Origin: Leptolyngbya sp. BL-A-14
Lineage (GTDB): Bacteria > Cyanobacteriota > Cyanobacteriia > Leptolyngbyales > Leptolyngbyaceae
DNA length: 64,000 bases
NCBI GenBank assembly: GCA_041937185.1
Contig: CP166621.1
Span: 2,132,571 to 2,196,570, forward strand
Reading direction: 5' to 3'
The position numbers and the translations under genes were made by a program. The notes under the pieces are model-generated. The model was given only the letters and a program-made list of their open reading frames with translations. It was not told where the DNA came from and made no database searches. Of the stretch, positions 1 to 64,000 are shown piece by piece. The stretch's first letter is position 1. Each line of letters begins with the position of its first letter.

Positions 1-121
1 ACGCATCCTCTACATAAGTCTGCAACGCGTCAATAAAGTCACCGATCGAAAGCTCTGGAAATAGCCTTGAGGCAAGTGCAATCCGTAATGCTACCTCATT
101 GGAAATGGGTTGTTCAGCCAT
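1..121 (-). CDS. 5' part of an unidentified gene downstream of feoA. The visible N-terminus is MAEQPISNEVALRIALASRLFPELSIGDFIDALQTYVEDA and the gene continues beyond the window start
   Basis: Reverse complement of 119-121 is ATG, followed by an open frame to position 1. It does not resemble the FeoB N-terminus (no GxxxxGKT P-loop). Confidence 0.3.
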   Translation of the reverse strand, partial: MAEQPISNEVALRIALASRLFPELSIGDFIDALQTYVEDA

Positions 122-152
122 GACATCTGCTCTTTGATGAAGGATGAGGATA

Positions 153-446
153 TTAACACTCAACAATGCGGACATAGATTGCACCAACCACTGTTTCATC
201 CAGAGTGTGACAATCGTTGCCCACTCGAACAATAAAACGCGGCGATCGTTGTTCTACGGTGATCGATTGACCAAGCGTTATCCCCACCGCTTTCAACCGT
301 TGAGTTGCCGTTTCACCCAACGACTTAATGCGTGTAATGACACCGCATTCGTGCGATCGCATTAACTTTAAGGACGAGCCTTGAACCGAAAATCCGGTTG
401 TCAGCACCGAAGCAGTGCTCTGAGCTTTAAATTCTGCTGTCACCAT
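153..446 (-). CDS. feoA: FeoA-domain small protein (ferrous iron transport protein A-like)
   Basis: 97 aa. The SH3-like FeoA pattern (GVITRIKSLGETATQRLKAVGITLGQSITVEQRSPRFIVRVGNDCHTLDETVVGAIYV) matches the FeoA domain layout. Its position after fdxH is typical of cyanobacterial nif clusters. Confidence 0.55.
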   Translation of the reverse strand: MVTAEFKAQSTASVLTTGFSVQGSSLKLMRSHECGVITRIKSLGETATQRLKAVGITLGQSITVEQRSPRFIVRVGNDCHTLDETVVGAIYVRIVEC

Positions 447-533
447 TGGGTGTCTCCTCCAAGATTAGGACGTGTGAACGGTGTTTTTGTTTGTCGGGAC
501 GTTATATGTAATGTCCCGACAAACATTCAATCT

Positions 534-833
534 CTAAACTAAATAAGCTTCTTGATGGGTGCGAATTGTGCAATCAGAGCGGGGATAGGCAACACAAAGG
601 AGAATAAAGCCTTTAGCGGTTTGCTCTTCGTCAAGAAACACTTGCTCTGATTGATCCAGGTCGCCTTCAACCACTTTGCCCACACAACTGGAACAAGATC
701 CAGACTGGCAGGAGAAGGGTAATTCTAACCCCTGTTCTTCAGCCGCTTCTAGAATGGTGGTCGAGTCTTCGACGGGAAACGTTACGTCGATCGAACGCTT
801 TTTATTGATGAGATGTACTTGATAGGTTGCCAT
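534..833 (-). CDS. fdxH: Heterocyst/nif-type plant-like [2Fe-2S] ferredoxin
   Basis: [12 protein letters not shown]...[19 protein letters not shown]...[22 protein letters not shown], with the C-x4-C-x2-C...C pattern. The ORF track starts at 854; the homologous start MATYQV is at 833 (reverse complement ATG at 831-833). Confidence 0.85.
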
Positions 834-903
834 AATCATGTCCTCGAAATTCACATTAAGGTGCGTTTTCAGTTATGAATGCTTGATTCAATTCAAAACT
901 CAA

Positions 904-942
904 AACTCTCTAGCTTGTCGGCGCAAAGCGCTACTCAAAACT
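904..942 (+). repeat. Copy 1 of a 39-bp dispersed repeat (ACTCTCTAGCTTGTCGGCGCAAAGCGCTACTCAAAACTC), flanked by ACTCAAA heptamers
   Basis: Near-identical copies lie at 18794-18830 (reverse orientation), 46970-47008 and 60575-60613. This copy lies in the fdxH-hesB spacer. Confidence 0.8.
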
Positions 943-944
943 CT

Positions 945-1310
945 TTAACTGCATGGTGTTGCTGCAGGGGTGCAATCACCCGCTTGGAAGGATTTACCAC
1001 AGCCGCAGGTATCGGTTGCGTTAGGGTTGCTGAACTTGAAGCCGCTTTCCATCAAGCCTTCAAGAAAATCAATCACAACACCTTGCAGCAGCGGCGCACT
1101 TTTGGGATCGATATAAACGCGGACTTTGCCTTGCTGCTCGATCAGGTCGTCTGGTTGAGGAGCGTTGGCAATATCAATGGTGTATTCATAGCCATTGCAG
1201 CCGCCATCACTAACGCCAACTCGGATGCCTTTTTCGAGAGAAGGGTTTGCACTGCCTTGCAAGAAGGCACGGAGGCGAAATTCTGCTTTTTCAGTCAAGG
1301 TAACAGTCAC
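945..1310 (-). CDS. hesB: HesB/IscA-type Fe-S cluster assembly protein
   Basis: 121 aa with the C-terminal CGCGKSF motif typical of the HesB/IscA family. nif-cluster context. Confidence 0.85.
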   Translation of the reverse strand: MTVTLTEKAEFRLRAFLQGSANPSLEKGIRVGVSDGGCNGYEYTIDIANAPQPDDLIEQQGKVRVYIDPKSAPLLQGVVIDFLEGLMESGFKFSNPNATDTCGCGKSFQAGDCTPAATPCS

Positions 1311-1636
1311 GAGGTTTCTCCTGATTGAGTTCTAAGGGTGGATGGAATGTTGGGTGAAACGAAACGATTGCAGCTAATGATGTGGATGGGAGCAGGTCGA
1401 TCGCGCAATGCATTGCTGAGAGCAGTGGAAGGTTCCATTGCTACTGGTCCACGTGCAATTTGGAATGAAAAATACAGCCGCTACAATCAAAAATTTAAGA
1501 CTCCAGGGTGCAAGCACCAGGCTAATGGCTAGAAAAATGCGGCTGATAAAGGTGAAGATATTGCGCTTTTGATCGTTGGTATGAGCACGGCCGATCGATT
1601 GAGTGAACAAGGCAAGCATCAGGGCTAAAAAGGCAA

Positions 1637-2422
1637 TCAACATTGCACTTCCTCCTTGACAACACTCGCCAGTCGCTGGCTTTTCTCACCGCACACGGGG
1701 CAATTGGGATCATGATACGGATGGCGTTTGGCAAACTCAGCGTGGCTCAAATCCATCGTCAGCAGTTGGGATAAGAGTGGTGTTCCCAGCCCTGTGATGA
1801 GTTTGATGGCTTCCAGAGCAGTGAGACACGCTAATGTGCCCGACACTGCACCCAGCACGCCAAAACCGCGCTTATCCCAATCTGGTTTTTCAGGGAAGAT
1901 GCAGGCAAGACAGGGCGTTAACCCTGGAACGATCGTGGTCAGATAGGCTTCCATATCGTTCATCGCCGCTTCTACCATCGGCTTGCCCCAACGGACACAC
2001 GCCGCATTCAGCAAATCCCGCTCAATGAAATTGTGTGCACAGTCTAAAACAACGTCTGCTGCTTGCACCAGCGCATCCACATTCTCAGGCGTGACATACT
2101 CACAGATGGCATCAATTTGCACATCCGGGTTGATTGCCGCCAACGTCTCTTTTGCCTTAAAGACACGCGGTTTGCCGACCCAATCGTGAGTCATCAAAAT
2201 TTGACGATTCATGTCATCCAGGCGCAATTCGCCACCGCGTAGGAGAATTAATTGCCCTACCCCTGCCACTGCCAGATAGAGCGCTGCCGTTGCTCCCAGT
2301 CCACCTACTCCAGTCACCAGTACCGTTGAGTCTTTTAACCGTTGCTGTGATTCTTCACCAAATCCGGGCAGCATGATCTGGCGGCGATAGCGCTCTAATT
2401 CAGTCGGGGTAAGCGTTTGCAC
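1637..2422 (-). CDS. hesA: HesA (ThiF/MoeB-family E1-like adenylyltransferase)
   Basis: 261 aa with the GVGGLG nucleotide-binding motif, YRRQI at the N-terminus and a C-terminal CxxC...CPVCG. Follows nifW as in cyanobacterial nif clusters. Confidence 0.85.
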   Translation of the reverse strand: MQTLTPTELERYRRQIMLPGFGEESQQRLKDSTVLVTGVGGLGATAALYLAVAGVGQLILLRGGELRLDDMNRQILMTHDWVGKPRVFKAKETLAAINPDVQIDAICEYVTPENVDALVQAADVVLDCAHNFIERDLLNAACVRWGKPMVEAAMNDMEAYLTTIVPGLTPCLACIFPEKPDWDKRGFGVLGAVSGTLACLTALEAIKLITGLGTPLLSQLLTMDLSHAEFAKRHPYHDPNCPVCGEKSQRLASVVKEEVQC

Positions 2423-2434
2423 GTTGTTATCTCC

Positions 2435-2752
2435 TTAGTCAGAGCCAATTTCGGATAGCATAACGACACCTTTTGGTTTGTCGTTAAACACCTTGAACAG
2501 CTTCTCGTTTAAGGGCGAAGACGTGGTGAAGGTGTCGTATGCCTGCTGCAAAGCGGTTTTGTAGCGTTCAAGCTTCTCCGGCTCACTCAAGTCTGGCGCT
2601 TCTAAATCAATGGTTTTGATGAAGGACGAGAACTTTTGTAGAATGTGCAGCCGATTCACATTAACGAACTGTGGATCGTAGGGAAGCTTGAAGAATTCAA
2701 AGTATTCTTCTGCATTCACCAGTTGATTGAATTCAGCTAGGGTTCCACTCAT
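2435..2752 (-). CDS. nifW: Nitrogenase-stabilizing/protective protein NifW
   Basis: 105 aa. The N-terminus LAEFNQLVNAEEYFEFFKLPYDPQFVNVNRLHILQKF is a characteristic NifW sequence. Confidence 0.85.
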   Translation of the reverse strand: MSGTLAEFNQLVNAEEYFEFFKLPYDPQFVNVNRLHILQKFSSFIKTIDLEAPDLSEPEKLERYKTALQQAYDTFTTSSPLNEKLFKVFNDKPKGVVMLSEIGSD

Positions 2753-2970
2753 GCGCTTTGCTCCAATTGCTTTAGCTGTTGTTTAAGTTGATCAATCTGT
2801 CGATAGATTTCGTACGTCTCGGTAGCAGCAGCAATCAAGTGCTCATAATCAGTCGGTAGTCCTTCTGCTAGATCATGAAGATCCATCTTCATTTGTCCGG
2901 CTTTGCTATTGAGGCGCTTGATTTGAGTTTTGAGTTCCTCAATACTTGTAATGTCGGTTGTTTGAACCAT
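2749..2970 (-). CDS. Small conserved nif-cluster protein (DUF683/CCE_0567-like)
   Basis: 73 aa, coiled-coil-rich. It overlaps nifW by 4 nt (ATGA) and sits between DUF269 and nifW as in other cyanobacterial nif clusters. Confidence 0.55.
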   Translation of the reverse strand: MVQTTDITSIEELKTQIKRLNSKAGQMKMDLHDLAEGLPTDYEHLIAAATETYEIYRQIDQLKQQLKQLEQSA

Positions 2971-3029
2971 GAAACCTCCTCTTTAGACCTCTGAATTCTT
3001 AGAGAATTCGGAGGTCTTGATCGTAATAA

Positions 3030-3497
3030 CTAGAGTCTGCCGACTTCGGGAAAGCGGTTTGCTAAACCAATGCCCGATTCGATAATTTTTGAGCCTTCTG
3101 TTTCAAGCTTTTCGAGCGAATCAAACCCAAAGCATTGTGCATCACGGAGCGTTTTAGAGACCAACAGCAGGCGACCGGAAAAGATGAGTGCCCAGCCAAA
3201 GCCTTCATGGCTTAAATCAATCACGACCTGGCAGAGAAGTCCGGTTTCTTCTTCAATGAGGTGAGCGATCGCTCGATAGAATGCCAGAATTCGCCCTTTG
3301 GTAATGGGATCAACCTCTCCTTCTACAGAGATTTCGCGCTTCTGAGCTTTGCTAACCACATAGGGTTTAAGCAGGAGTTCATCTGACCAGTTGCGGTAGG
3401 TACCGTAGGGATCGTTGGCACGAATCTGTTGCGTGATTGCTTTCAAGAAGGGGCTGATTGTCGTTGTCGTTGCGGCGGGTACGTTGGTGGTTGTCAT
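3030..3497 (-). CDS. NifX-associated nitrogen fixation protein (DUF269 family)
   Basis: 155 aa. It is translationally coupled to nifX (ATGA overlap at 3494-3497) and occupies the conserved nifX-orf-nifW position. Confidence 0.7.
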   Translation of the reverse strand: MTTTNVPAATTTTISPFLKAITQQIRANDPYGTYRNWSDELLLKPYVVSKAQKREISVEGEVDPITKGRILAFYRAIAHLIEEETGLLCQVVIDLSHEGFGWALIFSGRLLLVSKTLRDAQCFGFDSLEKLETEGSKIIESGIGLANRFPEVGRL

Positions 3498-3922
3498 ACG
3501 GTTACTTCTTCCTTAATATCATCGAATTGATCAAGTTCATCGAGAGCGGGACTGCGTTGGAGAAGGGCTTTCCTGAGCCAGGGTGGAGGATTGCCGTTCA
3601 AGGTTTGCACCAGTTTGGTCAAGACATCGGTAATTTCTTGATCTTCGGACTGGGCTTTGATGGGTGTAATTTTTTGCTTAATCAAGCGGGCAGCTGCACT
3701 ACCGCCAATCGTTGAAACGTAGACGATCGTGCAATCGTGCAGCGCTTCAATCTTGGGTTGTAGCTTATCTTCGTTGCCATCCTCATTAAGGTTTCCATCA
3801 AACCGCAAGGTTTCTACAAATTCATACCTGGTTTGATCAACGTCGTAGACATCAATCTTCTTTGCAGAACCAAAGTGAGCATTGATGTGAATGTTGTCGC
3901 TCGTAGTGAAGGCTATTTTCAT
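3494..3922 (-). CDS. nifX: FeMo-cofactor binding/carrier protein NifX
   Basis: 142 aa. The N-terminus MKIAFTTSDNIHINAHFGSAKKIDVYDVD is the typical NifX/NafY dinitrogenase FeMoco-binding fold start. It follows nifN. Confidence 0.8.
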   Translation of the reverse strand: MKIAFTTSDNIHINAHFGSAKKIDVYDVDQTRYEFVETLRFDGNLNEDGNEDKLQPKIEALHDCTIVYVSTIGGSAAARLIKQKITPIKAQSEDQEITDVLTKLVQTLNGNPPPWLRKALLQRSPALDELDQFDDIKEEVTV

Positions 3923-3949
3923 TGGAATTCCTCCTCATGTTGTCTGTTT

Positions 3950-4016
3950 GTAGGGGCGGGTTTTGGCGTTGTGTTAGCCGTAAAATAAATAACGTATCTA
4001 CCAAACCCGCCCCTAC
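3950..4016. other. Intercistronic hairpin with a 14-bp perfect stem (GTAGGGGCGGGTTT / AAACCCGCCCCTAC) and a ~39-nt loop, between nifN and nifX
   Basis: Inverted repeat read directly at 3950-3963 and 4003-4016. It shares the core CCCGCCCCTACAGG with the hairpin at 7155-7204. Confidence 0.75.
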
Positions 4017-4026
4017 AGGTATCTCT

Positions 4027-5331
4027 CTAATGTTTCGCGTGTGCTTCTTCTTGTTCCAAAAACAAATTGCCCAGATCAAACAACAGTTGCATCATGCCGC
4101 GATAGCCGACGGTGCAGCGTTGACCATTGCCCAGTCGATCGAAGACAGGAAAGCCCATCCGGTAGAGCGGCAGATGGAGCCGACGGGCGATCGTGGCAAC
4201 GTTGGAATTCCCAATCAATAGATCAGATCCAGCCGCCAGTCGCTCAAAGTCTTCTAAATCCCCGATCGTCACCGCTTCCACAGGCAGTTTTTCCAGTAAG
4301 GGCGATTTTGTGGTGGTGACGGCTGCCTGAAGCTCAGCACCCATGCTTTGCAAAAAGTGAGCGGTTGACCAGAGCAAATCGGGTTCCATCGCCAGAGATA
4401 CCTGTTTGCGCCCAAAGAAAAAGTGTGTATCCAACATGGCATCTTGCAGTTGTGCCCTCTGGCGACGGTATTTAGCTGGGACAGGTGTTCCACTCAGGTC
4501 TGCCAGTCCTTCTAAAAAGTCATCGATCGCATCCAGATTGCTCAGGCTAGGAAACACCTCGTAGGGAATGCCAAACTGAGATTCTAGCGCTACCGCTGCA
4601 CTGCGCATACTTTCACCCAGTGCCAGGGTGTAAACAGAACTGCCAATTTCGCGTAGCTCGGCTAGAGTGGTGCCACCACTGGTCACGGTGCTGTAGGAAT
4701 CGTCCAGGTGCCCATCCATTGAAAGTGAAAGGTCGGGAACGGCGATCGCGGTTAATCCAAAGGCAGCCACAATCTCCTTAATTTCCTGTACATCCCCCGG
4801 TGCGAATGCTGGACTAACCAGCAGCGTAATTTGATTGGGACGGGTTTCACCCGATCGAGGCAACTCTTTGACGATGCTTTCAACCGTTGCCGCGAATCCA
4901 TCTTGCAAAGCCCCTTTAAAGTCGGGTGTGGAAACGAACACGATCGGTAAGTCGTGGAGTTCGGGATGACGTTTGCGAATATTTTGCAAAATGCCTGCCA
5001 TATCGTCGCCGCGAGTCTCGGTTAAGCCCGTGGTGCAAAGCCCGATGATAGAAGGTTTCGACTTTTCCACCAGGGTGAGAATGGCTTGTTCCACATTCTC
5101 TTCACCACCCAAAACCGTACTCACTTCGGTCATGGCTGTGGTGGAAAGGGGAATCGCTTCCCGGAAGTGGCGCACCAGCATGACCTTGGCAAAGGCCGTA
5201 CAGCCTTGAGACCCATGGAACAGAGGCATCATGCCCTTTAAGCCCAGAAAGGCTAAGGCTGCACCTAGAGGTTGACTTTGCTTGAGTGGATTGACCGCAA
5301 CAGACTTTCTCGGCGTTGTAATGGTTGCCAT
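4027..5331 (-). CDS. nifN: Nitrogenase FeMo-cofactor biosynthesis scaffold subunit NifN
   Basis: Start chosen at [30 protein letters not shown] (reverse complement ATG 5329-5331), with a GGAGGTGA Shine-Dalgarno immediately upstream. The ATG overlaps the nifE TAA (TAATG). The ORF track begins 16 codons further upstream. Confidence 0.85.
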   Translation of the reverse strand: MATITTPRKSVAVNPLKQSQPLGAALAFLGLKGMMPLFHGSQGCTAFAKVMLVRHFREAIPLSTTAMTEVSTVLGGEENVEQAILTLVEKSKPSIIGLCTTGLTETRGDDMAGILQNIRKRHPELHDLPIVFVSTPDFKGALQDGFAATVESIVKELPRSGETRPNQITLLVSPAFAPGDVQEIKEIVAAFGLTAIAVPDLSLSMDGHLDDSYSTVTSGGTTLAELREIGSSVYTLALGESMRSAAVALESQFGIPYEVFPSLSNLDAIDDFLEGLADLSGTPVPAKYRRQRAQLQDAMLDTHFFFGRKQVSLAMEPDLLWSTAHFLQSMGAELQAAVTTTKSPLLEKLPVEAVTIGDLEDFERLAAGSDLLIGNSNVATIARRLHLPLYRMGFPVFDRLGNGQRCTVGYRGMMQLLFDLGNLFLEQEEAHAKH

Positions 5332-6710
5332 TAGATCACCTCCGTATCCCAAGGGGCAGGTTTGCGAACTTGTGCCCAAACGGGGCTGTAGAGGGCTTCT
5401 TCCAGTTCTCGCGCCATTTCCACCATGCCGACATAGCCTGCGTAGGGATGATGGCGTTCCTGGTTAATATCGAGAAAGGGAATTTTGGCTTTGAGGGCAG
5501 TGTACTGATTGCGTCCACCCGCAATCAACATATCCGCTTTGGTTTGAGCAATCACTCGTAGAAGTTCCTGAGCATTGCCTTTTTCCATCATGATGCCGTC
5601 TTGACCCAGCAATTCTTTGATGCGGGCTTTGTCTTCTTCGGTGCTTTTTTTGGTGCTGGTGGCGCATACTTCCATCCCCAAATCTTTTGCTGCAGAGATG
5701 ACTGACCAGCTTTTCACGCCACCTGTGTAAAGCACCACTCGCTTGCCTTTCAATCTGGCTCGGTAGGGAGCTAACGCCGTGTCTAACTGAACGGTTTCTT
5801 CGGCGATTAATTGCTCGACCCGCTCTTGCAAATTCGCATCCCCGATTTTGGCAGCAATGTTCCGCAGACAGCGGTTCATATCGGCGACACCGTAGAACGA
5901 TTCTTCAACATAGGGAATGCCGTAGCGCTCCTCCATCTTGCGTGCCATGTTGATCAGCGCTTTGGAGCAAATCATCACGTTGAGCTTGGCACGATGGGAG
6001 CAGGCAATATCGTCGTAACGTCCATCACCTGTGATTTGTGCGAGGACGCGAATGCCCAGCTTTTTGAACAGCGGCAAGACGCCCCACAGTTCTCCCGCAA
6101 TGTTGTATTCGCCAATTAAATTGATGTCGTAAGGAGTGGTGATTTCTGGTTCACGACTGCCTACAACATACTCCAGCAAGCTTTCACCACCCACTCGATT
6201 ACCCAGGTTTTTGCTGCCGATAAAACCGGGAGAATTGACAGGAATCACAGGTGTGCCGATTTTCTCTGCTGCTTTCTGGCAAATGGCATCCAGATCATCA
6301 CCAATGAGTGCGGTAACACAGGTGGAATAGACAAAGACGGCTGCCGGATTGTAGCGCTCTTTAACTTCCAGAATTGCCTTGTAGAGCTTTTTTTCACCGC
6401 CAAAGATGACATCATTTTCATTTAAGTCAGTGGTGAAGCCCATTTTGTAAAGCATGGGGCCAGAGGACAAGCTGCCTCGGCTACCCCAGGAATTTCCAGC
6501 ACAGGCGATCGGTCCATGCACTAGATGCGCCGCATCCGTAATCGGCACCAGGGCAATCATCGCGCCATCAAAAGCACAGCCTCCCTGCGCGGCTCCCGGT
6601 TGGGCAACCTGCGTACAGGATTTGTTTTTACCTTTACCTTCTTTCTTGTGATTGTGTTCACAAGCTGACTCGCTCAGAAGTTCGTTGATTTTGCCTTGAG
6701 TGAGTTTCAT
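5331..6710 (-). CDS. nifE: Nitrogenase FeMo-cofactor biosynthesis scaffold subunit NifE
   Basis: Start set at [23 protein letters not shown] (reverse complement ATG 6708-6710). The ORF-track start at 6806 reads through a GGGGAGT repeat tract, giving PYSPLP codons that are almost certainly non-coding. Confidence 0.9.
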
Positions 6711-6826
6711 AGGGGGGTGGGAAATGGGGGATGGGGGATGGGAAATGGGGAGTGGGGAGTAGGGAGTGGGGAGTGGGGAGTAGGGGGTTCCTAACTCAAA
6801 ACTCAAAACTCAAAACTTAAAACTCT
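6711..6826. repeat. STRR-like tandem arrays: (GGGGAGT/GGGGATG)n followed by (ACTCAAA)n, in the spacer between nifE and the upstream small orf
   Basis: Direct reading of 6718-6790 (GGGATGGGGGATGGGAAATGGGGAGTGGGGAGTAGGGAGTGGGGAGTGGGGAGTAGGGGG) and 6793-6830 (ACTCAAAACTCAAAACTCAAAACTTAAAACTC). Confidence 0.85.
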
Positions 6827-7132
6827 TCAACAGATGTACTTTTCCACGTCTTCGCCGCAAACATCAGAGAGATAGCTGAGGGCACGAAATCGGAGAAACA
6901 CAAACTCGTTGTAGAAGGGGTTGAGTTCACATAGTGGGGGCGTGTGGAATCCGTAGCCAAAGAGCGTGAACTTGTGCTCGAAGGGGCAGGTACAGGGGAT
7001 GAGTTTGCAAATCAGGTGAGCGAGGCGGGGCGATCGCACATCAATGTGATCGATCCAACGACGAATGGGAGTGAGAAGATCCGTGCGAGAGAGGGCTGAA
7101 GTCGGCTGGTTAGGGGGAGTGAGAGTAGCCAT
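6827..7132 (-). CDS. Conserved small Cys-rich protein between nifK and nifE (possibly Mo-dependent nitrogenase C-terminal domain family)
   Basis: 101 aa with the motif CKLIPCTCPFEH. It sits in the nifK-orf-nifE position seen in other cyanobacteria. The family assignment is from memory and was not verified. Confidence 0.45.
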   Translation of the reverse strand: MATLTPPNQPTSALSRTDLLTPIRRWIDHIDVRSPRLAHLICKLIPCTCPFEHKFTLFGYGFHTPPLCELNPFYNEFVFLRFRALSYLSDVCGEDVEKYIC

Positions 7133-7154
7133 GGCAGGTTTTGGGATGAGGGAA

Positions 7155-7204
7155 GGGCGGGTTTGTTTGGCGATCGGTCAGTATGTAGATCCATCAACCC
7201 GCCC
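7155..7204. other. Intercistronic hairpin with a 9-bp perfect stem (GGGCGGGTT / AACCCGCCC) and a 32-nt loop, between nifK and the small orf. It shares the CCCGCCCCTACAGG core with 3950-4016
   Basis: Inverted repeat read directly at 7155-7163 and 7196-7204. It is followed by CTACAGGAGG, as in the nifN-nifX copy. Confidence 0.7.
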
Positions 7205-7221
7205 CTACAGGAGGGAGTTGG

Positions 7222-8760
7222 TTAGCGAATCAAGTCATAGGAGATGTCGGTCTTCGCTGGGATGATGGTGTTGCGATCGAGTTCATCCAGTAGGGTGTTC
7301 ACGATCCAATTGAGCAGGTTGATGGTGCCCTGGTAGCCGTAGGTGCTGTAGCGGTGCAGGTGATGGCGATCGAAGATGGGATAGCCAATCCGCACGAGTG
7401 GTGTGTGGGTATCACGCCACAGGTACTTACCATAGGAGTTACCAATCAAGAGATCCACAGGCTCGGTGAAGAGGAGCGATCGTAGATGCCAGAGATCCTT
7501 GCCACCCCAGATCGTTGCACCAGCACCAAAGGGACTGGAATCCAGTAGTGCTCGCAGTTCTGTTTCAAACACCTCGTTGCTATTGGTGACAACAATGTGA
7601 ACGGGTTCGGCACCAATTTCTAGCAAGAATTGCACCAGACCAATCACCAGGTCAGGATCGCCATACAGCGCAACGCGCTTGCCGTGCAGCCATGCCTGCG
7701 AATCGGTCAGGGCATCAACAGCACGACCCCGCTCTTCTTCCAGTTCTTTAGGAATGGGCTTACCCGTCAGAGCAGACAGTTTGATGAGGAACTCATCGGT
7801 GCCGCGAATGCCGACTGGGCGGACTACCGAGGTGGGCTGTTTCCAATCCTTCTCGATGTATTCGCGAGTTTTGGTGGTGGAGTATGCCTGGAAGGCGATC
7901 GTGGCTTCTGCGTTGATGGAATCCGCTGCATCTTCCAGGGTGGTGCCACCTTGATACATGTGGTATTCCCCGTCATTGGGTGAATCCAAATAATCGGAGT
8001 TATCAGCTAGCAAGGTGTAATCCACACCCACCAGAGACGCAATCCGCTTGATTTCCCGCAGGTTGCCAATGTAGGTTTCAAAGCCCGGAATGAAGTTGAT
8101 CTTGCCGTTGGTGGTTTCTGCTTTCTGATCTTTAGTCAGGTTTGTCAGAATGCCCTTGATCATATTGTCGTAGCCCGTGATGTGGGAGCCGACAAAGCTG
8201 GGTGTGTGAGCGTAGGGCACTGGAAACTCTTGAGGCACTGACCCGGCTGCTTTTGCGTTGTTGATGAACGCTTGCAGGTCATCCCCAATGACTTCTGCCA
8301 TGCAAGTGGTGCAGATGGCAATCATTTTGGGTTTGTAGAGGTTATAGCTGTTTGCTAAACCATCAATCAAGTTGTTTTGTCCACCAAACACAGCCGCATC
8401 TTCAGTCATGGAAGAGGAGACTGCCGAGAAGGGTTCCTTGAAGTGGCGGGTGAAGTGAGAGCGGAAGTACGCCACACACCCTTGAGAACCATGAACAAAG
8501 GGTAAGGTGCCTTCAAAACCAACCGCTGCTAAGATTGCGCCCAATGGTTGGCAAGCTTTCGCAGGGTTAACGGTCAGTGCTTCACGGGCAAAGTTCTTTT
8601 CCCGGTATTCCCAGGTCTTCGTCCACTCAGCGGTTTGAGCTACTAAATCAGGGTCATGTCCGCCTTCAAATTGTTTCTTGGCAGCAAACAGTTCCTGATA
8701 CTCGTCCTGATGGAATAATTCAGCGTGATCTTTAATGTTATCGATGTTGTTCTGAGCCAT
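7222..8760 (-). CDS. nifK: Nitrogenase MoFe protein beta chain
   Basis: 512 aa. Contains the P-cluster Cys region (...[12 protein letters not shown]...) and conserved NifK motifs. Gene order is nifH-nifD-nifK. Confidence 0.9.
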
Positions 8761-8784
8761 GATGGGTGTCTCCTATGAGTAATG

Positions 8785-8845
8785 GGGGCGATGGGGAGGC
8801 TAGGGAGGCTGGGGAAGCTAGGGAGGCTAGGGAGGCTAGAGATAA
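8785..8845. repeat. Tandem nonamer array (GGGAGGCTA/GGGAAGCTA)n in the nifD-nifK spacer
   Basis: 8794-8840 reads GGGGAGGCTAGGGAGGCTGGGGAAGCTAGGGAGGCTAGGGAGGCTAGAG. Confidence 0.8.
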
Positions 8846-8939
8846 GAGGTACTGGAGCTATTGGTCTTGATCGCTCCCTCCTTCCTCATCTCCCTCCTCT
8901 TCCTGTTCTCCCTCAGCCCCTCATCTCCTCAAAACCTCG

Positions 8940-10475
8940 CTATGCAGTTACAGCCTCAGCCTTTTTCCACGGCGCACCAATCAGGCTCCAGGTGGGGCTA
9001 TTGAGTGCGAGATCCATGTCACGAGCGAAGATGGCAAAGCCGTCGTAACCGTGATATGGACCGGAGTAATCCCAGGAGTGCATCTGACGGAAGGGAAGCG
9101 CCATTTTTTGGAAGACGTACTTCTCTTTGATGCCAGAAGCCACCAGGTCAGGCTTCAGTTCTTTGATGAATTCCTCAAACTCAAAGGCAGAAACGTCGTC
9201 ATAGATCAGCGTGCCGTCTTCGATATAGTGCGTGGTGCGCTTGTAGTCGTCGTTGTGACCAAATTCATAGCCTGTACCGATGAGGCGCATACCCAGGTCA
9301 TAGAACGCGGGAACCACGTGACGAGGACGCAAACCACCCACCATGAGAGCAACCGTCTTGCCTTCTAACCGAGGACGGTACTTGGCAATCACCGCTGCGG
9401 TTTGAGCTTCATACTTGGCAATCACTTCTTCTGCTTTTGCCTGGATGGTTTCATCGAATCTGGCTGCTATCGTTCTTAGCGACTCAGCAATCTGTGTGGG
9501 ACCGAAGAAATTGTATTCCAACCAGGGAATCCCGTAGGTTTCTTCCATGTGGCGGGAAATGTAGTTCATCGATCGGTAGCAGTGCACCAAGTTCAACTTC
9601 ACCGATGGTGTGTTGATCATTTCGTGCAGGGTGCCATCACCCGACCATTGAGCGACAACGCGCAAGCCAATTTCTTCTAGCAAAATCCGGCTTGACCAGG
9701 CATCTCCACCAATGTTGTAGTCACCAATAATGGCAACGTCATACTCAGTGCCATCGGGAATATTGCCTGCTTTTTTCTCCTTGCCGTATTGGGGGAGCAC
9801 CCAGTCACGAACAGCATCGTTTGCAATGTGGTGACCGAGGGATTGGGAAACACCCCGGAAGCCTTCGCAACGAACGGGAACCACAGTTTTGCCAATTTCT
9901 TTCGCAGACTTTTTGGCAACCGCTTCAATGTCATCACCAATCAAACCGATGGGGCATTCTGATTGGATGGAAACGCCGCGATTAAGGGGGAAAAGTTCCT
10001 CTAATTCTGTGATCAATTTGGCGAGTTTTTTGTCACCGCCAAACACAATGTCACGTTCCTGGAAGTCAGAGGTGAACTGCATCGTGCCGAAAGAATCAAT
10101 GCCTGTGGTGCCGATGTAATAGTTGCGGCGACCCGACCAGGAGTAGTAGCCGCAGCCTACAGGACCATGGCTGATGTGGATCATGTCCTTGATGGGACCC
10201 CAAACCACCCCTTTTGATCCGGCATAGGCACAGCCTCGGGTGGTCATGGAACCAGGAACAGATTTGATGTTGGACTTAACGCCACAATCAGATTTGCCTT
10301 CTTCAAAGACGTTCAGATGCTTTTCCCGTTTTTTCTTGGCTTTATCGGGGTAAACCTCCAGAACTTCTTTAATCAGGGCTTTTTTATCAGCAGTTGTCAG
10401 TTCTTCTGTAAGCCCTTCTGGAGGGGCGATCGTGTCGAGAGTAGCGGATTCGGGAGGTGTCATATTCTGCCTCAC
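8940..10475 (-). CDS. nifD: Nitrogenase MoFe protein alpha chain
   Basis: 511 aa with the [14 protein letters not shown] and CYRSMNYI motifs for the FeMoco/P-cluster ligand regions. It is intact, with no excision element. Confidence 0.9.
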
Positions 10476-10483
10476 TAAGTAAA

Positions 10484-10600
10484 GGATGGAGTGGGAGTGG
10501 AGGAATGGGGAGTAGGGAGTGGGGAGTGGGGAGTAGGGGAGCGGGGAAATGAGGGAGTGAACAGCCCTTTCTCCCCTAACCCCTAACCCCTACACCCATC
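10484..10600. repeat. G-rich heptamer arrays (GGGGAGT/GGGAGTG)n followed by a C-rich array (CCCCTAA)n, in the nifH-nifD spacer
   Basis: 10490-10545 reads GGAGTGGGAGTGGAGGAATGGGGAGTAGGGAGTGGGGAGTGGGGAGTAGGGGAG. 10569-10596 reads CTCCCCTAACCCCTAACCCCTACACC. The GGGGAG and CTCCCC tracts are mutually complementary. Confidence 0.8.
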
Positions 10601-10609
10601 ACCTCAGAA

Positions 10610-11584
<975 letters not shown>

Positions 11585-11666
11585 TTAGACGGCTGGGTTG
11601 GAGCGTTGGAATCAATCGCGGTCGGGGGCGATCGCCCAACCGGAAAACGGCTTAACAAAAGGAACT

Positions 11667-12566
11667 TCATGCAACTGCTTCAACCACCAGGTTGGGTAAA
11701 ACACGTTCTCGTAACCGAACTTCGATCGCGTTTTTGAGGGTTGCGGTACTGCTTTCACAGGAGCCACAGGCACCTTTCAAGACAACTTTGACGGTGTCTC
11801 CATCCAGGTCATAGAGTTCAACATCACCACCATCCGCTAGCAAGACTGGGCGAACCTCTTGCAACACGGTTTGAATAAGGCTGATTTTTTGAACCGTTGT
11901 GAGAGCACGATTTTGGGACTGAGCCGTCGCAATTTCTGCTGCGACTCTGGCAGCCGTTGCTTCTTTTTCTTGCTGCACTGTCGCAATCAGATCTTCAATG
12001 GCAGCACCACAGGAACTACAGCCACCACCAGCTTTGACATAACTGGTAACTTGCTCTACCGTGGTCAAATTGTTTTCAATCACCACACGGCGAATTCTGT
12101 TTTCGCTGACACCAAAGCAGCTACAAACTAATGCGCCATCATCATCTTCGTGATGTTCAATTTCAATGCCACGGTATTTGTAAATGGCTGCTTCCAATGC
12201 TTCCTGTCCCATCACAGAGCAGTGCATTTTTTCTTCCGGTAAACCACCTAAGTACTCTGCAATATCACGATTGCTAATATTGAGGGCTGCATCTAAGGTG
12301 ATGCCTTTGATAATTTCGGTCAGTGCAGACGACGAGGCGATCGCGCTGGTGCAACCAAAGGTTTGAAAGCGAGCATCCAGAATTTTGTCAGCCTCGACTT
12401 CAATCTTAAGGTGTAGTCTCAAAGCATCACCACACGCAATGCTGCCGACTTCGCCATACACAACGGCAACTCCAGCTTCATTGGGGTCTTCGATCGCGCC
12501 TTGATTCTTCGGGTTATAGAACAGATCCAGTACTTTATCGGTGTAGTCCCACATGGCAGTTACCAA
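11667..12566 (-). CDS. nifU: Fe-S cluster assembly scaffold protein NifU
   Basis: 299 aa with an N-terminal IscU-like domain (GSIACGDALRLHLK), a central 2Fe-2S Cys cluster and a C-terminal Nfu-like CxxC (GACGSC). Confidence 0.9.
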   Translation of the reverse strand: MVTAMWDYTDKVLDLFYNPKNQGAIEDPNEAGVAVVYGEVGSIACGDALRLHLKIEVEADKILDARFQTFGCTSAIASSSALTEIIKGITLDAALNISNRDIAEYLGGLPEEKMHCSVMGQEALEAAIYKYRGIEIEHHEDDDGALVCSCFGVSENRIRRVVIENNLTTVEQVTSYVKAGGGCSSCGAAIEDLIATVQQEKEATAARVAAEIATAQSQNRALTTVQKISLIQTVLQEVRPVLLADGGDVELYDLDGDTVKVVLKGACGSCESSTATLKNAIEVRLRERVLPNLVVEAVA

Positions 12567-12569
12567 TTA

Positions 12570-12738
12570 TGAGTTTTGAGTTTTGAGTGATGAGTTAGGA
12601 GGGCTGAGTGATGAGTTAGGAATGATGAGTTTTGAGTTAAGAGTTAGGAATGATGAGTTTTGAGTTGTGAGTGTCGAATACAGATACAAGTACTGAGTGT
12701 TGAGCAAACTTCCAAACTCAAAACTCAAAACTCTTAAC
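12570..12738. repeat. nifU-nifS spacer flanked by inverted heptamer arrays: (GAGTTTT)n at the left end and (CAAAACT/ACTCAAA)n at the right end, around GAGTTAGGA-type repeats
   Basis: 12571-12596 reads GAGTTTTGAGTTTTGAGTGATGAG. 12711-12748 reads CAAACTCAAAACTCAAAACTCTTAACTCAAAACTTTCC. The two ends are reverse complements, so a long-range stem is possible. Confidence 0.8.
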
Positions 12739-13941
12739 TCAAAACTTTCCTACCAACGCTTCTTCACGGTCTTGCAGCCATTCAGCCTGGTCGTTGTTAA
12801 AGGGCGACATCGCGCGGAGGCGTTCCACAATACCGGGCATAACTTCTAGAACGCGATCGACATCCGCATCGGTGGTGTAGCGGGAAAGGCTGAACCGGAT
12901 GGAGCCGTGCAGCGTGGTGTAAGGCAAACCCATCGCTCGTAGAACATGGGATGGTTCTAAAGAGCCAGAGGTGCAGGCGGAACCGGAGGACGCACAAATA
13001 CCGAAGTGATCTAAAGAAAGGAGGATGGCTTCGCCTTCGATGTATTTGAAGCCGATGTTGGTGGTGTTGGGAAGGCGGTTTTTGCGATCGCCATTGATTT
13101 CGGTCTCGGAAATCGCTAATAATCCTTTCTCTAAGCGGTCACGGAGCTTTTTCTCGGTTGCCACATCTGCTAAATGGAGTTGCGCCAACTCTGCGGCTTT
13201 ACCCAGACCCACAATGCCAGCCACATTCTCTGTTCCAGCTCTGCGTCCTCGTTCCTGGTGTCCACCAATCAGCAAAGGGCGGAAGCGAAAGCCTCGTCGG
13301 ACAAACAGGGCACCCACCCCTTTGGGAGCGTGTAGTTTGTGACCGGAAATGGTCATGAGATCAATGGTGCTGGTTTTCATGTTCAGGGGCAGCTTGCCAG
13401 CTACCTGTACCGCATCCACATGGAAGGTCGCTCCGTATTCTTTGGCGATCTCCCCTGCTTGCTCCACTGGAAACACGGTGCCCGTCTCGTTGTTGGCATA
13501 CATCATGGAAACCAGCGCTGTATTGCCCGTAATCGCCGCTTCTAGCTCCATCAGGTCAATTTGACCCTTACGGTCTACCGAGAGGTATGTGACGGTGTAG
13601 CCCTGTTTTTCGAGCTGTTTGAAGAGATTCAGGACACAGGCATGTTCGACCTGGGTTGTAATCAGATGTTTGCGATCGGGTTGAGCGGCGATCGCGGCAC
13701 GAATCGCGGTGTTGTTGCCCTCAGTGCCGCAACTGGTGAAGATGATTTCAGACTCCTCAGCCCCCAACAAGGAAGCAACCTGACCACGTGCTTGCTTGAG
13801 AGCTTTGCCGACCTGTCCACCAAAGCTGTGCATGGAGGAAGGATTGCCGTAAAACTGGGTGAGGTAGGGCAGAATTGCTTCCACTACTGCCGGATCAACC
13901 TGCGTCGTAGCGTTGTTGTCGAGATAAATGACTGAGTTCAT
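12739..13941 (-). CDS. nifS: Cysteine desulfurase NifS (class V aminotransferase)
   Basis: 400 aa. It has the PLP-lysine region (ISGHKLHAPKGVGAL) and the active Cys loop (SSGSACTSGSLEPSHV). It lies between fdxN and nifU. Confidence 0.9.
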   Translation of the reverse strand: MNSVIYLDNNATTQVDPAVVEAILPYLTQFYGNPSSMHSFGGQVGKALKQARGQVASLLGAEESEIIFTSCGTEGNNTAIRAAIAAQPDRKHLITTQVEHACVLNLFKQLEKQGYTVTYLSVDRKGQIDLMELEAAITGNTALVSMMYANNETGTVFPVEQAGEIAKEYGATFHVDAVQVAGKLPLNMKTSTIDLMTISGHKLHAPKGVGALFVRRGFRFRPLLIGGHQERGRRAGTENVAGIVGLGKAAELAQLHLADVATEKKLRDRLEKGLLAISETEINGDRKNRLPNTTNIGFKYIEGEAILLSLDHFGICASSGSACTSGSLEPSHVLRAMGLPYTTLHGSIRFSLSRYTTDADVDRVLEVMPGIVERLRAMSPFNNDQAEWLQDREEALVGKF

Positions 13942-14318
13942 GCGTTGACTCCCACAGATGTAGGGGGGTGTAGTTGTTTCGATAAAGCTTGGGAATAGGT
14001 GTCAAACCAGCGTTGCCAGTAGTCAGACTGTGGCTTAGCGCTTAATTGCGATACCAGGTGGTGATAGGTGTGGAACCAGGTGTCCCAGTAGTCGGTGGAA
14101 GGTTGGGGCGATCGAGAGACGTTTTCCAGGTCTGGAAGACATCCGCCATTCGTGGGGCAGACTGCCCAGCATTGAGGTACAGCGTAATAGCCCAGACAAT
14201 CGTTACAGCGTTCAGAATTGATTTGATAGTGATGTTCATTTCGGGTGATTGCCCCAGTCGGGCAAAGCGATTCACAACGATGACACTCAATGCACTGACT
14301 CGTAATGACGTAGGCCAT
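13938..14318 (-). CDS. fdxN: 2x[4Fe-4S] bacterial-type ferredoxin FdxN
   Basis: Start at MAYVITSQCIECHRCESLCPTGAI (reverse complement ATG 14316-14318, AGGAGG Shine-Dalgarno 6 nt upstream). A second cluster motif CNDC...C...CP follows. The ORF-track start at 14456 is an artefact of reading through the heptamer repeats. Intact, with no insertion element. Confidence 0.8.
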   Translation of the reverse strand: MAYVITSQCIECHRCESLCPTGAITRNEHHYQINSERCNDCLGYYAVPQCWAVCPTNGGCLPDLENVSRSPQPSTDYWDTWFHTYHHLVSQLSAKPQSDYWQRWFDTYSQALSKQLHPPTSVGVNA

Positions 14319-14343
14319 AACAACCTCCTGAAGAAGTTGAGAA

Positions 14344-14415
14344 TTTTGAGTTTTGAGTTTTGAGTTTTGAATGCCATTCTTTAACTCAAAACTCAAAACT
14401 TTTAACTCAAAACTC
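14344..14415. repeat. Inverted heptamer arrays forming a strong hairpin in the nifB-fdxN spacer: (GAGTTTT)3-4, a 15-nt loop, then (ACTCAAA)n
   Basis: 14356-14370 pairs perfectly with 14386-14400 (14 bp, extendable with a G-U pair). Read directly from the sequence. Confidence 0.85.
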
Positions 14416-15885
14416 TGTGACGTGCTGGTCGTAGAACTCGCGTGCCACTTTTTCAATCACGTCGTAGGCTTCTACCACTTGCAGACCAGATTCTCGTAGT
14501 TCCGCTTTCGGGCATTCACCCACTTTGGAAACGAGAACGGCTTTGCAATCTGCGATCGCCTTGATCACATGCTCCAGCGTGGCGTCTTCGCCATAACCGC
14601 CCTGGCAGTATTGGTCAATCTTGCGGTGTCCCACAAACTTCGCTTCGTTGGCATCCACTTCAAAGATTTGGAACTCTTTCGCATGGCCAAAGTGCTGGTT
14701 CACAATGCCACCACCCTTGGTTGCCACCGCTACCAGAATCTTGGGACTGTTCTTAATCCGCTCACTGGGCTTGACTCTAGCTTTGGCTAGCTTGATTTCT
14801 TCTTTGAAGTGTTCAATACCTGCCTGGACTTCTTGCCGCAGTTCCAGGTCGTACTGTTCCGGCATTTCCATAAACTTATCTTTGGTGAATTCCTGGCTAC
14901 GGTCTTCACCCAGCAAGCCGACTGCATCGGCACGGCATTGACGGCAGTGGCGCATCATTTTCATGTTGCTGTCAGCGCACTCGTCTTGCAGCTTTTTCAA
15001 TTCTTTGGGTGTGGGACCCCGTTGTCCCGTTAGACCAAAGTGGGTGCCGTGTTCAGGAGCCGAAATCAGCGGCATGATGTTGTGCAAGAAGGCACCTTTT
15101 TCGCGGATCACCTGATCCACTTCTGCCAGGTGCTCGTCGTTAATGCCGGGAATCATCACCGAATTCACTTTGCATAGAATGTCGGCTTCACGCAGGGCTT
15201 GCAAGCCTTCCATCTGCCGTTCATGAAGAATGCGAGCAGCTTCTAAGCCCTTGTAGCGTCTGCGGCGATAGTGTACCCAGGGATAAATCTTGGTGCCGAT
15301 TTCGGGATCCACCATATTAATCGTGATGGTGACATGATCCACATTGAGCGCTTTGATTTTATCCACATGATCCGGCAGCATTAAACCATTGGTTGAGAGG
15401 CACAATTTAATATCGGGTGCCTTGTCAGCAATTAACTCAAAGGTACGGAAGGTCTTTTCAGGGTTCGCCAATGGATCACCAGGACCCGCAATCCCTAACA
15501 CGGTCATTTGGGGAATCTTGCCTGCAATCACCAGTGCCTTGTGGGCAGCTTCTTCAGGGGTTAACAACTCACTCACCACACCAGGGCGGCTTTCGTTCGC
15601 ACAGTCATACTTCCGATTACAGTAGTTGCATTGAATGTTGCAGGCAGGTGCAACTGCAACGTGCATCCGGGCATAGTGATGATGCGCTTCTTCGCTGTAG
15701 CAGGGGTGCTTAGAAATGCGATCGAGCATCTTTTGGTCAAGGCTGGGTGCAGCGCTGGTATTGCTGCTACAACCACAACTATCGTCACTCTTTTTCTGCG
15801 TCACCGTGTTTTTAGTGATCACGATATCCGTAGCAGGCTGCGTTTCTGGAGGAGACAGAAGTCCTGAAGCTGGTGGTGGTGTCAT
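14407..15885 (-). CDS. nifB: Radical SAM FeMo-cofactor biosynthesis protein NifB
   Basis: 492 aa with the radical [17 protein letters not shown] motif and a C-terminal NifX-like domain. First gene of the minus-strand nif operon. Confidence 0.9.
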
Positions 15886-17053
15886 TGAATTTCGGCAGGG
15901 CTAAGTGGACAGCGCCACCGAGAAAGACGACTACTCCATACCTCTAAAAAACGATTGAAGCCACTGGTTACAGACAACCTACCAATGCAGGCTAGAAGTG
16001 CTGTGTCGTCCACCTGGGAGCGACTGATTAATGCTGTGGCACAGCGGCTTCATCTCGATTTATAGACAAAGTGTGGCGCAGTTACGTCGTCCTCTCATCG
16101 CCTCTCTAACCGTGAAACCCGAATTTGCGCTTGATTGGAAGAGCGCTTGGTTGGAAGAACCTGTGCTTCTGGTTTGGAGAGTTGAGTGATTGGCGTTGTG
16201 AGAGTTATAGCAACCGTTCAAAAGTGACCCAATGCTGCCAGCCTCGGTAAGAGTTATTGAATTTATTAGTTCGTACTCAAACACCTAAACCCAAAGCAAA
16301 TCGGCACTCCATTTTTTTTTAAGGGTTGGGGTGCGAGTATTTTTTAACGCAGGAGTGAGTATTTTTTGAGCAGGGAAGTAGCATTTCTTGTACTCAGCTC
16401 AAAAGCTTACCCAATCGGAGTTTAGGGCTATTTTTTTGTTGTTTTTTAAGTCGAGCGACGTGTACTCAAACACGACTCAAAAGCGTTCAAAAGCTAGTGA
16501 AGACGAAGCATTTAATCGGTTTTCGATTGACTTTTTGATAAAAAGCCGGGAGCAAACGGTATAGGATCGCTCCCAGCAAGATCCGAAATTCAATTCTGTA
16601 TCTAAATTAGCACTTTTTCTGAAAAATTCAATTCTGTATCTAAATTAGCACTTTGCTCAAAATGAGCGTCGTGGCTGTAACCATTTCTTCAACTTTGTTC
16701 AGAGCGAACATAACTATATTATAAATAGATAGCTTTGATACAGAAACGCCATTTTGAGTACAGGATTCAGAGCAGCGTATTTAAGTTGATAGTTTTCTCT
16801 AAAGCCCAGAAGTATTGAGTTTTACGGTGAGTACTCAAATACTTGCGCCTGCTTCAATTAATACCAGTCCCCTGATGCAAAAATACTCGTTCCTCACCCC
16901 TTAAAAAAATAAAACGTCCTCCCAGATAAGGGTTTGAGGATTGAGTACAGCACTAATTAATTCAATAACTCTGATTTGGGCTGCTGGTTCTGCTCCACTT
17001 TCTCCCGCCTGATATAAGCAGGGGAACAGAACACCGTTGGTCATCTAAAAGCG
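15886..17053. promoter_or_regulatory. 1.17-kb non-coding divergent control region between nifB and nifP; AT-rich with repeated GTACTCAAA(C/T)AC and TTGAGTACAG motifs
   Basis: GTACTCAAACAC occurs at 16274 and 16464, and GTACTCAAATAC at 16833. TTGAGTACAG occurs at about 16755 and 16940. GAGTATTTTTT occurs twice (16335, 16367). No convincing ORF is present. Confidence 0.6.
16586..16654 (+). repeat. Perfect 31-bp tandem direct repeat AAATTCAATTCTGTATCTAAATTAGCACTTT (x2, period 38 bp) inside the nifB/nifP control region
   Basis: Copies at 16586-16616 and 16624-16654, read directly and identical at every position. Confidence 0.9.
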
Positions 17054-17836
17054 ATGCAGCACCCTCTTACCGCTCTCTTATCTCCCCTGCCGCTGGCTTT
17101 TGCAAAAAACCCTTCGCAGAAAGCGGCGTTCTCAACAAAAGGATCTGACTGCCAGCACGATCGAGGTCAGAACTCCAATGCTTTAAGGGCAGGATGGCAA
17201 ACGCTGAAAGAAGATTTTCGCATCATCTTTGATCGCGACCCGGCTGCCCATCATTGGTTAGAGGTCATGTGCTGCTATCCTGGCCTCCATGCGATCGCCC
17301 TCTATCGTCTGGCTCACTGGCTCTACCGCCATCACGTTGTATTCATTCCCCGATTTCTTTCCCATCTAACTCGGTTTCTGACCGGCATTGAAATTCATCC
17401 AGGCGCAACCATCGGGAAAGGAGTCTTCATCGACCACGGTATGGGTGTGGTGATTGGAGAAACCGCGATCGTCGGTGATTACTGTTTGATTTACCAGGGC
17501 GTGACGCTGGGTGGTACGGGCAAAGAAATCGGCAAACGACATCCGACGCTGGGTCAGCATGTTGTAGTCGGTGCTGGAGCCAAAATTCTAGGCAACATTC
17601 ACATTGGCGATTACGCCCGTATTGGTGCTGGATCGATCGTACTGCGAGCCGTACCATCCCATTGCACCGCTGTTGGTGTTCCTGGTCGTAATATTGCTCG
17701 CACCAATACGCCAACCTGTCCACTTGAGCATGGGCAAGTTCCTGATGCTGAAGCGATCGCCATCAAAACTTTGCTCGATCGCATTGAATTGCTAGAACAA
17801 CAAGTTCAACAATTAACCCAACATCCTACTCCCTAA
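17054..17836 (+). CDS. nifP: Serine O-acetyltransferase, nif-associated (NifP/CysE-like)
   Basis: 260 aa with hexapeptide-repeat left-handed beta-helix signatures ([32 protein letters not shown]...[24 protein letters not shown]). Divergent from nifB, as nifP/cysE2 is in nonheterocystous cyanobacterial nif clusters. Confidence 0.8.
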
Positions 17837-17855
17837 CCCTGTCGAGGCAACGCCC

Positions 17856-18146
17856 ATGTCACCCCTTTCCCCTGCAAACCCTGGCACCAGCCAAATAAAT
17901 GAGCAAGCGCTCAATATCTCTGTCGCTCATGTTGTTTCTGTCCCGCGTATCGATCGTTGGCGCATTTACTACCGGCTTCAAGAACTCATGATTCCTTGCT
18001 GGTGCCTGGAAGATGGCTCGCTACGGGTCGAAATACAAAATGGCATGGGCGCACTGCTTTTACGAAGTGTGGTTCAGCAATTCGTGGCCTCACGCCAGGA
18101 GATGGTGAATTGGCTGGAACGCTGTTGGGATGCTGAAATGCAGTGA
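17856..18146 (+). CDS. Small conserved hypothetical protein in the nifP-dpsA operon (orf84-like position)
   Basis: 96 aa with CWC and CW Cys motifs. It lies 19 nt after nifP. Annotation is by position only. Confidence 0.45.
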   Translation: MSPLSPANPGTSQINEQALNISVAHVVSVPRIDRWRIYYRLQELMIPCWCLEDGSLRVEIQNGMGALLLRSVVQQFVASRQEMVNWLERCWDAEMQ

Positions 18147-18240
18147 TGGGTTAAACAGAGAACGGATGGGTCATTCATCCTCCCACCTTCCTACACTCTC
18201 TCTTTCAATTGAATTCTACTAAACCAAAGGAAACCTCCAG

Positions 18241-18786
18241 ATGACACAAGTACTCGTACAAACCTTTGAGCACGTGCAAACAAACCCGATCGGCTTAGAG
18301 CAGGACGTGACTGTTCCAGTCTGTGAAGGCATCAATATCGTGTTTGCTAGCTTTCAGGCACTCTACTTGCAATACCAGAAGCATCATTTTGTCGTAGAAG
18401 GGGCAGAGTTTTACTCGTTACATGCATTTTTTGCTGAAAGCTACGGGCAAGTTCAGTCCTATATTCACCAACTGGGCGAACGCTTGAATGGTTTAGGCGG
18501 TGTCCCGGCGGCCAGCTTTAGCAAGTTAGCAGAACTCTGTTGCTTTACACCAGAACCCGATGGCATTTTCACAGCCCGGAAGATGGTAGAAAACGACTTG
18601 CAAGCAGAGCAGGCATTGATTGATTTACTGCGACGACAAGCAGCACAGGCAGAGAGCGTTGGCGATCGTGCCACTCGGTATCTTTATGAGCAATTTCTCT
18701 TGCAAACTGAAGATCGTGCGTTCCATTTGGCTCATTTTCTTGCTGAAGATAGCCTGACATTTGCTTTCATGAACGGACATAAATAG
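18241..18786 (+). CDS. dpsA: Dps-family DNA-binding ferritin-like protein
   Basis: 181 aa with Dps ferroxidase-centre residues in helices ([12 protein letters not shown]...HQLGERL...[16 protein letters not shown]). dpsA is known in this position in Leptolyngbya-type nif clusters. Confidence 0.8.
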
Positions 18787-18793
18787 TGGAATA

Positions 18794-18830
18794 GTTTTGA
18801 GTAGCGCTTTGCGCCGACAAGCTAGAGAGT
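18794..18830 (-). repeat. Copy 2 (reverse orientation) of the 39-bp dispersed repeat
   Basis: aGTTTTGAGTAGCGCTTTGCGCCGACAAGCTAGAGAGT is the reverse complement of the 904-942 element, immediately after the dpsA stop. Confidence 0.8.
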
Positions 18831-19008
18831 TTTGAATTGAGTAATCAGGTCTTACTAAAGGTCATGCTTGACCGCAAAGCCCGGGAGCGATTGAACCTAA
18901 CAAAGCTACCCATCTCTAGCTCTGGGACAAAGAAGTAAATCCTGTGAATCAATTCTCACTCAAAACTCAAAACTCAAAACTCAACACGTATTAACAGGGG
19001 AGGCATCA

Positions 19009-19197
19009 ATGAGCAGCAACACACAATTGATTCAGTTTCTACAGCAGGAATTGTCTATCTCAGCCGCTGAAATTGACGTGTTGCTGCACCATCCTGAACA
19101 GGCTCATGCGCCACTGCCAATGGTGCTCTGGCAGTATGGGCTGATTACACTGCAACAACTAGCACAAATTTTTGACTGGCTAGAAGCACGACTTTAA
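19009..19197 (+). CDS. Small conserved cyanobacterial protein (DUF2949-like; assignment uncertain)
   Basis: 62 aa, MSSNTQLIQFLQQELSISAAEIDVLL...LWQYGLITLQQLAQIFDWLE. Preceded by a GGGGAGG Shine-Dalgarno. Confidence 0.4.
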   Translation: MSSNTQLIQFLQQELSISAAEIDVLLHHPEQAHAPLPMVLWQYGLITLQQLAQIFDWLEARL

Positions 19198-19486
19198 ATA
19201 TGTGATCATCATCCATCTTTAGCAGTCCTAAATCATTTGAAAAAGAGAGTTGTGAAGGGTTTCTCTCCGGCAAAGCCTTTTCACAATCTAGATAGGATCG
19301 CTGTATATCCCACAAACAATCCACAAGACAGGGAGAGAGCGATGCTGGCAACCTTGATCACGATCTCGATCGTATTCTCAGTCGTCCTAAGCACCCACAA
19401 TTTGCTACTAGAAGCAATCCATAAGGATGCTTTGAGCGAACCGAAAGCACGTAGCAAGCGTACTGAATAGCCATCACAATGACATC

Positions 19487-20629
19487 ATGAAAAACCATCT
19501 GATTCAAATTAACGACACCACCTTGCGAGACGGTGAACAGGCAGCGGGTATCGCCTTTAATGTCGAAGAAAAGATCACGATCGCAACCTTTCTTGATTCA
19601 ATTGGTGTACAGGAATTGGAAGTCGGTATTCCTGCCATGGGACAAGAGGAAGCCGAAGCCATTCAGGCAATCACAAAACTAGGATTGAACGCAAAATTAC
19701 TTGGTTGGAGCCGAGCGAATCGCTCTGATATTCAAGCATCCGTGGACTGTGGCCTCAAGCGGGTACACATCTCAGTTCCAGTTTCAGAGATCCAAATTGC
19801 CGCGAAATTTCATGGCCAATGGCGCGTCATGCTCGATCGCCTACGTGATGTCATTAACTTTGCCCACGATCAGGGTTTAGCTGTATCGGTTGGTGGTGAA
19901 GATTCCTCCAGAGCCGATGCCACCTTTCTGCTGGATGTGGCGTCCTTTGCCCAGTCGTGGGGCGCTTTCCGATTTCGCTTCTGCGATACCGTTGGCATTC
20001 TTGATCCATTGACGACTTACAACAAAGTGCGTCAACTGGTTCTCAATCTTGCGATTCCAGTCGAAATGCACACCCATAATGACCTTGGACTGGCAACCGC
20101 GAATGCGCTGGCAGGGCTGCAAGCTGGAGCTTTATCAGTCAATACAACGGTCAACGGTTTAGGTGAACGGGCAGGTAACGCAGCGCTAGAAGAAGTTGTC
20201 ATGGCGTTGAAGCGCATTTACGACACCCAAACAGGGATTGATACAAAACGGCTACTAGAACTCTCTCGCCTGGTTGCCAAAGCGTCTAATTGTCCCGTAC
20301 CGCCCTGGAAAGCGATCGTGGGTGATAACGCCTTTGCCCATGAATCGGGTATACACGCACATGGCATCTTACAAAATCCAGTCACCTATGAGCCCTTTGC
20401 GCCCGAAGATGTGGGCTGGGAGCGTCGCTTTGTAGTAGGAAAGCATTCAGGTCGGCATTTGGTGCTAAGCGTGCTGCAACAGCAAGGAGTTTTTCTTAAT
20501 GCTGAAGAAATTCAATCGGTGCTCGAAGCCGTGCGGCATCAAGCAGTAGAAGTGAAGCGCAATCTCACAGTTGAAGAGCTTCTAAGTTTAGTTCCCCAAG
20601 CGAGGTCATACGCTCATGCAAACAGATGA
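19487..20629 (+). CDS. nifV: Homocitrate synthase NifV
   Basis: 380 aa. The N-terminus [14 protein letters not shown] and the HTHNDLG motif of the HMGL-like family are present. Followed by nifZ and nifT. Confidence 0.9.
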
Positions 20630-20882
20630 AATTGAAATCGATTCTCCACCCACCTTTGATATTGGACAAAAGGTACGATCGCGCAAACTCATTCGCAATG
20701 ATGGCACCTTCCCTGGCAAAGATATTGGTGCAACGCTTGCGAAGAAAGGTGATGTGGGCTATGTCGTCAGCATTGGCACCTTCTTACAAAGCTCCTACAT
20801 TTACGCCGTGCATTTCATGACCACAGGATACATTGTCGGCTGTCGCAAAAAAGAACTTGAACTTGCTGAGGAACGGAAATGA
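20616..20882 (+). CDS. nifZ: NifZ
   Basis: 88 aa. [41 protein letters not shown] matches the NifZ domain. Overlaps the nifV end by 14 nt. Confidence 0.8.
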
Positions 20883-21094
20883 AAGTAATGCTCCGCCGGA
20901 ATCCTGCTGGACACCTTGTTGTCTATGTGGCCAAGAAAGATTTGGAAGAAGAAGTGGTGAAAGAAGTAGAGGCAGAGAGCGGAAAAATCTTCACGCTGGC
21001 AAACGGCTGGGAACTAGCGATTGCAGGCTTAGAGGATCCCTTAAAACTGCCAAAGACTGTAGAAGCCCGACGCATTGCTCAAGCCAATCATTGA
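20879..21094 (+). CDS. nifT: NifT/FixU
   Basis: 71 aa. [27 protein letters not shown]...ANGWEL is a NifT/FixU signature. 4-nt overlap with nifZ. Confidence 0.8.
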   Translation: MKVMLRRNPAGHLVVYVAKKDLEEEVVKEVEAESGKIFTLANGWELAIAGLEDPLKLPKTVEARRIAQANH

Positions 21095-21107
21095 CTAGGA
21101 GAACAAG

Positions 21108-21737
21108 ATGATGGTTTCTTCTGCTACCAGCCCACTCATGAAATTTAACTTTGAAGGTCAGTTTCTCGGCTTTGTGAGTGATGATGGCGTATTGAAATAT
21201 ATGCGGTTAAAAGTGCTATCAGAAGAAGTGCATGTCAAGCTTCCCCAAGCGATGAGGCTGGCGTTTGGAAGCGTTCTTCAACCAGGAGAACCCATTTGGG
21301 TCACGGGTATTGGCAGCTTCGATCGCCACGCCCATGCCATCAAACTCAAAGCAACTCAGATCATACCGCTCACAGAACGTCCCTCGATGGCTGCACCAAC
21401 CGCAACAGCTGAGCCACTGCCTGTGGTGGCTCCTGCCACCAAAAGCAATCTCAAAAGCCAGCCTAAAGTCAAAATACTGATGTGCCAAAAGTCGGGATGC
21501 TTAAAGCGGGGTGGAAAAGGTTTGTATGAAGCACTAGGGCAAGCAATTTGCGATCGCAGCCTAGAGCAGCACATCACCATTGAACGCACTGGATGCTTGA
21601 AGTGCTGCTCTTCTGCACCCAGCCTGGTGGTTATGCCCAAAAACCGACGCTACAAGGATGTTCATGTGAAAACACTGCCAAAGATTATCGATGAGATTGC
21701 CCAAAGTCTTGCTATCGATCGGTCTGGGCAAACGTGA
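21108..21737 (+). CDS. Two-domain protein: an unknown N-terminal ~110-aa domain fused to a thioredoxin-like [2Fe-2S] ferredoxin domain
   Basis: The C-terminal half (KVKILMCQKSGCLKRGGKGLYEALG...ERTGCLKCCSSAPSLVVMP) has the Cx4C...CxxxC spacing of thioredoxin-like [2Fe-2S] ferredoxins. Last gene of the nifV-Z-T operon. Confidence 0.6.
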   Translation: MMVSSATSPLMKFNFEGQFLGFVSDDGVLKYMRLKVLSEEVHVKLPQAMRLAFGSVLQPGEPIWVTGIGSFDRHAHAIKLKATQIIPLTERPSMAAPTATAEPLPVVAPATKSNLKSQPKVKILMCQKSGCLKRGGKGLYEALGQAICDRSLEQHITIERTGCLKCCSSAPSLVVMPKNRRYKDVHVKTLPKIIDEIAQSLAIDRSGQT

Positions 21738-21797
21738 GACCTGGGCGCAATCATGCTTACTGGCGCACAACAACATTTAATGCGGGTCAAGGGTGGG

Positions 21798-23177
21798 TTA
21801 AGACGATGTCTCAGGTGCCATAATCGGCAAATTGACGCTGACGATCGTCCCAGTTTCTACCGTCGATTGAATCGACAATGAGCCACCGTGAGCATCCACA
21901 ATGCGTTTTGTGATTGCCAGCCCTAAACCAGTACCACCAGATTTTGTAGAGCAGAAAGGCTGAGTCAACTTCGGCAGTACATCGGCTGGAATTGGCTCAC
22001 CACCATTCTGCACACGAATACACACTCGATCGGGGTCTGGACAACTAACGTCCCAGGTGACCACATCGCCAGGTGCAATCCCCTCACAGGCGTTGCGAAT
22101 GAGGTTGATAAAGACTTGCTTCAGCTTATCTTCGTCTCCCAGAATCTTAACGGTCGATGGAGCGGGTGTGAAATCAATGCGACGCTCTTGGGCTTCTGGC
22201 ATTTCCTGTATCACCGCCAGGAGTTTGAGCAAGAGTTCGTTCACGTCTAGTTCAACCCGTTGCAACATCTGAGGCTTTGCATATTGCAAGATCTCACCGA
22301 GCAAACGTTCCAATCGACTGGCTTCTTCAAGCGCAAGTGCCAGACGTTCTTGAGCGGCAGCAGTCAACACCGCTTTCTTAAAATATTTCAACCCCATGAC
22401 GATCGTCGTGAAAGGGTTGCGAATTTCATGCACAATCATGGCCGCAAATTCCCCGATCGCCGCTAAGCGTTCCTTTTCTACCAGTCTTGCCTGAGCAATG
22501 TGCAGTTCTTCAGTTCGCTTCTGGACTTCTGCTTCAAGCGCTTCGTTAAACTGTCGTTGCTGCTGATAGAGATGGTAATGGTCGATCGCAGTAGCAGCCC
22601 GCTCTGCAAACAGTTCCACAATTTGAATTTCGTCGGGTGTAAACTCTCGTGGTTCGCGGTGAAACGAACAAACCGTCCCAATAATTTCACTTTCAGCCGT
22701 CCGTAACGGGATGCCTAAATAGGCTCGGTACCCCGGTGCTGGCTTTCCATACTCTGGCTGTGCGATGGCATCTTTTACGGCCAACGTCGCCCGATTTTGC
22801 ATCACCGTGTTAATCAACCGCCCGTGGAGAGCATAGGTTCGCGGTGCATCACCCATATCTAAACTACTTGCCAGCACATTTTCAAACCCTTCCTGGCAGA
22901 TTGTCACTACCGTCCAATCAACGTCAACCAGTTGACTGACAGCACAGGCAATATTTTGTAAATAACCGCTCAACTCGCCCGTACGGTAGTTGAGAGAAGA
23001 CAGTATTGCCATCGCCTGCCGCTCTCGTTGCCATGAACGCAGTTGCCGTGTCCCATCGTCCTCACAACTCATAGACTGCACTTGCACAATGCGTAAAACT
23101 ATCAGGAATCTAGCATGCTTAACTAGCGCACATTGATCAGCAACGGCACTTAATCTCTGGGAGGCTGTCGCCAACAC
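21798..23177 (-). CDS. GAF-domain sensor histidine kinase (HisKA + HATPase_c)
   Basis: 459 aa. H-box HEIRNPFTTIV; N/G-boxes (RVQNGGEPIP, STKSGGTGLGLAITKRIV). The upstream GAF-like region is large. No cognate response regulator is adjacent. Confidence 0.75.
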   Translation of the reverse strand: MLATASQRLSAVADQCALVKHARFLIVLRIVQVQSMSCEDDGTRQLRSWQRERQAMAILSSLNYRTGELSGYLQNIACAVSQLVDVDWTVVTICQEGFENVLASSLDMGDAPRTYALHGRLINTVMQNRATLAVKDAIAQPEYGKPAPGYRAYLGIPLRTAESEIIGTVCSFHREPREFTPDEIQIVELFAERAATAIDHYHLYQQQRQFNEALEAEVQKRTEELHIAQARLVEKERLAAIGEFAAMIVHEIRNPFTTIVMGLKYFKKAVLTAAAQERLALALEEASRLERLLGEILQYAKPQMLQRVELDVNELLLKLLAVIQEMPEAQERRIDFTPAPSTVKILGDEDKLKQVFINLIRNACEGIAPGDVVTWDVSCPDPDRVCIRVQNGGEPIPADVLPKLTQPFCSTKSGGTGLGLAITKRIVDAHGGSLSIQSTVETGTIVSVNLPIMAPETSS

Positions 23178-23352
23178 AAGTAAATATGAGAAAGCGCTGA
23201 GAATAATCTGAGCATTTTCTCACTGAAATATCAGTATTCTAGACTAAACGCCTTAGACATTCATCATCTTACGATCGCAACGTTCAGTCACAATCAACGT
23301 GCAGCCAATGAACCGAGTGGCTGTTAACAAATGTTGCCATGAGGACGTTTAA

Positions 23353-23889
23353 ATGATGAGAGTAAACCGTTGGGTTTTATTAAGTCTGGCTTCGCTTGTA
23401 CTGGTTAGTTATGTCAGTCAAATTAGCCAAATACAGGCGGCTGAAAACCCTGTTTCTGCTTCCTCAAAGCCAACTGCGCCGCGATCGCAGCCAACGCTAA
23501 TGGCACAGATGATGCAGGTAGCCAAGCCGATCGTGGTGAGTTCTGGTAGTTTTACGGCTGGAGAACAGCCCACTCAGGGTTCGGCGCGTGTGGTGAATAT
23601 CAATGGCAAATACTTTTTAGATCTAGACCAGGGCTTTAAGACATCCAGTCAAGGTCCAGATCTGGTCGTGATCCTACATCGCTCCAGTAATGTCATTGGT
23701 TCAACTAAACCGCCCGCTTATCCCTTAAAGGCAGGTGATTACGTGATTTTGGCACCGTTACAAAAGTTTAATGGTGCTCAACGTTATATCATCCCCTCTA
23801 ATATCAACGTGGCAAACTATAAGTCTGCTGCTATCTGGTGTCGCAAATTCAATGCAACGTTTGGTGCAGCCAAATTAGTGAATCAATAG
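23353..23889 (+). CDS. Secreted DM13-domain protein (putative electron-transfer domain)
   Basis: 178 aa with an N-terminal signal peptide (LLSLASLVLVSYV). SGSFTAGEQPTQG...GPDLVVILH resembles DM13 domain conservation. The domain call is from memory. Confidence 0.5.
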   Translation: MMRVNRWVLLSLASLVLVSYVSQISQIQAAENPVSASSKPTAPRSQPTLMAQMMQVAKPIVVSSGSFTAGEQPTQGSARVVNINGKYFLDLDQGFKTSSQGPDLVVILHRSSNVIGSTKPPAYPLKAGDYVILAPLQKFNGAQRYIIPSNINVANYKSAAIWCRKFNATFGAAKLVNQ

Positions 23890-24044
23890 CTGATGGCTGA
23901 TCGCTTGTAGCAAAGCGCCCAATGCGTCCCCCTAAGGCTCTCCTCCAGACACACAGATTCATATCCATCTTGTCGTGATATTGACCAATTCCTTTCCGCC
24001 TGCGTCAAAAATCTGTTGTATTACTATCAAGCAAGAGGTTACCA

Positions 24045-25379
24045 ATGTTTGAAAGCCTTCAAAGAATCAAAAACCCTTTTGCGAGAAGTGTCACTGCTGC
24101 CGTCACAACTTTCTCAGCCGTCACCCTTGCGGCCTCGATCGCGATCGGTACGGCCAAAGCAAAAGATGATGCTGCCTACAAAACGGCCTTCTATGCAGCC
24201 TTCATCGGTGCCGGATGCGCTGCCTTATTTGGCTTCGTTTCGCCAGGCAAGAGAAGCTTAGAAACCACAGCTCAATCATCACGCGATCAGCAAACGATCG
24301 CAGCGATGGAGTGGAATACCTGGACAGACTGGCGCAATTTTGTGGTTGTTCGGAAAGTGAAAGAAAGTGAGGAAATCACCTCGTTCTACTTAGAGCCGGA
24401 AGATAAAGGTGCCATTCCAAATTTTCAACCTGGTCAGTTTCTCACCATTAAACTGGATATTCCGGGGCAGGCAAGACCTGTGATTCGCACCTATTCACTG
24501 TCTGATTATGCTGAGCCGCATACCTACTATCGTCTATCCATCAAGCGAGAGCCAATGCCCGCTGGTTTGGATGTGATGCCAGGAATTGCATCAAATTTCA
24601 TGCACAATCAAATTCAAGAAGGATCGGTAATCCTCGCGAAGCCACCCAGCGGCAAGTTTGTGCTGGATGTTCACCAGATGTCGCCCGTTGTATTGATCAG
24701 CAATGGGGTGGGCATTACCCCCATGATTAGTATGGCAAAAGCGTTGACTCACGCAAATGCCACACGTCCCATCTGGTTTTTACATGGAGCGCGCGATGGG
24801 CGATTCCATGCGTTTCGAGATGAGGTAAACACGATCGCAGAGAAAAATCCTGGTTTAAAGGTTCATTATGCCTATAGCCGACCCAGAGAGGAAGACGCGG
24901 GTCATTATCACAGCGTTGGCTATGTCGATGTTGGCTTAATCCAGTCCCTCATGATTCAGGATGCCGATTACTTTCTCTGTGGCTCTCCACCCTTTATGGA
25001 CTCGATCCGTGAGGGGTTGAAGGCGGCAGGCGTGCCTGAAAATCGGGTCTTTTTTGAGATGTTTACTAAGGCAGCGAAAGCAACGATTGAACCTCCATCC
25101 AGCGAAACCACTGGCGTTGAGGGGGCAGACGTTGTGTTTGCCCAATCAAACAAGACAGCGCTCTGGCAAGTAGAGGCAGGCAGCTTATTAGAGTTCGCCG
25201 AAGCGAATGAGTTAAATCCGCCTTACAGTTGCCGTCAGGGCATCTGTGGCACTTGTCAATGCAAAGTTTTAGAGGGTGAAGTGGATTATTTGGAAGCACC
25301 CACGGCGGCGATCGACGAGGGTTCCGTTCTCATCTGCATCTCCAAACCCAAAACATCCAGGCTAGTGCTTGATCTATAA
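24045..25379 (+). CDS. Membrane-anchored FNR-like oxidoreductase (FAD + NAD(P)H binding) with a C-terminal plant-type 2Fe-2S ferredoxin domain
   Basis: 444 aa with two N-terminal hydrophobic helices. RTYSLS FAD motif; GVGITPMISM NAD-binding glycine-rich motif; C-terminal CRQGICGTCQCKV...C 2Fe-2S motif. Confidence 0.75.
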   Translation: MFESLQRIKNPFARSVTAAVTTFSAVTLAASIAIGTAKAKDDAAYKTAFYAAFIGAGCAALFGFVSPGKRSLETTAQSSRDQQTIAAMEWNTWTDWRNFVVVRKVKESEEITSFYLEPEDKGAIPNFQPGQFLTIKLDIPGQARPVIRTYSLSDYAEPHTYYRLSIKREPMPAGLDVMPGIASNFMHNQIQEGSVILAKPPSGKFVLDVHQMSPVVLISNGVGITPMISMAKALTHANATRPIWFLHGARDGRFHAFRDEVNTIAEKNPGLKVHYAYSRPREEDAGHYHSVGYVDVGLIQSLMIQDADYFLCGSPPFMDSIREGLKAAGVPENRVFFEMFTKAAKATIEPPSSETTGVEGADVVFAQSNKTALWQVEAGSLLEFAEANELNPPYSCRQGICGTCQCKVLEGEVDYLEAPTAAIDEGSVLICISKPKTSRLVLDL

Positions 25380-25561
25380 ACTAATAGCCGACTAAGACCT
25401 GAGTTCTCAGCGTTTCCTGTTTAAACTCTCAGAATTTTGAACCTGGCTCTCAGACTGCTATCAGTCTGTGCTTCCACAGATGCGACATACTACTCTGTAA
25501 TTTCAATTTCGCCTACGCGTTTCTTTAACGTCAAATTTCTCCTCTAGAGGGAGCAAGGGAA

Positions 25562-27142
25562 ATGTTTGCAGACAATCATTACGACATCATTATCATTGGC
25601 ACTGGAGCGGGAGGAGGCACCTTGACGTACCGCTTAGCCCAGAGTGGAAAAAAAATTCTGGTGCTGGAGCGAGGTCCCTTTCTGCCCAGAGAGAAAGAGA
25701 ATTGGGATGTGAAAACAGTATTCAATAGCGATCGCTACCACAATCCCGAAGTTTGGTACAACCGAGAGGGCAAAGAACTCCATCCTGGCATGAGTTATTT
25801 CGTTGGTGGCAATACAAAAGTTTATGGTGCCGCTCTGTTTCGTTTACGGGAAAAGGACTTTGAAGCCTTTCAACATCGAGATGGTCTTTCACCCGCATGG
25901 CCTCTGAAATACAAAGACTTTGAACCCTACTATGTGCAGGCAGAAAAGCTCTACCAGGTACACGGAAATGGCGGGGAAGACCCAACGGAGCCGTTTCGTA
26001 GTGAAGCCTTTCCTTACCCTGCCGTCAGTCACGAGCCTCGCATTCAGGAGATTTCAGAAGTTTTACAAGCCAACGGCCTTCATCCCTACCACACCCCTGT
26101 TGGCATTCGCTTAAACGAGGCACAGCGTTATTTGAGTGAGTGTATTCGATGCAACACCTGCGATGGGTTTCCATGCCTCGTCCATGCAAAATCGGATGCC
26201 GAAGTGAGTACGGTACGCCCAGCAATGGGAAAGGATAACGTGACGTTACTGACCGAGGCAAAGGTGTTGAAATTGCACACCAGTCCTTCGGGACGCGAGA
26301 TCTCCAGCGTTGAGGTAGAAGTGCGTGACCCAGAATCGAGGCAAATTCATGTGCAGCACTTTTCTGGGGATCTGGTGGCGATCGCCTGCGGTGCCGTCAA
26401 TACGTCCGTCCTGTTGCTTAGATCTGCGAATGACCAACATCCTAACGGCTTAGCCAACCGTTCTGATTTGGTGGGTCGCAATTTTATGAAACATATTTTG
26501 GGTTCCATCATCGGTGTGAGTAAAAAGCCAAACCCGACGAAGTTTCAAAAAACATTATCGATTAATGATTTTTATTGGGGTGAGGAGGGCTATGACTACC
26601 CCATGGGACAAATTCAAACCCTGGGAAAAGTCAGCAAGGAAGCCCTGGAAGGCAATGCTGCGGCGTATGCTCCCCTCACTCCTGAAGCGGTTGCCACTCA
26701 TTCGATTGACTGGTGGCTGACTGTGGAAGATTTGCCTGATCCAAACAATCGCATTCGAATCAATGGCGACAAGATCATTCTGGATTACACCGAAAATAAT
26801 TCGGAAGCCTACGATCGCCTGGAACATCGCTGGATTGAAATACTCAAAGCCATTGAATGCGGTCAAGCCATCATGCCAAACTGTTCTTACTTCGTGGATG
26901 CAGGACAAACCTATACAGGTCGCTTGCCGATCGATGGGGTGGGGCATCAGGTTGGCACCTGCCGCTTTGGTGAAGACCCAACCACCTCCGTGCTCAATCT
27001 CAATTGCCGCACCCATGATATTGATAACCTCTACATCACAGACGGCAGTTTCTTTTGCTCTAGCGGTGCGGTCAATCCTACGCTAACCATCATTGCAAAT
27101 GCGCTACGGGTGGGTGATCATTTGCTTGAACGACTGAGCTAG
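25562..27142 (+). CDS. GMC-family FAD-dependent oxidoreductase
   Basis: 526 aa. N-terminal DIIIIGTGAGGGTLTYRLA Rossmann motif. C-terminal GMC_oxred_C-like region (GTCRFGEDPTTSVLNLNCRTHDIDNLYITDGSFF). Confidence 0.8.
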   Translation: MFADNHYDIIIIGTGAGGGTLTYRLAQSGKKILVLERGPFLPREKENWDVKTVFNSDRYHNPEVWYNREGKELHPGMSYFVGGNTKVYGAALFRLREKDFEAFQHRDGLSPAWPLKYKDFEPYYVQAEKLYQVHGNGGEDPTEPFRSEAFPYPAVSHEPRIQEISEVLQANGLHPYHTPVGIRLNEAQRYLSECIRCNTCDGFPCLVHAKSDAEVSTVRPAMGKDNVTLLTEAKVLKLHTSPSGREISSVEVEVRDPESRQIHVQHFSGDLVAIACGAVNTSVLLLRSANDQHPNGLANRSDLVGRNFMKHILGSIIGVSKKPNPTKFQKTLSINDFYWGEEGYDYPMGQIQTLGKVSKEALEGNAAAYAPLTPEAVATHSIDWWLTVEDLPDPNNRIRINGDKIILDYTENNSEAYDRLEHRWIEILKAIECGQAIMPNCSYFVDAGQTYTGRLPIDGVGHQVGTCRFGEDPTTSVLNLNCRTHDIDNLYITDGSFFCSSGAVNPTLTIIANALRVGDHLLERLS

Positions 27143-27181
27143 CGACTTGTTGCTTTACACACCCTCTTTTCATACGAGGTC

Positions 27182-28066
27182 ATGACGATGACGATAACGT
27201 GGCAATCCATCGGCAACATCCCATTCAAAGCACTGACTGAAAGCAGATTGCAATTGCACTACGGGATTCAATTTATTGCTGCGACAGGTGCAGCTTTGGC
27301 AGAGTCAATACCAGATTATAGCCATACCAGTCTGTTGTGGAATCCGACACTCAAAGCGTTTGTTGGTACGGCAATTCAAGCCACACATCCGTTTCAAGTT
27401 GCCCTTGATCCCGATCGCTTGACGCTCAGTCTTTTGAATCAACAAAGTGAGTCGATCGCCTCCCTGCCCTTAACCGGAAAGACGATGGCAGAAGGGTTGC
27501 AATGGCTCAAGCAAGAAGTATCGAAGTTGGGTACCAATGCCAGCAAAATCGTGTTTCTGGATTATCCACCCGATGATTTTCCGGCGCATCCCCTTGCCCA
27601 GGGAGCGCACTTTGATGGCAGTCAGACATTGGTACTGAATGAATTGACTGCCTACTATGCCAACACGCATTTGTTGCTGGAACCGATCATCTCAAAGCAC
27701 GAAGACACGTCCGCAATTCGAATCTGGCCACATCACTTTGATATGGCAACCCTCATTATGCTGCCAGGGACTAAGGATGGTAGTCCGCTTACTGTCGGCG
27801 TTGGCTTCTCCCCAGGTGATGCCAGCTATGACGAACCTTACTGGTATGTATCACCCTATCCCTATCCGGCTACAGAGAGACTTCCGGCTCTGGACGGGCA
27901 TGGGTTTTGGCATACTCAACACTGGGTTGGTGCGGTTTTAACGGCTTCGCAATTACCGGAGAGCATCAGTGCTGAAGCCCAACAGCAGCAGGTTGAGTCC
28001 TTTCTCAATTCGGCTTTGGGAGCCTCGATCGCGCTCCTTCAAGTCAGTTCCCCTGCTGAGGTTTGA
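27182..28066 (+). CDS. Hypothetical protein
   Basis: 294 aa with no recognised motif. Its stop overlaps the next gene start (ATGA), suggesting co-translation with the VOC protein. Confidence 0.45.
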   Translation: MTMTITWQSIGNIPFKALTESRLQLHYGIQFIAATGAALAESIPDYSHTSLLWNPTLKAFVGTAIQATHPFQVALDPDRLTLSLLNQQSESIASLPLTGKTMAEGLQWLKQEVSKLGTNASKIVFLDYPPDDFPAHPLAQGAHFDGSQTLVLNELTAYYANTHLLLEPIISKHEDTSAIRIWPHHFDMATLIMLPGTKDGSPLTVGVGFSPGDASYDEPYWYVSPYPYPATERLPALDGHGFWHTQHWVGAVLTASQLPESISAEAQQQQVESFLNSALGASIALLQVSSPAEV

Positions 28067-29157
28067 TGATGCCTGCACACTTGATGAAAGCATTCAAACG
28101 ATCGCTCCTCTCTGCGTTTGTTTTGACTACGATCGCCCTTGCCCCTCCGCTTCAGGCAACATCCCAAACTCGGCAAGGCCGCTTCCCAACTCAGATTGCT
28201 CAAACGCAACCCGTTCAAAGTTCCGTCATCGCGATCGATTCAGTTGGGATGACCGTTGCGGATATGGATCGATCGCTAGCGTTTTACACAACGGTTCTCC
28301 CCTTCAAAAAAGTCTCTGATGTGGAAGTGTTGGGAACGGAGTATGAGCAGTTACAAGGGGTGTTTGGCGTGCGGTTGCGAGTCGTCAAATTGCAGCTTGG
28401 CACCGAGTTCATTGAACTGACTGAATATCTCACTCCCAAAGGGCGGCCGATTCCCATCGATTCGCGCAGCAACGATCGCTGGTTTCAACATATTGCGATC
28501 GCGGTGAGCGATATGGACAAAGCCTATCAGCAGTTGCGACAGGCCAAGGTGCAATATGCATCTACGGCACCCCAACGCATTCCTGACTCCAACAAAGCGG
28601 CGGCGGGCATTCGTGCCTTCTATTTCAAAGATCCCGATGGACACAATTTAGAGATTATTTACTTCCCGCCCGGGAAGGGCGATCCCAAGTGGCAAAAACC
28701 GACGACTCAGACCTTTTTAGGCATTGACCATACCGCGATCGTGGTTTCAAACACCGCTACCAGCCTCAAATTTTATCGCGATACGCTGGGGTTAAAGTTA
28801 GTCGGAGAGAGTATGAATAGTGGCACTGAGCAGGCGCATCTCAACAACGTACAAGACGCACGGCTGCACATTAGTGGCTTACGTTCTCCCGCTGGCCCTG
28901 GTATTGAATTCTTAGAGTATCTAGAACCCAAAGACGGTCGATCGCTCCCAGCGGATGCCAAACCGAATGATCTACTACACTGGCAAACCACGCTGGTTGT
29001 GAAAGATGTTGTTGCTCTTGCAGAACGGTTACGACGCGATCGCACTATCTTCATCTCTCCTGGCGTTGTGACAATTTCAGAACCCGCGTTTGGCTTCAAA
29101 GAGGGAATTTTAGTCCGCGATCCGGACGGGCATCCTCTACGCTTGGTCGAACGCTAG
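28063..29157 (+). CDS. Secreted tandem VOC (glyoxalase/bleomycin-resistance/extradiol dioxygenase fold) protein
   Basis: 364 aa with a signal peptide (LLSAFVLTTIALAPPLQA). Two VOC-like modules (IAIAVSDMDKAYQQL...; IDHTAIVVSNTATSLKFYRDTLGL...). Confidence 0.65.
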   Translation: MMMPAHLMKAFKRSLLSAFVLTTIALAPPLQATSQTRQGRFPTQIAQTQPVQSSVIAIDSVGMTVADMDRSLAFYTTVLPFKKVSDVEVLGTEYEQLQGVFGVRLRVVKLQLGTEFIELTEYLTPKGRPIPIDSRSNDRWFQHIAIAVSDMDKAYQQLRQAKVQYASTAPQRIPDSNKAAAGIRAFYFKDPDGHNLEIIYFPPGKGDPKWQKPTTQTFLGIDHTAIVVSNTATSLKFYRDTLGLKLVGESMNSGTEQAHLNNVQDARLHISGLRSPAGPGIEFLEYLEPKDGRSLPADAKPNDLLHWQTTLVVKDVVALAERLRRDRTIFISPGVVTISEPAFGFKEGILVRDPDGHPLRLVER

Positions 29158-29319
29158 AAGCAACGGCCTCTAATCTATATCCGACTGGCACACAGACAAT
29201 CGTTTCAAGAGCCTAATCTTGCTGAGAGCGGTTCATGCATCACGGTATCTGGTAATGTTCTTTTGGGCACAATTACCTGTCTACCGAGGCTTTGCTGATT
29301 CCTGCGATCGTGGCTCTTT

Positions 29320-30201
29320 ATGATTGATGCGTCCGTCTTTGAGTTTGACACTCTGACTGTTGATCCGTATGGGCAAATCTACGAGAAACGCCGTCAAACG
29401 GCTCCTTGCCGAACAGAAGCACTCAGCGATGACACGACGTTAGAGTTGGTTGCCATTCCTGGTGGCACCTTTATGATGGGAGCGCCAGCTTCTGAGGAAG
29501 GCTGGCATCCGAGCCAGAGTCCCCAGCATGCGGTGACGATCGCGCCGTTCTGGATGGGCAAGTATCCGGTCACGCAGGCGCAATGGAGTGCGGTAGCAAC
29601 TCTCCCCAAAGTGAGGTATCCTCTATCAGCCAAAATCTCTTGCTTTTCCGGCGGAAACCGTCCGGTGGAGCAAGTTTCCTGGCAGGACGCGATCGAGTTT
29701 TGCGATCGGCTCTCTGCCCATACAAGCCACTCCTACCGTCTACCGAGTGAAGCAGAATGGGAATATGCCTGCCGAGCCATGACGACCACGCCCTTTTGGT
29801 TTGGCGAAACGATTACAACAGAGCTAGCCAACTATTCTGGCGTCGATTGGGAGTACGAAGGCCGGGTATGCAGCAAAGGCTCCTATGGCAAAGGGCCAAC
29901 CGGGAACGATCGCCGCGAAACCACCGACGTCGGCAGCTTTGCGATCGCCAACGCTTTTGGGCTCTATGACATGCACGGCCTGGTACGTGAATGGTGCGTC
30001 GATCGCTGGCACGACAGTTATAACGGTGCTCCAGACGATGGCTCTGCCTGGGTCGAGAACAGCAGCACCGACCAACGGGTCTTGCGCGGCGGCTCCTGGA
30101 ACGGTGGCCCCAAAACCTGTCGCTCGGCCTCTCGCAGTAAGCTCAACCCGGATACCCATTTGTATGACATCGGTTTTCGAGTGGTGGGCGACCGTCTGTA
30201 G
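29320..30201 (+). CDS. Formylglycine-generating-enzyme (SUMF1/FGE-sulfatase) domain protein
   Basis: 293 aa. The hallmark RVLRGGSWNGGPKTCRSASR plus LPSEAEWEYACR and GLYDMHGLVREW motifs are present. Confidence 0.8.
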   Translation: MIDASVFEFDTLTVDPYGQIYEKRRQTAPCRTEALSDDTTLELVAIPGGTFMMGAPASEEGWHPSQSPQHAVTIAPFWMGKYPVTQAQWSAVATLPKVRYPLSAKISCFSGGNRPVEQVSWQDAIEFCDRLSAHTSHSYRLPSEAEWEYACRAMTTTPFWFGETITTELANYSGVDWEYEGRVCSKGSYGKGPTGNDRRETTDVGSFAIANAFGLYDMHGLVREWCVDRWHDSYNGAPDDGSAWVENSSTDQRVLRGGSWNGGPKTCRSASRSKLNPDTHLYDIGFRVVGDRL

Positions 30202-30268
30202 GGACGTTACCTGTAACATCCGTGCGATCGTGGGAAAATGAAACCGTTCTGCATTGTGACTTGCCTTC

Positions 30269-31198
30269 GTGATTTCTACTGCTAGTGTTACGGTTCCAGC
30301 AACCACAGCTAACTTGGGGCCGGGTTTTGATTGTTTGGGAGCAGCGCTAACGCTCTCAAATCAGTTTCGCTTTGCGTTGTTGCCTCCTGGGTCAGAAAAA
30401 GTCGTGATTACGGCGATCGGGGATGAAGCGGCGCACGTCTCAACGGATGCCAGCAACTTGGTCTATCAAGCCTTCGTCAAGGTGTATGAACAGCTTGAGC
30501 AAGTACCGCCCCCTGTCAGCATTGAAATCCAGCTAGGTGTACCACTATCGCGTGGATTAGGCAGTTCAGCAACCGCGATCGTCGGTGGTTTGGTGGGTGC
30601 GAATGCGCTGGCAGGATCACCGCTCACCGTCGAGACCTTGATGGAACTGGCCATTGGGATTGAAGGACACCCGGATAACGTCGTGCCAGCCCTGGTGGGG
30701 GGATGCTGTCTATCGGCTACAGGGATCGATCGTGATTGGGAGCTTTGCGAAATTCCCTGGCATAGCAACGTGATCCCGATCGTGGCGATTCCTGCTTTCG
30801 AGCTTTCCACAAAACTTGCCCGACAAGTGCTACCGACGACGTACAGTCGTGCCGATGCCATTTTCAACGTGGCGCATTTAGGCTTGTTACTTCGTGGTTT
30901 AGAAGCAGGAAATGGCGACTGGTTAAAAGCAGCAATGCATGATCGCATCCATCAACCGTATCGACAGGCTCTAATTCCGGGCTATGAAACGGTGCAAGCG
31001 GCTGCAATTGAGGCAGGTGCCTATGGTCTGGTCATTAGTGGTGCAGGGCCAACCTTACTGGCTCTGGCAGATCCCCAAACAGCAGAAGCGGTGAAAGACG
31101 CGATCGCGACAGCTTGGGCACAGCAGAATTTTGCGGTACAGGTGCATCGGCTCCAAATTGACCAAAAAGGCGCGATTGCACAAACGACGGTGAATTGA
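30269..31198 (+). CDS. thrB: Homoserine kinase
   Basis: 309 aa with a GHMP kinase motif ([17 protein letters not shown]). The N-terminus [19 protein letters not shown] is typical of ThrB. Confidence 0.85.
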
Positions 31199-31265
31199 GC
31201 CAGGCCAGCAACAGTCATCATCTGTGTACGTTACAACGTAGGAACTTCAGCTTGATATCGACCCA

Positions 31266-32207
31266 TTGTTGCGATCGCTCATCATGAAACGCCTTCTAAG
31301 AAAATTGCCTTCGAAGAAACGTGAACGCCGTATTCCACACGTTCACATCAAAGTTCGGGATGGGCGCTTTCAGGTAGACGGTGCGGGTGCCTGGTATTCC
31401 TACTGGCGTGACCCCTATCATCTGCTGCTGACGCTCCCCTGGAGCGGGTTTCTAGCGTTCATCGTGCTTTCGTATTTTCTCATCAATTCGTTCTTTGCGC
31501 TGCTGTATCTAGCAGGTGGCGATTGCATTGCAAATGCCCGTTCAGGCTCATTTTGGGATGCTTTTTTCTTCAGTGTGGAAACGATCGCATCCATTGGCTA
31601 CGGGTTCATGTACCCCAAAAATGATTATGCCAATTCGATCGCCACGATCGAAGCAATGGTCAGTCTGGTTGGCATTGCAGTACTGACCGGGCTGGCCTTT
31701 GCCCGCTTCTCTCGGCCCACGGCGCGTGTGCTGTTTAGCCGTGTGGCAGTCATTGCACCCAACGATGGCGTGCCTGCACTCTTTTTTCGCACCGCAAATC
31801 AACGCCGTAACCAGATACTGGAGGCCCAGTTGCGCGTTTACCTCATGCGTGATGAGATTCGGACGGATGGGCAGTTCATTCGTCGCATCCATGACCTTCG
31901 CCTGCTACGCGACCAATCACCGGGTTTTATGTTGAGCTGGCTGGCAACCCATATCATTGACGAAACCAGTCCGCTTTACGGCATGACAGCAGAAGCGCTG
32001 GTGCAAACACAAGCGACGATCGTCGTGTCGCTCAGTGGCATTGACGAAACGGTGTCCCAAGTTGTCCACGCACGTCACACCTACGCCGCTACTGACATTT
32101 TATGGAATAACCAGTTTGTCGATATTATTCGTCACACAAACGATGGCAATCGCTATATCGACTACAACTATTTTCACGATGTTTCACCACTTGACCCAGA
32201 TGCCTAA
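31266..32207 (+). CDS. Inward-rectifier (KirBac-type) potassium channel
   Basis: 313 aa. Two transmembrane helices flank a pore with the selectivity filter TIASIGYGFMYP (GYG). A C-terminal cytoplasmic Ig-like domain is present. Confidence 0.75.
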   Translation: MLRSLIMKRLLRKLPSKKRERRIPHVHIKVRDGRFQVDGAGAWYSYWRDPYHLLLTLPWSGFLAFIVLSYFLINSFFALLYLAGGDCIANARSGSFWDAFFFSVETIASIGYGFMYPKNDYANSIATIEAMVSLVGIAVLTGLAFARFSRPTARVLFSRVAVIAPNDGVPALFFRTANQRRNQILEAQLRVYLMRDEIRTDGQFIRRIHDLRLLRDQSPGFMLSWLATHIIDETSPLYGMTAEALVQTQATIVVSLSGIDETVSQVVHARHTYAATDILWNNQFVDIIRHTNDGNRYIDYNYFHDVSPLDPDA

Positions 32208-32617
32208 CTCACTGATGATCTGCGGCCTGACAGTCCTCTGTGGAGTCTACGTCGCCTGTCGGCAGAATGTCTTTAACCACAACCCGACCATGCTCTACAA
32301 CGGTGCATTGTTTCGGTACAGGGGGTTCACCCGCGATCGTTCCTCGACTCTTTGAGGCGTTAGCGTCGGCAACGCTGTCGCACTTAGCCTGATCGCAGTG
32401 TTCGTGGTGCTGAATCGTTTGCTGCTGCTGGTTAAGCACCACGGCAGAACAAGCAGACGCAGAAACTGTCATATAAACCTCTCTCAATGCTTCTATTATT
32501 CCGTATTTCTTGGATTTTCTCTTCATCCAAATTAGGGATACAACGTAAGAGGTTTCCGTACTTGTCTTTCTAAAACGAGCGCGATCGTCCCACCCCAACC
32601 TTGCGAGGATACAACGG

Positions 32618-33841
32618 ATGGCAATTATCACAGGCTTGTCAGGCAACGAGATCTTTTGTCTCCAGCGTCAAGGGCTCACACCGGGTGATCTCGTCATCGG
32701 CAATAGCGTGATTTCGCTAGGACTGATTGGCAGCATCAGTTCAGGGCTCAAAACCCTGTTTGGGGGCGAAGTCCATCAGATCACACGCATCATTCATGAA
32801 GGACGGCAACGAGCCTATGCGCGCATGGTCGCCGAAGCAAAACGACACGGTGGCGTGGGCATTACAGGCGTTTCTAATGAACTGGTGCTGCACGGTACAA
32901 ATGTAGAATTTTTGGCGATCGGCTCTTGTCTCCATCGCGCCGAAGCCAAAGCCGAACAGCTTGAATTCTCTACGGCAGCAGATGGGCAGGCGCTTTACTG
33001 CCAAATGGATGCAGGCTTTGAACCCAAACGCTTTGTGTTTGGCAACGTTGCCTATTCGATCGGTCTGGGCGGCGGCTTAATCGGTGTGTTGAAAAGCCTT
33101 CAGCGCGGTGAGATCAAAGAGTTTTCACAAATCTTCAACGAAACACGACATCTGGCGCTCAAACGTATCAAAACCGAAGCACGAGAGGCCGGAGCCAATG
33201 CAGTAGTCGGCATTACAACCTCGATTTTGCCCTTCGCAGGCATGCAAGAAATGGTGATGATTGGCACAGCCTCGAAACATCCAGGCTTACCGATCGGCTT
33301 CAACCAAAACCCCATCACCAGCGATTTGACCAACGATGAAATGTGGGGACTGATCAACCAGGGCTATATGCCAATCCAACTGGTTCTAGGCGTTTCAGTC
33401 TATTCCCTTGGCTTAGTCGGTGGCATTACCTCCTTCTTCAAATCGTTCGTACGCGGCGAGATTCAGGAAGTCACGACGCTAATTTACGAAGCGCGTGAAG
33501 AAGCCCTTGCCCACATTGCCGAAGAAGCCCGTCGCTATAATGCCGATCAGGTCGTTGGCATCAAAACCTACGTCTATAACCTGGGCGGCGGCATTATTGA
33601 ATTTATGGCGATCGGCACCGCCGTCAAAAAAATGCCCGGAATCGGTACCCAGTCCGAAACTCTACCACCACAAGCCATCATTCGGGATCAAGATACCTTC
33701 ATCAACACAGCTGAAGCCACCAACGTTTCGTCGCTCAATCAACCCACCAACGCAAAGAACGCCGTCACAGCTTTTGTTGGGTTTGGGGTCTTTGGCCTCT
33801 GGCTTGTCTTTATCTTCCTCCGCATTCTCCTTCATCATTAA
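32618..33841 (+). CDS. Tandem YbjQ/DUF74 (heavy-metal-binding-like) domain protein with a C-terminal transmembrane anchor
   Basis: 407 aa with three internally repeated ~100-aa blocks (GLSGNEIFCLQRQG.../...GANAVVGITTS.../...YNADQVVGIKTYVY) and a C-terminal hydrophobic helix FVGFGVFGLWLVFIFL. Confidence 0.55.
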   Translation: MAIITGLSGNEIFCLQRQGLTPGDLVIGNSVISLGLIGSISSGLKTLFGGEVHQITRIIHEGRQRAYARMVAEAKRHGGVGITGVSNELVLHGTNVEFLAIGSCLHRAEAKAEQLEFSTAADGQALYCQMDAGFEPKRFVFGNVAYSIGLGGGLIGVLKSLQRGEIKEFSQIFNETRHLALKRIKTEAREAGANAVVGITTSILPFAGMQEMVMIGTASKHPGLPIGFNQNPITSDLTNDEMWGLINQGYMPIQLVLGVSVYSLGLVGGITSFFKSFVRGEIQEVTTLIYEAREEALAHIAEEARRYNADQVVGIKTYVYNLGGGIIEFMAIGTAVKKMPGIGTQSETLPPQAIIRDQDTFINTAEATNVSSLNQPTNAKNAVTAFVGFGVFGLWLVFIFLRILLHH

Positions 33842-33952
33842 AGAGATTAAGCGGATTGAGGGGTGCTGAGGATTACTCTGACATCTAGCTTTTACGGGTG
33901 AACTGGGGCAATTAGAATCAAGGTGTAAACCTGGCTTGCTGGAGCATTTTAG

Positions 33953-34168
33953 ATGGTTTCATCAGAATTAATCTCGACATTGCGAGAACTGAGCCGCTCA
34001 GACAAGCTCTACATCATGCAGATGTTGATTTCAGAGCTAGCCCAACAAGAAACAGATCTCATTAAACCTGGTCAGTCTTACCCAGTGTGGTCGCCCTATG
34101 ATGCGACCGAAGCAGCAGAGACGATGTTAACCGTGCTACGAGCTGCTCAAGCTCAAGACCATGCGTAG
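33953..34168 (+). CDS. Small helical hypothetical protein that overlaps the downstream protease gene
   Basis: 71 aa. An 8-nt overlap (ATGCGTAG) with the next ORF indicates translational coupling. Confidence 0.4.
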   Translation: MVSSELISTLRELSRSDKLYIMQMLISELAQQETDLIKPGQSYPVWSPYDATEAAETMLTVLRAAQAQDHA

Positions 34169-34652
34169 CGTCGAGCGTTACCCATTTATTTCTAGTGATA
34201 CGGCATTAGGTGAAGCCAGTTTTCGTCCGTATCTGCCGCTTACCCTGGTTAACCAAGAGCGTTCTATCACGACATCCGCTCTGTTGGATACTGGCGCGAC
34301 TGTAAACGTACTGCCCTATTTGACAGGTGTTGAGCTTGGGTATAGCTGGGAGCAGCAAACAACGATACTAACTTTGACAGGGAACTTGGCTCAGTACGAG
34401 GCGCGCGTTGTGCTTGCTCAAGCGATCGTTGGGCAATTCGAGCCTGTGCAACTGGTCTTTGCCTGGACACAAGCTACTACCGTGCCGCTTCTCTTGGGAC
34501 AGGTCAACTTCTTTATGGAGTTTGATGTTTGTTTCTACCGCTCACAGCTTGAGTTTGCAGTTAGCCCAAAAAAGGTTCTAATTCGGCATAGCTTAGTTAC
34601 AACCAATTGCTTACTGCTGTGTGGCAGCGGACTAGTGAAAAGCATTTGTTGA
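34161..34652 (+). CDS. Retropepsin-like (clan AA, DTGA-type) aspartic protease
   Basis: 163 aa. The active-site motif ALLDTGATVNVLP (D-T-G-A) is embedded in a hydrophobic-hydrophobic-D-T-G context. Confidence 0.6.
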   Translation: MRSVERYPFISSDTALGEASFRPYLPLTLVNQERSITTSALLDTGATVNVLPYLTGVELGYSWEQQTTILTLTGNLAQYEARVVLAQAIVGQFEPVQLVFAWTQATTVPLLLGQVNFFMEFDVCFYRSQLEFAVSPKKVLIRHSLVTTNCLLLCGSGLVKSIC

Positions 34653-34700
34653 AGCCGGGGAGAATTGATCCCGCTACACTTCAACGTTCCTTCACGGTGC

Positions 34701-35402
34701 TTAAGGCGTAGATGCTGGTTTAATATGCGTCTGAAAGAAATTTAGCACTCGTTGCCAGGAGTCGGTAGCCGCATCAGCATCGTAGGCACCACTACGATCG
34801 TTGAAGAAGGAATGCTTGGCTCCCTCATAGATCTTGATATCGTGAGCCACGTCGTACTGCGTCAGAGCGGCTTCTAACTTGCGTCCCGATTTTGCCGTGA
34901 AATCTCGACTGGGATAAGACCCGACAACGGGGCAAGAGCGGGCGACGGCTTCCAATGGTCGTGGATTCGCACCATAGTAAGGCGCAATCACCTTGAGGCG
35001 TTCATCGGTACAGGCCCATGCAACTGCAAAGCCACCACCGAGACAAAACCCGATCGCGCCCAGCTTTTCTGCATCGACTTCCGGTTGCTCAGCTAAAAAC
35101 GTGAGCGCCGCTTTCAAGTCATGAATGCCGCCGTGATCAAACGCATTAGTAAACATATCCACCAGAAAGCGCACCATGCAAACCACGCGATTCCGTCCCG
35201 TGAACAAATCGACTGCTAAGGCCGCATAGCCTGCATCCGCAAAGCGTTGCGTGATGTCCTTAATATTCTCGGTCAGTCCAAAGACTTCGTGGATCACCAC
35301 CACACCTGGAAATGGCCCCAAACCTTCAGGACAGGCATAGTAAGCATTGAGCCTTTCATCACCGGATGGAAAGGTTAGCGATCGCGGAGGAGACATAGGC
35401 AA
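34701..35402 (-). CDS. Dienelactone hydrolase family protein
   Basis: 233 aa with a nucleophile elbow GFCLGG and an alpha/beta hydrolase fold (VVVIHEVFGL...). Confidence 0.75.
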   Translation of the reverse strand: MPMSPPRSLTFPSGDERLNAYYACPEGLGPFPGVVVIHEVFGLTENIKDITQRFADAGYAALAVDLFTGRNRVVCMVRFLVDMFTNAFDHGGIHDLKAALTFLAEQPEVDAEKLGAIGFCLGGGFAVAWACTDERLKVIAPYYGANPRPLEAVARSCPVVGSYPSRDFTAKSGRKLEAALTQYDVAHDIKIYEGAKHSFFNDRSGAYDADAATDSWQRVLNFFQTHIKPASTP

Positions 35403-35588
35403 AGCACTCTGTTTAATCGCATTGAGTCTAACAGGTTGCCATCGAGATGGATGTATCGATCACTTCCTGAGTCATTCATCAAAACTCCCATCATCTTTTT
35501 GGGCAGCGGGCTGTGTACTATTGTTAAAAGGCGATCGGGTGAGAAGACGATCACCGACAGACTTTTCGTTGCAGTAGGTATGTAAAGC

Positions 35589-37805
35589 ATGACCGCAGTT
35601 ACTCCCAATCCCCAGTCCGTGAGCGCTCCAGCATTTTGTGAAGGCATCCAGTATTTCAGTGATTCAGTCTCAGGGTTTGATGTCTATGGCAAGGCTCCGG
35701 TCATTGGAGAAGGACAAACCGCGATCGCGGATCTCGCTGACCCCGCTGCTGCGTACCAAACGCTTCTGTATGCTGACGCATTGCGCTACCTGATTCTCCA
35801 AGTCACGGCGAGCAAAGCATCGGGACATCCGGGTGGCTTTGCGAGTCAGGCAGAAGCCTATGCGGCTCTGGTCATGCTGGGCTACAAAAATATCATTACA
35901 GAAGTAGGGCACCACGCCCCCGGTTTCTACAGCGCCATGTTTTTGGATCGATCGCTGGAAGACATGGGCATTACCACAGTGCAGCAGTTGCGCGATCGCT
36001 TTCGTGAACAGCATGGCTTACTGGGACATCTTTCTGGCTTCATCCCCGGCATTCTTGCACCAGCAGGGCCACTAGGTCAGGGGCAGCACTTCGCCATGGC
36101 AGCCGCACTTCTGCACCGTGACAAACTCTTTCCGTTTACGGTTGGCGATGGTGGCTTAGGTGAGCCTTATATTGTGAGCGCGATCGCCCACTTCCACACG
36201 GCCTATCCCCATGCAACCAACTTCCTTCCTGTGCTGGTCTGGAACGGTTACTCGCAGGAACACCACAGCATGGTGTCGCTCAAAACGAATGCAGAAATGG
36301 AGGCCTACTGGCGCGGCAACGGGTTTGAACAGGTCGTGCTGATTGATGCCAAAGACTTTGATGATCAAAATCAGCCTGGAGCCTACGTCGATAGCACCGC
36401 CTTCTCCTTTGAACAGCGTCTTGCCTTTGGTCAAGCCGTACTGGCCAAAACCGACGAAGCGGCTCGATCGGCGCTCGGAGGTAAGCTGACTGTCCTTATC
36501 ATCAAGCAGCTTAAAGGGGCTGGCGTTCATGCCCGTGGGTCAAAATCCCATAACCTTTATGCCCAGCACACGTTAGAGAACCCTGATATTATTGCGGCCC
36601 TTCATGCCCGTGCATTGACGCCTGCAGCCTGGTCGCTTGTGCGAACGAACTGCGAACGCGCAGGCGGTGGCCCTGCCAGTAAAATAGCAGTCACGGAGTC
36701 TGTTCTCCCCCTGCCTGATTTAGGCCAATTGCCATTAGAAGAATACGCCGTTGGAGGCGATCCGAAGGTGTCTACAACCGCTATGGGTAAGCTGGTTGCG
36801 GCTGTGGGGCAAGCGGATTCTGCTTTCGTCGTGACCAACGCAGACGGTAATGAAGCCTCTGGTATCGCCAACATCAACCAGGCACTCAAAATTATTCACC
36901 CGACTGAAGATCCGCTGTACTTCCAGAAGCCGATCGGTCAGGTTTACGAACCCTTGAGCGAAGACGCTTGTGCCGGACTAGCCGCTGGTTTGGCGCTGAT
37001 GGGGTCGCGATCGCTCTGGTGTTCCTACGAATCGTTTGCCATTAACGGCTTACCGATTTGGCAAACCGTGACACAAGCCATGGCAGAACTCCGTCGCCCG
37101 GCTCCTGCCACCGTAACCCTCTTTACTGCAGGTGCGCTAGAGCAGGGACGCAATGGCTGGACACACCAACGTCCTGAAATCGAAGCCTATTTTGCCGCTA
37201 TGATGCGCAACGGCAATGTCTTTCCGCTGTTTCCCCCCGATGCCAACAGCATCCAGGTGTGCTACGACTGGGCACTGACGCAGAAAAACAAGGGCGTTGT
37301 CATTACCGCCAGCAAATCGCCCTTACCCGTTCGGACGACGTTTGAGCAGACAAAGCAAGCGATCGCCAAGGGAGCCATTACCCTTCACGAAGCGAGCGGT
37401 AGCAAAACCGTCGTCTTTGCGGTGATTGGTGACATGACCCTACTGCCAGTGTTTGAAGCCGCAAAACATTTAACGGCAGAAGGCATTGGCGTGCGCATTG
37501 TTTCTGTCATCAATCCCCGTCGCTTGTACCGTGCTTCAGATGTTGCCTGGGAGATCTGCTCAGAACCTGATGGCACATTCCTAAGCGACGCTGAGTTTGA
37601 ACAACTCTTTGGAGGCGATGCACTGATTGGCGTGACAGGTGGCGCAAGTGGGATGCTGGAACCAATCATGCTACGCAGCACTGCCAAACGAGACACCTTT
37701 GCCTGGAAGCGAGGTGAAACAACGGCCAGCGCTGGAGAATTGATGGCAGTCAACGGTATTACCGCAGCAACCCTTGCAGAACGTGCGACCGCGTTGATCC
37801 GTTAA
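35589..37805 (+). CDS. Transketolase-family thiamine-diphosphate enzyme (divergent, 738 aa)
   Basis: N-terminal TPP motif ASGHPGGFASQAEAYAALV and GH-hydrophobic region (VGHHAPGFYSAMFL), then GDGGLGEP (TPP GDG motif). Longer than a canonical transketolase. The exact family is not resolved. Confidence 0.5.
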   Translation: MTAVTPNPQSVSAPAFCEGIQYFSDSVSGFDVYGKAPVIGEGQTAIADLADPAAAYQTLLYADALRYLILQVTASKASGHPGGFASQAEAYAALVMLGYKNIITEVGHHAPGFYSAMFLDRSLEDMGITTVQQLRDRFREQHGLLGHLSGFIPGILAPAGPLGQGQHFAMAAALLHRDKLFPFTVGDGGLGEPYIVSAIAHFHTAYPHATNFLPVLVWNGYSQEHHSMVSLKTNAEMEAYWRGNGFEQVVLIDAKDFDDQNQPGAYVDSTAFSFEQRLAFGQAVLAKTDEAARSALGGKLTVLIIKQLKGAGVHARGSKSHNLYAQHTLENPDIIAALHARALTPAAWSLVRTNCERAGGGPASKIAVTESVLPLPDLGQLPLEEYAVGGDPKVSTTAMGKLVAAVGQADSAFVVTNADGNEASGIANINQALKIIHPTEDPLYFQKPIGQVYEPLSEDACAGLAAGLALMGSRSLWCSYESFAINGLPIWQTVTQAMAELRRPAPATVTLFTAGALEQGRNGWTHQRPEIEAYFAAMMRNGNVFPLFPPDANSIQVCYDWALTQKNKGVVITASKSPLPVRTTFEQTKQAIAKGAITLHEASGSKTVVFAVIGDMTLLPVFEAAKHLTAEGIGVRIVSVINPRRLYRASDVAWEICSEPDGTFLSDAEFEQLFGGDALIGVTGGASGMLEPIMLRSTAKRDTFAWKRGETTASAGELMAVNGITAATLAERATALIR

Positions 37806-38259
37806 GGAACAAGGATTCAATAAGCGGTTATTCGGGGTTAGGGGCTGGCAATGCCAAGCCCCTGCAACAGAGAAATCATTCAAGTTATTTGACTTGCAGT
37901 CCTAAGGGACACCTGGCAGCAAGCCATCAGTGTCCCAGGCATGTGCCAAATAATGTCTTTCCCAGTCGATTTTTTTGGGAATATTACCTTAAATCTAGCG
38001 ATCGCACGCTATAAAGTACGCTTGCGTAGCATTTTGGTCATTCAAGCGCTTAAGCTATGGTAATGTTCATAGGGTTTGCATTGGATATGAGCCATTGAAC
38101 AATGGTTTATCCCTTTGGAGGGATTAATCTTTAACCCCTGTTAGCTCTATAAAGGATAGGGCTATCGATGATCGGGGGCATTCCTCCAGAGGCATTACCC
38201 TTTTATCGATCGCTCAGAAACAGTTAATCAGCACTAATTTATTGAGGAGACCCCCTGTT

Positions 38260-38658
38260 ATGTTGAAACGATTCGCGATTGCCGCTACGGTTGCGCTTTC
38301 GATGGGTTATGCAGCGGCTGCATCGGCAGCGCCTCTGGCAGTTACCAATTCCCCCGACAGCGAAACGATTGTAGGTGGTCGCTCGGTTGATTTGCCCACC
38401 CCACCCACTACGCCCATCTATTTCACGTTGCCCATCGAGTTATCGATCGTGAAAGACCCTGCGATTACCACCAACACCCCGATTACGGACAGCTTGACCA
38501 GTAACTATGCGGCTTGGGGTGAGAAGATCAGAGCTTGCGCACTTCAGAAGCCAATCTTCGTGAGAAAAGTTGGAGATGCTCAAGAGCCTTTCGTGGTTGG
38601 TGGGTCAGAAGGAACGATCAAGCTCAACGCGAATGACAAGCCTGTTTGCAGCGTTTAA
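38260..38658 (+). CDS. Small secreted hypothetical protein
   Basis: 132 aa from the ATG at 38259-38261. A GAGGAGA Shine-Dalgarno lies 9 nt upstream. Signal peptide MLKRFAIAATVALSMGYAAAASAAPLA. The ORF-track start at 38242 is a TTG inside the Shine-Dalgarno. Confidence 0.5.
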   Translation: MLKRFAIAATVALSMGYAAAASAAPLAVTNSPDSETIVGGRSVDLPTPPTTPIYFTLPIELSIVKDPAITTNTPITDSLTSNYAAWGEKIRACALQKPIFVRKVGDAQEPFVVGGSEGTIKLNANDKPVCSV

Positions 38659-39102
38659 GTTTCAACTCTTTAAACAACTCTAAATAAACAGCAGGCGTAG
38701 TAAAGGCGCAATTGGAGCTACTGTATCTGATTGTTTTTGCTACGCCTTTGCTTAAGGGGTTCTTGCTTCCGGCAAGCAGGCTTAAAAGATGGAAAGCCAA
38801 ATGCCTTAGTATTGGTGAGTCAACAGGTTTGTCTCCATGGCTCAAGCTTTGACGCATCTCAGGTGTAGCACCTCATCCCGTCATTTGCACGGCTTTACTC
38901 TAATCAACATAAATTTACGTACCACGTATATTTTTTGAATAAAATCTTCATTTTTCGGTGAAGATTCCTTCTTTGCATTGAGTGTTAACCGAGTGGCGCG
39001 TTATAACGCTTAGAGTTAGAGCACAGCATTTGGTAAAGATCTAGTAAGGTTCTCGTAAAGCATTCTTAAGTCTTGTCTGCGAGAGACGTGCTATGAGGAA
39101 TT

Positions 39103-39651
39103 TTGATGAACGTTTTGCCTACTGAAATACCCGATGTCATGGTTTTTGAACCGCGCATCTTTCAAGACGATCGCGGCTTCTTTTTTGAAAGCTTTAATGA
39201 ACGTGTCTTTACTGAAAAAACGGGTGCCCATGTTCAATTTGTACAAGATAACCACTCACGCTCGTGTCAAAACGTCTTGCGGGGGTTGCACTATCAGATT
39301 CAGCAGCCTCAAGGCAAACTAGTGCGAGCTGTCGTGGGCACTATATTGGATGTAGCTGTTGATTTACGCCAACACTCACCAACCTTTGGGCAGTGGGTGA
39401 GCCGCCTTCTGACCGCCGAGAACAAGCACATGCTTTGGATTCCTGCCGGGTTTGCTCATGGCTTTGTCGTGCTCTCAGAGGTAGCCGAAGTACTCTACAA
39501 GGCTACAGACTACTATGCACCCCAGTATGAGCGCAGCGTTCTTTGGAATGATCCTGATTTAGCGATCGACTGGTCTTTAACAGCAGAACCTATCCTGTCA
39601 GCCAAGGATCAAGCTGGCAAGCCACTTAAACTGGCCGAAGTCTATCCCTAA
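39103..39651 (+). CDS. rfbC: dTDP-4-dehydrorhamnose 3,5-epimerase
   Basis: 182 aa. The cupin motifs RGLHYQ and VDLRQHSPTFGQW, with a conserved His, are typical of RmlC. Confidence 0.85.
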   Translation: MMNVLPTEIPDVMVFEPRIFQDDRGFFFESFNERVFTEKTGAHVQFVQDNHSRSCQNVLRGLHYQIQQPQGKLVRAVVGTILDVAVDLRQHSPTFGQWVSRLLTAENKHMLWIPAGFAHGFVVLSEVAEVLYKATDYYAPQYERSVLWNDPDLAIDWSLTAEPILSAKDQAGKPLKLAEVYP

Positions 39652-39681
39652 ACCCCAACGTACTTCCAAGAGACCCATTTT

Positions 39682-40755
39682 ATGAAAGCAATTATTCTTA
39701 GCGGCGGTAAAGGCACTCGGCTACGACCGTTGACCTACACAGGCGCTAAACAGTTAGTACCTGTAGCAAACAAACCGATTCTCTGGTACGGCATTGAAGC
39801 CATCGTGGCAACAGGCATTACAGACATTGGCATTATTATCAGCCCTGAGACAGGCGAAGAGGTAAAGGCAAAAACAGGTGATGGCGAACAATTTGGTGCC
39901 AGAATTACCTACATTTTGCAGGAGCAACCTGCTGGACTAGCCCACGCAGTCAAGATTGCTCGTCCGTTCCTGGGCGACTCGCCGTTTGTCATGTATCTGG
40001 GCGATAACCTGATTCAAAACGAGTTGAGTGGGTTCTTGAATCACTTCAAGGATCAGCAAATGGATGCGCTTATTATGCTGCGCCCTGTTGCAAACCCAAC
40101 GGCATTTGGGGTGGCTCAAGTTGATGAGCAAGGACGAGTCATCCATCTCGTCGAAAAGCCCAAAGTGCCACCGTCTAATTTAGCGCTGGTTGGTATCTAC
40201 TTTTTCGCCAATACAATTCATGAGTCGATCGATCGCATCAAGCCCTCTGCAAGAGGTGAACTCGAAATCACCGATGCCATCCAGAATTTGATTGATCAGA
40301 AAAAGCATGTGGAGGCGCGCCAGATCGAAGGCTGGTGGCTTGATACTGGGAAAAAGGATGACTTGCTCGAAGCCAATCAGATTATCTTAGATACATGCCT
40401 TACACCAGACCTGTGCGGTGAACTGGATGCTCAAACCCAGATCTCTGGCAGGGTACAGATTGGTAAAGGTTCTAAACTAATCAACTGTACTATCCGTGGC
40501 CCTGTGACAATTGGCAAAGATTGCCACCTGGAAAACTGTTTCGTCGGCCCTTACAGTAGTATTGCAGATCAAGTGACGCTCATTGACGCAGATCTAGAAC
40601 ACAGTGTGATTCTTCAAGGTGCACGCATTATAGGCATTCATCAGCGAATTGTAGATAGTGTGATTGGGCAACGCGCCCATCTCAAAACAGCACCGCAACG
40701 CCCTAAAGCACTGCGCTTTATGGTCGGTGATGACTGTCAGATTGAGTTAGCATAG
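39682..40755 (+). CDS. rfbA: Glucose-1-phosphate thymidylyltransferase (long form with C-terminal LbH domain)
   Basis: 357 aa. The N-terminus MKAIILSGGKGTRLRPLTYTGAKQLVPVANKPILWY is an RmlA signature. Confidence 0.8.
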   Translation: MKAIILSGGKGTRLRPLTYTGAKQLVPVANKPILWYGIEAIVATGITDIGIIISPETGEEVKAKTGDGEQFGARITYILQEQPAGLAHAVKIARPFLGDSPFVMYLGDNLIQNELSGFLNHFKDQQMDALIMLRPVANPTAFGVAQVDEQGRVIHLVEKPKVPPSNLALVGIYFFANTIHESIDRIKPSARGELEITDAIQNLIDQKKHVEARQIEGWWLDTGKKDDLLEANQIILDTCLTPDLCGELDAQTQISGRVQIGKGSKLINCTIRGPVTIGKDCHLENCFVGPYSSIADQVTLIDADLEHSVILQGARIIGIHQRIVDSVIGQRAHLKTAPQRPKALRFMVGDDCQIELA

Positions 40756-40944
40756 CAACACATCAGACACCCTCTCTTTGCAATCTGTAAAACGCTTCTC
40801 AATCGATATAAACGCGACTCTACTTCACCCCCATTGCTCAAACCATCTGTTTCAAGCACTTACAAGTAGAAGTCGTTTGTCCGAGCAACATGTTGTAGAT
40901 CTGCTTAAGCCAATGGGTGTATTACCAGCATTAAAAAGTTTGCT

Positions 40945-42333
40945 ATGACTAGTGATAAACCCCGTGTGCTGATTGTGGCAGAACATGCCTCGGCAAAATT
41001 TGGTGGTGAGGCCGCGTTGCCGCTTCACTACTTTCGAGTTCTGCGTAAACGTCAAATTGAAGTCTGGTTAGTGGTGCACGAGCGCACGCGAGACGAGCTG
41101 AAACTGCATTTGGGAAAGGATTTCGATCGCATCTATTTCGTCTCCGATACTTTCCTGCACTGGCTGTTATGGAAAATCGGTCGTCTCATGCCTCTGCGGC
41201 TGGCCTACGTTACCGTTGGGTTTGCTTCACGGCTCATGACGCAAGTTGCACAGCGCGCCCTTGTAAAAAAAGTAGTGCAGCGCCACCAGATTACTGTCGT
41301 CCACCAGCCAACGCCTGTTTCGCCTAAAGAGCCATCGCTCATTTTTGACGTCGGTGCTCCTGTTATTATTGGTCCCATGAATGGCGGCATGGACTATCCA
41401 ACCCCCTTTCAGTACATGCAAAGCCGCTTTGTTCATCTAACGCTTGAAGCTGGGCGTTTGGTGGCTAACTGCTTGAATTATTTGCTGCCAGGCAAGCGTC
41501 GAGCAGCAGCCTTGCTGGTGGCGAACGAACGAACTCGAGCGGCATTGCCCAAAGGAGCCTGTGCCTGTGTGATTGAGCTGTATGAGAATGGCATTGACCT
41601 ATCACTGTGGGAACAGAAGCTTAAACGTCGCGACGCTGCTTCTACAGGATCGAGCTCAGACATAACGGTTCAGCGCACTAAGTTTGTTTTTGTGGGTCGG
41701 CTCGTCCACTGGAAAGCGGTTAATCTTTTACTACAAGCGTTTGAGCGCGTTGCCCAAACATTACCTGTGGAGCTAGAAATTATTGGCGACGGGCCGGAAT
41801 ATGCTCGCTTAAGAGAGCAAGCAATCGCCTTGGGCTTATTGCACTCAGATACTTTCCAAGCGGGTAATCAGGTAACCCCAAAACAGGCGCAAAGCAGCAG
41901 TTCAGTGACCTTTCTAGGGTGGCTGTCCCAAACGGAGTGCGCCCAGCGCTTGCAACAGTCGGATGTCATGGTACTGCCAAGCATGCTCGAGTGCGGTGGC
42001 GCAGTTGTTTTAGAGTCAATGGCGATGGGAGTTCCAGTCATTGCGACGAATTGGGGTGGGCCTTCAGAGTATTTGAACGATTCCTGCGGCATTTTAGTTG
42101 AACCACGATCGCAGGAATTGTTTGTCGATGATCTCGCGTTAGCCATGATTCGGATGGCAACATCTCCAGCCCTGCGTCAAGCGATGGGTCGAATGGGCTA
42201 CTACCGCGCAGTGAGTCAGTTTGATTGGGACGTTAAAGCCGACATCATTCTAGAAATTTATCGACGTGTCCTAGATGCGTCCTTGGCTTCACGACCGCTG
42301 ATCATGCCGGATAGCGCTGTTAGCAAGGTGTGA
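40945..42333 (+). CDS. Glycosyltransferase family 4 (GT-B)
   Basis: 462 aa. The C-terminal EcGGAVVLESMAMGVPVIATNWGGPSEY matches the GT4 E-x7-E region. Confidence 0.75.
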   Translation: MTSDKPRVLIVAEHASAKFGGEAALPLHYFRVLRKRQIEVWLVVHERTRDELKLHLGKDFDRIYFVSDTFLHWLLWKIGRLMPLRLAYVTVGFASRLMTQVAQRALVKKVVQRHQITVVHQPTPVSPKEPSLIFDVGAPVIIGPMNGGMDYPTPFQYMQSRFVHLTLEAGRLVANCLNYLLPGKRRAAALLVANERTRAALPKGACACVIELYENGIDLSLWEQKLKRRDAASTGSSSDITVQRTKFVFVGRLVHWKAVNLLLQAFERVAQTLPVELEIIGDGPEYARLREQAIALGLLHSDTFQAGNQVTPKQAQSSSSVTFLGWLSQTECAQRLQQSDVMVLPSMLECGGAVVLESMAMGVPVIATNWGGPSEYLNDSCGILVEPRSQELFVDDLALAMIRMATSPALRQAMGRMGYYRAVSQFDWDVKADIILEIYRRVLDASLASRPLIMPDSAVSKV

Positions 42334-42463
42334 AGTGTAGAAGCAAAGACAACCTACTTACATTGAGCTGCTATTAAGATTGCCTCTAGCAGTCTATTAG
42401 GGATGCTTGGCCGCTCTAGATTGTAAACATCCCAGCTTGAATTAATGTGAATCCTTAAAACTT

Positions 42464-43567
42464 ATGACACGTATAGAACAAGAACAACCTTCATCCAGAA
42501 CCCCACGCACTATTTTAATTACCGGAGGGGCAGGCTTCATCGGCGCTAATTTTGTGCATCACTGGTGTGCAAACTATCCAGGCGATCGGGTGGTCGTGCT
42601 GGATGCCCTCACCTATGCAGGTAACCGCAAAACGCTAGCGGCTCAGGAAGAACAAGCGAATTTGCGCTTTGTGCATGGCGATATTTGCGATCGAGCGCTG
42701 GTAGACACATTGCTTCAGGAAGAGTCCATTGATACGATCGCGCACTTTGCAGCCGAATCCCACGTCGATCGCTCCATTCTGGGCCCCGATGCCTTCGTGC
42801 GGACAAACATTAACGGCACGTTCACCTTACTTGAAGCCTTTCGGCAGTATTGGAACGCTCAGCAACAGCCAACCCACTTCCGCTTTCACCATGTTTCAAC
42901 CGATGAAGTGTACGGGAGCTTGGGCGCAGACGATCCAGCCTTTTCTGAAACAACGCCCTACGCACCCAACAGTCCCTATTCAGCGTCGAAGGCAGGCAGT
43001 GATCACTTAGTGCGTGCCTATTACCATACCTACGGTCTGCCAACGCTCATTACTAATTGCTCCAATAACTACGGTCCCTACCACTTCCCCGAAAAGCTGA
43101 TCCCATTGATGTGCATCAACATCTTGATGGGTAAGCCACTACCTGTATACGGCGATGGGCAGAACATTCGCGATTGGTTATATGTGGGGGACCATTGCAG
43201 CGCATTAGATGTGGTCATTCATCGCGGCACTCCGGGCGAAACGTATAACATCGGCGGCAACAACGAAGTCAAGAATCTTGATCTTGTCCACATGCTGTGT
43301 GCGCTCATGGATGAACTTGCACCTGAGTTACCCGTGCGCCCGTCCAGCAATCTCATTACGTTTGTGAAAGACCGTGCAGGTCACGATCGTCGCTATGCCA
43401 TCAATGCGACCAAGCTAAAAACAGAACTAGGCTGGACACCCGCGCAAACGATCGAAACCGGCTTGCGGCAAACCGTTGAGTGGTATCTATCCAACCGCGA
43501 TTGGTGGCAACCCCTACTCTCTGAGGAGTATCAGTCTTACTACGCCAAGGTTTACACCAGCGTTTAG
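42464..43567 (+). CDS. rfbB: dTDP-glucose 4,6-dehydratase
   Basis: 367 aa with the SDR-extended motifs [26 protein letters not shown] (YxxxK) and STDEVYG. Confidence 0.9.
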
Positions 43568-43602
43568 GAGAGCCCGAAACATTTCAGACGTAGGGACAGC
43601 AT

Positions 43603-43636
43603 CCTGAAGGGATCATTCATGGAATACCCCTTCAGG
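43603..43636. terminator. Candidate terminator hairpin (CCTGAAGGG - 16 nt - CCCTTCAGG) downstream of rfbB, between convergent genes
   Basis: Perfect 9-bp inverted repeat read directly from the sequence. No U-tract follows, so its function is uncertain. Confidence 0.3.
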
Positions 43637-43756
43637 ACAGAAAGCTATTGGCAGAAATTTATTACAAGCCTCCAGCCCCTACCAAAGCTCAAACTTATTT
43701 AATTTCCATTCTCAGGATAGAAATCTCTTTGATGTCTGGTTTTTTGTACCTGACCT

Positions 43757-44677
43757 TTATTGAGACGCCTTGGCGCGGTTTACGATCCGCAATCGTTGCG
43801 TAATCATCGTCATGCCGTCATGGCGAACCAGAACGGCTGAAATCCAGCGGTTGTCGGCTGTTAGGGGCGCGCGACCTACTTTGAAGATGCCGCCAGCAGA
43901 CAGCAGTTCCAGATCAACGGTCGTAGGAGTGACGAAGCCGTCTGCTTTAACCGGTTCTTCAAGCGCTGTACCCAGCAACAGGTCATTCCCTAAAGGTTCC
44001 TGAACAACGGCATCAAAGCTAAATTCCTGTCCGGCTGTCACCTGTTCTGGCAGGGTTAGTTTCACGTTTGGGGGATTGGTGCCAGAGGTGATTTGGCTGC
44101 GTTCGGCGAGAATACTTTGACGCACAATTTTTTGATTCTCAAACTGCTGCTGTGCTTGTAAGGTGGAGTCGATCTTGAGTTCGCGATCGCCCACCTTTTG
44201 GGTACCCGTAACGTGGGTAACGGTTTCGGTTGTGATGCCGTTGCCTTCCGCCTTCCAACTTTTGAGCGACGTTTGGTAGGTCAAATTGGGATAGCGCTGC
44301 CAGAGCTTGGTCAGGGCTTGCTCCAGCGTTTGGCGCGTCAAGCCATCTGAGTGCGTGAAGTTGGTGCTGTAGAACGCCATTACCGCCTGAACATTATGAC
44401 TGCTGGCCGCCTTGTCGATCGCAGCCAGAGTCTCTTTAAGGGGAGCAGGCGCTGATTCGGGTGGCTCTGCACTCGCTCGACTGGCATGCAGGCTGCTGCT
44501 CACCGCGATCGCCAAACCTAGCGCCATAAGAAACGTCTGCCAACGTCCCTGCTTTGCCTGGTTGTGACGTGAAGCGAGTTGAGGCAGAGCGGAGAGAGAA
44601 TACAAGCGCTTAGGCATAGGAATAGCAATTGGATGAGTGGACAGCAGCAATTTGAAGTACAATCTGCAACTTAGCAT
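43757..44677 (-). CDS. Hypothetical secreted protein (N-terminal NTF2/SnoaL-like region suspected)
   Basis: 306 aa with a signal-like segment FLMALGLAIAVSSSLHA. No catalytic motif was recognised. Confidence 0.4.
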   Translation of the reverse strand: MLSCRLYFKLLLSTHPIAIPMPKRLYSLSALPQLASRHNQAKQGRWQTFLMALGLAIAVSSSLHASRASAEPPESAPAPLKETLAAIDKAASSHNVQAVMAFYSTNFTHSDGLTRQTLEQALTKLWQRYPNLTYQTSLKSWKAEGNGITTETVTHVTGTQKVGDRELKIDSTLQAQQQFENQKIVRQSILAERSQITSGTNPPNVKLTLPEQVTAGQEFSFDAVVQEPLGNDLLLGTALEEPVKADGFVTPTTVDLELLSAGGIFKVGRAPLTADNRWISAVLVRHDGMTMITQRLRIVNRAKASQ

Positions 44678-44782
44678 CCCAAACTTAACATCCCAAACTG
44701 ATATATCCCAGGCGGATTATAAGTAAACCGTCAGAGGATGAATTGAGGGGGACACTATTGAGATGCGAATGACGAGTGCCGT

Positions 44783-45946
44783 ATGGTCGAGACAATTGTG
44801 AACGATTCTCCTGATTCTACTCTGCCAGCAAACGCCAAAGCTGTAGTAGCCAAAACTTCTCCAAAGCGGTTATTGCTTGCTGCAAGCGGTACAGGCGGGC
44901 ACGTTTTTCCCGCGATCGCGGTGGCTGAGCAACTTTCAGACGGTCAGACGGATTATCAGATTGAGTGGTTGGGGGTCCCTGATCGGCTAGAAACTCAGTT
45001 AGTGCCCGATCGCTACCCTCTCCATACCATTACCGCTGAAGGCTTTCAGAAACGAGGTTTCGATAGTCTGCGTGTTGCCTTCAAGCTCATCGCCTCGATT
45101 TGGCAGGCGCGACGGTTATTACAAGCCGGTCGCTTTCAGGGGGTGTTTACTACGGGAGGCTATATTGCGGCTCCAGCGGTACTAGCAGCACGATCGCTCG
45201 GTCTACCCGTAATTTTGCATGAATCCAATGCATTGCCAGGGAAAGTGACTCGCTTTTTGGGTCCGTGGTGTAGCGTCGTTGCCCTGGGTTTCGAGGTAGC
45301 AGCAGCGTACCTTCCTCGCACTAAAACGGTGTGTACCGGAACGCCCGTGCGATCGCAGTTTCAAACAACCGTGCCCTCCGCTTTACCTGACCTGGACATT
45401 CCAGCAGAGGCACCTTTAGTTGTCGTCGTCGGTGGTAGCCAGGGTGCTGTGGGGGTTAATCAGTTGGTGCGTCAGTGTGCGCCTGCCTGGTTGGATGCTG
45501 GCATCTGGATTGTGCATTTGACGGGAGAAAATGACCCTGATGCCAAAACGCTACAGCATCCTCAGTACATTGTTTTGCCGTTCTACAACCACATGGCAGG
45601 TTTGTTGCAACGAGCCGATCTAGCCATTAGTCGATCGGGCGCTGGCACGCTCACAGAATTAGCCATCACCCATACCCCGTCCATTCTCATTCCCTACCCC
45701 TACGCGGCTGAAGACCATCAAACGTACAACGCATCAGTGTTTGTTAAAGCAGGGGCCGCAAAACTGTTTCAGCAGGCTGACCTTACACCAGCCATTTTGC
45801 AGGCTGAAGTCTTACAACTGCTGGGAGGCAAAGACGCACATTTTCAACCATCGGACGAGCTAAAACAAATGGTGCAACAGACAGCTAGCTTGGCTGAGCC
45901 ACATAGTGCTGAGCAGTTGGCAAAACTGGTTCGTCAATGGGTCTAG
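44783..45946 (+). CDS. murG: UDP-N-acetylglucosamine--N-acetylmuramyl-(pentapeptide) pyrophosphoryl-undecaprenol N-acetylglucosamine transferase
   Basis: 387 aa. LLLAASGTGGHVFPAIAVAEQL is the MurG G-loop 1. GT28 C-terminal domain. Confidence 0.85.
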   Translation: MVETIVNDSPDSTLPANAKAVVAKTSPKRLLLAASGTGGHVFPAIAVAEQLSDGQTDYQIEWLGVPDRLETQLVPDRYPLHTITAEGFQKRGFDSLRVAFKLIASIWQARRLLQAGRFQGVFTTGGYIAAPAVLAARSLGLPVILHESNALPGKVTRFLGPWCSVVALGFEVAAAYLPRTKTVCTGTPVRSQFQTTVPSALPDLDIPAEAPLVVVVGGSQGAVGVNQLVRQCAPAWLDAGIWIVHLTGENDPDAKTLQHPQYIVLPFYNHMAGLLQRADLAISRSGAGTLTELAITHTPSILIPYPYAAEDHQTYNASVFVKAGAAKLFQQADLTPAILQAEVLQLLGGKDAHFQPSDELKQMVQQTASLAEPHSAEQLAKLVRQWV

Positions 45947-46124
45947 GTGTTGAGGCCGCTATTGAGTGAGTAAGCCGTAGACCTGTGGATAAGGGGATGG
46001 GGGTTGGGTGGTAGGGGTTGGGGGTTGGGTGATAGTAGATGTAAATGTATGGACAGACAGGTAACGTCCCGACAAAATGTGAACCAATCGAAATTCGAAC
46101 CAATCGAGTTGATTGCTATGCTCC

Positions 46125-46721
46125 CTAATCAACAACTTGACTGCCATGACTACGAGGATCACTACTAGCAGCAGATGGGGTTGACACCGGTGCAGAAAAG
46201 GCAGAAGTCTGTCCACTGGCTTGGGCGTAAGGAAGCGGCTCGCCAGACGTAAGGGCTACGAGGTTTGCTTCCATAATTGAGTGCGGTTGCTCCCCAATTG
46301 CCTGAGCGATCGCCGCTCCATCTTGCCCCAGAAACACGAAATGGGGAATACCATCTACCCGATACGACAGTACTTCAGGCAACCACTTGCTGTTGTCCAC
46401 ATTCAGCATGACAAAGTTCACCCGATCGCCATACTGCTGCTTAAGCGCCTCGACATCCGGTGCCATTGTTTGACAGCTCGTACACCAATTTGCGTAAAAC
46501 TCGACCAGCGAAGGCTTGCCGTTGCTCAACGCAACTTCCAGCGGCACAGCCTCTTCTGCCATCGCCGACAGTAACCCTGACCCCGTTTCAGTCTTTAGTC
46601 CCAGGAACACAGAAGCCGCAAGCACGATCGCCACCATCACGATGATGAAATTTCGGACTCGTTTACCCATCGTTGCTTGATCATCCGAAGGCAAGTTCGT
46701 TGGGTCTGGAGAAGCAGTCAT
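46125..46721 (-). CDS. Membrane-anchored thioredoxin-like protein (TxlA/TlpA-like thiol:disulfide oxidoreductase)
   Basis: 198 aa with one transmembrane helix (FIIVMVAIVLAASVFLGL) and a WCTSCQ CxxC active site in a thioredoxin fold (LVEFYANWCTSCQ). Confidence 0.7.
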   Translation of the reverse strand: MTASPDPTNLPSDDQATMGKRVRNFIIVMVAIVLAASVFLGLKTETGSGLLSAMAEEAVPLEVALSNGKPSLVEFYANWCTSCQTMAPDVEALKQQYGDRVNFVMLNVDNSKWLPEVLSYRVDGIPHFVFLGQDGAAIAQAIGEQPHSIMEANLVALTSGEPLPYAQASGQTSAFSAPVSTPSAASSDPRSHGSQVVD

Positions 46722-46969
46722 AAGTTAAAGGGTTTACAGCAATGGGCAGAACACTCTCTATTGTAGCGATCGCTGCTTTGACTTGAGCCATTGAAGAGAG
46801 CGATTAGAGGGCAGGGGGCAGAGGGATGAAGGCAGAGGGCAGGAGGCAGAAGAGGCATTGGTTTTTGGTTGTTAGTTGTTAGAAGGAGAGAAAAGGCAGC
46901 GCTTGTTCCAGAGCTAAAAACTAAAAACCAACCACTAAAAACTGATCAACTCAAAACTCGAAACTCAAA

Positions 46970-47008
46970 ACTCTCTAGCGAAGCGGCGCAACGCGCTACT
47001 CAAAACTC
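46970..47008 (+). repeat. Copy 3 (variant) of the 39-bp dispersed repeat, ~80 bp upstream of argB
   Basis: ACTCTCTAGCGAAGCGGCGCAACGCGCTACTCAAAACTC, with 5 substitutions in the central stem relative to copy 1 and preceded by ACTCAAA/ACTAAAA heptamers. Confidence 0.75.
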
Positions 47009-47090
47009 CCAAAACAACCGCTTGATTGTTAGATTCTCCAGATTGTTGCAATTGACATAGCCGAAAGCGCTAAGCTCCTTTACACTGCAT

Positions 47091-48008
47091 ATGATTTGTT
47101 TTGACACTGCTGCCATGACTAATGAGAGTGAATACATCCGCAAAGCGGAAGCTACCAGAGTCCGCGTCTTAAGCGAAGCGCTGCCCTACATTCAGCAGTT
47201 TGCTGGTAGAACGGTGGTCGTCAAGTATGGTGGGGCCGCGATGAAAGACAGCGGATTGAAGGACAAAGTAATTCGCGATGTGGTCTTCATGGCGTGCGTG
47301 GGGCTACGCCCGATCGTGGTGCATGGCGGTGGACCTGAAATCAACACCTGGCTGACCAAATTGGGGATTGAACCCCAGTTCAAAAACGGGCTGCGAGTCA
47401 CCGACGCCGCCACAATGGACGTTGTGGAAATGGTGCTGGTGGGTCGAGTAAATAAAGAACTGGTGGCGCTTATTAACCAGGCAGGCGGTTCGGCGGTTGG
47501 GCTGTGCGGTATGGACGCCAACTTGATCAAAGCCCGTCCTGTGGATGCGGTGGATGTTGGCTTTGTGGGGGAAGTTACCAGCGTTGACACCCGGATTCTC
47601 GAATCGCTGGTCAAAGATGGGCATATCCCCGTAGTTTCGAGTGTGGCAGCCGATGAGACGGGGCAGACTTACAACATCAATGCGGACACGGTAGCCGGGG
47701 AGATTGCGGCGGCGTTAGGTGCAGAGAAAATGATTCTGTTGACCGATACAGCAGGCATTCTGCGCGATTACAAAGATATGTCTACCCTCATTCCCAAAGT
47801 GGATATTCAGGAAGCGCGAAAGCTCATTGATGATGGCATCGTGTCCGGCGGCATGATTCCGAAAGTGACGTGCTGTGTACGATCGCTCGCTCAAGGGGTT
47901 CGTGCTGCCCACATTATTGATGGACGCATTCCCCACGCGCTGCTACTCGAAATTTTTACCGATGCCGGGATTGGCTCCATGATTGTGGCATCAGAGTTTA
48001 TGGGGTGA
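47091..48008 (+). CDS. argB: Acetylglutamate kinase
   Basis: 305 aa with amino-acid-kinase motifs ([10 protein letters not shown]..., [10 protein letters not shown]). The true start may be the internal M at 47115 (MTNESEY). Confidence 0.9.
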
Positions 48009-48220
48009 GGTGAGGAAAAGCTAAGGGCTGTAGCTTGCTTCCCGTGGGCAAAGCCTGCCGAAGGCATAGGGTAGGCTAAAAGCTAAAAAGAAGAACCGGA
48101 GATACAACGCCGTGACTACAAAAGACATCACTCACTGAGGTGGGTTGAAACGCGCTTCGTGTAGCTTAAGATAAAGCAACGTTTATTTTTAATCAGAATT
48201 TATCCTTTCGCCCTTAGCTT

Positions 48221-49258
48221 TTGCCATCCCTACGTATGCCCAACTATGCCGATTTGACAACTGCGATCATGGCTCAAGCAAAAGCCCGCGAGGATGCACT
48301 GCCCGTTCGGAATGAGTCCTGCCGCTCTAAGTTTCTCTTTCACGACGCGCCAACCCAAAAGGTCTGCCTCTTTTTTCATGGGTTCACAGCTTATCCAGAT
48401 CAGTTTTTACCGCTAGGCAAAGCGCTGTTTCAGCAGGGATACAATGTGCTCATTCCGCTGATGCCAGGGCATGGCAAGGCGGGCAAATGGACGCGCGATA
48501 ACCCAACTCCGTTGCCAACCGATCCAAAGGTGTATCAAGATTTTGCGCTGCAATGGATTCAGCAAGCAAAGGCCTTTGGGCAGCAGGTGGTCATCGGTGG
48601 CTTATCGGGTGGCGGCACGTTGGCGGCATGGGTCGCGCTTAATCATCGTGAGTTAATCGATCGCGCCCTGATCTTTGCGCCTTACCTCAGCGGCGACATC
48701 ATTATTGACAAATTATTTATCAAACTGTCCAATTCTTACTACTCCTGGGGCGCTGATGAAGATCGCGCGATCGGCTACACCAGCTTTCAGGTGCCAGCAT
48801 TACGGCTGTTTATGGATATGGGCGGTCAACTCCTGAAGCAAGCCCGAACCACACCCGCCGCGCCTATGTTCCTTTTCTCAACCGAAATTGACGATTCGGT
48901 GGATACCAACGATCACAAAGCCTTTTTTGCCGATGCACTTCAGTTCCAGCCGAAATGTTGGTATCACTGCTTCGATCGCTCCTACAAAGTCCCTCACACG
49001 ATGATGACTGTCGCAGAAGGCAACCAGTCGGCAGAACTCCTCTATTTGATGGCGAAGGCTTACGTTGAAAGCGACCTCACTTGGGCAGAAGTCGAGGAAA
49101 TTGGGTTTCGCATGACTCAGGGCAAAACCTTCCCAAGCATTGTCGCAGAGATGGGTATCAGCGATCGTGCGGGTCCCGATATGCCTGCCATGATGACGAT
49201 GGTAGACAAAGCGGCGATCGTTCAAGCCCGTAACCCGTCCGCTGTAGAAGATGATTGA
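48221..49258 (+). CDS. Alpha/beta hydrolase fold protein
   Basis: 345 aa with HGF at the N-terminus (CLFFHGFTAY) and a GxSxG nucleophile elbow (GGLSGGG). Confidence 0.6.
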   Translation: MPSLRMPNYADLTTAIMAQAKAREDALPVRNESCRSKFLFHDAPTQKVCLFFHGFTAYPDQFLPLGKALFQQGYNVLIPLMPGHGKAGKWTRDNPTPLPTDPKVYQDFALQWIQQAKAFGQQVVIGGLSGGGTLAAWVALNHRELIDRALIFAPYLSGDIIIDKLFIKLSNSYYSWGADEDRAIGYTSFQVPALRLFMDMGGQLLKQARTTPAAPMFLFSTEIDDSVDTNDHKAFFADALQFQPKCWYHCFDRSYKVPHTMMTVAEGNQSAELLYLMAKAYVESDLTWAEVEEIGFRMTQGKTFPSIVAEMGISDRAGPDMPAMMTMVDKAAIVQARNPSAVEDD

Positions 49259-49353
49259 GCCTGTTGTCAGGGATAACCGTAGCGGTTCTGAAGGCGTTTA
49301 GCCGACTTATAGAGACGTTACATATAACGTCACTACGAATCTGTGGCGTATCC

Positions 49354-49758
49354 TCATAAATTTGTTGAAATCGCTTGTACAGGACAAGTGGGAATACACT
49401 GTTCGCAAACGATACAGCGCGATCGCGTGAAGGTGAGTTTAAACGATTCTGGATCAAGCTTCAGCGCTTCAGTGGGACACACACCCGTACAAAGCCCACA
49501 ATGTACGCAAGTGTCTTCGTCAATCATGATTTCACGATTGGAAAGCGATACACCGATATCTTGCGATCGCATCCAGTCGATCGCGGCATCCAGTTCGTCA
49601 ATGTCGCCAGACAACTCGACAACCAGCTTACCCACCTGATTTGGGGCAACCTGAGCGCGAATGATATTTGCCGCCACATTGAAATCTTTTGCCAATCGAT
49701 AGGTGACTGGCATTTGTACCGATCGCTTCGGAAAGGTGAGCGTAACCCGCTTTTTCAC
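49354..49758 (-). CDS. NIL-domain protein fused to a 2x[4Fe-4S] ferredoxin
   Basis: 134 aa. The N-terminal NIL-like domain is followed by CVHCGLCTGVCP and CIVCEQCIPTCP cluster motifs. Confidence 0.7.
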   Translation of the reverse strand: MKKRVTLTFPKRSVQMPVTYRLAKDFNVAANIIRAQVAPNQVGKLVVELSGDIDELDAAIDWMRSQDIGVSLSNREIMIDEDTCVHCGLCTGVCPTEALKLDPESFKLTFTRSRCIVCEQCIPTCPVQAISTNL

Positions 49759-49916
49759 ACGCTTAGAAGTAAAGTGACTCTATCTTAGCGAGCCTCAGCG
49801 AAAGACAGCAGAGTAGAGTTTTGAGTTAAGAATTCAGGAACCAGGAGTCAGGAGCCAGCTTTTTAGCCTTGAGCCTTTGCCCTACTCCCCACTCCCTACT
49901 CCCCACTCCCTACTTC

Positions 49917-51506
49917 CTAAAAAACCTCCGGTGTAAAGCTCCCATGCAATCCATATGGCACATGGTGCTTCAGATGCAGACGGGCAACCGGGCCTCGGTG
50001 CAAATCTCGCGCATCCAGAATCACCACATCCGATCGCTCTTGAGCAGAATCATAAACCAGGGTGAGCAGCCAGCCATCATCCTCAGCTCCGACCATGTCC
50101 ACCGATGGCAGCCCATCTTTGAAAGCCGCAGACGCACGCGGTACGAAGATTGGTTCGCTGACATAGCCGTGGGGTGCTGCACTCCAGAGTTGATGCTCGC
50201 CTGTTTCAACATCGATCTTGGTGATCGCTTGCAGAGGTGCGTTTCCTTCCGGTGCATGAGCCGCACCCATGAAGACGTAGCGATGCGATCGACCCGCTTT
50301 CGCCGGATGCACGTAGGGGAACTCACAGCAACGGCTTTCTAGCAGTTCTCGCTGAACGGCTTGCGTTTTGAGATTGACCCGAAAGCGCCACAGTTGACCT
50401 GGAGACAGCGCTTCAAAATCCGTCTGGCGGAAGTCTGAGTCTGCCTCCACGGCTGGCAGCGCATCGTAGCAGACCGAATCGATCACAATTTCATCACCTT
50501 GCTCAAAGGCATTAGCATGGTGAAAAACAAACCCAGCATGGGTTTCAAAGGCTAAAGAATCAAGGCTAAAGGATGAGTCCTGATTTTTATCCTTTAGCGT
50601 TAAGCCTTCATCCTTTCCCGATCCGCCTTTAGCCTTTCTTGGAATGACCACAATCCGCGTTGGTTTGTCGGGGTTAAAGGTGATGCACTCACCAGGCCCC
50701 CGCTTACCCACAAGAAACGGCAGCGGATTGAAGCTCACTGGATTTTGGAAAAAGATGGCGCAGTTCGGCGTAATGGCAAAGTCATGAATAAACGCAAACC
50801 CAGGCGTTGCATGGGCATGTTTGCGCAACAGTTTGCCAGCGGGATCAAACTCAAACAGCGTAATGGTAGAAGAAAGTCCTGGCTTGATCGAGAAATTGAC
50901 CAGACAGGGTGCGCCATTGTCCTGATTGCAAGCCGGATCAATCCACGGATGCGCTGCAAACGCTTCCCCAGACTGCAATAAGCCTTCAAAATGCTCCAAT
51001 CCCACGGTTTCTAGAGTCCCAGGATCAAGACGATGAGGTTCAGCCGCTTCCCACAGAGCCAGCAGCTTTCCACCCCAGTAGAGAATATTAGTATTGGCAA
51101 TATTCTTGAGGCGAAAATCAAAGGCGTTTGCCAACCAGCCACCCGGTTTTTGGGTGCCAAACACACCACGGTAAAGGATGCGGCCTGCTGCTTGTTCCGC
51201 AAGATAGCCCTCTGTACGCACAAACCGATTACGAAAGTGGGCACGACCGTTGTCAAAGGCGATCGCGCAAATCATGCCATCGCCGTCAAACGGATGATGA
51301 ATTCTCTGCCCGTTCACATCCAACAACCCTGGGCCATTGCGGAATAAGGTGCCGTGCAGGTCTGGAGGAATTGTGCCCTCAATGTCGTCAATCCAGTAGT
51401 CAAATTCTTGTTTGAGAGAGTGATAGCCTTTCTGCCAGCCTTCGCGATCGTAGGAAAGCGTCGGCGGTACAGTTGAGGCGCGTTCGTTTAGCTGGAAGCT
51501 TTGCAT
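49917..51506 (-). CDS. Carotenoid cleavage oxygenase (apocarotenoid oxygenase family, RPE65 fold)
   Basis: 529 aa with conserved His ligands in propeller blades (e.g. FAAHPWIDP, FIHDFAITPN, VFHHANAFE). Contains an apparent in-frame repeat-derived insertion (see findings). Confidence 0.8.
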   Translation of the reverse strand: MQSFQLNERASTVPPTLSYDREGWQKGYHSLKQEFDYWIDDIEGTIPPDLHGTLFRNGPGLLDVNGQRIHHPFDGDGMICAIAFDNGRAHFRNRFVRTEGYLAEQAAGRILYRGVFGTQKPGGWLANAFDFRLKNIANTNILYWGGKLLALWEAAEPHRLDPGTLETVGLEHFEGLLQSGEAFAAHPWIDPACNQDNGAPCLVNFSIKPGLSSTITLFEFDPAGKLLRKHAHATPGFAFIHDFAITPNCAIFFQNPVSFNPLPFLVGKRGPGECITFNPDKPTRIVVIPRKAKGGSGKDEGLTLKDKNQDSSFSLDSLAFETHAGFVFHHANAFEQGDEIVIDSVCYDALPAVEADSDFRQTDFEALSPGQLWRFRVNLKTQAVQRELLESRCCEFPYVHPAKAGRSHRYVFMGAAHAPEGNAPLQAITKIDVETGEHQLWSAAPHGYVSEPIFVPRASAAFKDGLPSVDMVGAEDDGWLLTLVYDSAQERSDVVILDARDLHRGPVARLHLKHHVPYGLHGSFTPEVF

Positions 51507-51633
51507 AGAAACCAGAAAAGTTTTTGGTTGTTAGTTTTTGGTTGAAAAGGAATCAGGAGCCAAAATTCAGCGTTTGTTCATGTCCCTTGCTTTTAGCCTT
51601 TATCCTTCATCCCTTATCCCTCATCCCTTTCCC

Positions 51634-53130
51634 TTACTCTTCCCCCACAGGTTCGACTTGTCGTGGTTTGGGGATAAATTCAGTCATCAAATCAGGCAAA
51701 AACGGTTGGCCTAAATGTCTAGAAGCAGAGGAATCAGCTTCAATGACCGGGACGGGATGCAACGGTGAAGAGGCCGTATCAGAGACTTGTTCAGCACGAG
51801 GGAGCCAACCCAGAAACGGCAGCGGTAAAAGGGTCGAAAGATTGGTAATGACCACCAGGAGCGCTAAATTATTGAAGTTATGCTCAGTAATGCCCAACCA
51901 ATGCATTAAGAACGCGCCCGATTCGTAAGACAGTAGCCCAGCCAAGTTGACGACAGACATCAACAGCGCAAAAAAGGTCGCTTCAACGCCAGGTGGACAG
52001 AGCCGCGCCGCCAAGACCAGAATCGGCATGTAGGCAATCTGACCCATGACGGTCAAGATCAGGTTGTCACCGAGGCTAAACCAGCGATCGTCAATTCCCA
52101 ATGACCGGTTTGCATGGGTTACCAACAACAGAGTTGTCATCCCCAAAGCGGTAGAAATCACCGTAGACCAGCCAAAAATGACGCGGAACGGCACGGTCTT
52201 TAAAAAGCGCTGGAAAAACCAGATTCCCAGTAGCGATGCCAGGCTTGTGACCAACCGTACTCGCCCTAAGAACTCCGGTTCAAACCCTAATTCGTTTGTG
52301 GTGAAGAAAAAGAAGGCAGATTCAGCCGTTGGCATCGCTTGCCAGAGAAAGAGAAACGCCGTTGGCATCCAGATCGATTTCTGACTCACAGCCTGACGGA
52401 GTTGCCCAAATTGCTCACACACCAGCGACCAATTCATCCGCTCTGACACACGCGTTTCAGTAATGAGCCATGCCACGAGGGAAACGATCAGAGGAAAAGT
52501 CGCCGTAATCGCGAAAACCGTCTGAGTGCTGAAATGTTGCAACAGCGAGCCGCTGAAATAGGCCGTCAGGATTCCTCCTAATGCTGATGCGCCCCAACAA
52601 AGGGATTGCAGCGAGCCCGACTTCCCTAGCGACTCACCCCGCGCCCGTTCAACGACTAACGAATCCACAATCACATCGCTAAAGGCGACGGAAAGGGAAC
52701 CCAACGCGATCGCCATCGTTGCTGCCCATGCAGAGTGCACGATCGTCGCTAAAGCTAACCAGGACATCACTCCCAGTAAGCCTGACAGGATTAAGTAGGG
52801 TCGTCGCCGATAGCCAAGAATCGGTAAGCCATCTGAGATAAAGCCAAATAATGGCTTCACCATCCAGGGCAGTGCTGCTACCCCAACGAGTGCCGACACT
52901 TCAGCCGGACTCAGACCCAGGTCGTCTTTCAGGAAGAAGCTGATCGCCAATCGCGCTAGACCTAAAATGCCTTGCACGAAATACACCAGTAAGATGGCGA
53001 TTAATTCGGCACTGGGCTCGTTACCAAAAAAAATCTTTTCGATTAACGACGCTTTCAGTCTGGTCAAACCAGTTGTGGAAACAATCATTGATAATTTGTT
53101 ACAAACGTTTATCAATTCAGCCACTATCAT
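51634..53130 (-). CDS. Folate-biopterin transporter (BT1 family, MFS superfamily)
   Basis: 498 aa with about 12 predicted transmembrane helices. The BT1 family hallmark LPWMVKPLFGFISDGLPILGYRRRPY is present. Confidence 0.75.
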   Translation of the reverse strand: MIVAELINVCNKLSMIVSTTGLTRLKASLIEKIFFGNEPSAELIAILLVYFVQGILGLARLAISFFLKDDLGLSPAEVSALVGVAALPWMVKPLFGFISDGLPILGYRRRPYLILSGLLGVMSWLALATIVHSAWAATMAIALGSLSVAFSDVIVDSLVVERARGESLGKSGSLQSLCWGASALGGILTAYFSGSLLQHFSTQTVFAITATFPLIVSLVAWLITETRVSERMNWSLVCEQFGQLRQAVSQKSIWMPTAFLFLWQAMPTAESAFFFFTTNELGFEPEFLGRVRLVTSLASLLGIWFFQRFLKTVPFRVIFGWSTVISTALGMTTLLLVTHANRSLGIDDRWFSLGDNLILTVMGQIAYMPILVLAARLCPPGVEATFFALLMSVVNLAGLLSYESGAFLMHWLGITEHNFNNLALLVVITNLSTLLPLPFLGWLPRAEQVSDTASSPLHPVPVIEADSSASRHLGQPFLPDLMTEFIPKPRQVEPVGEE

Positions 53131-53530
53131 AACGCTTGATTACGGGAGAGGCACGTTTGCTCTTTTCAGGCTGCCCTTTTTTAGTTCCCGTTGATACAAA
53201 TCCCTCTTGACCGTCATTAGCCTAACTTACAAGGTAATCAGCAAACACCCTTAGAAGCCCCACCAGTAAAGCTTCTCTTCAGACGAAAACAAAATCCGAA
53301 GAAATGTAAACAATGGGAGCGATCGTTACATTTATGTAAGCAACATTTGACAAACGCGATAGCAGTTAAGCGGTTGGTACGCATCACAGTTTGTGTCGTT
53401 ATCCCAGCCAATGAGTTATGAGACGGGAATGAGTATGAGTCAGGATTGTTAGCTGTGATTAAACTTACGCCCCTGCAAGTTGATCACGCCCCCCAAACGC
53501 TGAACTTCATTGCTCAAACGATACGCAGCG

Positions 53531-54076
53531 TCACTCACCGCTTTGGCTCACCCGCAAACAGGTACATTTTTCTAAAAACGATGTGGCTTTACGCTCTGCA
53601 TCAGGATTGTGCAGATGAGCAGGAGTGGGACGAATGATGCCATTGAAGAGATCCTCCAGACCGTACGGTGTGAAATAGCGCCACTTTCCTTGCGCATCAC
53701 AGCATACGCCAACCGCCGTGGCTGTATGGAGCCAGTCGGCAATGCCATCCTCAGCGCTGCTGTAGGGTCTGCGACCGGAACGCCACTGGGCAAAGCTGGC
53801 TTGATTTTTGACATCAAACACATAGTCAGGAAATTGAGCGTTGAGGGTTGCTTTAGCGCTTAGTTCTTGATCACGATTACCGCTTGCATCAAAAAACGCC
53901 AGATCAAAATCGTTGATCGTCAACGCACAGTCGTTAAAGAGCGCTCGCCAAACTGTATTGCGTACAGCGCCACCTGCCAACCACCAATCAGGGAGATTGA
54001 GCTGAGCCATTGCTGGCAGTACGGTACCAACAGGGGATGCTGCAAGGATTTGGTGGAGGCGATCGCTCAATGCCAT
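53531..54076 (-). CDS. Nucleotidyltransferase-fold family protein (unknown function), divergent from nirA
   Basis: 181 aa. WWLAGGAVRNTVW...DFDLAFFD is the G[GS] and DxD pattern of a minimal nucleotidyltransferase fold. Confidence 0.5.
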   Translation of the reverse strand: MALSDRLHQILAASPVGTVLPAMAQLNLPDWWLAGGAVRNTVWRALFNDCALTINDFDLAFFDASGNRDQELSAKATLNAQFPDYVFDVKNQASFAQWRSGRRPYSSAEDGIADWLHTATAVGVCCDAQGKWRYFTPYGLEDLFNGIIRPTPAHLHNPDAERKATSFLEKCTCLRVSQSGE

Positions 54077-54246
54077 AGCATTAACATCCCATGAGTCTTA
54101 TGTGAAGAGACACCGTTGTATCAATGTAATCCCTTCAAGCCACGATCTGCGGTAGGGAGGTTCATGGAATGTTCCTACCGCTTCAATTACCGAAATGCTA
54201 AAACCGCATCTATTCGATGCAGAAAATTCATAAGTAGAAATAATTT

Positions 54247-54288
54247 GTGACCAAAGATACGAATTTTTGTGAACAGCCAGCTTACGTT
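54247..54288 (+). promoter_or_regulatory. NtcA-type (class II CRP-like) activated promoter for nirA: NtcA box GTGACCAAAGATAC, then 22 nt, then -10 box TACGTT
   Basis: GT-N10-AC palindromic arms at 54247-54260 (consensus GTA-N8-TAC; here GTG-N8-TAC). The TAN3T box is at 54283-54288 with the canonical 22-nt spacing, about 135 nt upstream of the nirA ATG. Confidence 0.6.
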
Positions 54289-54423
54289 AACTTCAACAAC
54301 GTAATGCGGTCGGCATTCGTTGAGGTTGAACAGATTTGGTTGACGCTGAACAGTCTTTCGCGTCCCTAGCTGATTTCATATTCACAAGCATAGCTTGAAG
54401 TGCAGACCCAAGGGGCAAGTCCT

Positions 54424-55974
54424 ATGACCAGCACAGTGCCAGCAACGAGTCTGAATAAATTTGAAAAGCTGAAAGCTGAAAAAGATGGTTTAGCCGTCAA
54501 GGCGGAGCTAGAGCATTTTGCTCAAGTTGGTTGGGAAGCGATGGATGAGACCGATCGCGACCATCGCTTGAAATGGATGGGTGTCTTTTTTCGTCCGGTG
54601 ACTCCTGGCAAGTTTATGATGCGACTGCGGTTGCCCTGTGGCATCATCACGAGTGCTCAAATGCGCGTGCTGGCAGAAGTAGTGCAGCGCTATGGTGATG
54701 ATGGTAATGCCGATATTACGACACGTCAAAACTTGCAGCTACGGGGCATTCGTATTGAAGATGTGCCCAATATTTTTCGCCGACTGGAATCAGTAGGGTT
54801 GACCAGCATCCAGTCTGGGATGGATAACGTGCGCAATATTACGGGATCACCTGTAGCAGGTATTGATGCCGATGAATTGATCGATACCCGCGATTTAATT
54901 CGTCAGGTGCAAGACCTGATTACCAACAAAGGACAGGGTAATCCAACCTTTTCCAACTTGCCGCGTAAATTCAATATTGCGATCGCGGGCTGCCGCGACA
55001 ACTCCGTCCACGCCGAAATTAACGATATTGCCTTTGTCCCTGCTTACAAAGATGGCGAGCTAGGCTTCAACGTGTTGGTTGGCGGTTTCTTTTCGGGTAA
55101 ACGATGTGAAGCCGCAATTCCCCTCAATGTCTGGGTTGCACCTGATCAGGTCGTTGCCCTTTGTCAAGCCATCCTGCTTGTTTACCGTGACCACGGTCTG
55201 CGAGCCAATCGCCAAAAAGCGCGTCTCATGTGGCTTATTGATGAGTGGGGCGTGGAAAAACTGCGTACCGCTGTCGAAACCCAAATGGGGCAAACGTTGC
55301 AAAGCGAGGCCGAAAAAGATGAGATTCTTTGGGAAAAGCGTGATCACATCGGTGTGTATGCCCAGAAGCAGCCAGGGTTGAACTATGTCGGGCTCCATGT
55401 GCCGATCGGTCGCCTCTTTGCCGCCGATATGTTTGACCTGGCGCGGTTGGCTGAAGTGTATGGCAGTGGCGAAATTCGACTCACGGTGGAGCAGAACGTG
55501 ATTCTTCCAAACGTGCCTGACTCTCGTCTGGAGACACTTCTGGAAGAACCGCTCCTTACAAAATTCTCCATCAAGCCAGCAGCGCTCTTACGATCGCTCG
55601 TTTCCTGCACAGGTAGCCAGTTTTGCAATTTCGCGCTGATTGAAACCAAAAATCGTGCGCTGGCGTTAATTAGCGAACTGGAAGCCGAACTTGAGACGCC
55701 AAAAGCGGTTCGGATTCATTGGACAGGTTGCCCCAACTCCTGTGGTCAGCCGCAGGTTGCCGACATTGGCTTGATGGGGACAAAGGTCCGTAAGGATGGG
55801 AAAACCGTTGAAGGCGTGGATATCTACATGGGTGGCAAAGTCGGCAAAGATGCTGTGCTTGGCACCTGTGTCACGAAAGGTATCCCGTGTAGCGATCTCA
55901 AACCCGTACTCCGGGATTTGTTGGTGCAGCACTTTGACGCCAAACCACGCCAGCAAGCGGTTGTTGGGAGCTAA
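54424..55974 (+). CDS. nirA: Ferredoxin-nitrite reductase
   Basis: 516 aa from the ATG at 54424. Sirohaem/4Fe-4S Cys cluster motifs (CTGSQFCNFALIETK...; TGCPNSCGQ). First gene of the nirA-nrtABCD-narB operon. Confidence 0.9.
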   Translation: MTSTVPATSLNKFEKLKAEKDGLAVKAELEHFAQVGWEAMDETDRDHRLKWMGVFFRPVTPGKFMMRLRLPCGIITSAQMRVLAEVVQRYGDDGNADITTRQNLQLRGIRIEDVPNIFRRLESVGLTSIQSGMDNVRNITGSPVAGIDADELIDTRDLIRQVQDLITNKGQGNPTFSNLPRKFNIAIAGCRDNSVHAEINDIAFVPAYKDGELGFNVLVGGFFSGKRCEAAIPLNVWVAPDQVVALCQAILLVYRDHGLRANRQKARLMWLIDEWGVEKLRTAVETQMGQTLQSEAEKDEILWEKRDHIGVYAQKQPGLNYVGLHVPIGRLFAADMFDLARLAEVYGSGEIRLTVEQNVILPNVPDSRLETLLEEPLLTKFSIKPAALLRSLVSCTGSQFCNFALIETKNRALALISELEAELETPKAVRIHWTGCPNSCGQPQVADIGLMGTKVRKDGKTVEGVDIYMGGKVGKDAVLGTCVTKGIPCSDLKPVLRDLLVQHFDAKPRQQAVVGS

Positions 55975-56124
55975 GCTTTCGGTTCTGCGTGTTTCCCGAT
56001 CGAGCAGTCGTGAAGGCAGCATCAGTGCAGCGTGGCTGCATGCAGATAGCACTATGTGAATTTAGAGACAACCCTGAGTTCATTTACAACAGTTCATTTA
56101 CGAACAGATCATTTAGGAGCATTG

Positions 56125-57447
56125 ATGATGGCCCGGTTCTCAAGACGAAAGTTCATTCTCACCACCAGCGCAACAGCAGCAACAGCCCTCTTTGTGAATG
56201 GCTGCAAATCGTCCAAATCAGCCAAAAGCGAAAGTTCGCCCAGTGCTGTTCCAGCGGTCAATGTTAACGCCGCCGATGCGCCTGAAGTGACCACTGCAAA
56301 ATTAGGCTTCATTGCGCTGACTGACTCTGCACCACTCATCATTGCCAAAGAAAAGGGCTATTTTGAAAAATACGGCATGAAGGATGTCGAGGTCGTTAAG
56401 CAAGCATCCTGGCCTGTCACTCGCGATAATTTAGTGCTGGGTTCTGCTGGCGGCGGGATTGATGGTGCACATATTTTGTCTCCCATGCCCTACCTGATCT
56501 CGGCAGGCACCGTCACCAAGGGCAATAAAGTACCCATGTACATCCTGGCGCGCCTTAATGTTGATGGTCAGTGTATCTCTGTTGCCAATACCTACAAAGA
56601 CATCAAGCTGGGCTTAGACAGCGCTCCCCTCAAAGACGCCTTCTCAAAAGCTAAGTCTACGGGTAAAGAAATTAAAGCCGCAATTACGTTTCCTGGTGGC
56701 ACTCACGATTTGTGGATGCGTTACTGGCTGGCAGCGGGTGGCATCAACCCAGACAAAGATATTTCCACCATTCCGGTGCCTCCGCCTCAAATGGTCGCCA
56801 ATATGAAGGTTGGCAATATGGAAGCCTTCTGTGTAGGTGAACCCTGGAACGCTCAATTAGTTAACCAGGGCCTGGGTTTCACAGCCTTTACAACGGGAGA
56901 GCTTTGGAACAATCACCCCGAAAAAGCCTTTAGTATGCGCGCCGATTGGGTTGATAAGCACCCCAAAGCGGCTAAAGCTCTCCTCATGGCAGTACAGGAA
57001 GCCCAGGTGTGGTGCGACAAGATGGAAAACAAAGAGGAAATGTGCAAAATCATCTCCAAGCGGGAGTGGTTTAAGGTGCCCGAAAAAGACATTGTGGAGC
57101 GGGCAAAAGGGAAGTTTGACTACGGCAACGGTAAGGTCGTTGAAAATAGCCCTCACCTGATGAAGTTCTGGGCTGAGAATGCCTCCTACCCTTACAAGAG
57201 TCACGATCTCTGGTTCTTGACTGAAGATATTCGCTGGGGTTATTTGCCTGCGGATACTGACACCAAAAAGCTAGTCGATGCTGTCAACCGCGAAGATTTG
57301 TGGAAAGAAGCGGCGAAGGCGATCGGGCAAGAAGCCATGATTCCCAAGAGTACATCACGCGGTGTGGAAACTTTCTTTGATGGCGTCAAGTTCGATCCAG
57401 AGAACCCTAGTGCGTACTTGAAGAGCCTCAAAATCAAAAAGGCATAG
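56125..57447 (+). CDS. nrtA: Nitrate/nitrite ABC transporter periplasmic substrate-binding lipoprotein
   Basis: Start at MMARFSRRKFILTTSATAATALFVNGC (Tat-like RRKF plus lipobox), with an AGGAG Shine-Dalgarno 6 nt upstream. The ORF-track GTG start at 56056 is less likely. Confidence 0.9.
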   Translation: MMARFSRRKFILTTSATAATALFVNGCKSSKSAKSESSPSAVPAVNVNAADAPEVTTAKLGFIALTDSAPLIIAKEKGYFEKYGMKDVEVVKQASWPVTRDNLVLGSAGGGIDGAHILSPMPYLISAGTVTKGNKVPMYILARLNVDGQCISVANTYKDIKLGLDSAPLKDAFSKAKSTGKEIKAAITFPGGTHDLWMRYWLAAGGINPDKDISTIPVPPPQMVANMKVGNMEAFCVGEPWNAQLVNQGLGFTAFTTGELWNNHPEKAFSMRADWVDKHPKAAKALLMAVQEAQVWCDKMENKEEMCKIISKREWFKVPEKDIVERAKGKFDYGNGKVVENSPHLMKFWAENASYPYKSHDLWFLTEDIRWGYLPADTDTKKLVDAVNREDLWKEAAKAIGQEAMIPKSTSRGVETFFDGVKFDPENPSAYLKSLKIKKA

Positions 57448-57514
57448 AGGGAGGATTGTCAGCCGTTGCCGTGGACAGTGCAAAGCTGGAACGGCTTTCA
57501 AGCGATTCACGGCA

Positions 57515-58423
57515 ATGGTACCGCTCATTCTGATTCTTCCATCGCAAACCTTGTCACATCACCTGGAGTCACCCCGGAACATGGTAACAAGATTAAACAT
57601 TGGTCATTCCACCATTGGTTATCCTCAACGCATCATTACGCTTGTTGGTAAGCAGGCAAAGACTTTAGTCCCAGCCGCGATCGCGCTGGCATTGTTTCTG
57701 GCTGTGTGGCAACTTCTAACAGCCCATCAGGGTGCCAGTTTGCCCAGCCCACTTAAAGTCTTAGAAGACACCTGGGATCCGTTAGTTATCGATCCGTTTT
57801 TTGATAGCGGTGGTACGGATGTCGGACTGTTCTGGCAGTTACTTGCCAGCTTGAAACGGGTGGCGATCGGCTACACCTTGGCAGCCGTGGTTGGCATTAG
57901 CGTTGGCATTCTGACCGGATCCATTGCACTGCTATTTCGTGCAGTTGATCCCATCTTTCAAGTATTGCGGACGATCCCACCACTGGCGTGGCTACCGATT
58001 TCGCTGGCAGCCTTTCAGCAGGCAAACCCATCGGCGATTTTCGTCATTTTCATTACGGCAATTTGGCCGATCATCATCAATACGGCTGTTGGCGTTCAGC
58101 AAATTCCTCAGGACTACACCAACGTCGCCAGAGTGCTTCAGCTCTCGAAAGTAGAATACTTCACCAAAATCTTGTTCCCCGCAACCGTGCCCTACATTTT
58201 CACAGGGTTAAAAATTGCGGTGGGTCTATCCTGGTTGGCGATCGTCGCGGCTGAAATGCTCACAGGCGGCGTTGGTATTGGCTTTTTCATCTGGGATTCC
58301 TACAACAGCGGCAACCTGAGTGAAGTGATTCTGGCCGTCATCTACGTCGGTATTGTGGGTCTGCTGCTGGATAAGTTGATTACGTTCATTTCCTCTCTGG
58401 TTGTTTCTGGAGAGCAGAAATAG
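57515..58423 (+). CDS. nrtB: Nitrate ABC transporter permease
   Basis: 302 aa with ABC type-1 transmembrane-domain helices. The EAA-like loop region is present. The alternative start at 57581 (MVTRLNIG) is possible. Confidence 0.85.
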   Translation: MVPLILILPSQTLSHHLESPRNMVTRLNIGHSTIGYPQRIITLVGKQAKTLVPAAIALALFLAVWQLLTAHQGASLPSPLKVLEDTWDPLVIDPFFDSGGTDVGLFWQLLASLKRVAIGYTLAAVVGISVGILTGSIALLFRAVDPIFQVLRTIPPLAWLPISLAAFQQANPSAIFVIFITAIWPIIINTAVGVQQIPQDYTNVARVLQLSKVEYFTKILFPATVPYIFTGLKIAVGLSWLAIVAAEMLTGGVGIGFFIWDSYNSGNLSEVILAVIYVGIVGLLLDKLITFISSLVVSGEQK

Positions 58424-58523
58424 GCTGTTCGATCGTCAAGAATGGTGACCACCCTGATCCGCTTTGCTGATTCTGTCGTGTTTGCTGCCTTGGTTTTGTA
58501 CCCCTTCACCTTTTCTAGTTGCC

Positions 58524-60530
58524 ATGTCTTCCTTTGTTGAAGTTGACCACGTCGATCAGGTTTTCCCGCTGCCCAATGGGCTGAAGTACATTGCACTGAA
58601 GAACATCACCCTGGACATTACCAAGGGAGAGTTCATTACGCTGCTGGGGCACTCTGGCTGCGGGAAATCTACGCTGTTAAACATCATTGCTGGCCTGAAC
58701 AATCCGACGCAGGGTGGTGTGGTGTTGGAAGGTCGCCAGGTCACAAAGCCAGGACCCGATCGCATGGTGGTCTTCCAAAACTACTCCCTGCTGCCCTGGC
58801 TGACAGTACGAGAAAATATCGCCCTGGCGGTCAATCGCGTGCTGAAAGACCTGCCTGCTGCCGAGCGCAATGACATTATCGAACAGCACATCGATCTGGT
58901 GAAATTACGTCCGGCTGCGAATAAAAAACCAGGACACTTGTCAGGTGGCATGAAGCAACGGGTGGCGATCGCCCGTGCCCTTTCCATTCGTCCCAAGCTT
59001 CTTTTGCTGGACGAGCCCTTTGGTGCGCTGGATGCTCTGACTCGCAGCAGTTTGCAAGATCAGTTGATGCAAATCGCCCAGGAGCACCAGTTGACCTGCG
59101 TGATGGTGACGCACGATGTGGATGAAGCGCTGCTGCTGTCTGATCGAATTGTAATGCTGACCAATGGTCCTGAATCCTACGTGGGGCAGATTTTAGAGGT
59201 GCCCTTTACCCGCCCACGCGATCGTCTGCAAGTCGTCAATCATCCCAACTACTACGCCTTACGCGCCGAGATTGTTTACTTTCTCAACCAGCAGAAAAAG
59301 GCGAAGCAGCGGAAGGTTACGCAAACAGCCGCGATCGCTCGCAATGGCTTAGAAAAAGTCAACCTGGAGCTTGGCTTTGTGCCGCTGACTGACTGTGCGC
59401 CGCTGGTCATCGCGAAGGAAAAGGGCTTCTTCCAGAAATATGGTTTGGAGGAGGTCACTCTTTCGCGGGAACCCAGTTGGAAGGCTATTTCGGAAGGTGT
59501 AGCATCTAAACGTCTGGATGCAGCACAAATGACGGCTGGAATGCCCCTCGCCATGACGCTAGGCATGGGTCGTAAAACGCCTGTTCCAACAGTGACAGGC
59601 TTAGTGCTGAGTCGCAACGGTAATGCGGTTACGTTCAGCAAGCAACTCTACGATGCTGGAGTCCGCACGCTGGCAGACTTTAAGACCGTGATCGCTCAAA
59701 CGCCTGATCAGGTTCGCACGCTGGCAGTCGTCCATCCCTCCTCCATGCACAACCTCATGCTGCGTCACTGGCTAGCATCAGGCGGCATTGATCCCGATGC
59801 CGATGTCAACGTGACCGTGATTCCCCCTGCTCAAATGGTGGCAACTTTGAAGGCAGGCAGCATTGATGGCTACTGTGCTGGTGAGCCGTGGAACTCCCAT
59901 GCTGTGCAGGAAGGGTTAGGGTTTGTGATCGCAACGGATTTTGACATCTGGGCAGGGCATCTGGAGAAAGTCCTGGGCGTGCGCGAAGACTGGGCAAACC
60001 AATATCCCGAAACACATCTGGCACTGGTGAAAGCGCTGCTAGAAGCCTGTGAATACTGTGACGATCGCCGCAATCGCGAAGAACTCGTGGAACTGCTGAG
60101 CCGACCTGAATATGTGGGTGCCAATCCTGCCTATCTCCGTCCTGGTCTGCTGGATCCCTATCAACGCAGTCTTGATACAGAACCAGAACAACTCCTACGC
60201 TTCAATCAGTTCTACGTCGATCAAACAAATTGCCCCTATCGGACGGAAGGGCTGTGGATTATGACGCAGTTTGCTCGCTGGGGCTTGACTCCCTTCCCGC
60301 GTAACTGGATTGAAGTGCTCGATCGCGTTCGCCGCGTTGATGTCTTTGGAGCCGCTGCCCGTGACCTGGGCTTACCAGATATGCAGCCAAATCGCGGCCC
60401 GATTCATTTCGCCGATGGCAGCATCTTCAATCCTGATGACCCCATTGGCTACCTCAACAGCTTAGAAATCAAGCGCGAACTTCGGATTGAAGAAGTGGCG
60501 ATCGATGCCCTTGAACCAGTAGCTGTCTGA
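58524..60530 (+). CDS. nrtC: Nitrate ABC transporter ATP-binding protein with a C-terminal NrtA-like regulatory domain
   Basis: Start at MSSFVEVDHVDQVF. Walker A GHSGCGKSTLLN, LSGGMKQR signature and LLLDEPFGALD Walker B. The C-terminal ~380 aa are homologous to NrtA (LGFVPLTDCAPLVIAKEKGFF parallels the NrtA LGFIALTDSAPLIIAKEKGYF). Confidence 0.9.
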   Translation: MSSFVEVDHVDQVFPLPNGLKYIALKNITLDITKGEFITLLGHSGCGKSTLLNIIAGLNNPTQGGVVLEGRQVTKPGPDRMVVFQNYSLLPWLTVRENIALAVNRVLKDLPAAERNDIIEQHIDLVKLRPAANKKPGHLSGGMKQRVAIARALSIRPKLLLLDEPFGALDALTRSSLQDQLMQIAQEHQLTCVMVTHDVDEALLLSDRIVMLTNGPESYVGQILEVPFTRPRDRLQVVNHPNYYALRAEIVYFLNQQKKAKQRKVTQTAAIARNGLEKVNLELGFVPLTDCAPLVIAKEKGFFQKYGLEEVTLSREPSWKAISEGVASKRLDAAQMTAGMPLAMTLGMGRKTPVPTVTGLVLSRNGNAVTFSKQLYDAGVRTLADFKTVIAQTPDQVRTLAVVHPSSMHNLMLRHWLASGGIDPDADVNVTVIPPAQMVATLKAGSIDGYCAGEPWNSHAVQEGLGFVIATDFDIWAGHLEKVLGVREDWANQYPETHLALVKALLEACEYCDDRRNREELVELLSRPEYVGANPAYLRPGLLDPYQRSLDTEPEQLLRFNQFYVDQTNCPYRTEGLWIMTQFARWGLTPFPRNWIEVLDRVRRVDVFGAAARDLGLPDMQPNRGPIHFADGSIFNPDDPIGYLNSLEIKRELRIEEVAIDALEPVAV

Positions 60531-60574
60531 TGAGAAGTAAGGCTAAAGGCTAAAGGCTAAAGGCTGAATTCAAA

Positions 60575-60613
60575 ACTCTCTAGCTTGTCGGCGCAACGCG
60601 CTACTCAAAACTC
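60575..60613 (+). repeat. Copy 4 of the 39-bp dispersed repeat, in the nrtC-nrtD spacer, preceded by (GGCTAAAG)3
   Basis: ACTCTCTAGCTTGTCGGCGCAACGCGCTACTCAAAACTC differs from copy 1 by one substitution. 60541-60566 reads GGCTAAAGGCTAAAGGCTAAAGGCTG. Confidence 0.8.
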
Positions 60614-60636
60614 AAAACTTCTCCCCTCATCTCCTT

Positions 60637-61479
60637 ATGCAAACAGCCAACACCACAACGCTCGAACCCAAGCTACCGTTAACATCAGATCCCTTTCTGG
60701 TGATCGAAAACCTGACAAAGGCTTATCCAACAACGGGTGGTGGCGATTATATCGTTCTAGATGGCATTAACCTGACGGTACAGGAAGGCGAGTTTGTCTG
60801 CGTGATTGGGCATTCGGGCTGCGGCAAATCGACACTGCTGGATATGGTGTCGGGCTTCCGAGAGCCGACGAGCGGTGAGGTGCGTCTACAGGGCAACCGG
60901 ATTACCAAACCCGGCCCTGATCGCATGGTGGTGTTCCAAAACTACTCCTTGCTGCCGTGGATGACAGCCTTTGAGAATGTTTACCTGGGTATTCATTCGG
61001 TTTGGCCCGACAAGCCCAAGGCTGAAAAAGAGCAGATTGCCCACGATCACTTAGCGCTTGTGGGTCTCACAGAAGCGGCGAATAAAAAGCCCGGACAGCT
61101 TTCTGGCGGGATGAAACAACGGGTTTGCATTGCCCGTGCTTTAGCCTTACGCCCGCAAGTGTTGGTGTTAGATGAACCGTTTGGCGCACTCGATCCCATT
61201 ACGCGCGAAGAACTCCAAGAAGAGCTGCTCAAAATTTGGACAGAGCATCGCGTAACGGTACTGATGATTACGCATGACATTGATGAAGCACTGTTGTTGG
61301 GCGATCGCCTGGTGATGATGACGAACGGTCCGGCAGCAAAAGTGGGCGAAATTTTGTCGATTCCCTTTCCCCGCCCGCGCGATCGAACTCATGTAATGGA
61401 AGACCCGACGTACTACGAGTTACGCAATTATGCGCTGGACTTCTTGTATCACCGCTTTGCTCATGATGACGTTGAGTAA
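60637..61479 (+). CDS. nrtD: Nitrate ABC transporter ATP-binding protein
   Basis: 280 aa. Walker A GHSGCGKSTLLD, LSGGMKQR and VLVLDEPFGALD motifs. Confidence 0.9.
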   Translation: MQTANTTTLEPKLPLTSDPFLVIENLTKAYPTTGGGDYIVLDGINLTVQEGEFVCVIGHSGCGKSTLLDMVSGFREPTSGEVRLQGNRITKPGPDRMVVFQNYSLLPWMTAFENVYLGIHSVWPDKPKAEKEQIAHDHLALVGLTEAANKKPGQLSGGMKQRVCIARALALRPQVLVLDEPFGALDPITREELQEELLKIWTEHRVTVLMITHDIDEALLLGDRLVMMTNGPAAKVGEILSIPFPRPRDRTHVMEDPTYYELRNYALDFLYHRFAHDDVE

Positions 61480-61484
61480 GCGTC

Positions 61485-61883
61485 TTGAAGCGAAATTTGT
61501 CCGCTGTGTTCGCCTGTTGGGTTCGTGTTTCTCGGTTTGCTCTTTTGCCCCCTGTAGCGACAACACCAACAATTATGGTTCAAACCTCCACTTCACTCCC
61601 TGGCGACTGGTCTAATCGCATTCTTTGCTACTACGAAAACGCCACAAGCCAGATTCAGATCGCGCGCATTGCCAACGTTCCTAACTGGCTGTTTGAGCGG
61701 GTCATCTTCCCTCGCCAGCGGTTGCTGTTTGAAGCCCTTCCTGAGGCGTTACTTGAAGTGCGTAGTTCTGCCGGGGGACCATCCCTGCTAGACCAGATTC
61801 CATGCTTGAGCTTGCAGGTAAGAGAGGGGATTCGTAATGGACTGAATCTTGGTGAGCCAACCATGGATAGTGCCTATGACTAA
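61485..61883 (+). CDS. Conserved hypothetical protein between nrtD and narB (likely true start at MVQTSTS, 61575)
   Basis: 132-aa ORF. The conserved-looking core is [47 protein letters not shown]. Its stop overlaps the narB start by 8 nt. Confidence 0.4.
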
Positions 61884-64000
61884 CCCCATAAAAACGCTTT
61901 GTCCCTACTGCGGCGTGGGTTGCGGTCTCGAAGTCTTGCCTCCAGCAACGCCAGGTAAGCCCGTGAATCGTGATAAGCAGGGAACACCTATCTGGCAAGC
62001 ACGGGGCGATCGAGCGCATCCGTCTAGCCAGGGAATGGTGTGCGTCAAAGGTGCCACCATTACAGAGTCGCTGCACAAAGATCGGCTGCTGCACCCAATG
62101 GTGCGAGACTCGCTGGATGAACCGTTTCGTCGGGCTTCCTGGGATGAAGCGCTGGGGCGTGTGGTCGATCGCATTCAAACCGTTCGGGCAACTCAGGGTG
62201 CCGATGGGCTTTGTATGTACGGGTCTGGGCAGTTCAACACCGAAGATTACTACGTCGCCCAGAAGCTGATGAAAGGCTTTCTCGGCACCAACAACTTCGA
62301 TGCAAACTCACGCCTGTGCATGTCTTCAGCTGTCGCTGGTTATATCCAGAGCCTCGGTTCAGACGGTCCTCCCTGCTGCTATGACGATTTGGATTTAACG
62401 GACTGCGCTTTTTTGATCGGCACCAATACGGCAGAATGCCATCCGATCGTGTTTAATCGTCTGCGGAAGCACCACAAGCAGCATAAGCACGTCAAGCTGA
62501 TTGTGGTCGATCCGCGCAAAACCCAAACGGCTGATGCGGCGGATTTGCATCTGGCAATCCAACCCGGAACCGATATTGATTTACTGAACGGAATCGCCTA
62601 TTTACTGCTGTATCGCGGCTACCTGGATTCTGTCTTCGTCGCCAAGCACACGAACCACTTCACGGCGTTTGCAGAAGTCATCGAGGACTATAAGCCAGAA
62701 ATCGTTGCCAAACGGTGTGGCATTTCCGTCGAAGATCTGGAAACGGCTGCACGATATTGGGGCGAATCGAAACGGGTGCTGTCGATGTGGTCGATGGGGG
62801 TAAACCAGTCCAGCGAAGGAACAGCAAAGGTACGATCGATCATCAACCTGCACCTCATGACAGGCCAAATCGGCAAACCCGGCGCAGGACCGTTCTCACT
62901 GACTGGACAACCCAATGCGATGGGTGGACGCGAAGCCGGGGGCTTGTCTCATCTGCTGCCAGGGTATCGATCGGTCAAGAATCCCCAACATCGCGCCGAA
63001 GTCGAACAGTTTTGGGGACTAGAACCCGGACAAATTTCTCCGAACCCAGGGCGCACAGCCTGGGACATGATCACAGGGTTAGAAGAAGGAGCCGTCGGCT
63101 TTCTTTGGATTGCGGCCACCAATCCAGTCGTGAGCATGCCTGATCTGGAGCGGACGAAGCGGGCATTGCTACGATCGCCCTTCACCGTTTACCAGGAAGC
63201 CTACTATCCCACTGAAACGTCTGCCTATGCCCACGTACTGCTCCCCGCTGCCCAATGGAGTGAAGCACCGGGAACCATGACCAACTCCGAACGGCGCGTC
63301 ACGCTTTGCCCACAGTTCCGCACGCCCCCCGGTGAAGCGCGAGCGGATTGGGTGATTTTTGCCGAGGTGGCGCGTCGCTTAGGCTTTGGCAAACCCTTTA
63401 CCTTCAATGGAGCAGCAGATGTCCATGCAGAATTTGTGCAGCTTACCCGTGGCCGCCCCTGCGATATGACGGGCATAACCCACGATCGCCTCCGCTATGA
63501 AGGGCCGCTGCAATGGCCCTGCACTCAGGGTGAAGATGAGGGCAACAGCATTCAGACCGAGAAGGGCAGATTTCGCTTTCCCTCCTTTATCCGCAATCCA
63601 CAAAAGCAGTCAGCCTCACGTTTGGCGGCAAAGCGTCTGTATACCGATCGCCAATTTCACACGCCGGATGGGCGCGCACGTTTTGCCGCTCATCATTCGC
63701 GGGGGTTAGCAGAGCCACCGGATGATCGCTATCCCTATGTCTTGACCACCGGCAGACTCTATGGGCACTGGCATACGCAGACCCGCACTGGACGGGTGGA
63801 TAAAATTCGCCAGATGTACGATGGTCCGTTTATTGAAATTCATCCCCGCGATGCAGCGTCGCTGGGCGTAGAGGATGGCCACTGGCTAGAGGTGCGATCG
63901 CGACGAGGGACAGCCCGCTTTCCGGCGAAAGTCACGACGGCGATTACACCTAAGACAGTGTTCGTGCCCATGCATTGGGGCGCGCTCTGGGCAGACCATG
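61876..64000 (+). CDS. narB: Assimilatory ferredoxin-nitrate reductase (molybdopterin oxidoreductase), 5' partial; continues beyond the window end
   Basis: [20 protein letters not shown] is the N-terminal 4Fe-4S Cys motif of NarB. The frame stays open to 64000, and MGD-family motifs follow. Confidence 0.85.

Follow-up and report, generated by a model that had tools for sequence, protein, structure and literature searches.

The known systems closest to the present locus are the CnfR-dependent control regions of nifB and nifP. CnfR is an activator with 4Fe-4S clusters and a DNA-binding domain of the XRE type, and the cis-elements that depend on it, as described for A. variabilis and L. boryana, are repeats of TGAGTACA (motifs 1A to 1C) and A/C-rich boxes (motifs 2A and 2B) upstream of nifB and nifP. 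Fragments of DNA bearing these motifs are reported to be bound in vitro by CnfR in Nostoc 7120, and in L. boryana it is the mutation of the motif-2 boxes, rather than that of motif 1B, which is described as abolishing activation. The published promoters of this type are described as having an extended -10 box and no -35 box.

The region analysed here is the spacer between nifB and nifP within a stretch of 64,000 nucleotides (hereafter the window). By description, it resembles the L. boryana nifB-nifP element (Tsujimoto et al., 2016; motifs I-IX) in being the shared spacer of divergent operons and in carrying repeated TGAGTACA-type and A/C-rich boxes before each promoter. The organism nevertheless differs from L. 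boryana: nifP is followed by an asr1405-like gene, dpsA and nifV (nifP-asr1405-dpsA-nifV), whereas the order nifP...nifENXW is described for L. boryana, and the closest NifB in the species set is at 91%, L. boryana not being among the sequences retrieved. The motifs described for nifB1, nifB2 and nifP of A. variabilis (Vernon et al., 2017; Pratte et al., 2025, preprint) have the same sequences and the same order (1A, 1B, 2A, 2B, 1C), and the -10 box without a -35, the long nifB leader and the short nifP leader are likewise shared according to these accounts. The distance between 1B and 1C is, however, 124-129 nt in Nostocales and 114-117 nt here, and nifP is described as unlinked from nifB in A. 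variabilis, while in the window both modules lie back to back.

CnfR-type modules and promoters of nifB and nifP

The genes nifB and nifP are divergent and separated by a spacer of 1.17 kb (15886-17053). The features of the two genes, their promoters and their upstream motifs are, in window coordinates:

14407-15885, minus strand: nifB (NCBIfam TIGR01290 at 4e-202)
15886-16197, minus strand: predicted nifB 5' UTR of ~312 nt, with the TSS placed from the -10 box
16204-16212, minus strand: extended -10 of the nifB promoter (TGCTATAAC), predicted TSS ~16197-16199
16250-16270, minus strand: TAAT..AATTCAATAA box, conserved, lying between 1C and the -10 on the nifB side
16273-16279, minus strand: motif 1C (TGAGTAC), facing nifB, the first 12-mer of the earlier note
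16323-16345, minus strand: motif 2B (AAAAAATACTCGCACCCCAACCC), facing nifB, including one copy of GAGTATTTTTT
16352-16367, minus strand: motif 2A (AAAAAATACTCACTCC), facing nifB, including the other copy of GAGTATTTTTT
16390-16396, minus strand: motif 1B (TGAGTAC), facing nifB
16462-16468, minus strand: motif 1A (TGAGTAC), facing nifB, the second 12-mer of the earlier note
16755-16761, plus strand: motif 1A, facing nifP, within TTGAGTACAG
16828-16837, plus strand: motif 1B, facing nifP, palindrome TGAGTACTCA, whose minus-strand half is the third 12-mer
16858-16900, plus strand: motifs 2A (16858-16872) and 2B (16879-16900), facing nifP
16942-16972, plus strand: motif 1C (16942-16948) and TAAT..AATTCAATAA box (16952-16972), facing nifP
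17010-17018, plus strand: extended -10 of the nifP promoter (TGATATAAG), predicted TSS ~17025 and 5' UTR of ~29 nt
17054-17836, plus strand: nifP/cysE, serine O-acetyltransferase (TIGR01172 at 1.6e-73)

These features form two mirror-image modules, located at 16250-16468 (directed to nifB) and 16755-16972 (directed to nifP), in the order 1A, 72 nt, 1B, 2A, 2B, 1C, TAAT box and extended -10. The spacings of motif 1 are 72 and 117 nt on the nifB side (16468/16396/16279) and 73 and 114 nt on the nifP side (16755/16828/16942), the A/C-rich boxes 2A and 2B (AAATACT..CC) lie as a pair between 1B and 1C on both sides, and the two modules align with each other from 1B through the -10. Motif 2B of the nifB side is mirrored at 16879-16909 with 87% complementarity, forming an inverted repeat.

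The repeats had been listed in the earlier note as three separate motifs, and their presence was confirmed, all three belonging to one known system viewed on both strands. The 12-mer and the 10-mer are one motif on opposite strands, GTACTCAAAYAC and TTGAGTACAG both including TGAGTAC(A), which is the CnfR motif 1, and GAGTATTTTTT, read on the other strand, is the A/C-rich motif 2. The 12-mer does occur three times (GTACTCAAACAC at 16273 and 16462, GTACTCAAATAC at 16831), at positions that differ by 1-2 nt from those first given; 0.36 matches would be expected in the whole 64 kb, and three were reached in none of 100 shuffles. As the unit of the array it has to be replaced, however, by a 7-8-mer in a 3+3 mirror arrangement. 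The 10-mer TTGAGTACAG was located twice, as claimed (16754 and 16941), the palindrome at the third 12-mer was confirmed as GAGTACTC at 16829-16836, and the copies of GAGTATTT(TTT) are at 16335 and 16357. In the 64-kb window TGAGTAC has 10 copies on both strands, against 4.4 expected, and 7 of the 10 are inside the spacer; the minus-strand copy at 16390-16396 is a fourth one, which the earlier note had overlooked. The AT-richness ascribed to the whole region applies to 16200-16900 (33-41% GC) and not to 15886-16200, where the GC content is ~50%, as in the coding flanks.

The modules were compared across 79 cyanobacterial nifB loci, which carry L numbers below. Exact TGAGTAC triples, 70-75 and 114-129 nt apart, face nifB in at least 50 of these loci, and second, mirrored triples are present at loci with a divergent upstream gene. 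When 25 modules were aligned, motifs 1A/1B/1C and 2A/2B, the TAAT box and TGnTATAA proved invariant. Judged by their sequence, the repeated motifs are the already-known CnfR site array, of which the window is a new example, and the earlier proposal of a CnfR/PatB-type activator array serving both divergent operons appears well founded in the light of the comparative data and the literature. No cnfR gene was found within the 64-kb window, nor any ORF there with a CxxCxxCxxxC ferredoxin motif.

Both -10 boxes are located ~63 nt downstream of box 1C, without a -35. A simple sigma-70 scan gave no -35/-10 pair in the region, which is consistent with extended -10 promoters. In 66 loci, TGnTATAA was found 73-77 nt from the start of 1C, and at locus L033 this 1C-to--10 rule predicts a nifB TSS at -327, compared to -328 mapped in A. 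variabilis (other mapped nifB TSS values are -282 and -296). The predicted nifP TSS, at -29, compares with mapped positions of -33/-34 in A. variabilis. Considering the conservation and the published genetics in other species, we hold it very probable that the activator modules and promoters exert CnfR-type control of nifB and nifP.

A small-RNA-like element between the modules

Between the two modules lies a small-RNA-like gene. The regulatory RNA that the earlier note had mentioned as a further possibility was thus an apt suggestion, the gene itself having gone unseen there. Its parts, and the partial copies beside it, are:

16540-16599, minus strand: small-RNA-like gene of ~58-60 nt (covariance model R1, 52.6 bits, E 4e-10)
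16583-16599, minus strand: 5' single-stranded part (ACAGAAUUGAAUUUCGG)
16545-16577, minus strand: hairpin
16540-16544, minus strand: U-run
16604-16612, minus strand: extended -10 of the small-RNA gene (TGCTAATTT), predicted TSS ~16597-16599
16624-16654, minus strand: second, tandem copy (period 38) of the promoter and the initial 14 nt of the small-RNA gene, an exact 31-nt repeat
16726-16745, plus strand: degenerate inverted copy of the small-RNA promoter (TAGATAGCTTTGATACAGAA), an inverted repeat beside motif 1A of nifP

A search with covariance model R1 returned one full same-strand match per locus in 52 of the 79 loci, and one in the window; the rest of the searched sequence gave no match. 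Position and orientation of the element are the same in all 52, and its separation from the nifB start ranges among loci from ~400 to 1000 nt and beyond. Nowhere in the spacer is conservation higher than in the 5' part. In the window the element folds into an 11-bp hairpin followed by U5 (z -3.4), and across loci the hairpin has 9-11 bp, with 90.7% paired in 31 sequences. It is rich in G-U pairs, at which the opposite strand would have A-C mismatches, and it is mostly conserved in sequence, its own covariation being modest. TGnTAnnnT occurs in 50 of the 52 loci at a fixed offset, ending 5 nt before ACAG, and the T-run in 51; in this -10 the middle three positions vary, whereas TG, TA and the final T are near-invariant. 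A reading of the element as an NtcA/CRP-type site (TGn-N10-ACA) was rejected, as the position that GT(A) would occupy is variable (A, C or T), the conserved pattern being TG-n-TA-nnn-T.

The longest repeat is the exact 31-mer at 16586 and 16624, which does not appear in the earlier note. The duplicate carries its own extended -10 at 16642-16650, from which a transcript of ~98 nt ending at the same terminator is predicted. The other loci have one copy, and the tandem duplication is private to this genome. The inverted promoter copy at 16726-16745 has no terminator downstream and is likely a relic of a mirror duplication.

The element is absent from Rfam 15, and no match was obtained at its position in L010, L024, L065 or L070. 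It was not found in the searchable literature, and the key papers on the cis-elements (Tsujimoto 2016, Vernon 2017, Thiel 2019) may already describe it. The published sRNA list of Nostoc 7120, built from dRNA-seq TSSs and terminators in ammonium-grown cells and in cells deprived of nitrogen for 8 h, lists nothing between nifB (all1517, ~1,776,669) and asl1518; the RNA would therefore be expressed at undetectable levels in those conditions, or was missed by that pipeline. Candidate 1795979r (Brenes-Alvarez et al., 2016, Table S3) was considered as the same RNA and ruled out by the position of nifB (all1517) at ~1,776,669.

Predicted pairing with the nifB start region and alternative readings

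The proposed target of the small RNA is the following feature:

15883-15895, minus strand: nifB translation start region CCGAAAUUCAAUG, AUG at 15885-15883

The 5' part of the small RNA (AUUGAAUUUCGG) is complementary to 12 contiguous nt of the nifB mRNA, from -11 to +1 and including the A of the AUG, and across loci the complementarity spans -11 to +2, although complementarity by itself cannot tell RNA-RNA pairing from an inverted DNA repeat. The start region is unpaired in the predicted leader fold. Duplexes between element and nifB start have energies of -17 to -23 kcal/mol, and 0-3 of 1000 shuffles were as good. Within the window the nifB start ranks 4th of ~32,000 segments for pairing, and it is the only top match with an uninterrupted duplex at a start codon. 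Covariation between seed and target reached 0.156, compared to 0.068 +/- 0.012 in shuffles, none of 500 attaining the observed value. Pair 14-43 is UA in 22 and CG in 4 sequences, pair 17-40 is CG in 17, GC in 4, UA in 4 and UG in 1, and neither is ever broken; G-U wobble variants of the duplex occur in L062/L066 and L037/L039. In all, the complementarity was kept through at least 4 or 5 independent double changes. Element and target motif are both missing in ~16 of 22 loci without the element, and L001, L004, L018, L040, L043, L044, L048 and L049 are among these joint losses. A Nostoc subclade with CGAAACUCAAUG (L007, L008, L009, L013, L014, L020, L023, L029 and L030) has an A-C mismatch midway along the duplex with no compensating change, which counts against pairing.

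The same facts might be read at the level of DNA, with the central element as a distal operator whose inverted partner lies at the nifB start, one protein binding both sites and looping the DNA or repressing. The two sites are reverse complements that change together across lineages, as the co-evolving sites of one protein would, and the absence of a transcript entry at the Nostoc 7120 locus (dRNA-seq-based list, 0 and 8 h without nitrogen) fits such an operator too. It would leave unexplained, however, both TGnTAnnnT at its fixed offset and the hairpin with its U-run; the G-U wobbles tolerated in hairpin and duplex are mismatches at the DNA level, and the separation of the sites is far from constant, so that we regard this reading as rather unlikely. 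It is also unlikely that the hairpin and U-run form an insulating terminator guarding the nifB promoter, with the promoter-like box and the complementarity as functionless relics. The element is intact in the window and in L065, although at both the gene upstream is divergent and leaves nothing to be insulated, and relics would hardly include the most conserved part of the spacer or a complementarity that survives repeated double changes. In favour of the insulator are the Nostocales, in which the nifB activator sites lie downstream of the element and read-through would be harmful, and the decayed inverted copy at 16726-16745 of the window.

Two further readings place the regulatory content outside the element or change the protein involved. 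The nifB leader (15886-16197) could itself be a structured riboswitch or attenuator: with ~312 nt and ~50% GC it folds better than shuffles (z -3.3), and long nifB leaders are typical. Its length nevertheless ranges from 34 to ~480 nt even among close relatives (L001 ~30, L003 ~90, L002 ~170), its conservation is limited to the first ~15 nt (AACGCCAATCAC, 16186-16197) and the start region, and no Rfam match was obtained with E up to 1 over 15500-17500 of the window, all of which makes a leader of this kind quite improbable as the seat of control. As for the TGAGTAC array, binding by NtcA or a repressor in place of CnfR is very unlikely indeed. The earlier note was right that the motifs are not NtcA boxes, TGAGTAC not being an NtcA half-site arrangement, but its statement that GTA-N8-TAC is not satisfied has to be amended, since one canonical copy exists at 16812-16825. 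This copy is the only one in the region, is unconserved in other nifP-facing modules and lies ~185 nt from the nifP -10, while a class II NtcA promoter, with GTA-N8-TAC centred ~41.5 nt before the TSS and ~22 nt before the -10, was not found. A ChIP signal of NtcA far upstream of nifB has been reported in Nostoc 7120; published genetics and in-vitro binding, on the other hand, link the motifs to CnfR.

Taken together, the spacer probably controls both divergent operons, nifB and nifP, and is organized in three layers. In the first, CnfR would act through the two mirror-image modules, as homology suggests. In the second, each module would drive its extended -10 promoter, giving a nifB leader of ~312 nt and a nifP leader of ~29 nt. 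In the third, the small RNA gene between the modules, with its own extended -10 and terminator, would be directed to nifB: the 5' part may pair with the nifB start and block ribosome binding, and leaky nifB transcripts could be silenced until CnfR-driven transcription outnumbers the RNA, which would set a threshold. For this third layer, sequence and covariation incline us towards an RNA that functions on nifB, with transcription, regulation and direction of effect all presumed. That an RNA of ~60 nt, with its gene immediately upstream of the nifB CnfR sites, gates nifB post-transcriptionally in several diazotrophic orders seems to us evenly balanced; the orders would be Nostocales, Chroococcales such as Crocosphaera, several filamentous non-heterocystous lineages and the present organism, predicted RNA and target having been lost together in several lineages.

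Significance and comparison with known small RNAs

To our knowledge, the levels at which cyanobacterial nitrogenase has been described as regulated are transcription (through CnfR, NtcA and sigma factors) and mRNA processing. The gene nifB stands first in the main nif operon and is where FeMo-cofactor synthesis begins; a conserved RNA that targets its start codon would, if true, be a new layer of control. The motif array in itself adds little, confirming the CnfR-type nif promoter architecture as phylum-wide and providing a base-accurate annotation of both promoters. Reporter fusions are described as needing 5' coding-region sequences for normal behaviour, a need for which the small RNA might, speculatively, account in part. 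In the transfer of nif clusters into non-diazotrophs, constructs with the nifB-nifP spacer would carry the element too.

Among known small RNAs, the element is similar to the NsiR4 type in its length of ~60 nt, its own promoter, an unstructured 5' pairing region, a Rho-independent terminator and complementarity to a start region. Identity with NsiR4 was ruled out, the locus being different and NsiR4 having an NtcA box: in Nostoc 7120, NsiR4 lies tail to tail with alr3725 at ~4.499 Mb, with the NtcA box 22 nt upstream of the -10, whereas the present element would be placed beside nifB at ~1.778 Mb in that genome, has no conserved NtcA box and is always linked to its presumed target, nifB. The tandem duplication of a small-RNA promoter unit, here with a period of 38, recalls the NsiR1 array upstream of hetF; unlike that array, the duplication comprises two copies only, with one shared terminator, is private to this genome and is unrelated in sequence.

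The NfiS and NfiR sRNAs of Pseudomonas stutzeri pair with nifK/nifD mRNA and are reported to enhance expression and to depend on Hfq. The present element would resemble them as a small RNA with a nif mRNA as its direct target, sequence and phylum being unrelated. Since its pairing overlaps the nifB start codon, repression is suggested, in contrast to the enhancement by NfiS and NfiR, and the target would be nifB.

Mirror-image modules in the nifB/nifP spacer

The spacer under study (1.17 kb, 15886-17053) lies between two divergently oriented gene clusters:

14407-15885, minus strand: nifB, followed by fdxN, nifS, nifU, nifH, nifD and nifK
17054-17836, plus strand: nifP/cysE (serine O-acetyltransferase), followed by an asr1405-like gene, dpsA and nifV

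All repeats listed in the earlier note were recovered, although with coordinates shifted by 1-2 nt: the 12-mer GTACTCAAAYAC at 16273, 16462 and 16831 (three matches against 0.36 expected in 64 kb), TTGAGTACAG at 16754 and 16941, and GAGTATTT(TTT) at 16335 and 16357. The description of the spacer as AT-rich held for 16200-16900 (33-41% GC) and not for 15886-16200 (about 50% GC). The reverse complement of the 12-mer reads GTrTTTGAGTAC, and the 12-mer and TTGAGTACAG thus have a common core, TGAGTAC, with 10 copies in the window (4.4 would be expected), seven of them within the spacer. The three lone copies outside it (5117, 10808 and 26205), a number close to chance expectation, all lie inside ORFs, provisionally nifN, nifH and a GMC-type oxidoreductase-like gene; the putative nifN ORF overlaps a candidate nifE-like ORF at the TGAGTAC copy. 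Six of the spacer copies form two triples:

16468, 16396 and 16279 (starts), minus strand: TGAGTAC triple facing nifB, spacing 72 and 117 nt
16755, 16828 and 16942 (starts), plus strand: TGAGTAC triple facing nifP, spacing 73 and 114 nt

The minus-strand copies at 16468 and 16279 had been recognized previously, but the middle one at 16396 was overlooked, and the third 12-mer, while real, is the other half of a palindromic plus-strand copy, TGAGTACTCA. Both GAGTATTTTTT copies correspond to AAAAAATACTC in the nifB direction; they and a C-rich tail recur in mirror image at 16879-16909 (87% complementarity). Alignment of the reverse complement of 16180-16490 with 16737-17047 revealed one module in two copies, with the order 1A, 1B, AAATAC..CC, AAAATACTCG..CC..CCC, an A-run, 1C, ACTAATnAATTCAATAACTCT and TGnTATAA, where 1A-1C are the TGAGTAC-type boxes. 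A canonical NtcA-type GTA-N8-TAC (GTATTGAGTTTTAC), of which the window holds eight against 4.2 expected, was also found at 16812-16825, just upstream of nifP motif 1B; it is distant from the -10 box and is not kept in other nifP-facing modules.

Conservation was assessed in 80 loci encoding NifB relatives (L001 onward), 79 of them cyanobacterial, in which the top NifB identities were 91, 89 and 87%, indicating that the window's own genome is not in the set. Exact TGAGTAC triples (spacing 70-75 and 114-129 nt) face nifB in at least 50 loci, and a mirrored triple was found in loci with a divergent upstream gene. Across 25 aligned modules from distant lineages, the three boxes are retained along with the two AAATACT boxes, the TAAT/AATAA box and the extended -10 TGnTATAA; in 66 loci, 73-77 nt separate the start of 1C from the last base of the -10. 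At this comparative level, the module architecture and its predicted promoter boxes are shown. Downstream of the -10, the nifB-facing modules share a conserved aTAaCGCCAAnCAC.

This aTAaCGCCAAnCAC makes up the first 15 nt or so of the predicted nifB transcript (16186-16197, minus strand) and is found phylum-wide, at the same position in most loci, while the remainder of the leader is not conserved; it could be a promoter-proximal or an RNA 5'-end element. The predicted nifB 5' UTR also contains a 16-nt tandem repeat at 16127-16158 (GCGCTTGATTGGAAGA / GCGCTTGGTTGGAAGA on the plus strand, 94% identical), without counterpart in the shorter leaders of L001-L003.

The small-RNA-like gene at the centre of the spacer

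The longest repeat of the spacer, an exact 31-mer at 16586 and 16624, was absent from the earlier note. When the spacer centre was compared with the loci by BLAST, most of them proved to contain one element matching the reverse complement of the repeat, located upstream of motif 1A in nifB orientation. The Nostocales consensus of this element is AAAAAAATGATATGTTAGATACAGAATTGAATTTCGCA, followed in the extended alignment by CUGGAGUAG, a loop of about 10 nt, CUACUCCAG and a T-run. In the first block, conservation is restricted to TG-n-TA-nnn-T (50 of 52 loci) with variable interior positions, as an extended -10 box would show; an NtcA site was ruled out, as the would-be GTA position varies. The hairpin was 90.7% paired across 31 sequences, against 25-47% in slid controls. 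It includes 23 G-U pairs; read from the opposite strand, these would become A-C mismatches.

A covariance model built from 26 sequences gave exactly one full-length, same-strand match in each of 52 loci, with its 3' end mostly 46-51 nt ahead of motif 1A, and none elsewhere in the 694 kb searched. The window match was:

16539-16599, minus strand: central element (52.6 bits, E 4e-10)

The window RNA is predicted to fold into an open 5' part, an 11-bp hairpin and U5, and its sequence contains no AUG. These features present the anatomy of a small-RNA gene, as judged from sequence and comparison. In the window, the putative promoter and the first 14 nt are tandemly duplicated with a period of 38, and a decayed inverted copy adjoining nifP motif 1A (16726-16745) is probably left over from the duplication that made the mirror module.

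Lineage-specific additions were also observed. In L065 (2923-3022), an insertion of about 40 nt in the hairpin loop forms a nested GC-rich hairpin, with the outer stem and the complementarity to nifB kept. Nostocales loci (e.g., L006, 2897-2944) carry an extra conserved inverted repeat, CCCTCAAaccc...aaTTGAGGG, between the small-RNA terminator and motif 1A, directly upstream of the latter, which the window lacks.

The element is not in Rfam 15, and NsiR4 was rejected as its identity. Outside Tsujimoto 2016, Vernon 2017 and Thiel 2019, the literature search returned nothing linking CnfR or cyanobacterial nifB with such an sRNA. For Nostoc 7120, a published sRNA prediction combined TransTermHP terminators with TSSs from dRNA-seq (at least 8 reads; 0 and 8 h without nitrogen). 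It lists nothing between 1,752,847 and 1,795,979, an interval that includes nifB at about 1,776,669, so the small RNA does not show up in that dataset; nif genes are switched on much later, at about 21-24 h, which makes this a weak argument against it.

Complementarity between the putative small RNA and the nifB start

At the nifB start, CCGAAAUUCAAU (15895-15884; AUG at 15885-15883) is perfectly complementary to the predicted 5' part (seed) of the small RNA, AUUGAAUUUCGG, and the two form inverted repeat I8. The complementarity is kept in other lineages with differing sequences:

Small-RNA 5' part and complementary nifB start region
Nostocales: AUUGAAUUUCGCA; nifB start UGCGAAAUUCAAUG
L012, L019, L047 and the window: CGG; nifB start CCG
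L057, L031: CGCU; nifB start AGCG
L055, L070, L071: AUUGAAUUCCGUG(A); nifB start (U)CACGGAAUUCAAUG
L065: UGAAAUUCCGUGG; nifB start CCACGGAAUUUCAAUG
L002: GAAUGAAUUCCGG; nifB start CCGGAAAUUCAUUCgAUG
L003: GAAUGAAUUCCA; nifB start UGGAAUUCAUUCgAUG

Duplex energies of -17 to -23 kcal/mol were matched by just 0-3 of 1000 seed shuffles. In a concatenated alignment of 26 distinct seed/target pairs, covariation was 0.156 against 0.068 +/- 0.012, a value reached in none of 500 shuffles; pair 14-43 (UA 22, CG 4) and pair 17-40 (CG 17, GC 4, UA 4, UG 1) were never unpaired. The comparison among loci thereby documents a covarying complementarity to the nifB start. A pattern search found the target motif in 48 of the 52 element-bearing loci and a G-U variant in two more (L037, L039), while about 16 of the 22 loci without a model match have none, the nearest relative L001 among them. 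The nifB start ranked fourth of about 32,000 window segments for pairing with the seed and is unpaired in the predicted leader fold.

In L001 (NifB 91%), the promoter-like block is kept and the hairpin, seed, target motif and most of the leader (about 30 nt left) are gone, as if RNA and target had been lost together. The fifth-best seed partner in the window (2421-2460, minus strand; AUCCGAAAUU, -16 kcal/mol), just ahead of the GTG at which a ThiF/HesA-like ORF (1637-2422) begins, could be a second target or chance. In L006-L023, L037, L039 and similar Nostocales loci, the nifB leader has a second site, GACUUCAAUUCU, some 70 nt ahead of the ATG, whose complement is the outermost 5' end of the small RNA (AGAAUUGAAGU); the window is without it.

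The interest of the region rests on the central 31-mer repeat, through which a small-RNA-like gene comes to light that is conserved, linked to nifB and matched, with covariation, to the region of the nifB start codon. Under nitrogen limitation and low oxygen, CnfR would turn on both extended -10 promoters via the two modules. The small RNA would pair with nifB mRNA from -11 to +1 and occlude ribosome loading, setting a threshold at which translation of leaky nifB transcripts is suppressed, until strong CnfR-driven transcription titrates it. We infer CnfR binding at the window's modules, synthesis of the small RNA, control of its promoter, and repression rather than activation. The CnfR-module part is very probable. 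The seed and target may instead be paired operators acting at the DNA level, from which covariation alone does not separate an RNA. Within the seed/target duplex, G-U wobble variants occur (L062/L066, L037/L039), and one subclade of Nostoc carries an A-C mismatch that is not compensated. A functional nifB-directed RNA is slightly favoured, and repression as the sign of its effect is proposed tentatively.

Comparison with known CnfR-dependent promoters

Upstream of nifB1, nifB2 and nifP, A. variabilis has three TGAGTACA motifs (1A-1C) as well as two A/C-rich ones (2A, 2B), and nifB1 transcription was halved when 1A or 1B was lost. The same TGAGTACA motifs 1A-1C and A/C-rich 2A and 2B are described for the nifB-nifP spacer of L. 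boryana, where mutating the 2A or 2B equivalents (IV-V, VI-VII) abolishes CnfR activation and the operons are divergently transcribed from this spacer once CnfR activates. In Nostoc 7120, purified CnfR binds DNA fragments with these conserved regions, and these nif promoters are of the extended -10 type, with no -35.

The -10 rule placed the nifB TSS of L033 at -327, and nifB TSSs are mapped at -328 in A. variabilis, -282 in Nostoc 7120 and -296 in Nodularia; for nifP, the predicted TSS in the window is at -29 and the mapped ones at -33/-34, so that mapped and predicted TSSs fit. Measured from the predicted TSS, the motif array of the window is 80-275 nt upstream, and measured from the ATG it is 390-585 nt upstream; the published distance wording therefore suits the ATG better than the TSS. 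Comparative data and literature support the main interpretation of the earlier note, an array for a CnfR/PatB-type activator of both operons; the repeat array is a correct rediscovery of an already known, ordinary regulatory array, and the module architecture of the window is exactly that published for A. variabilis and L. boryana.
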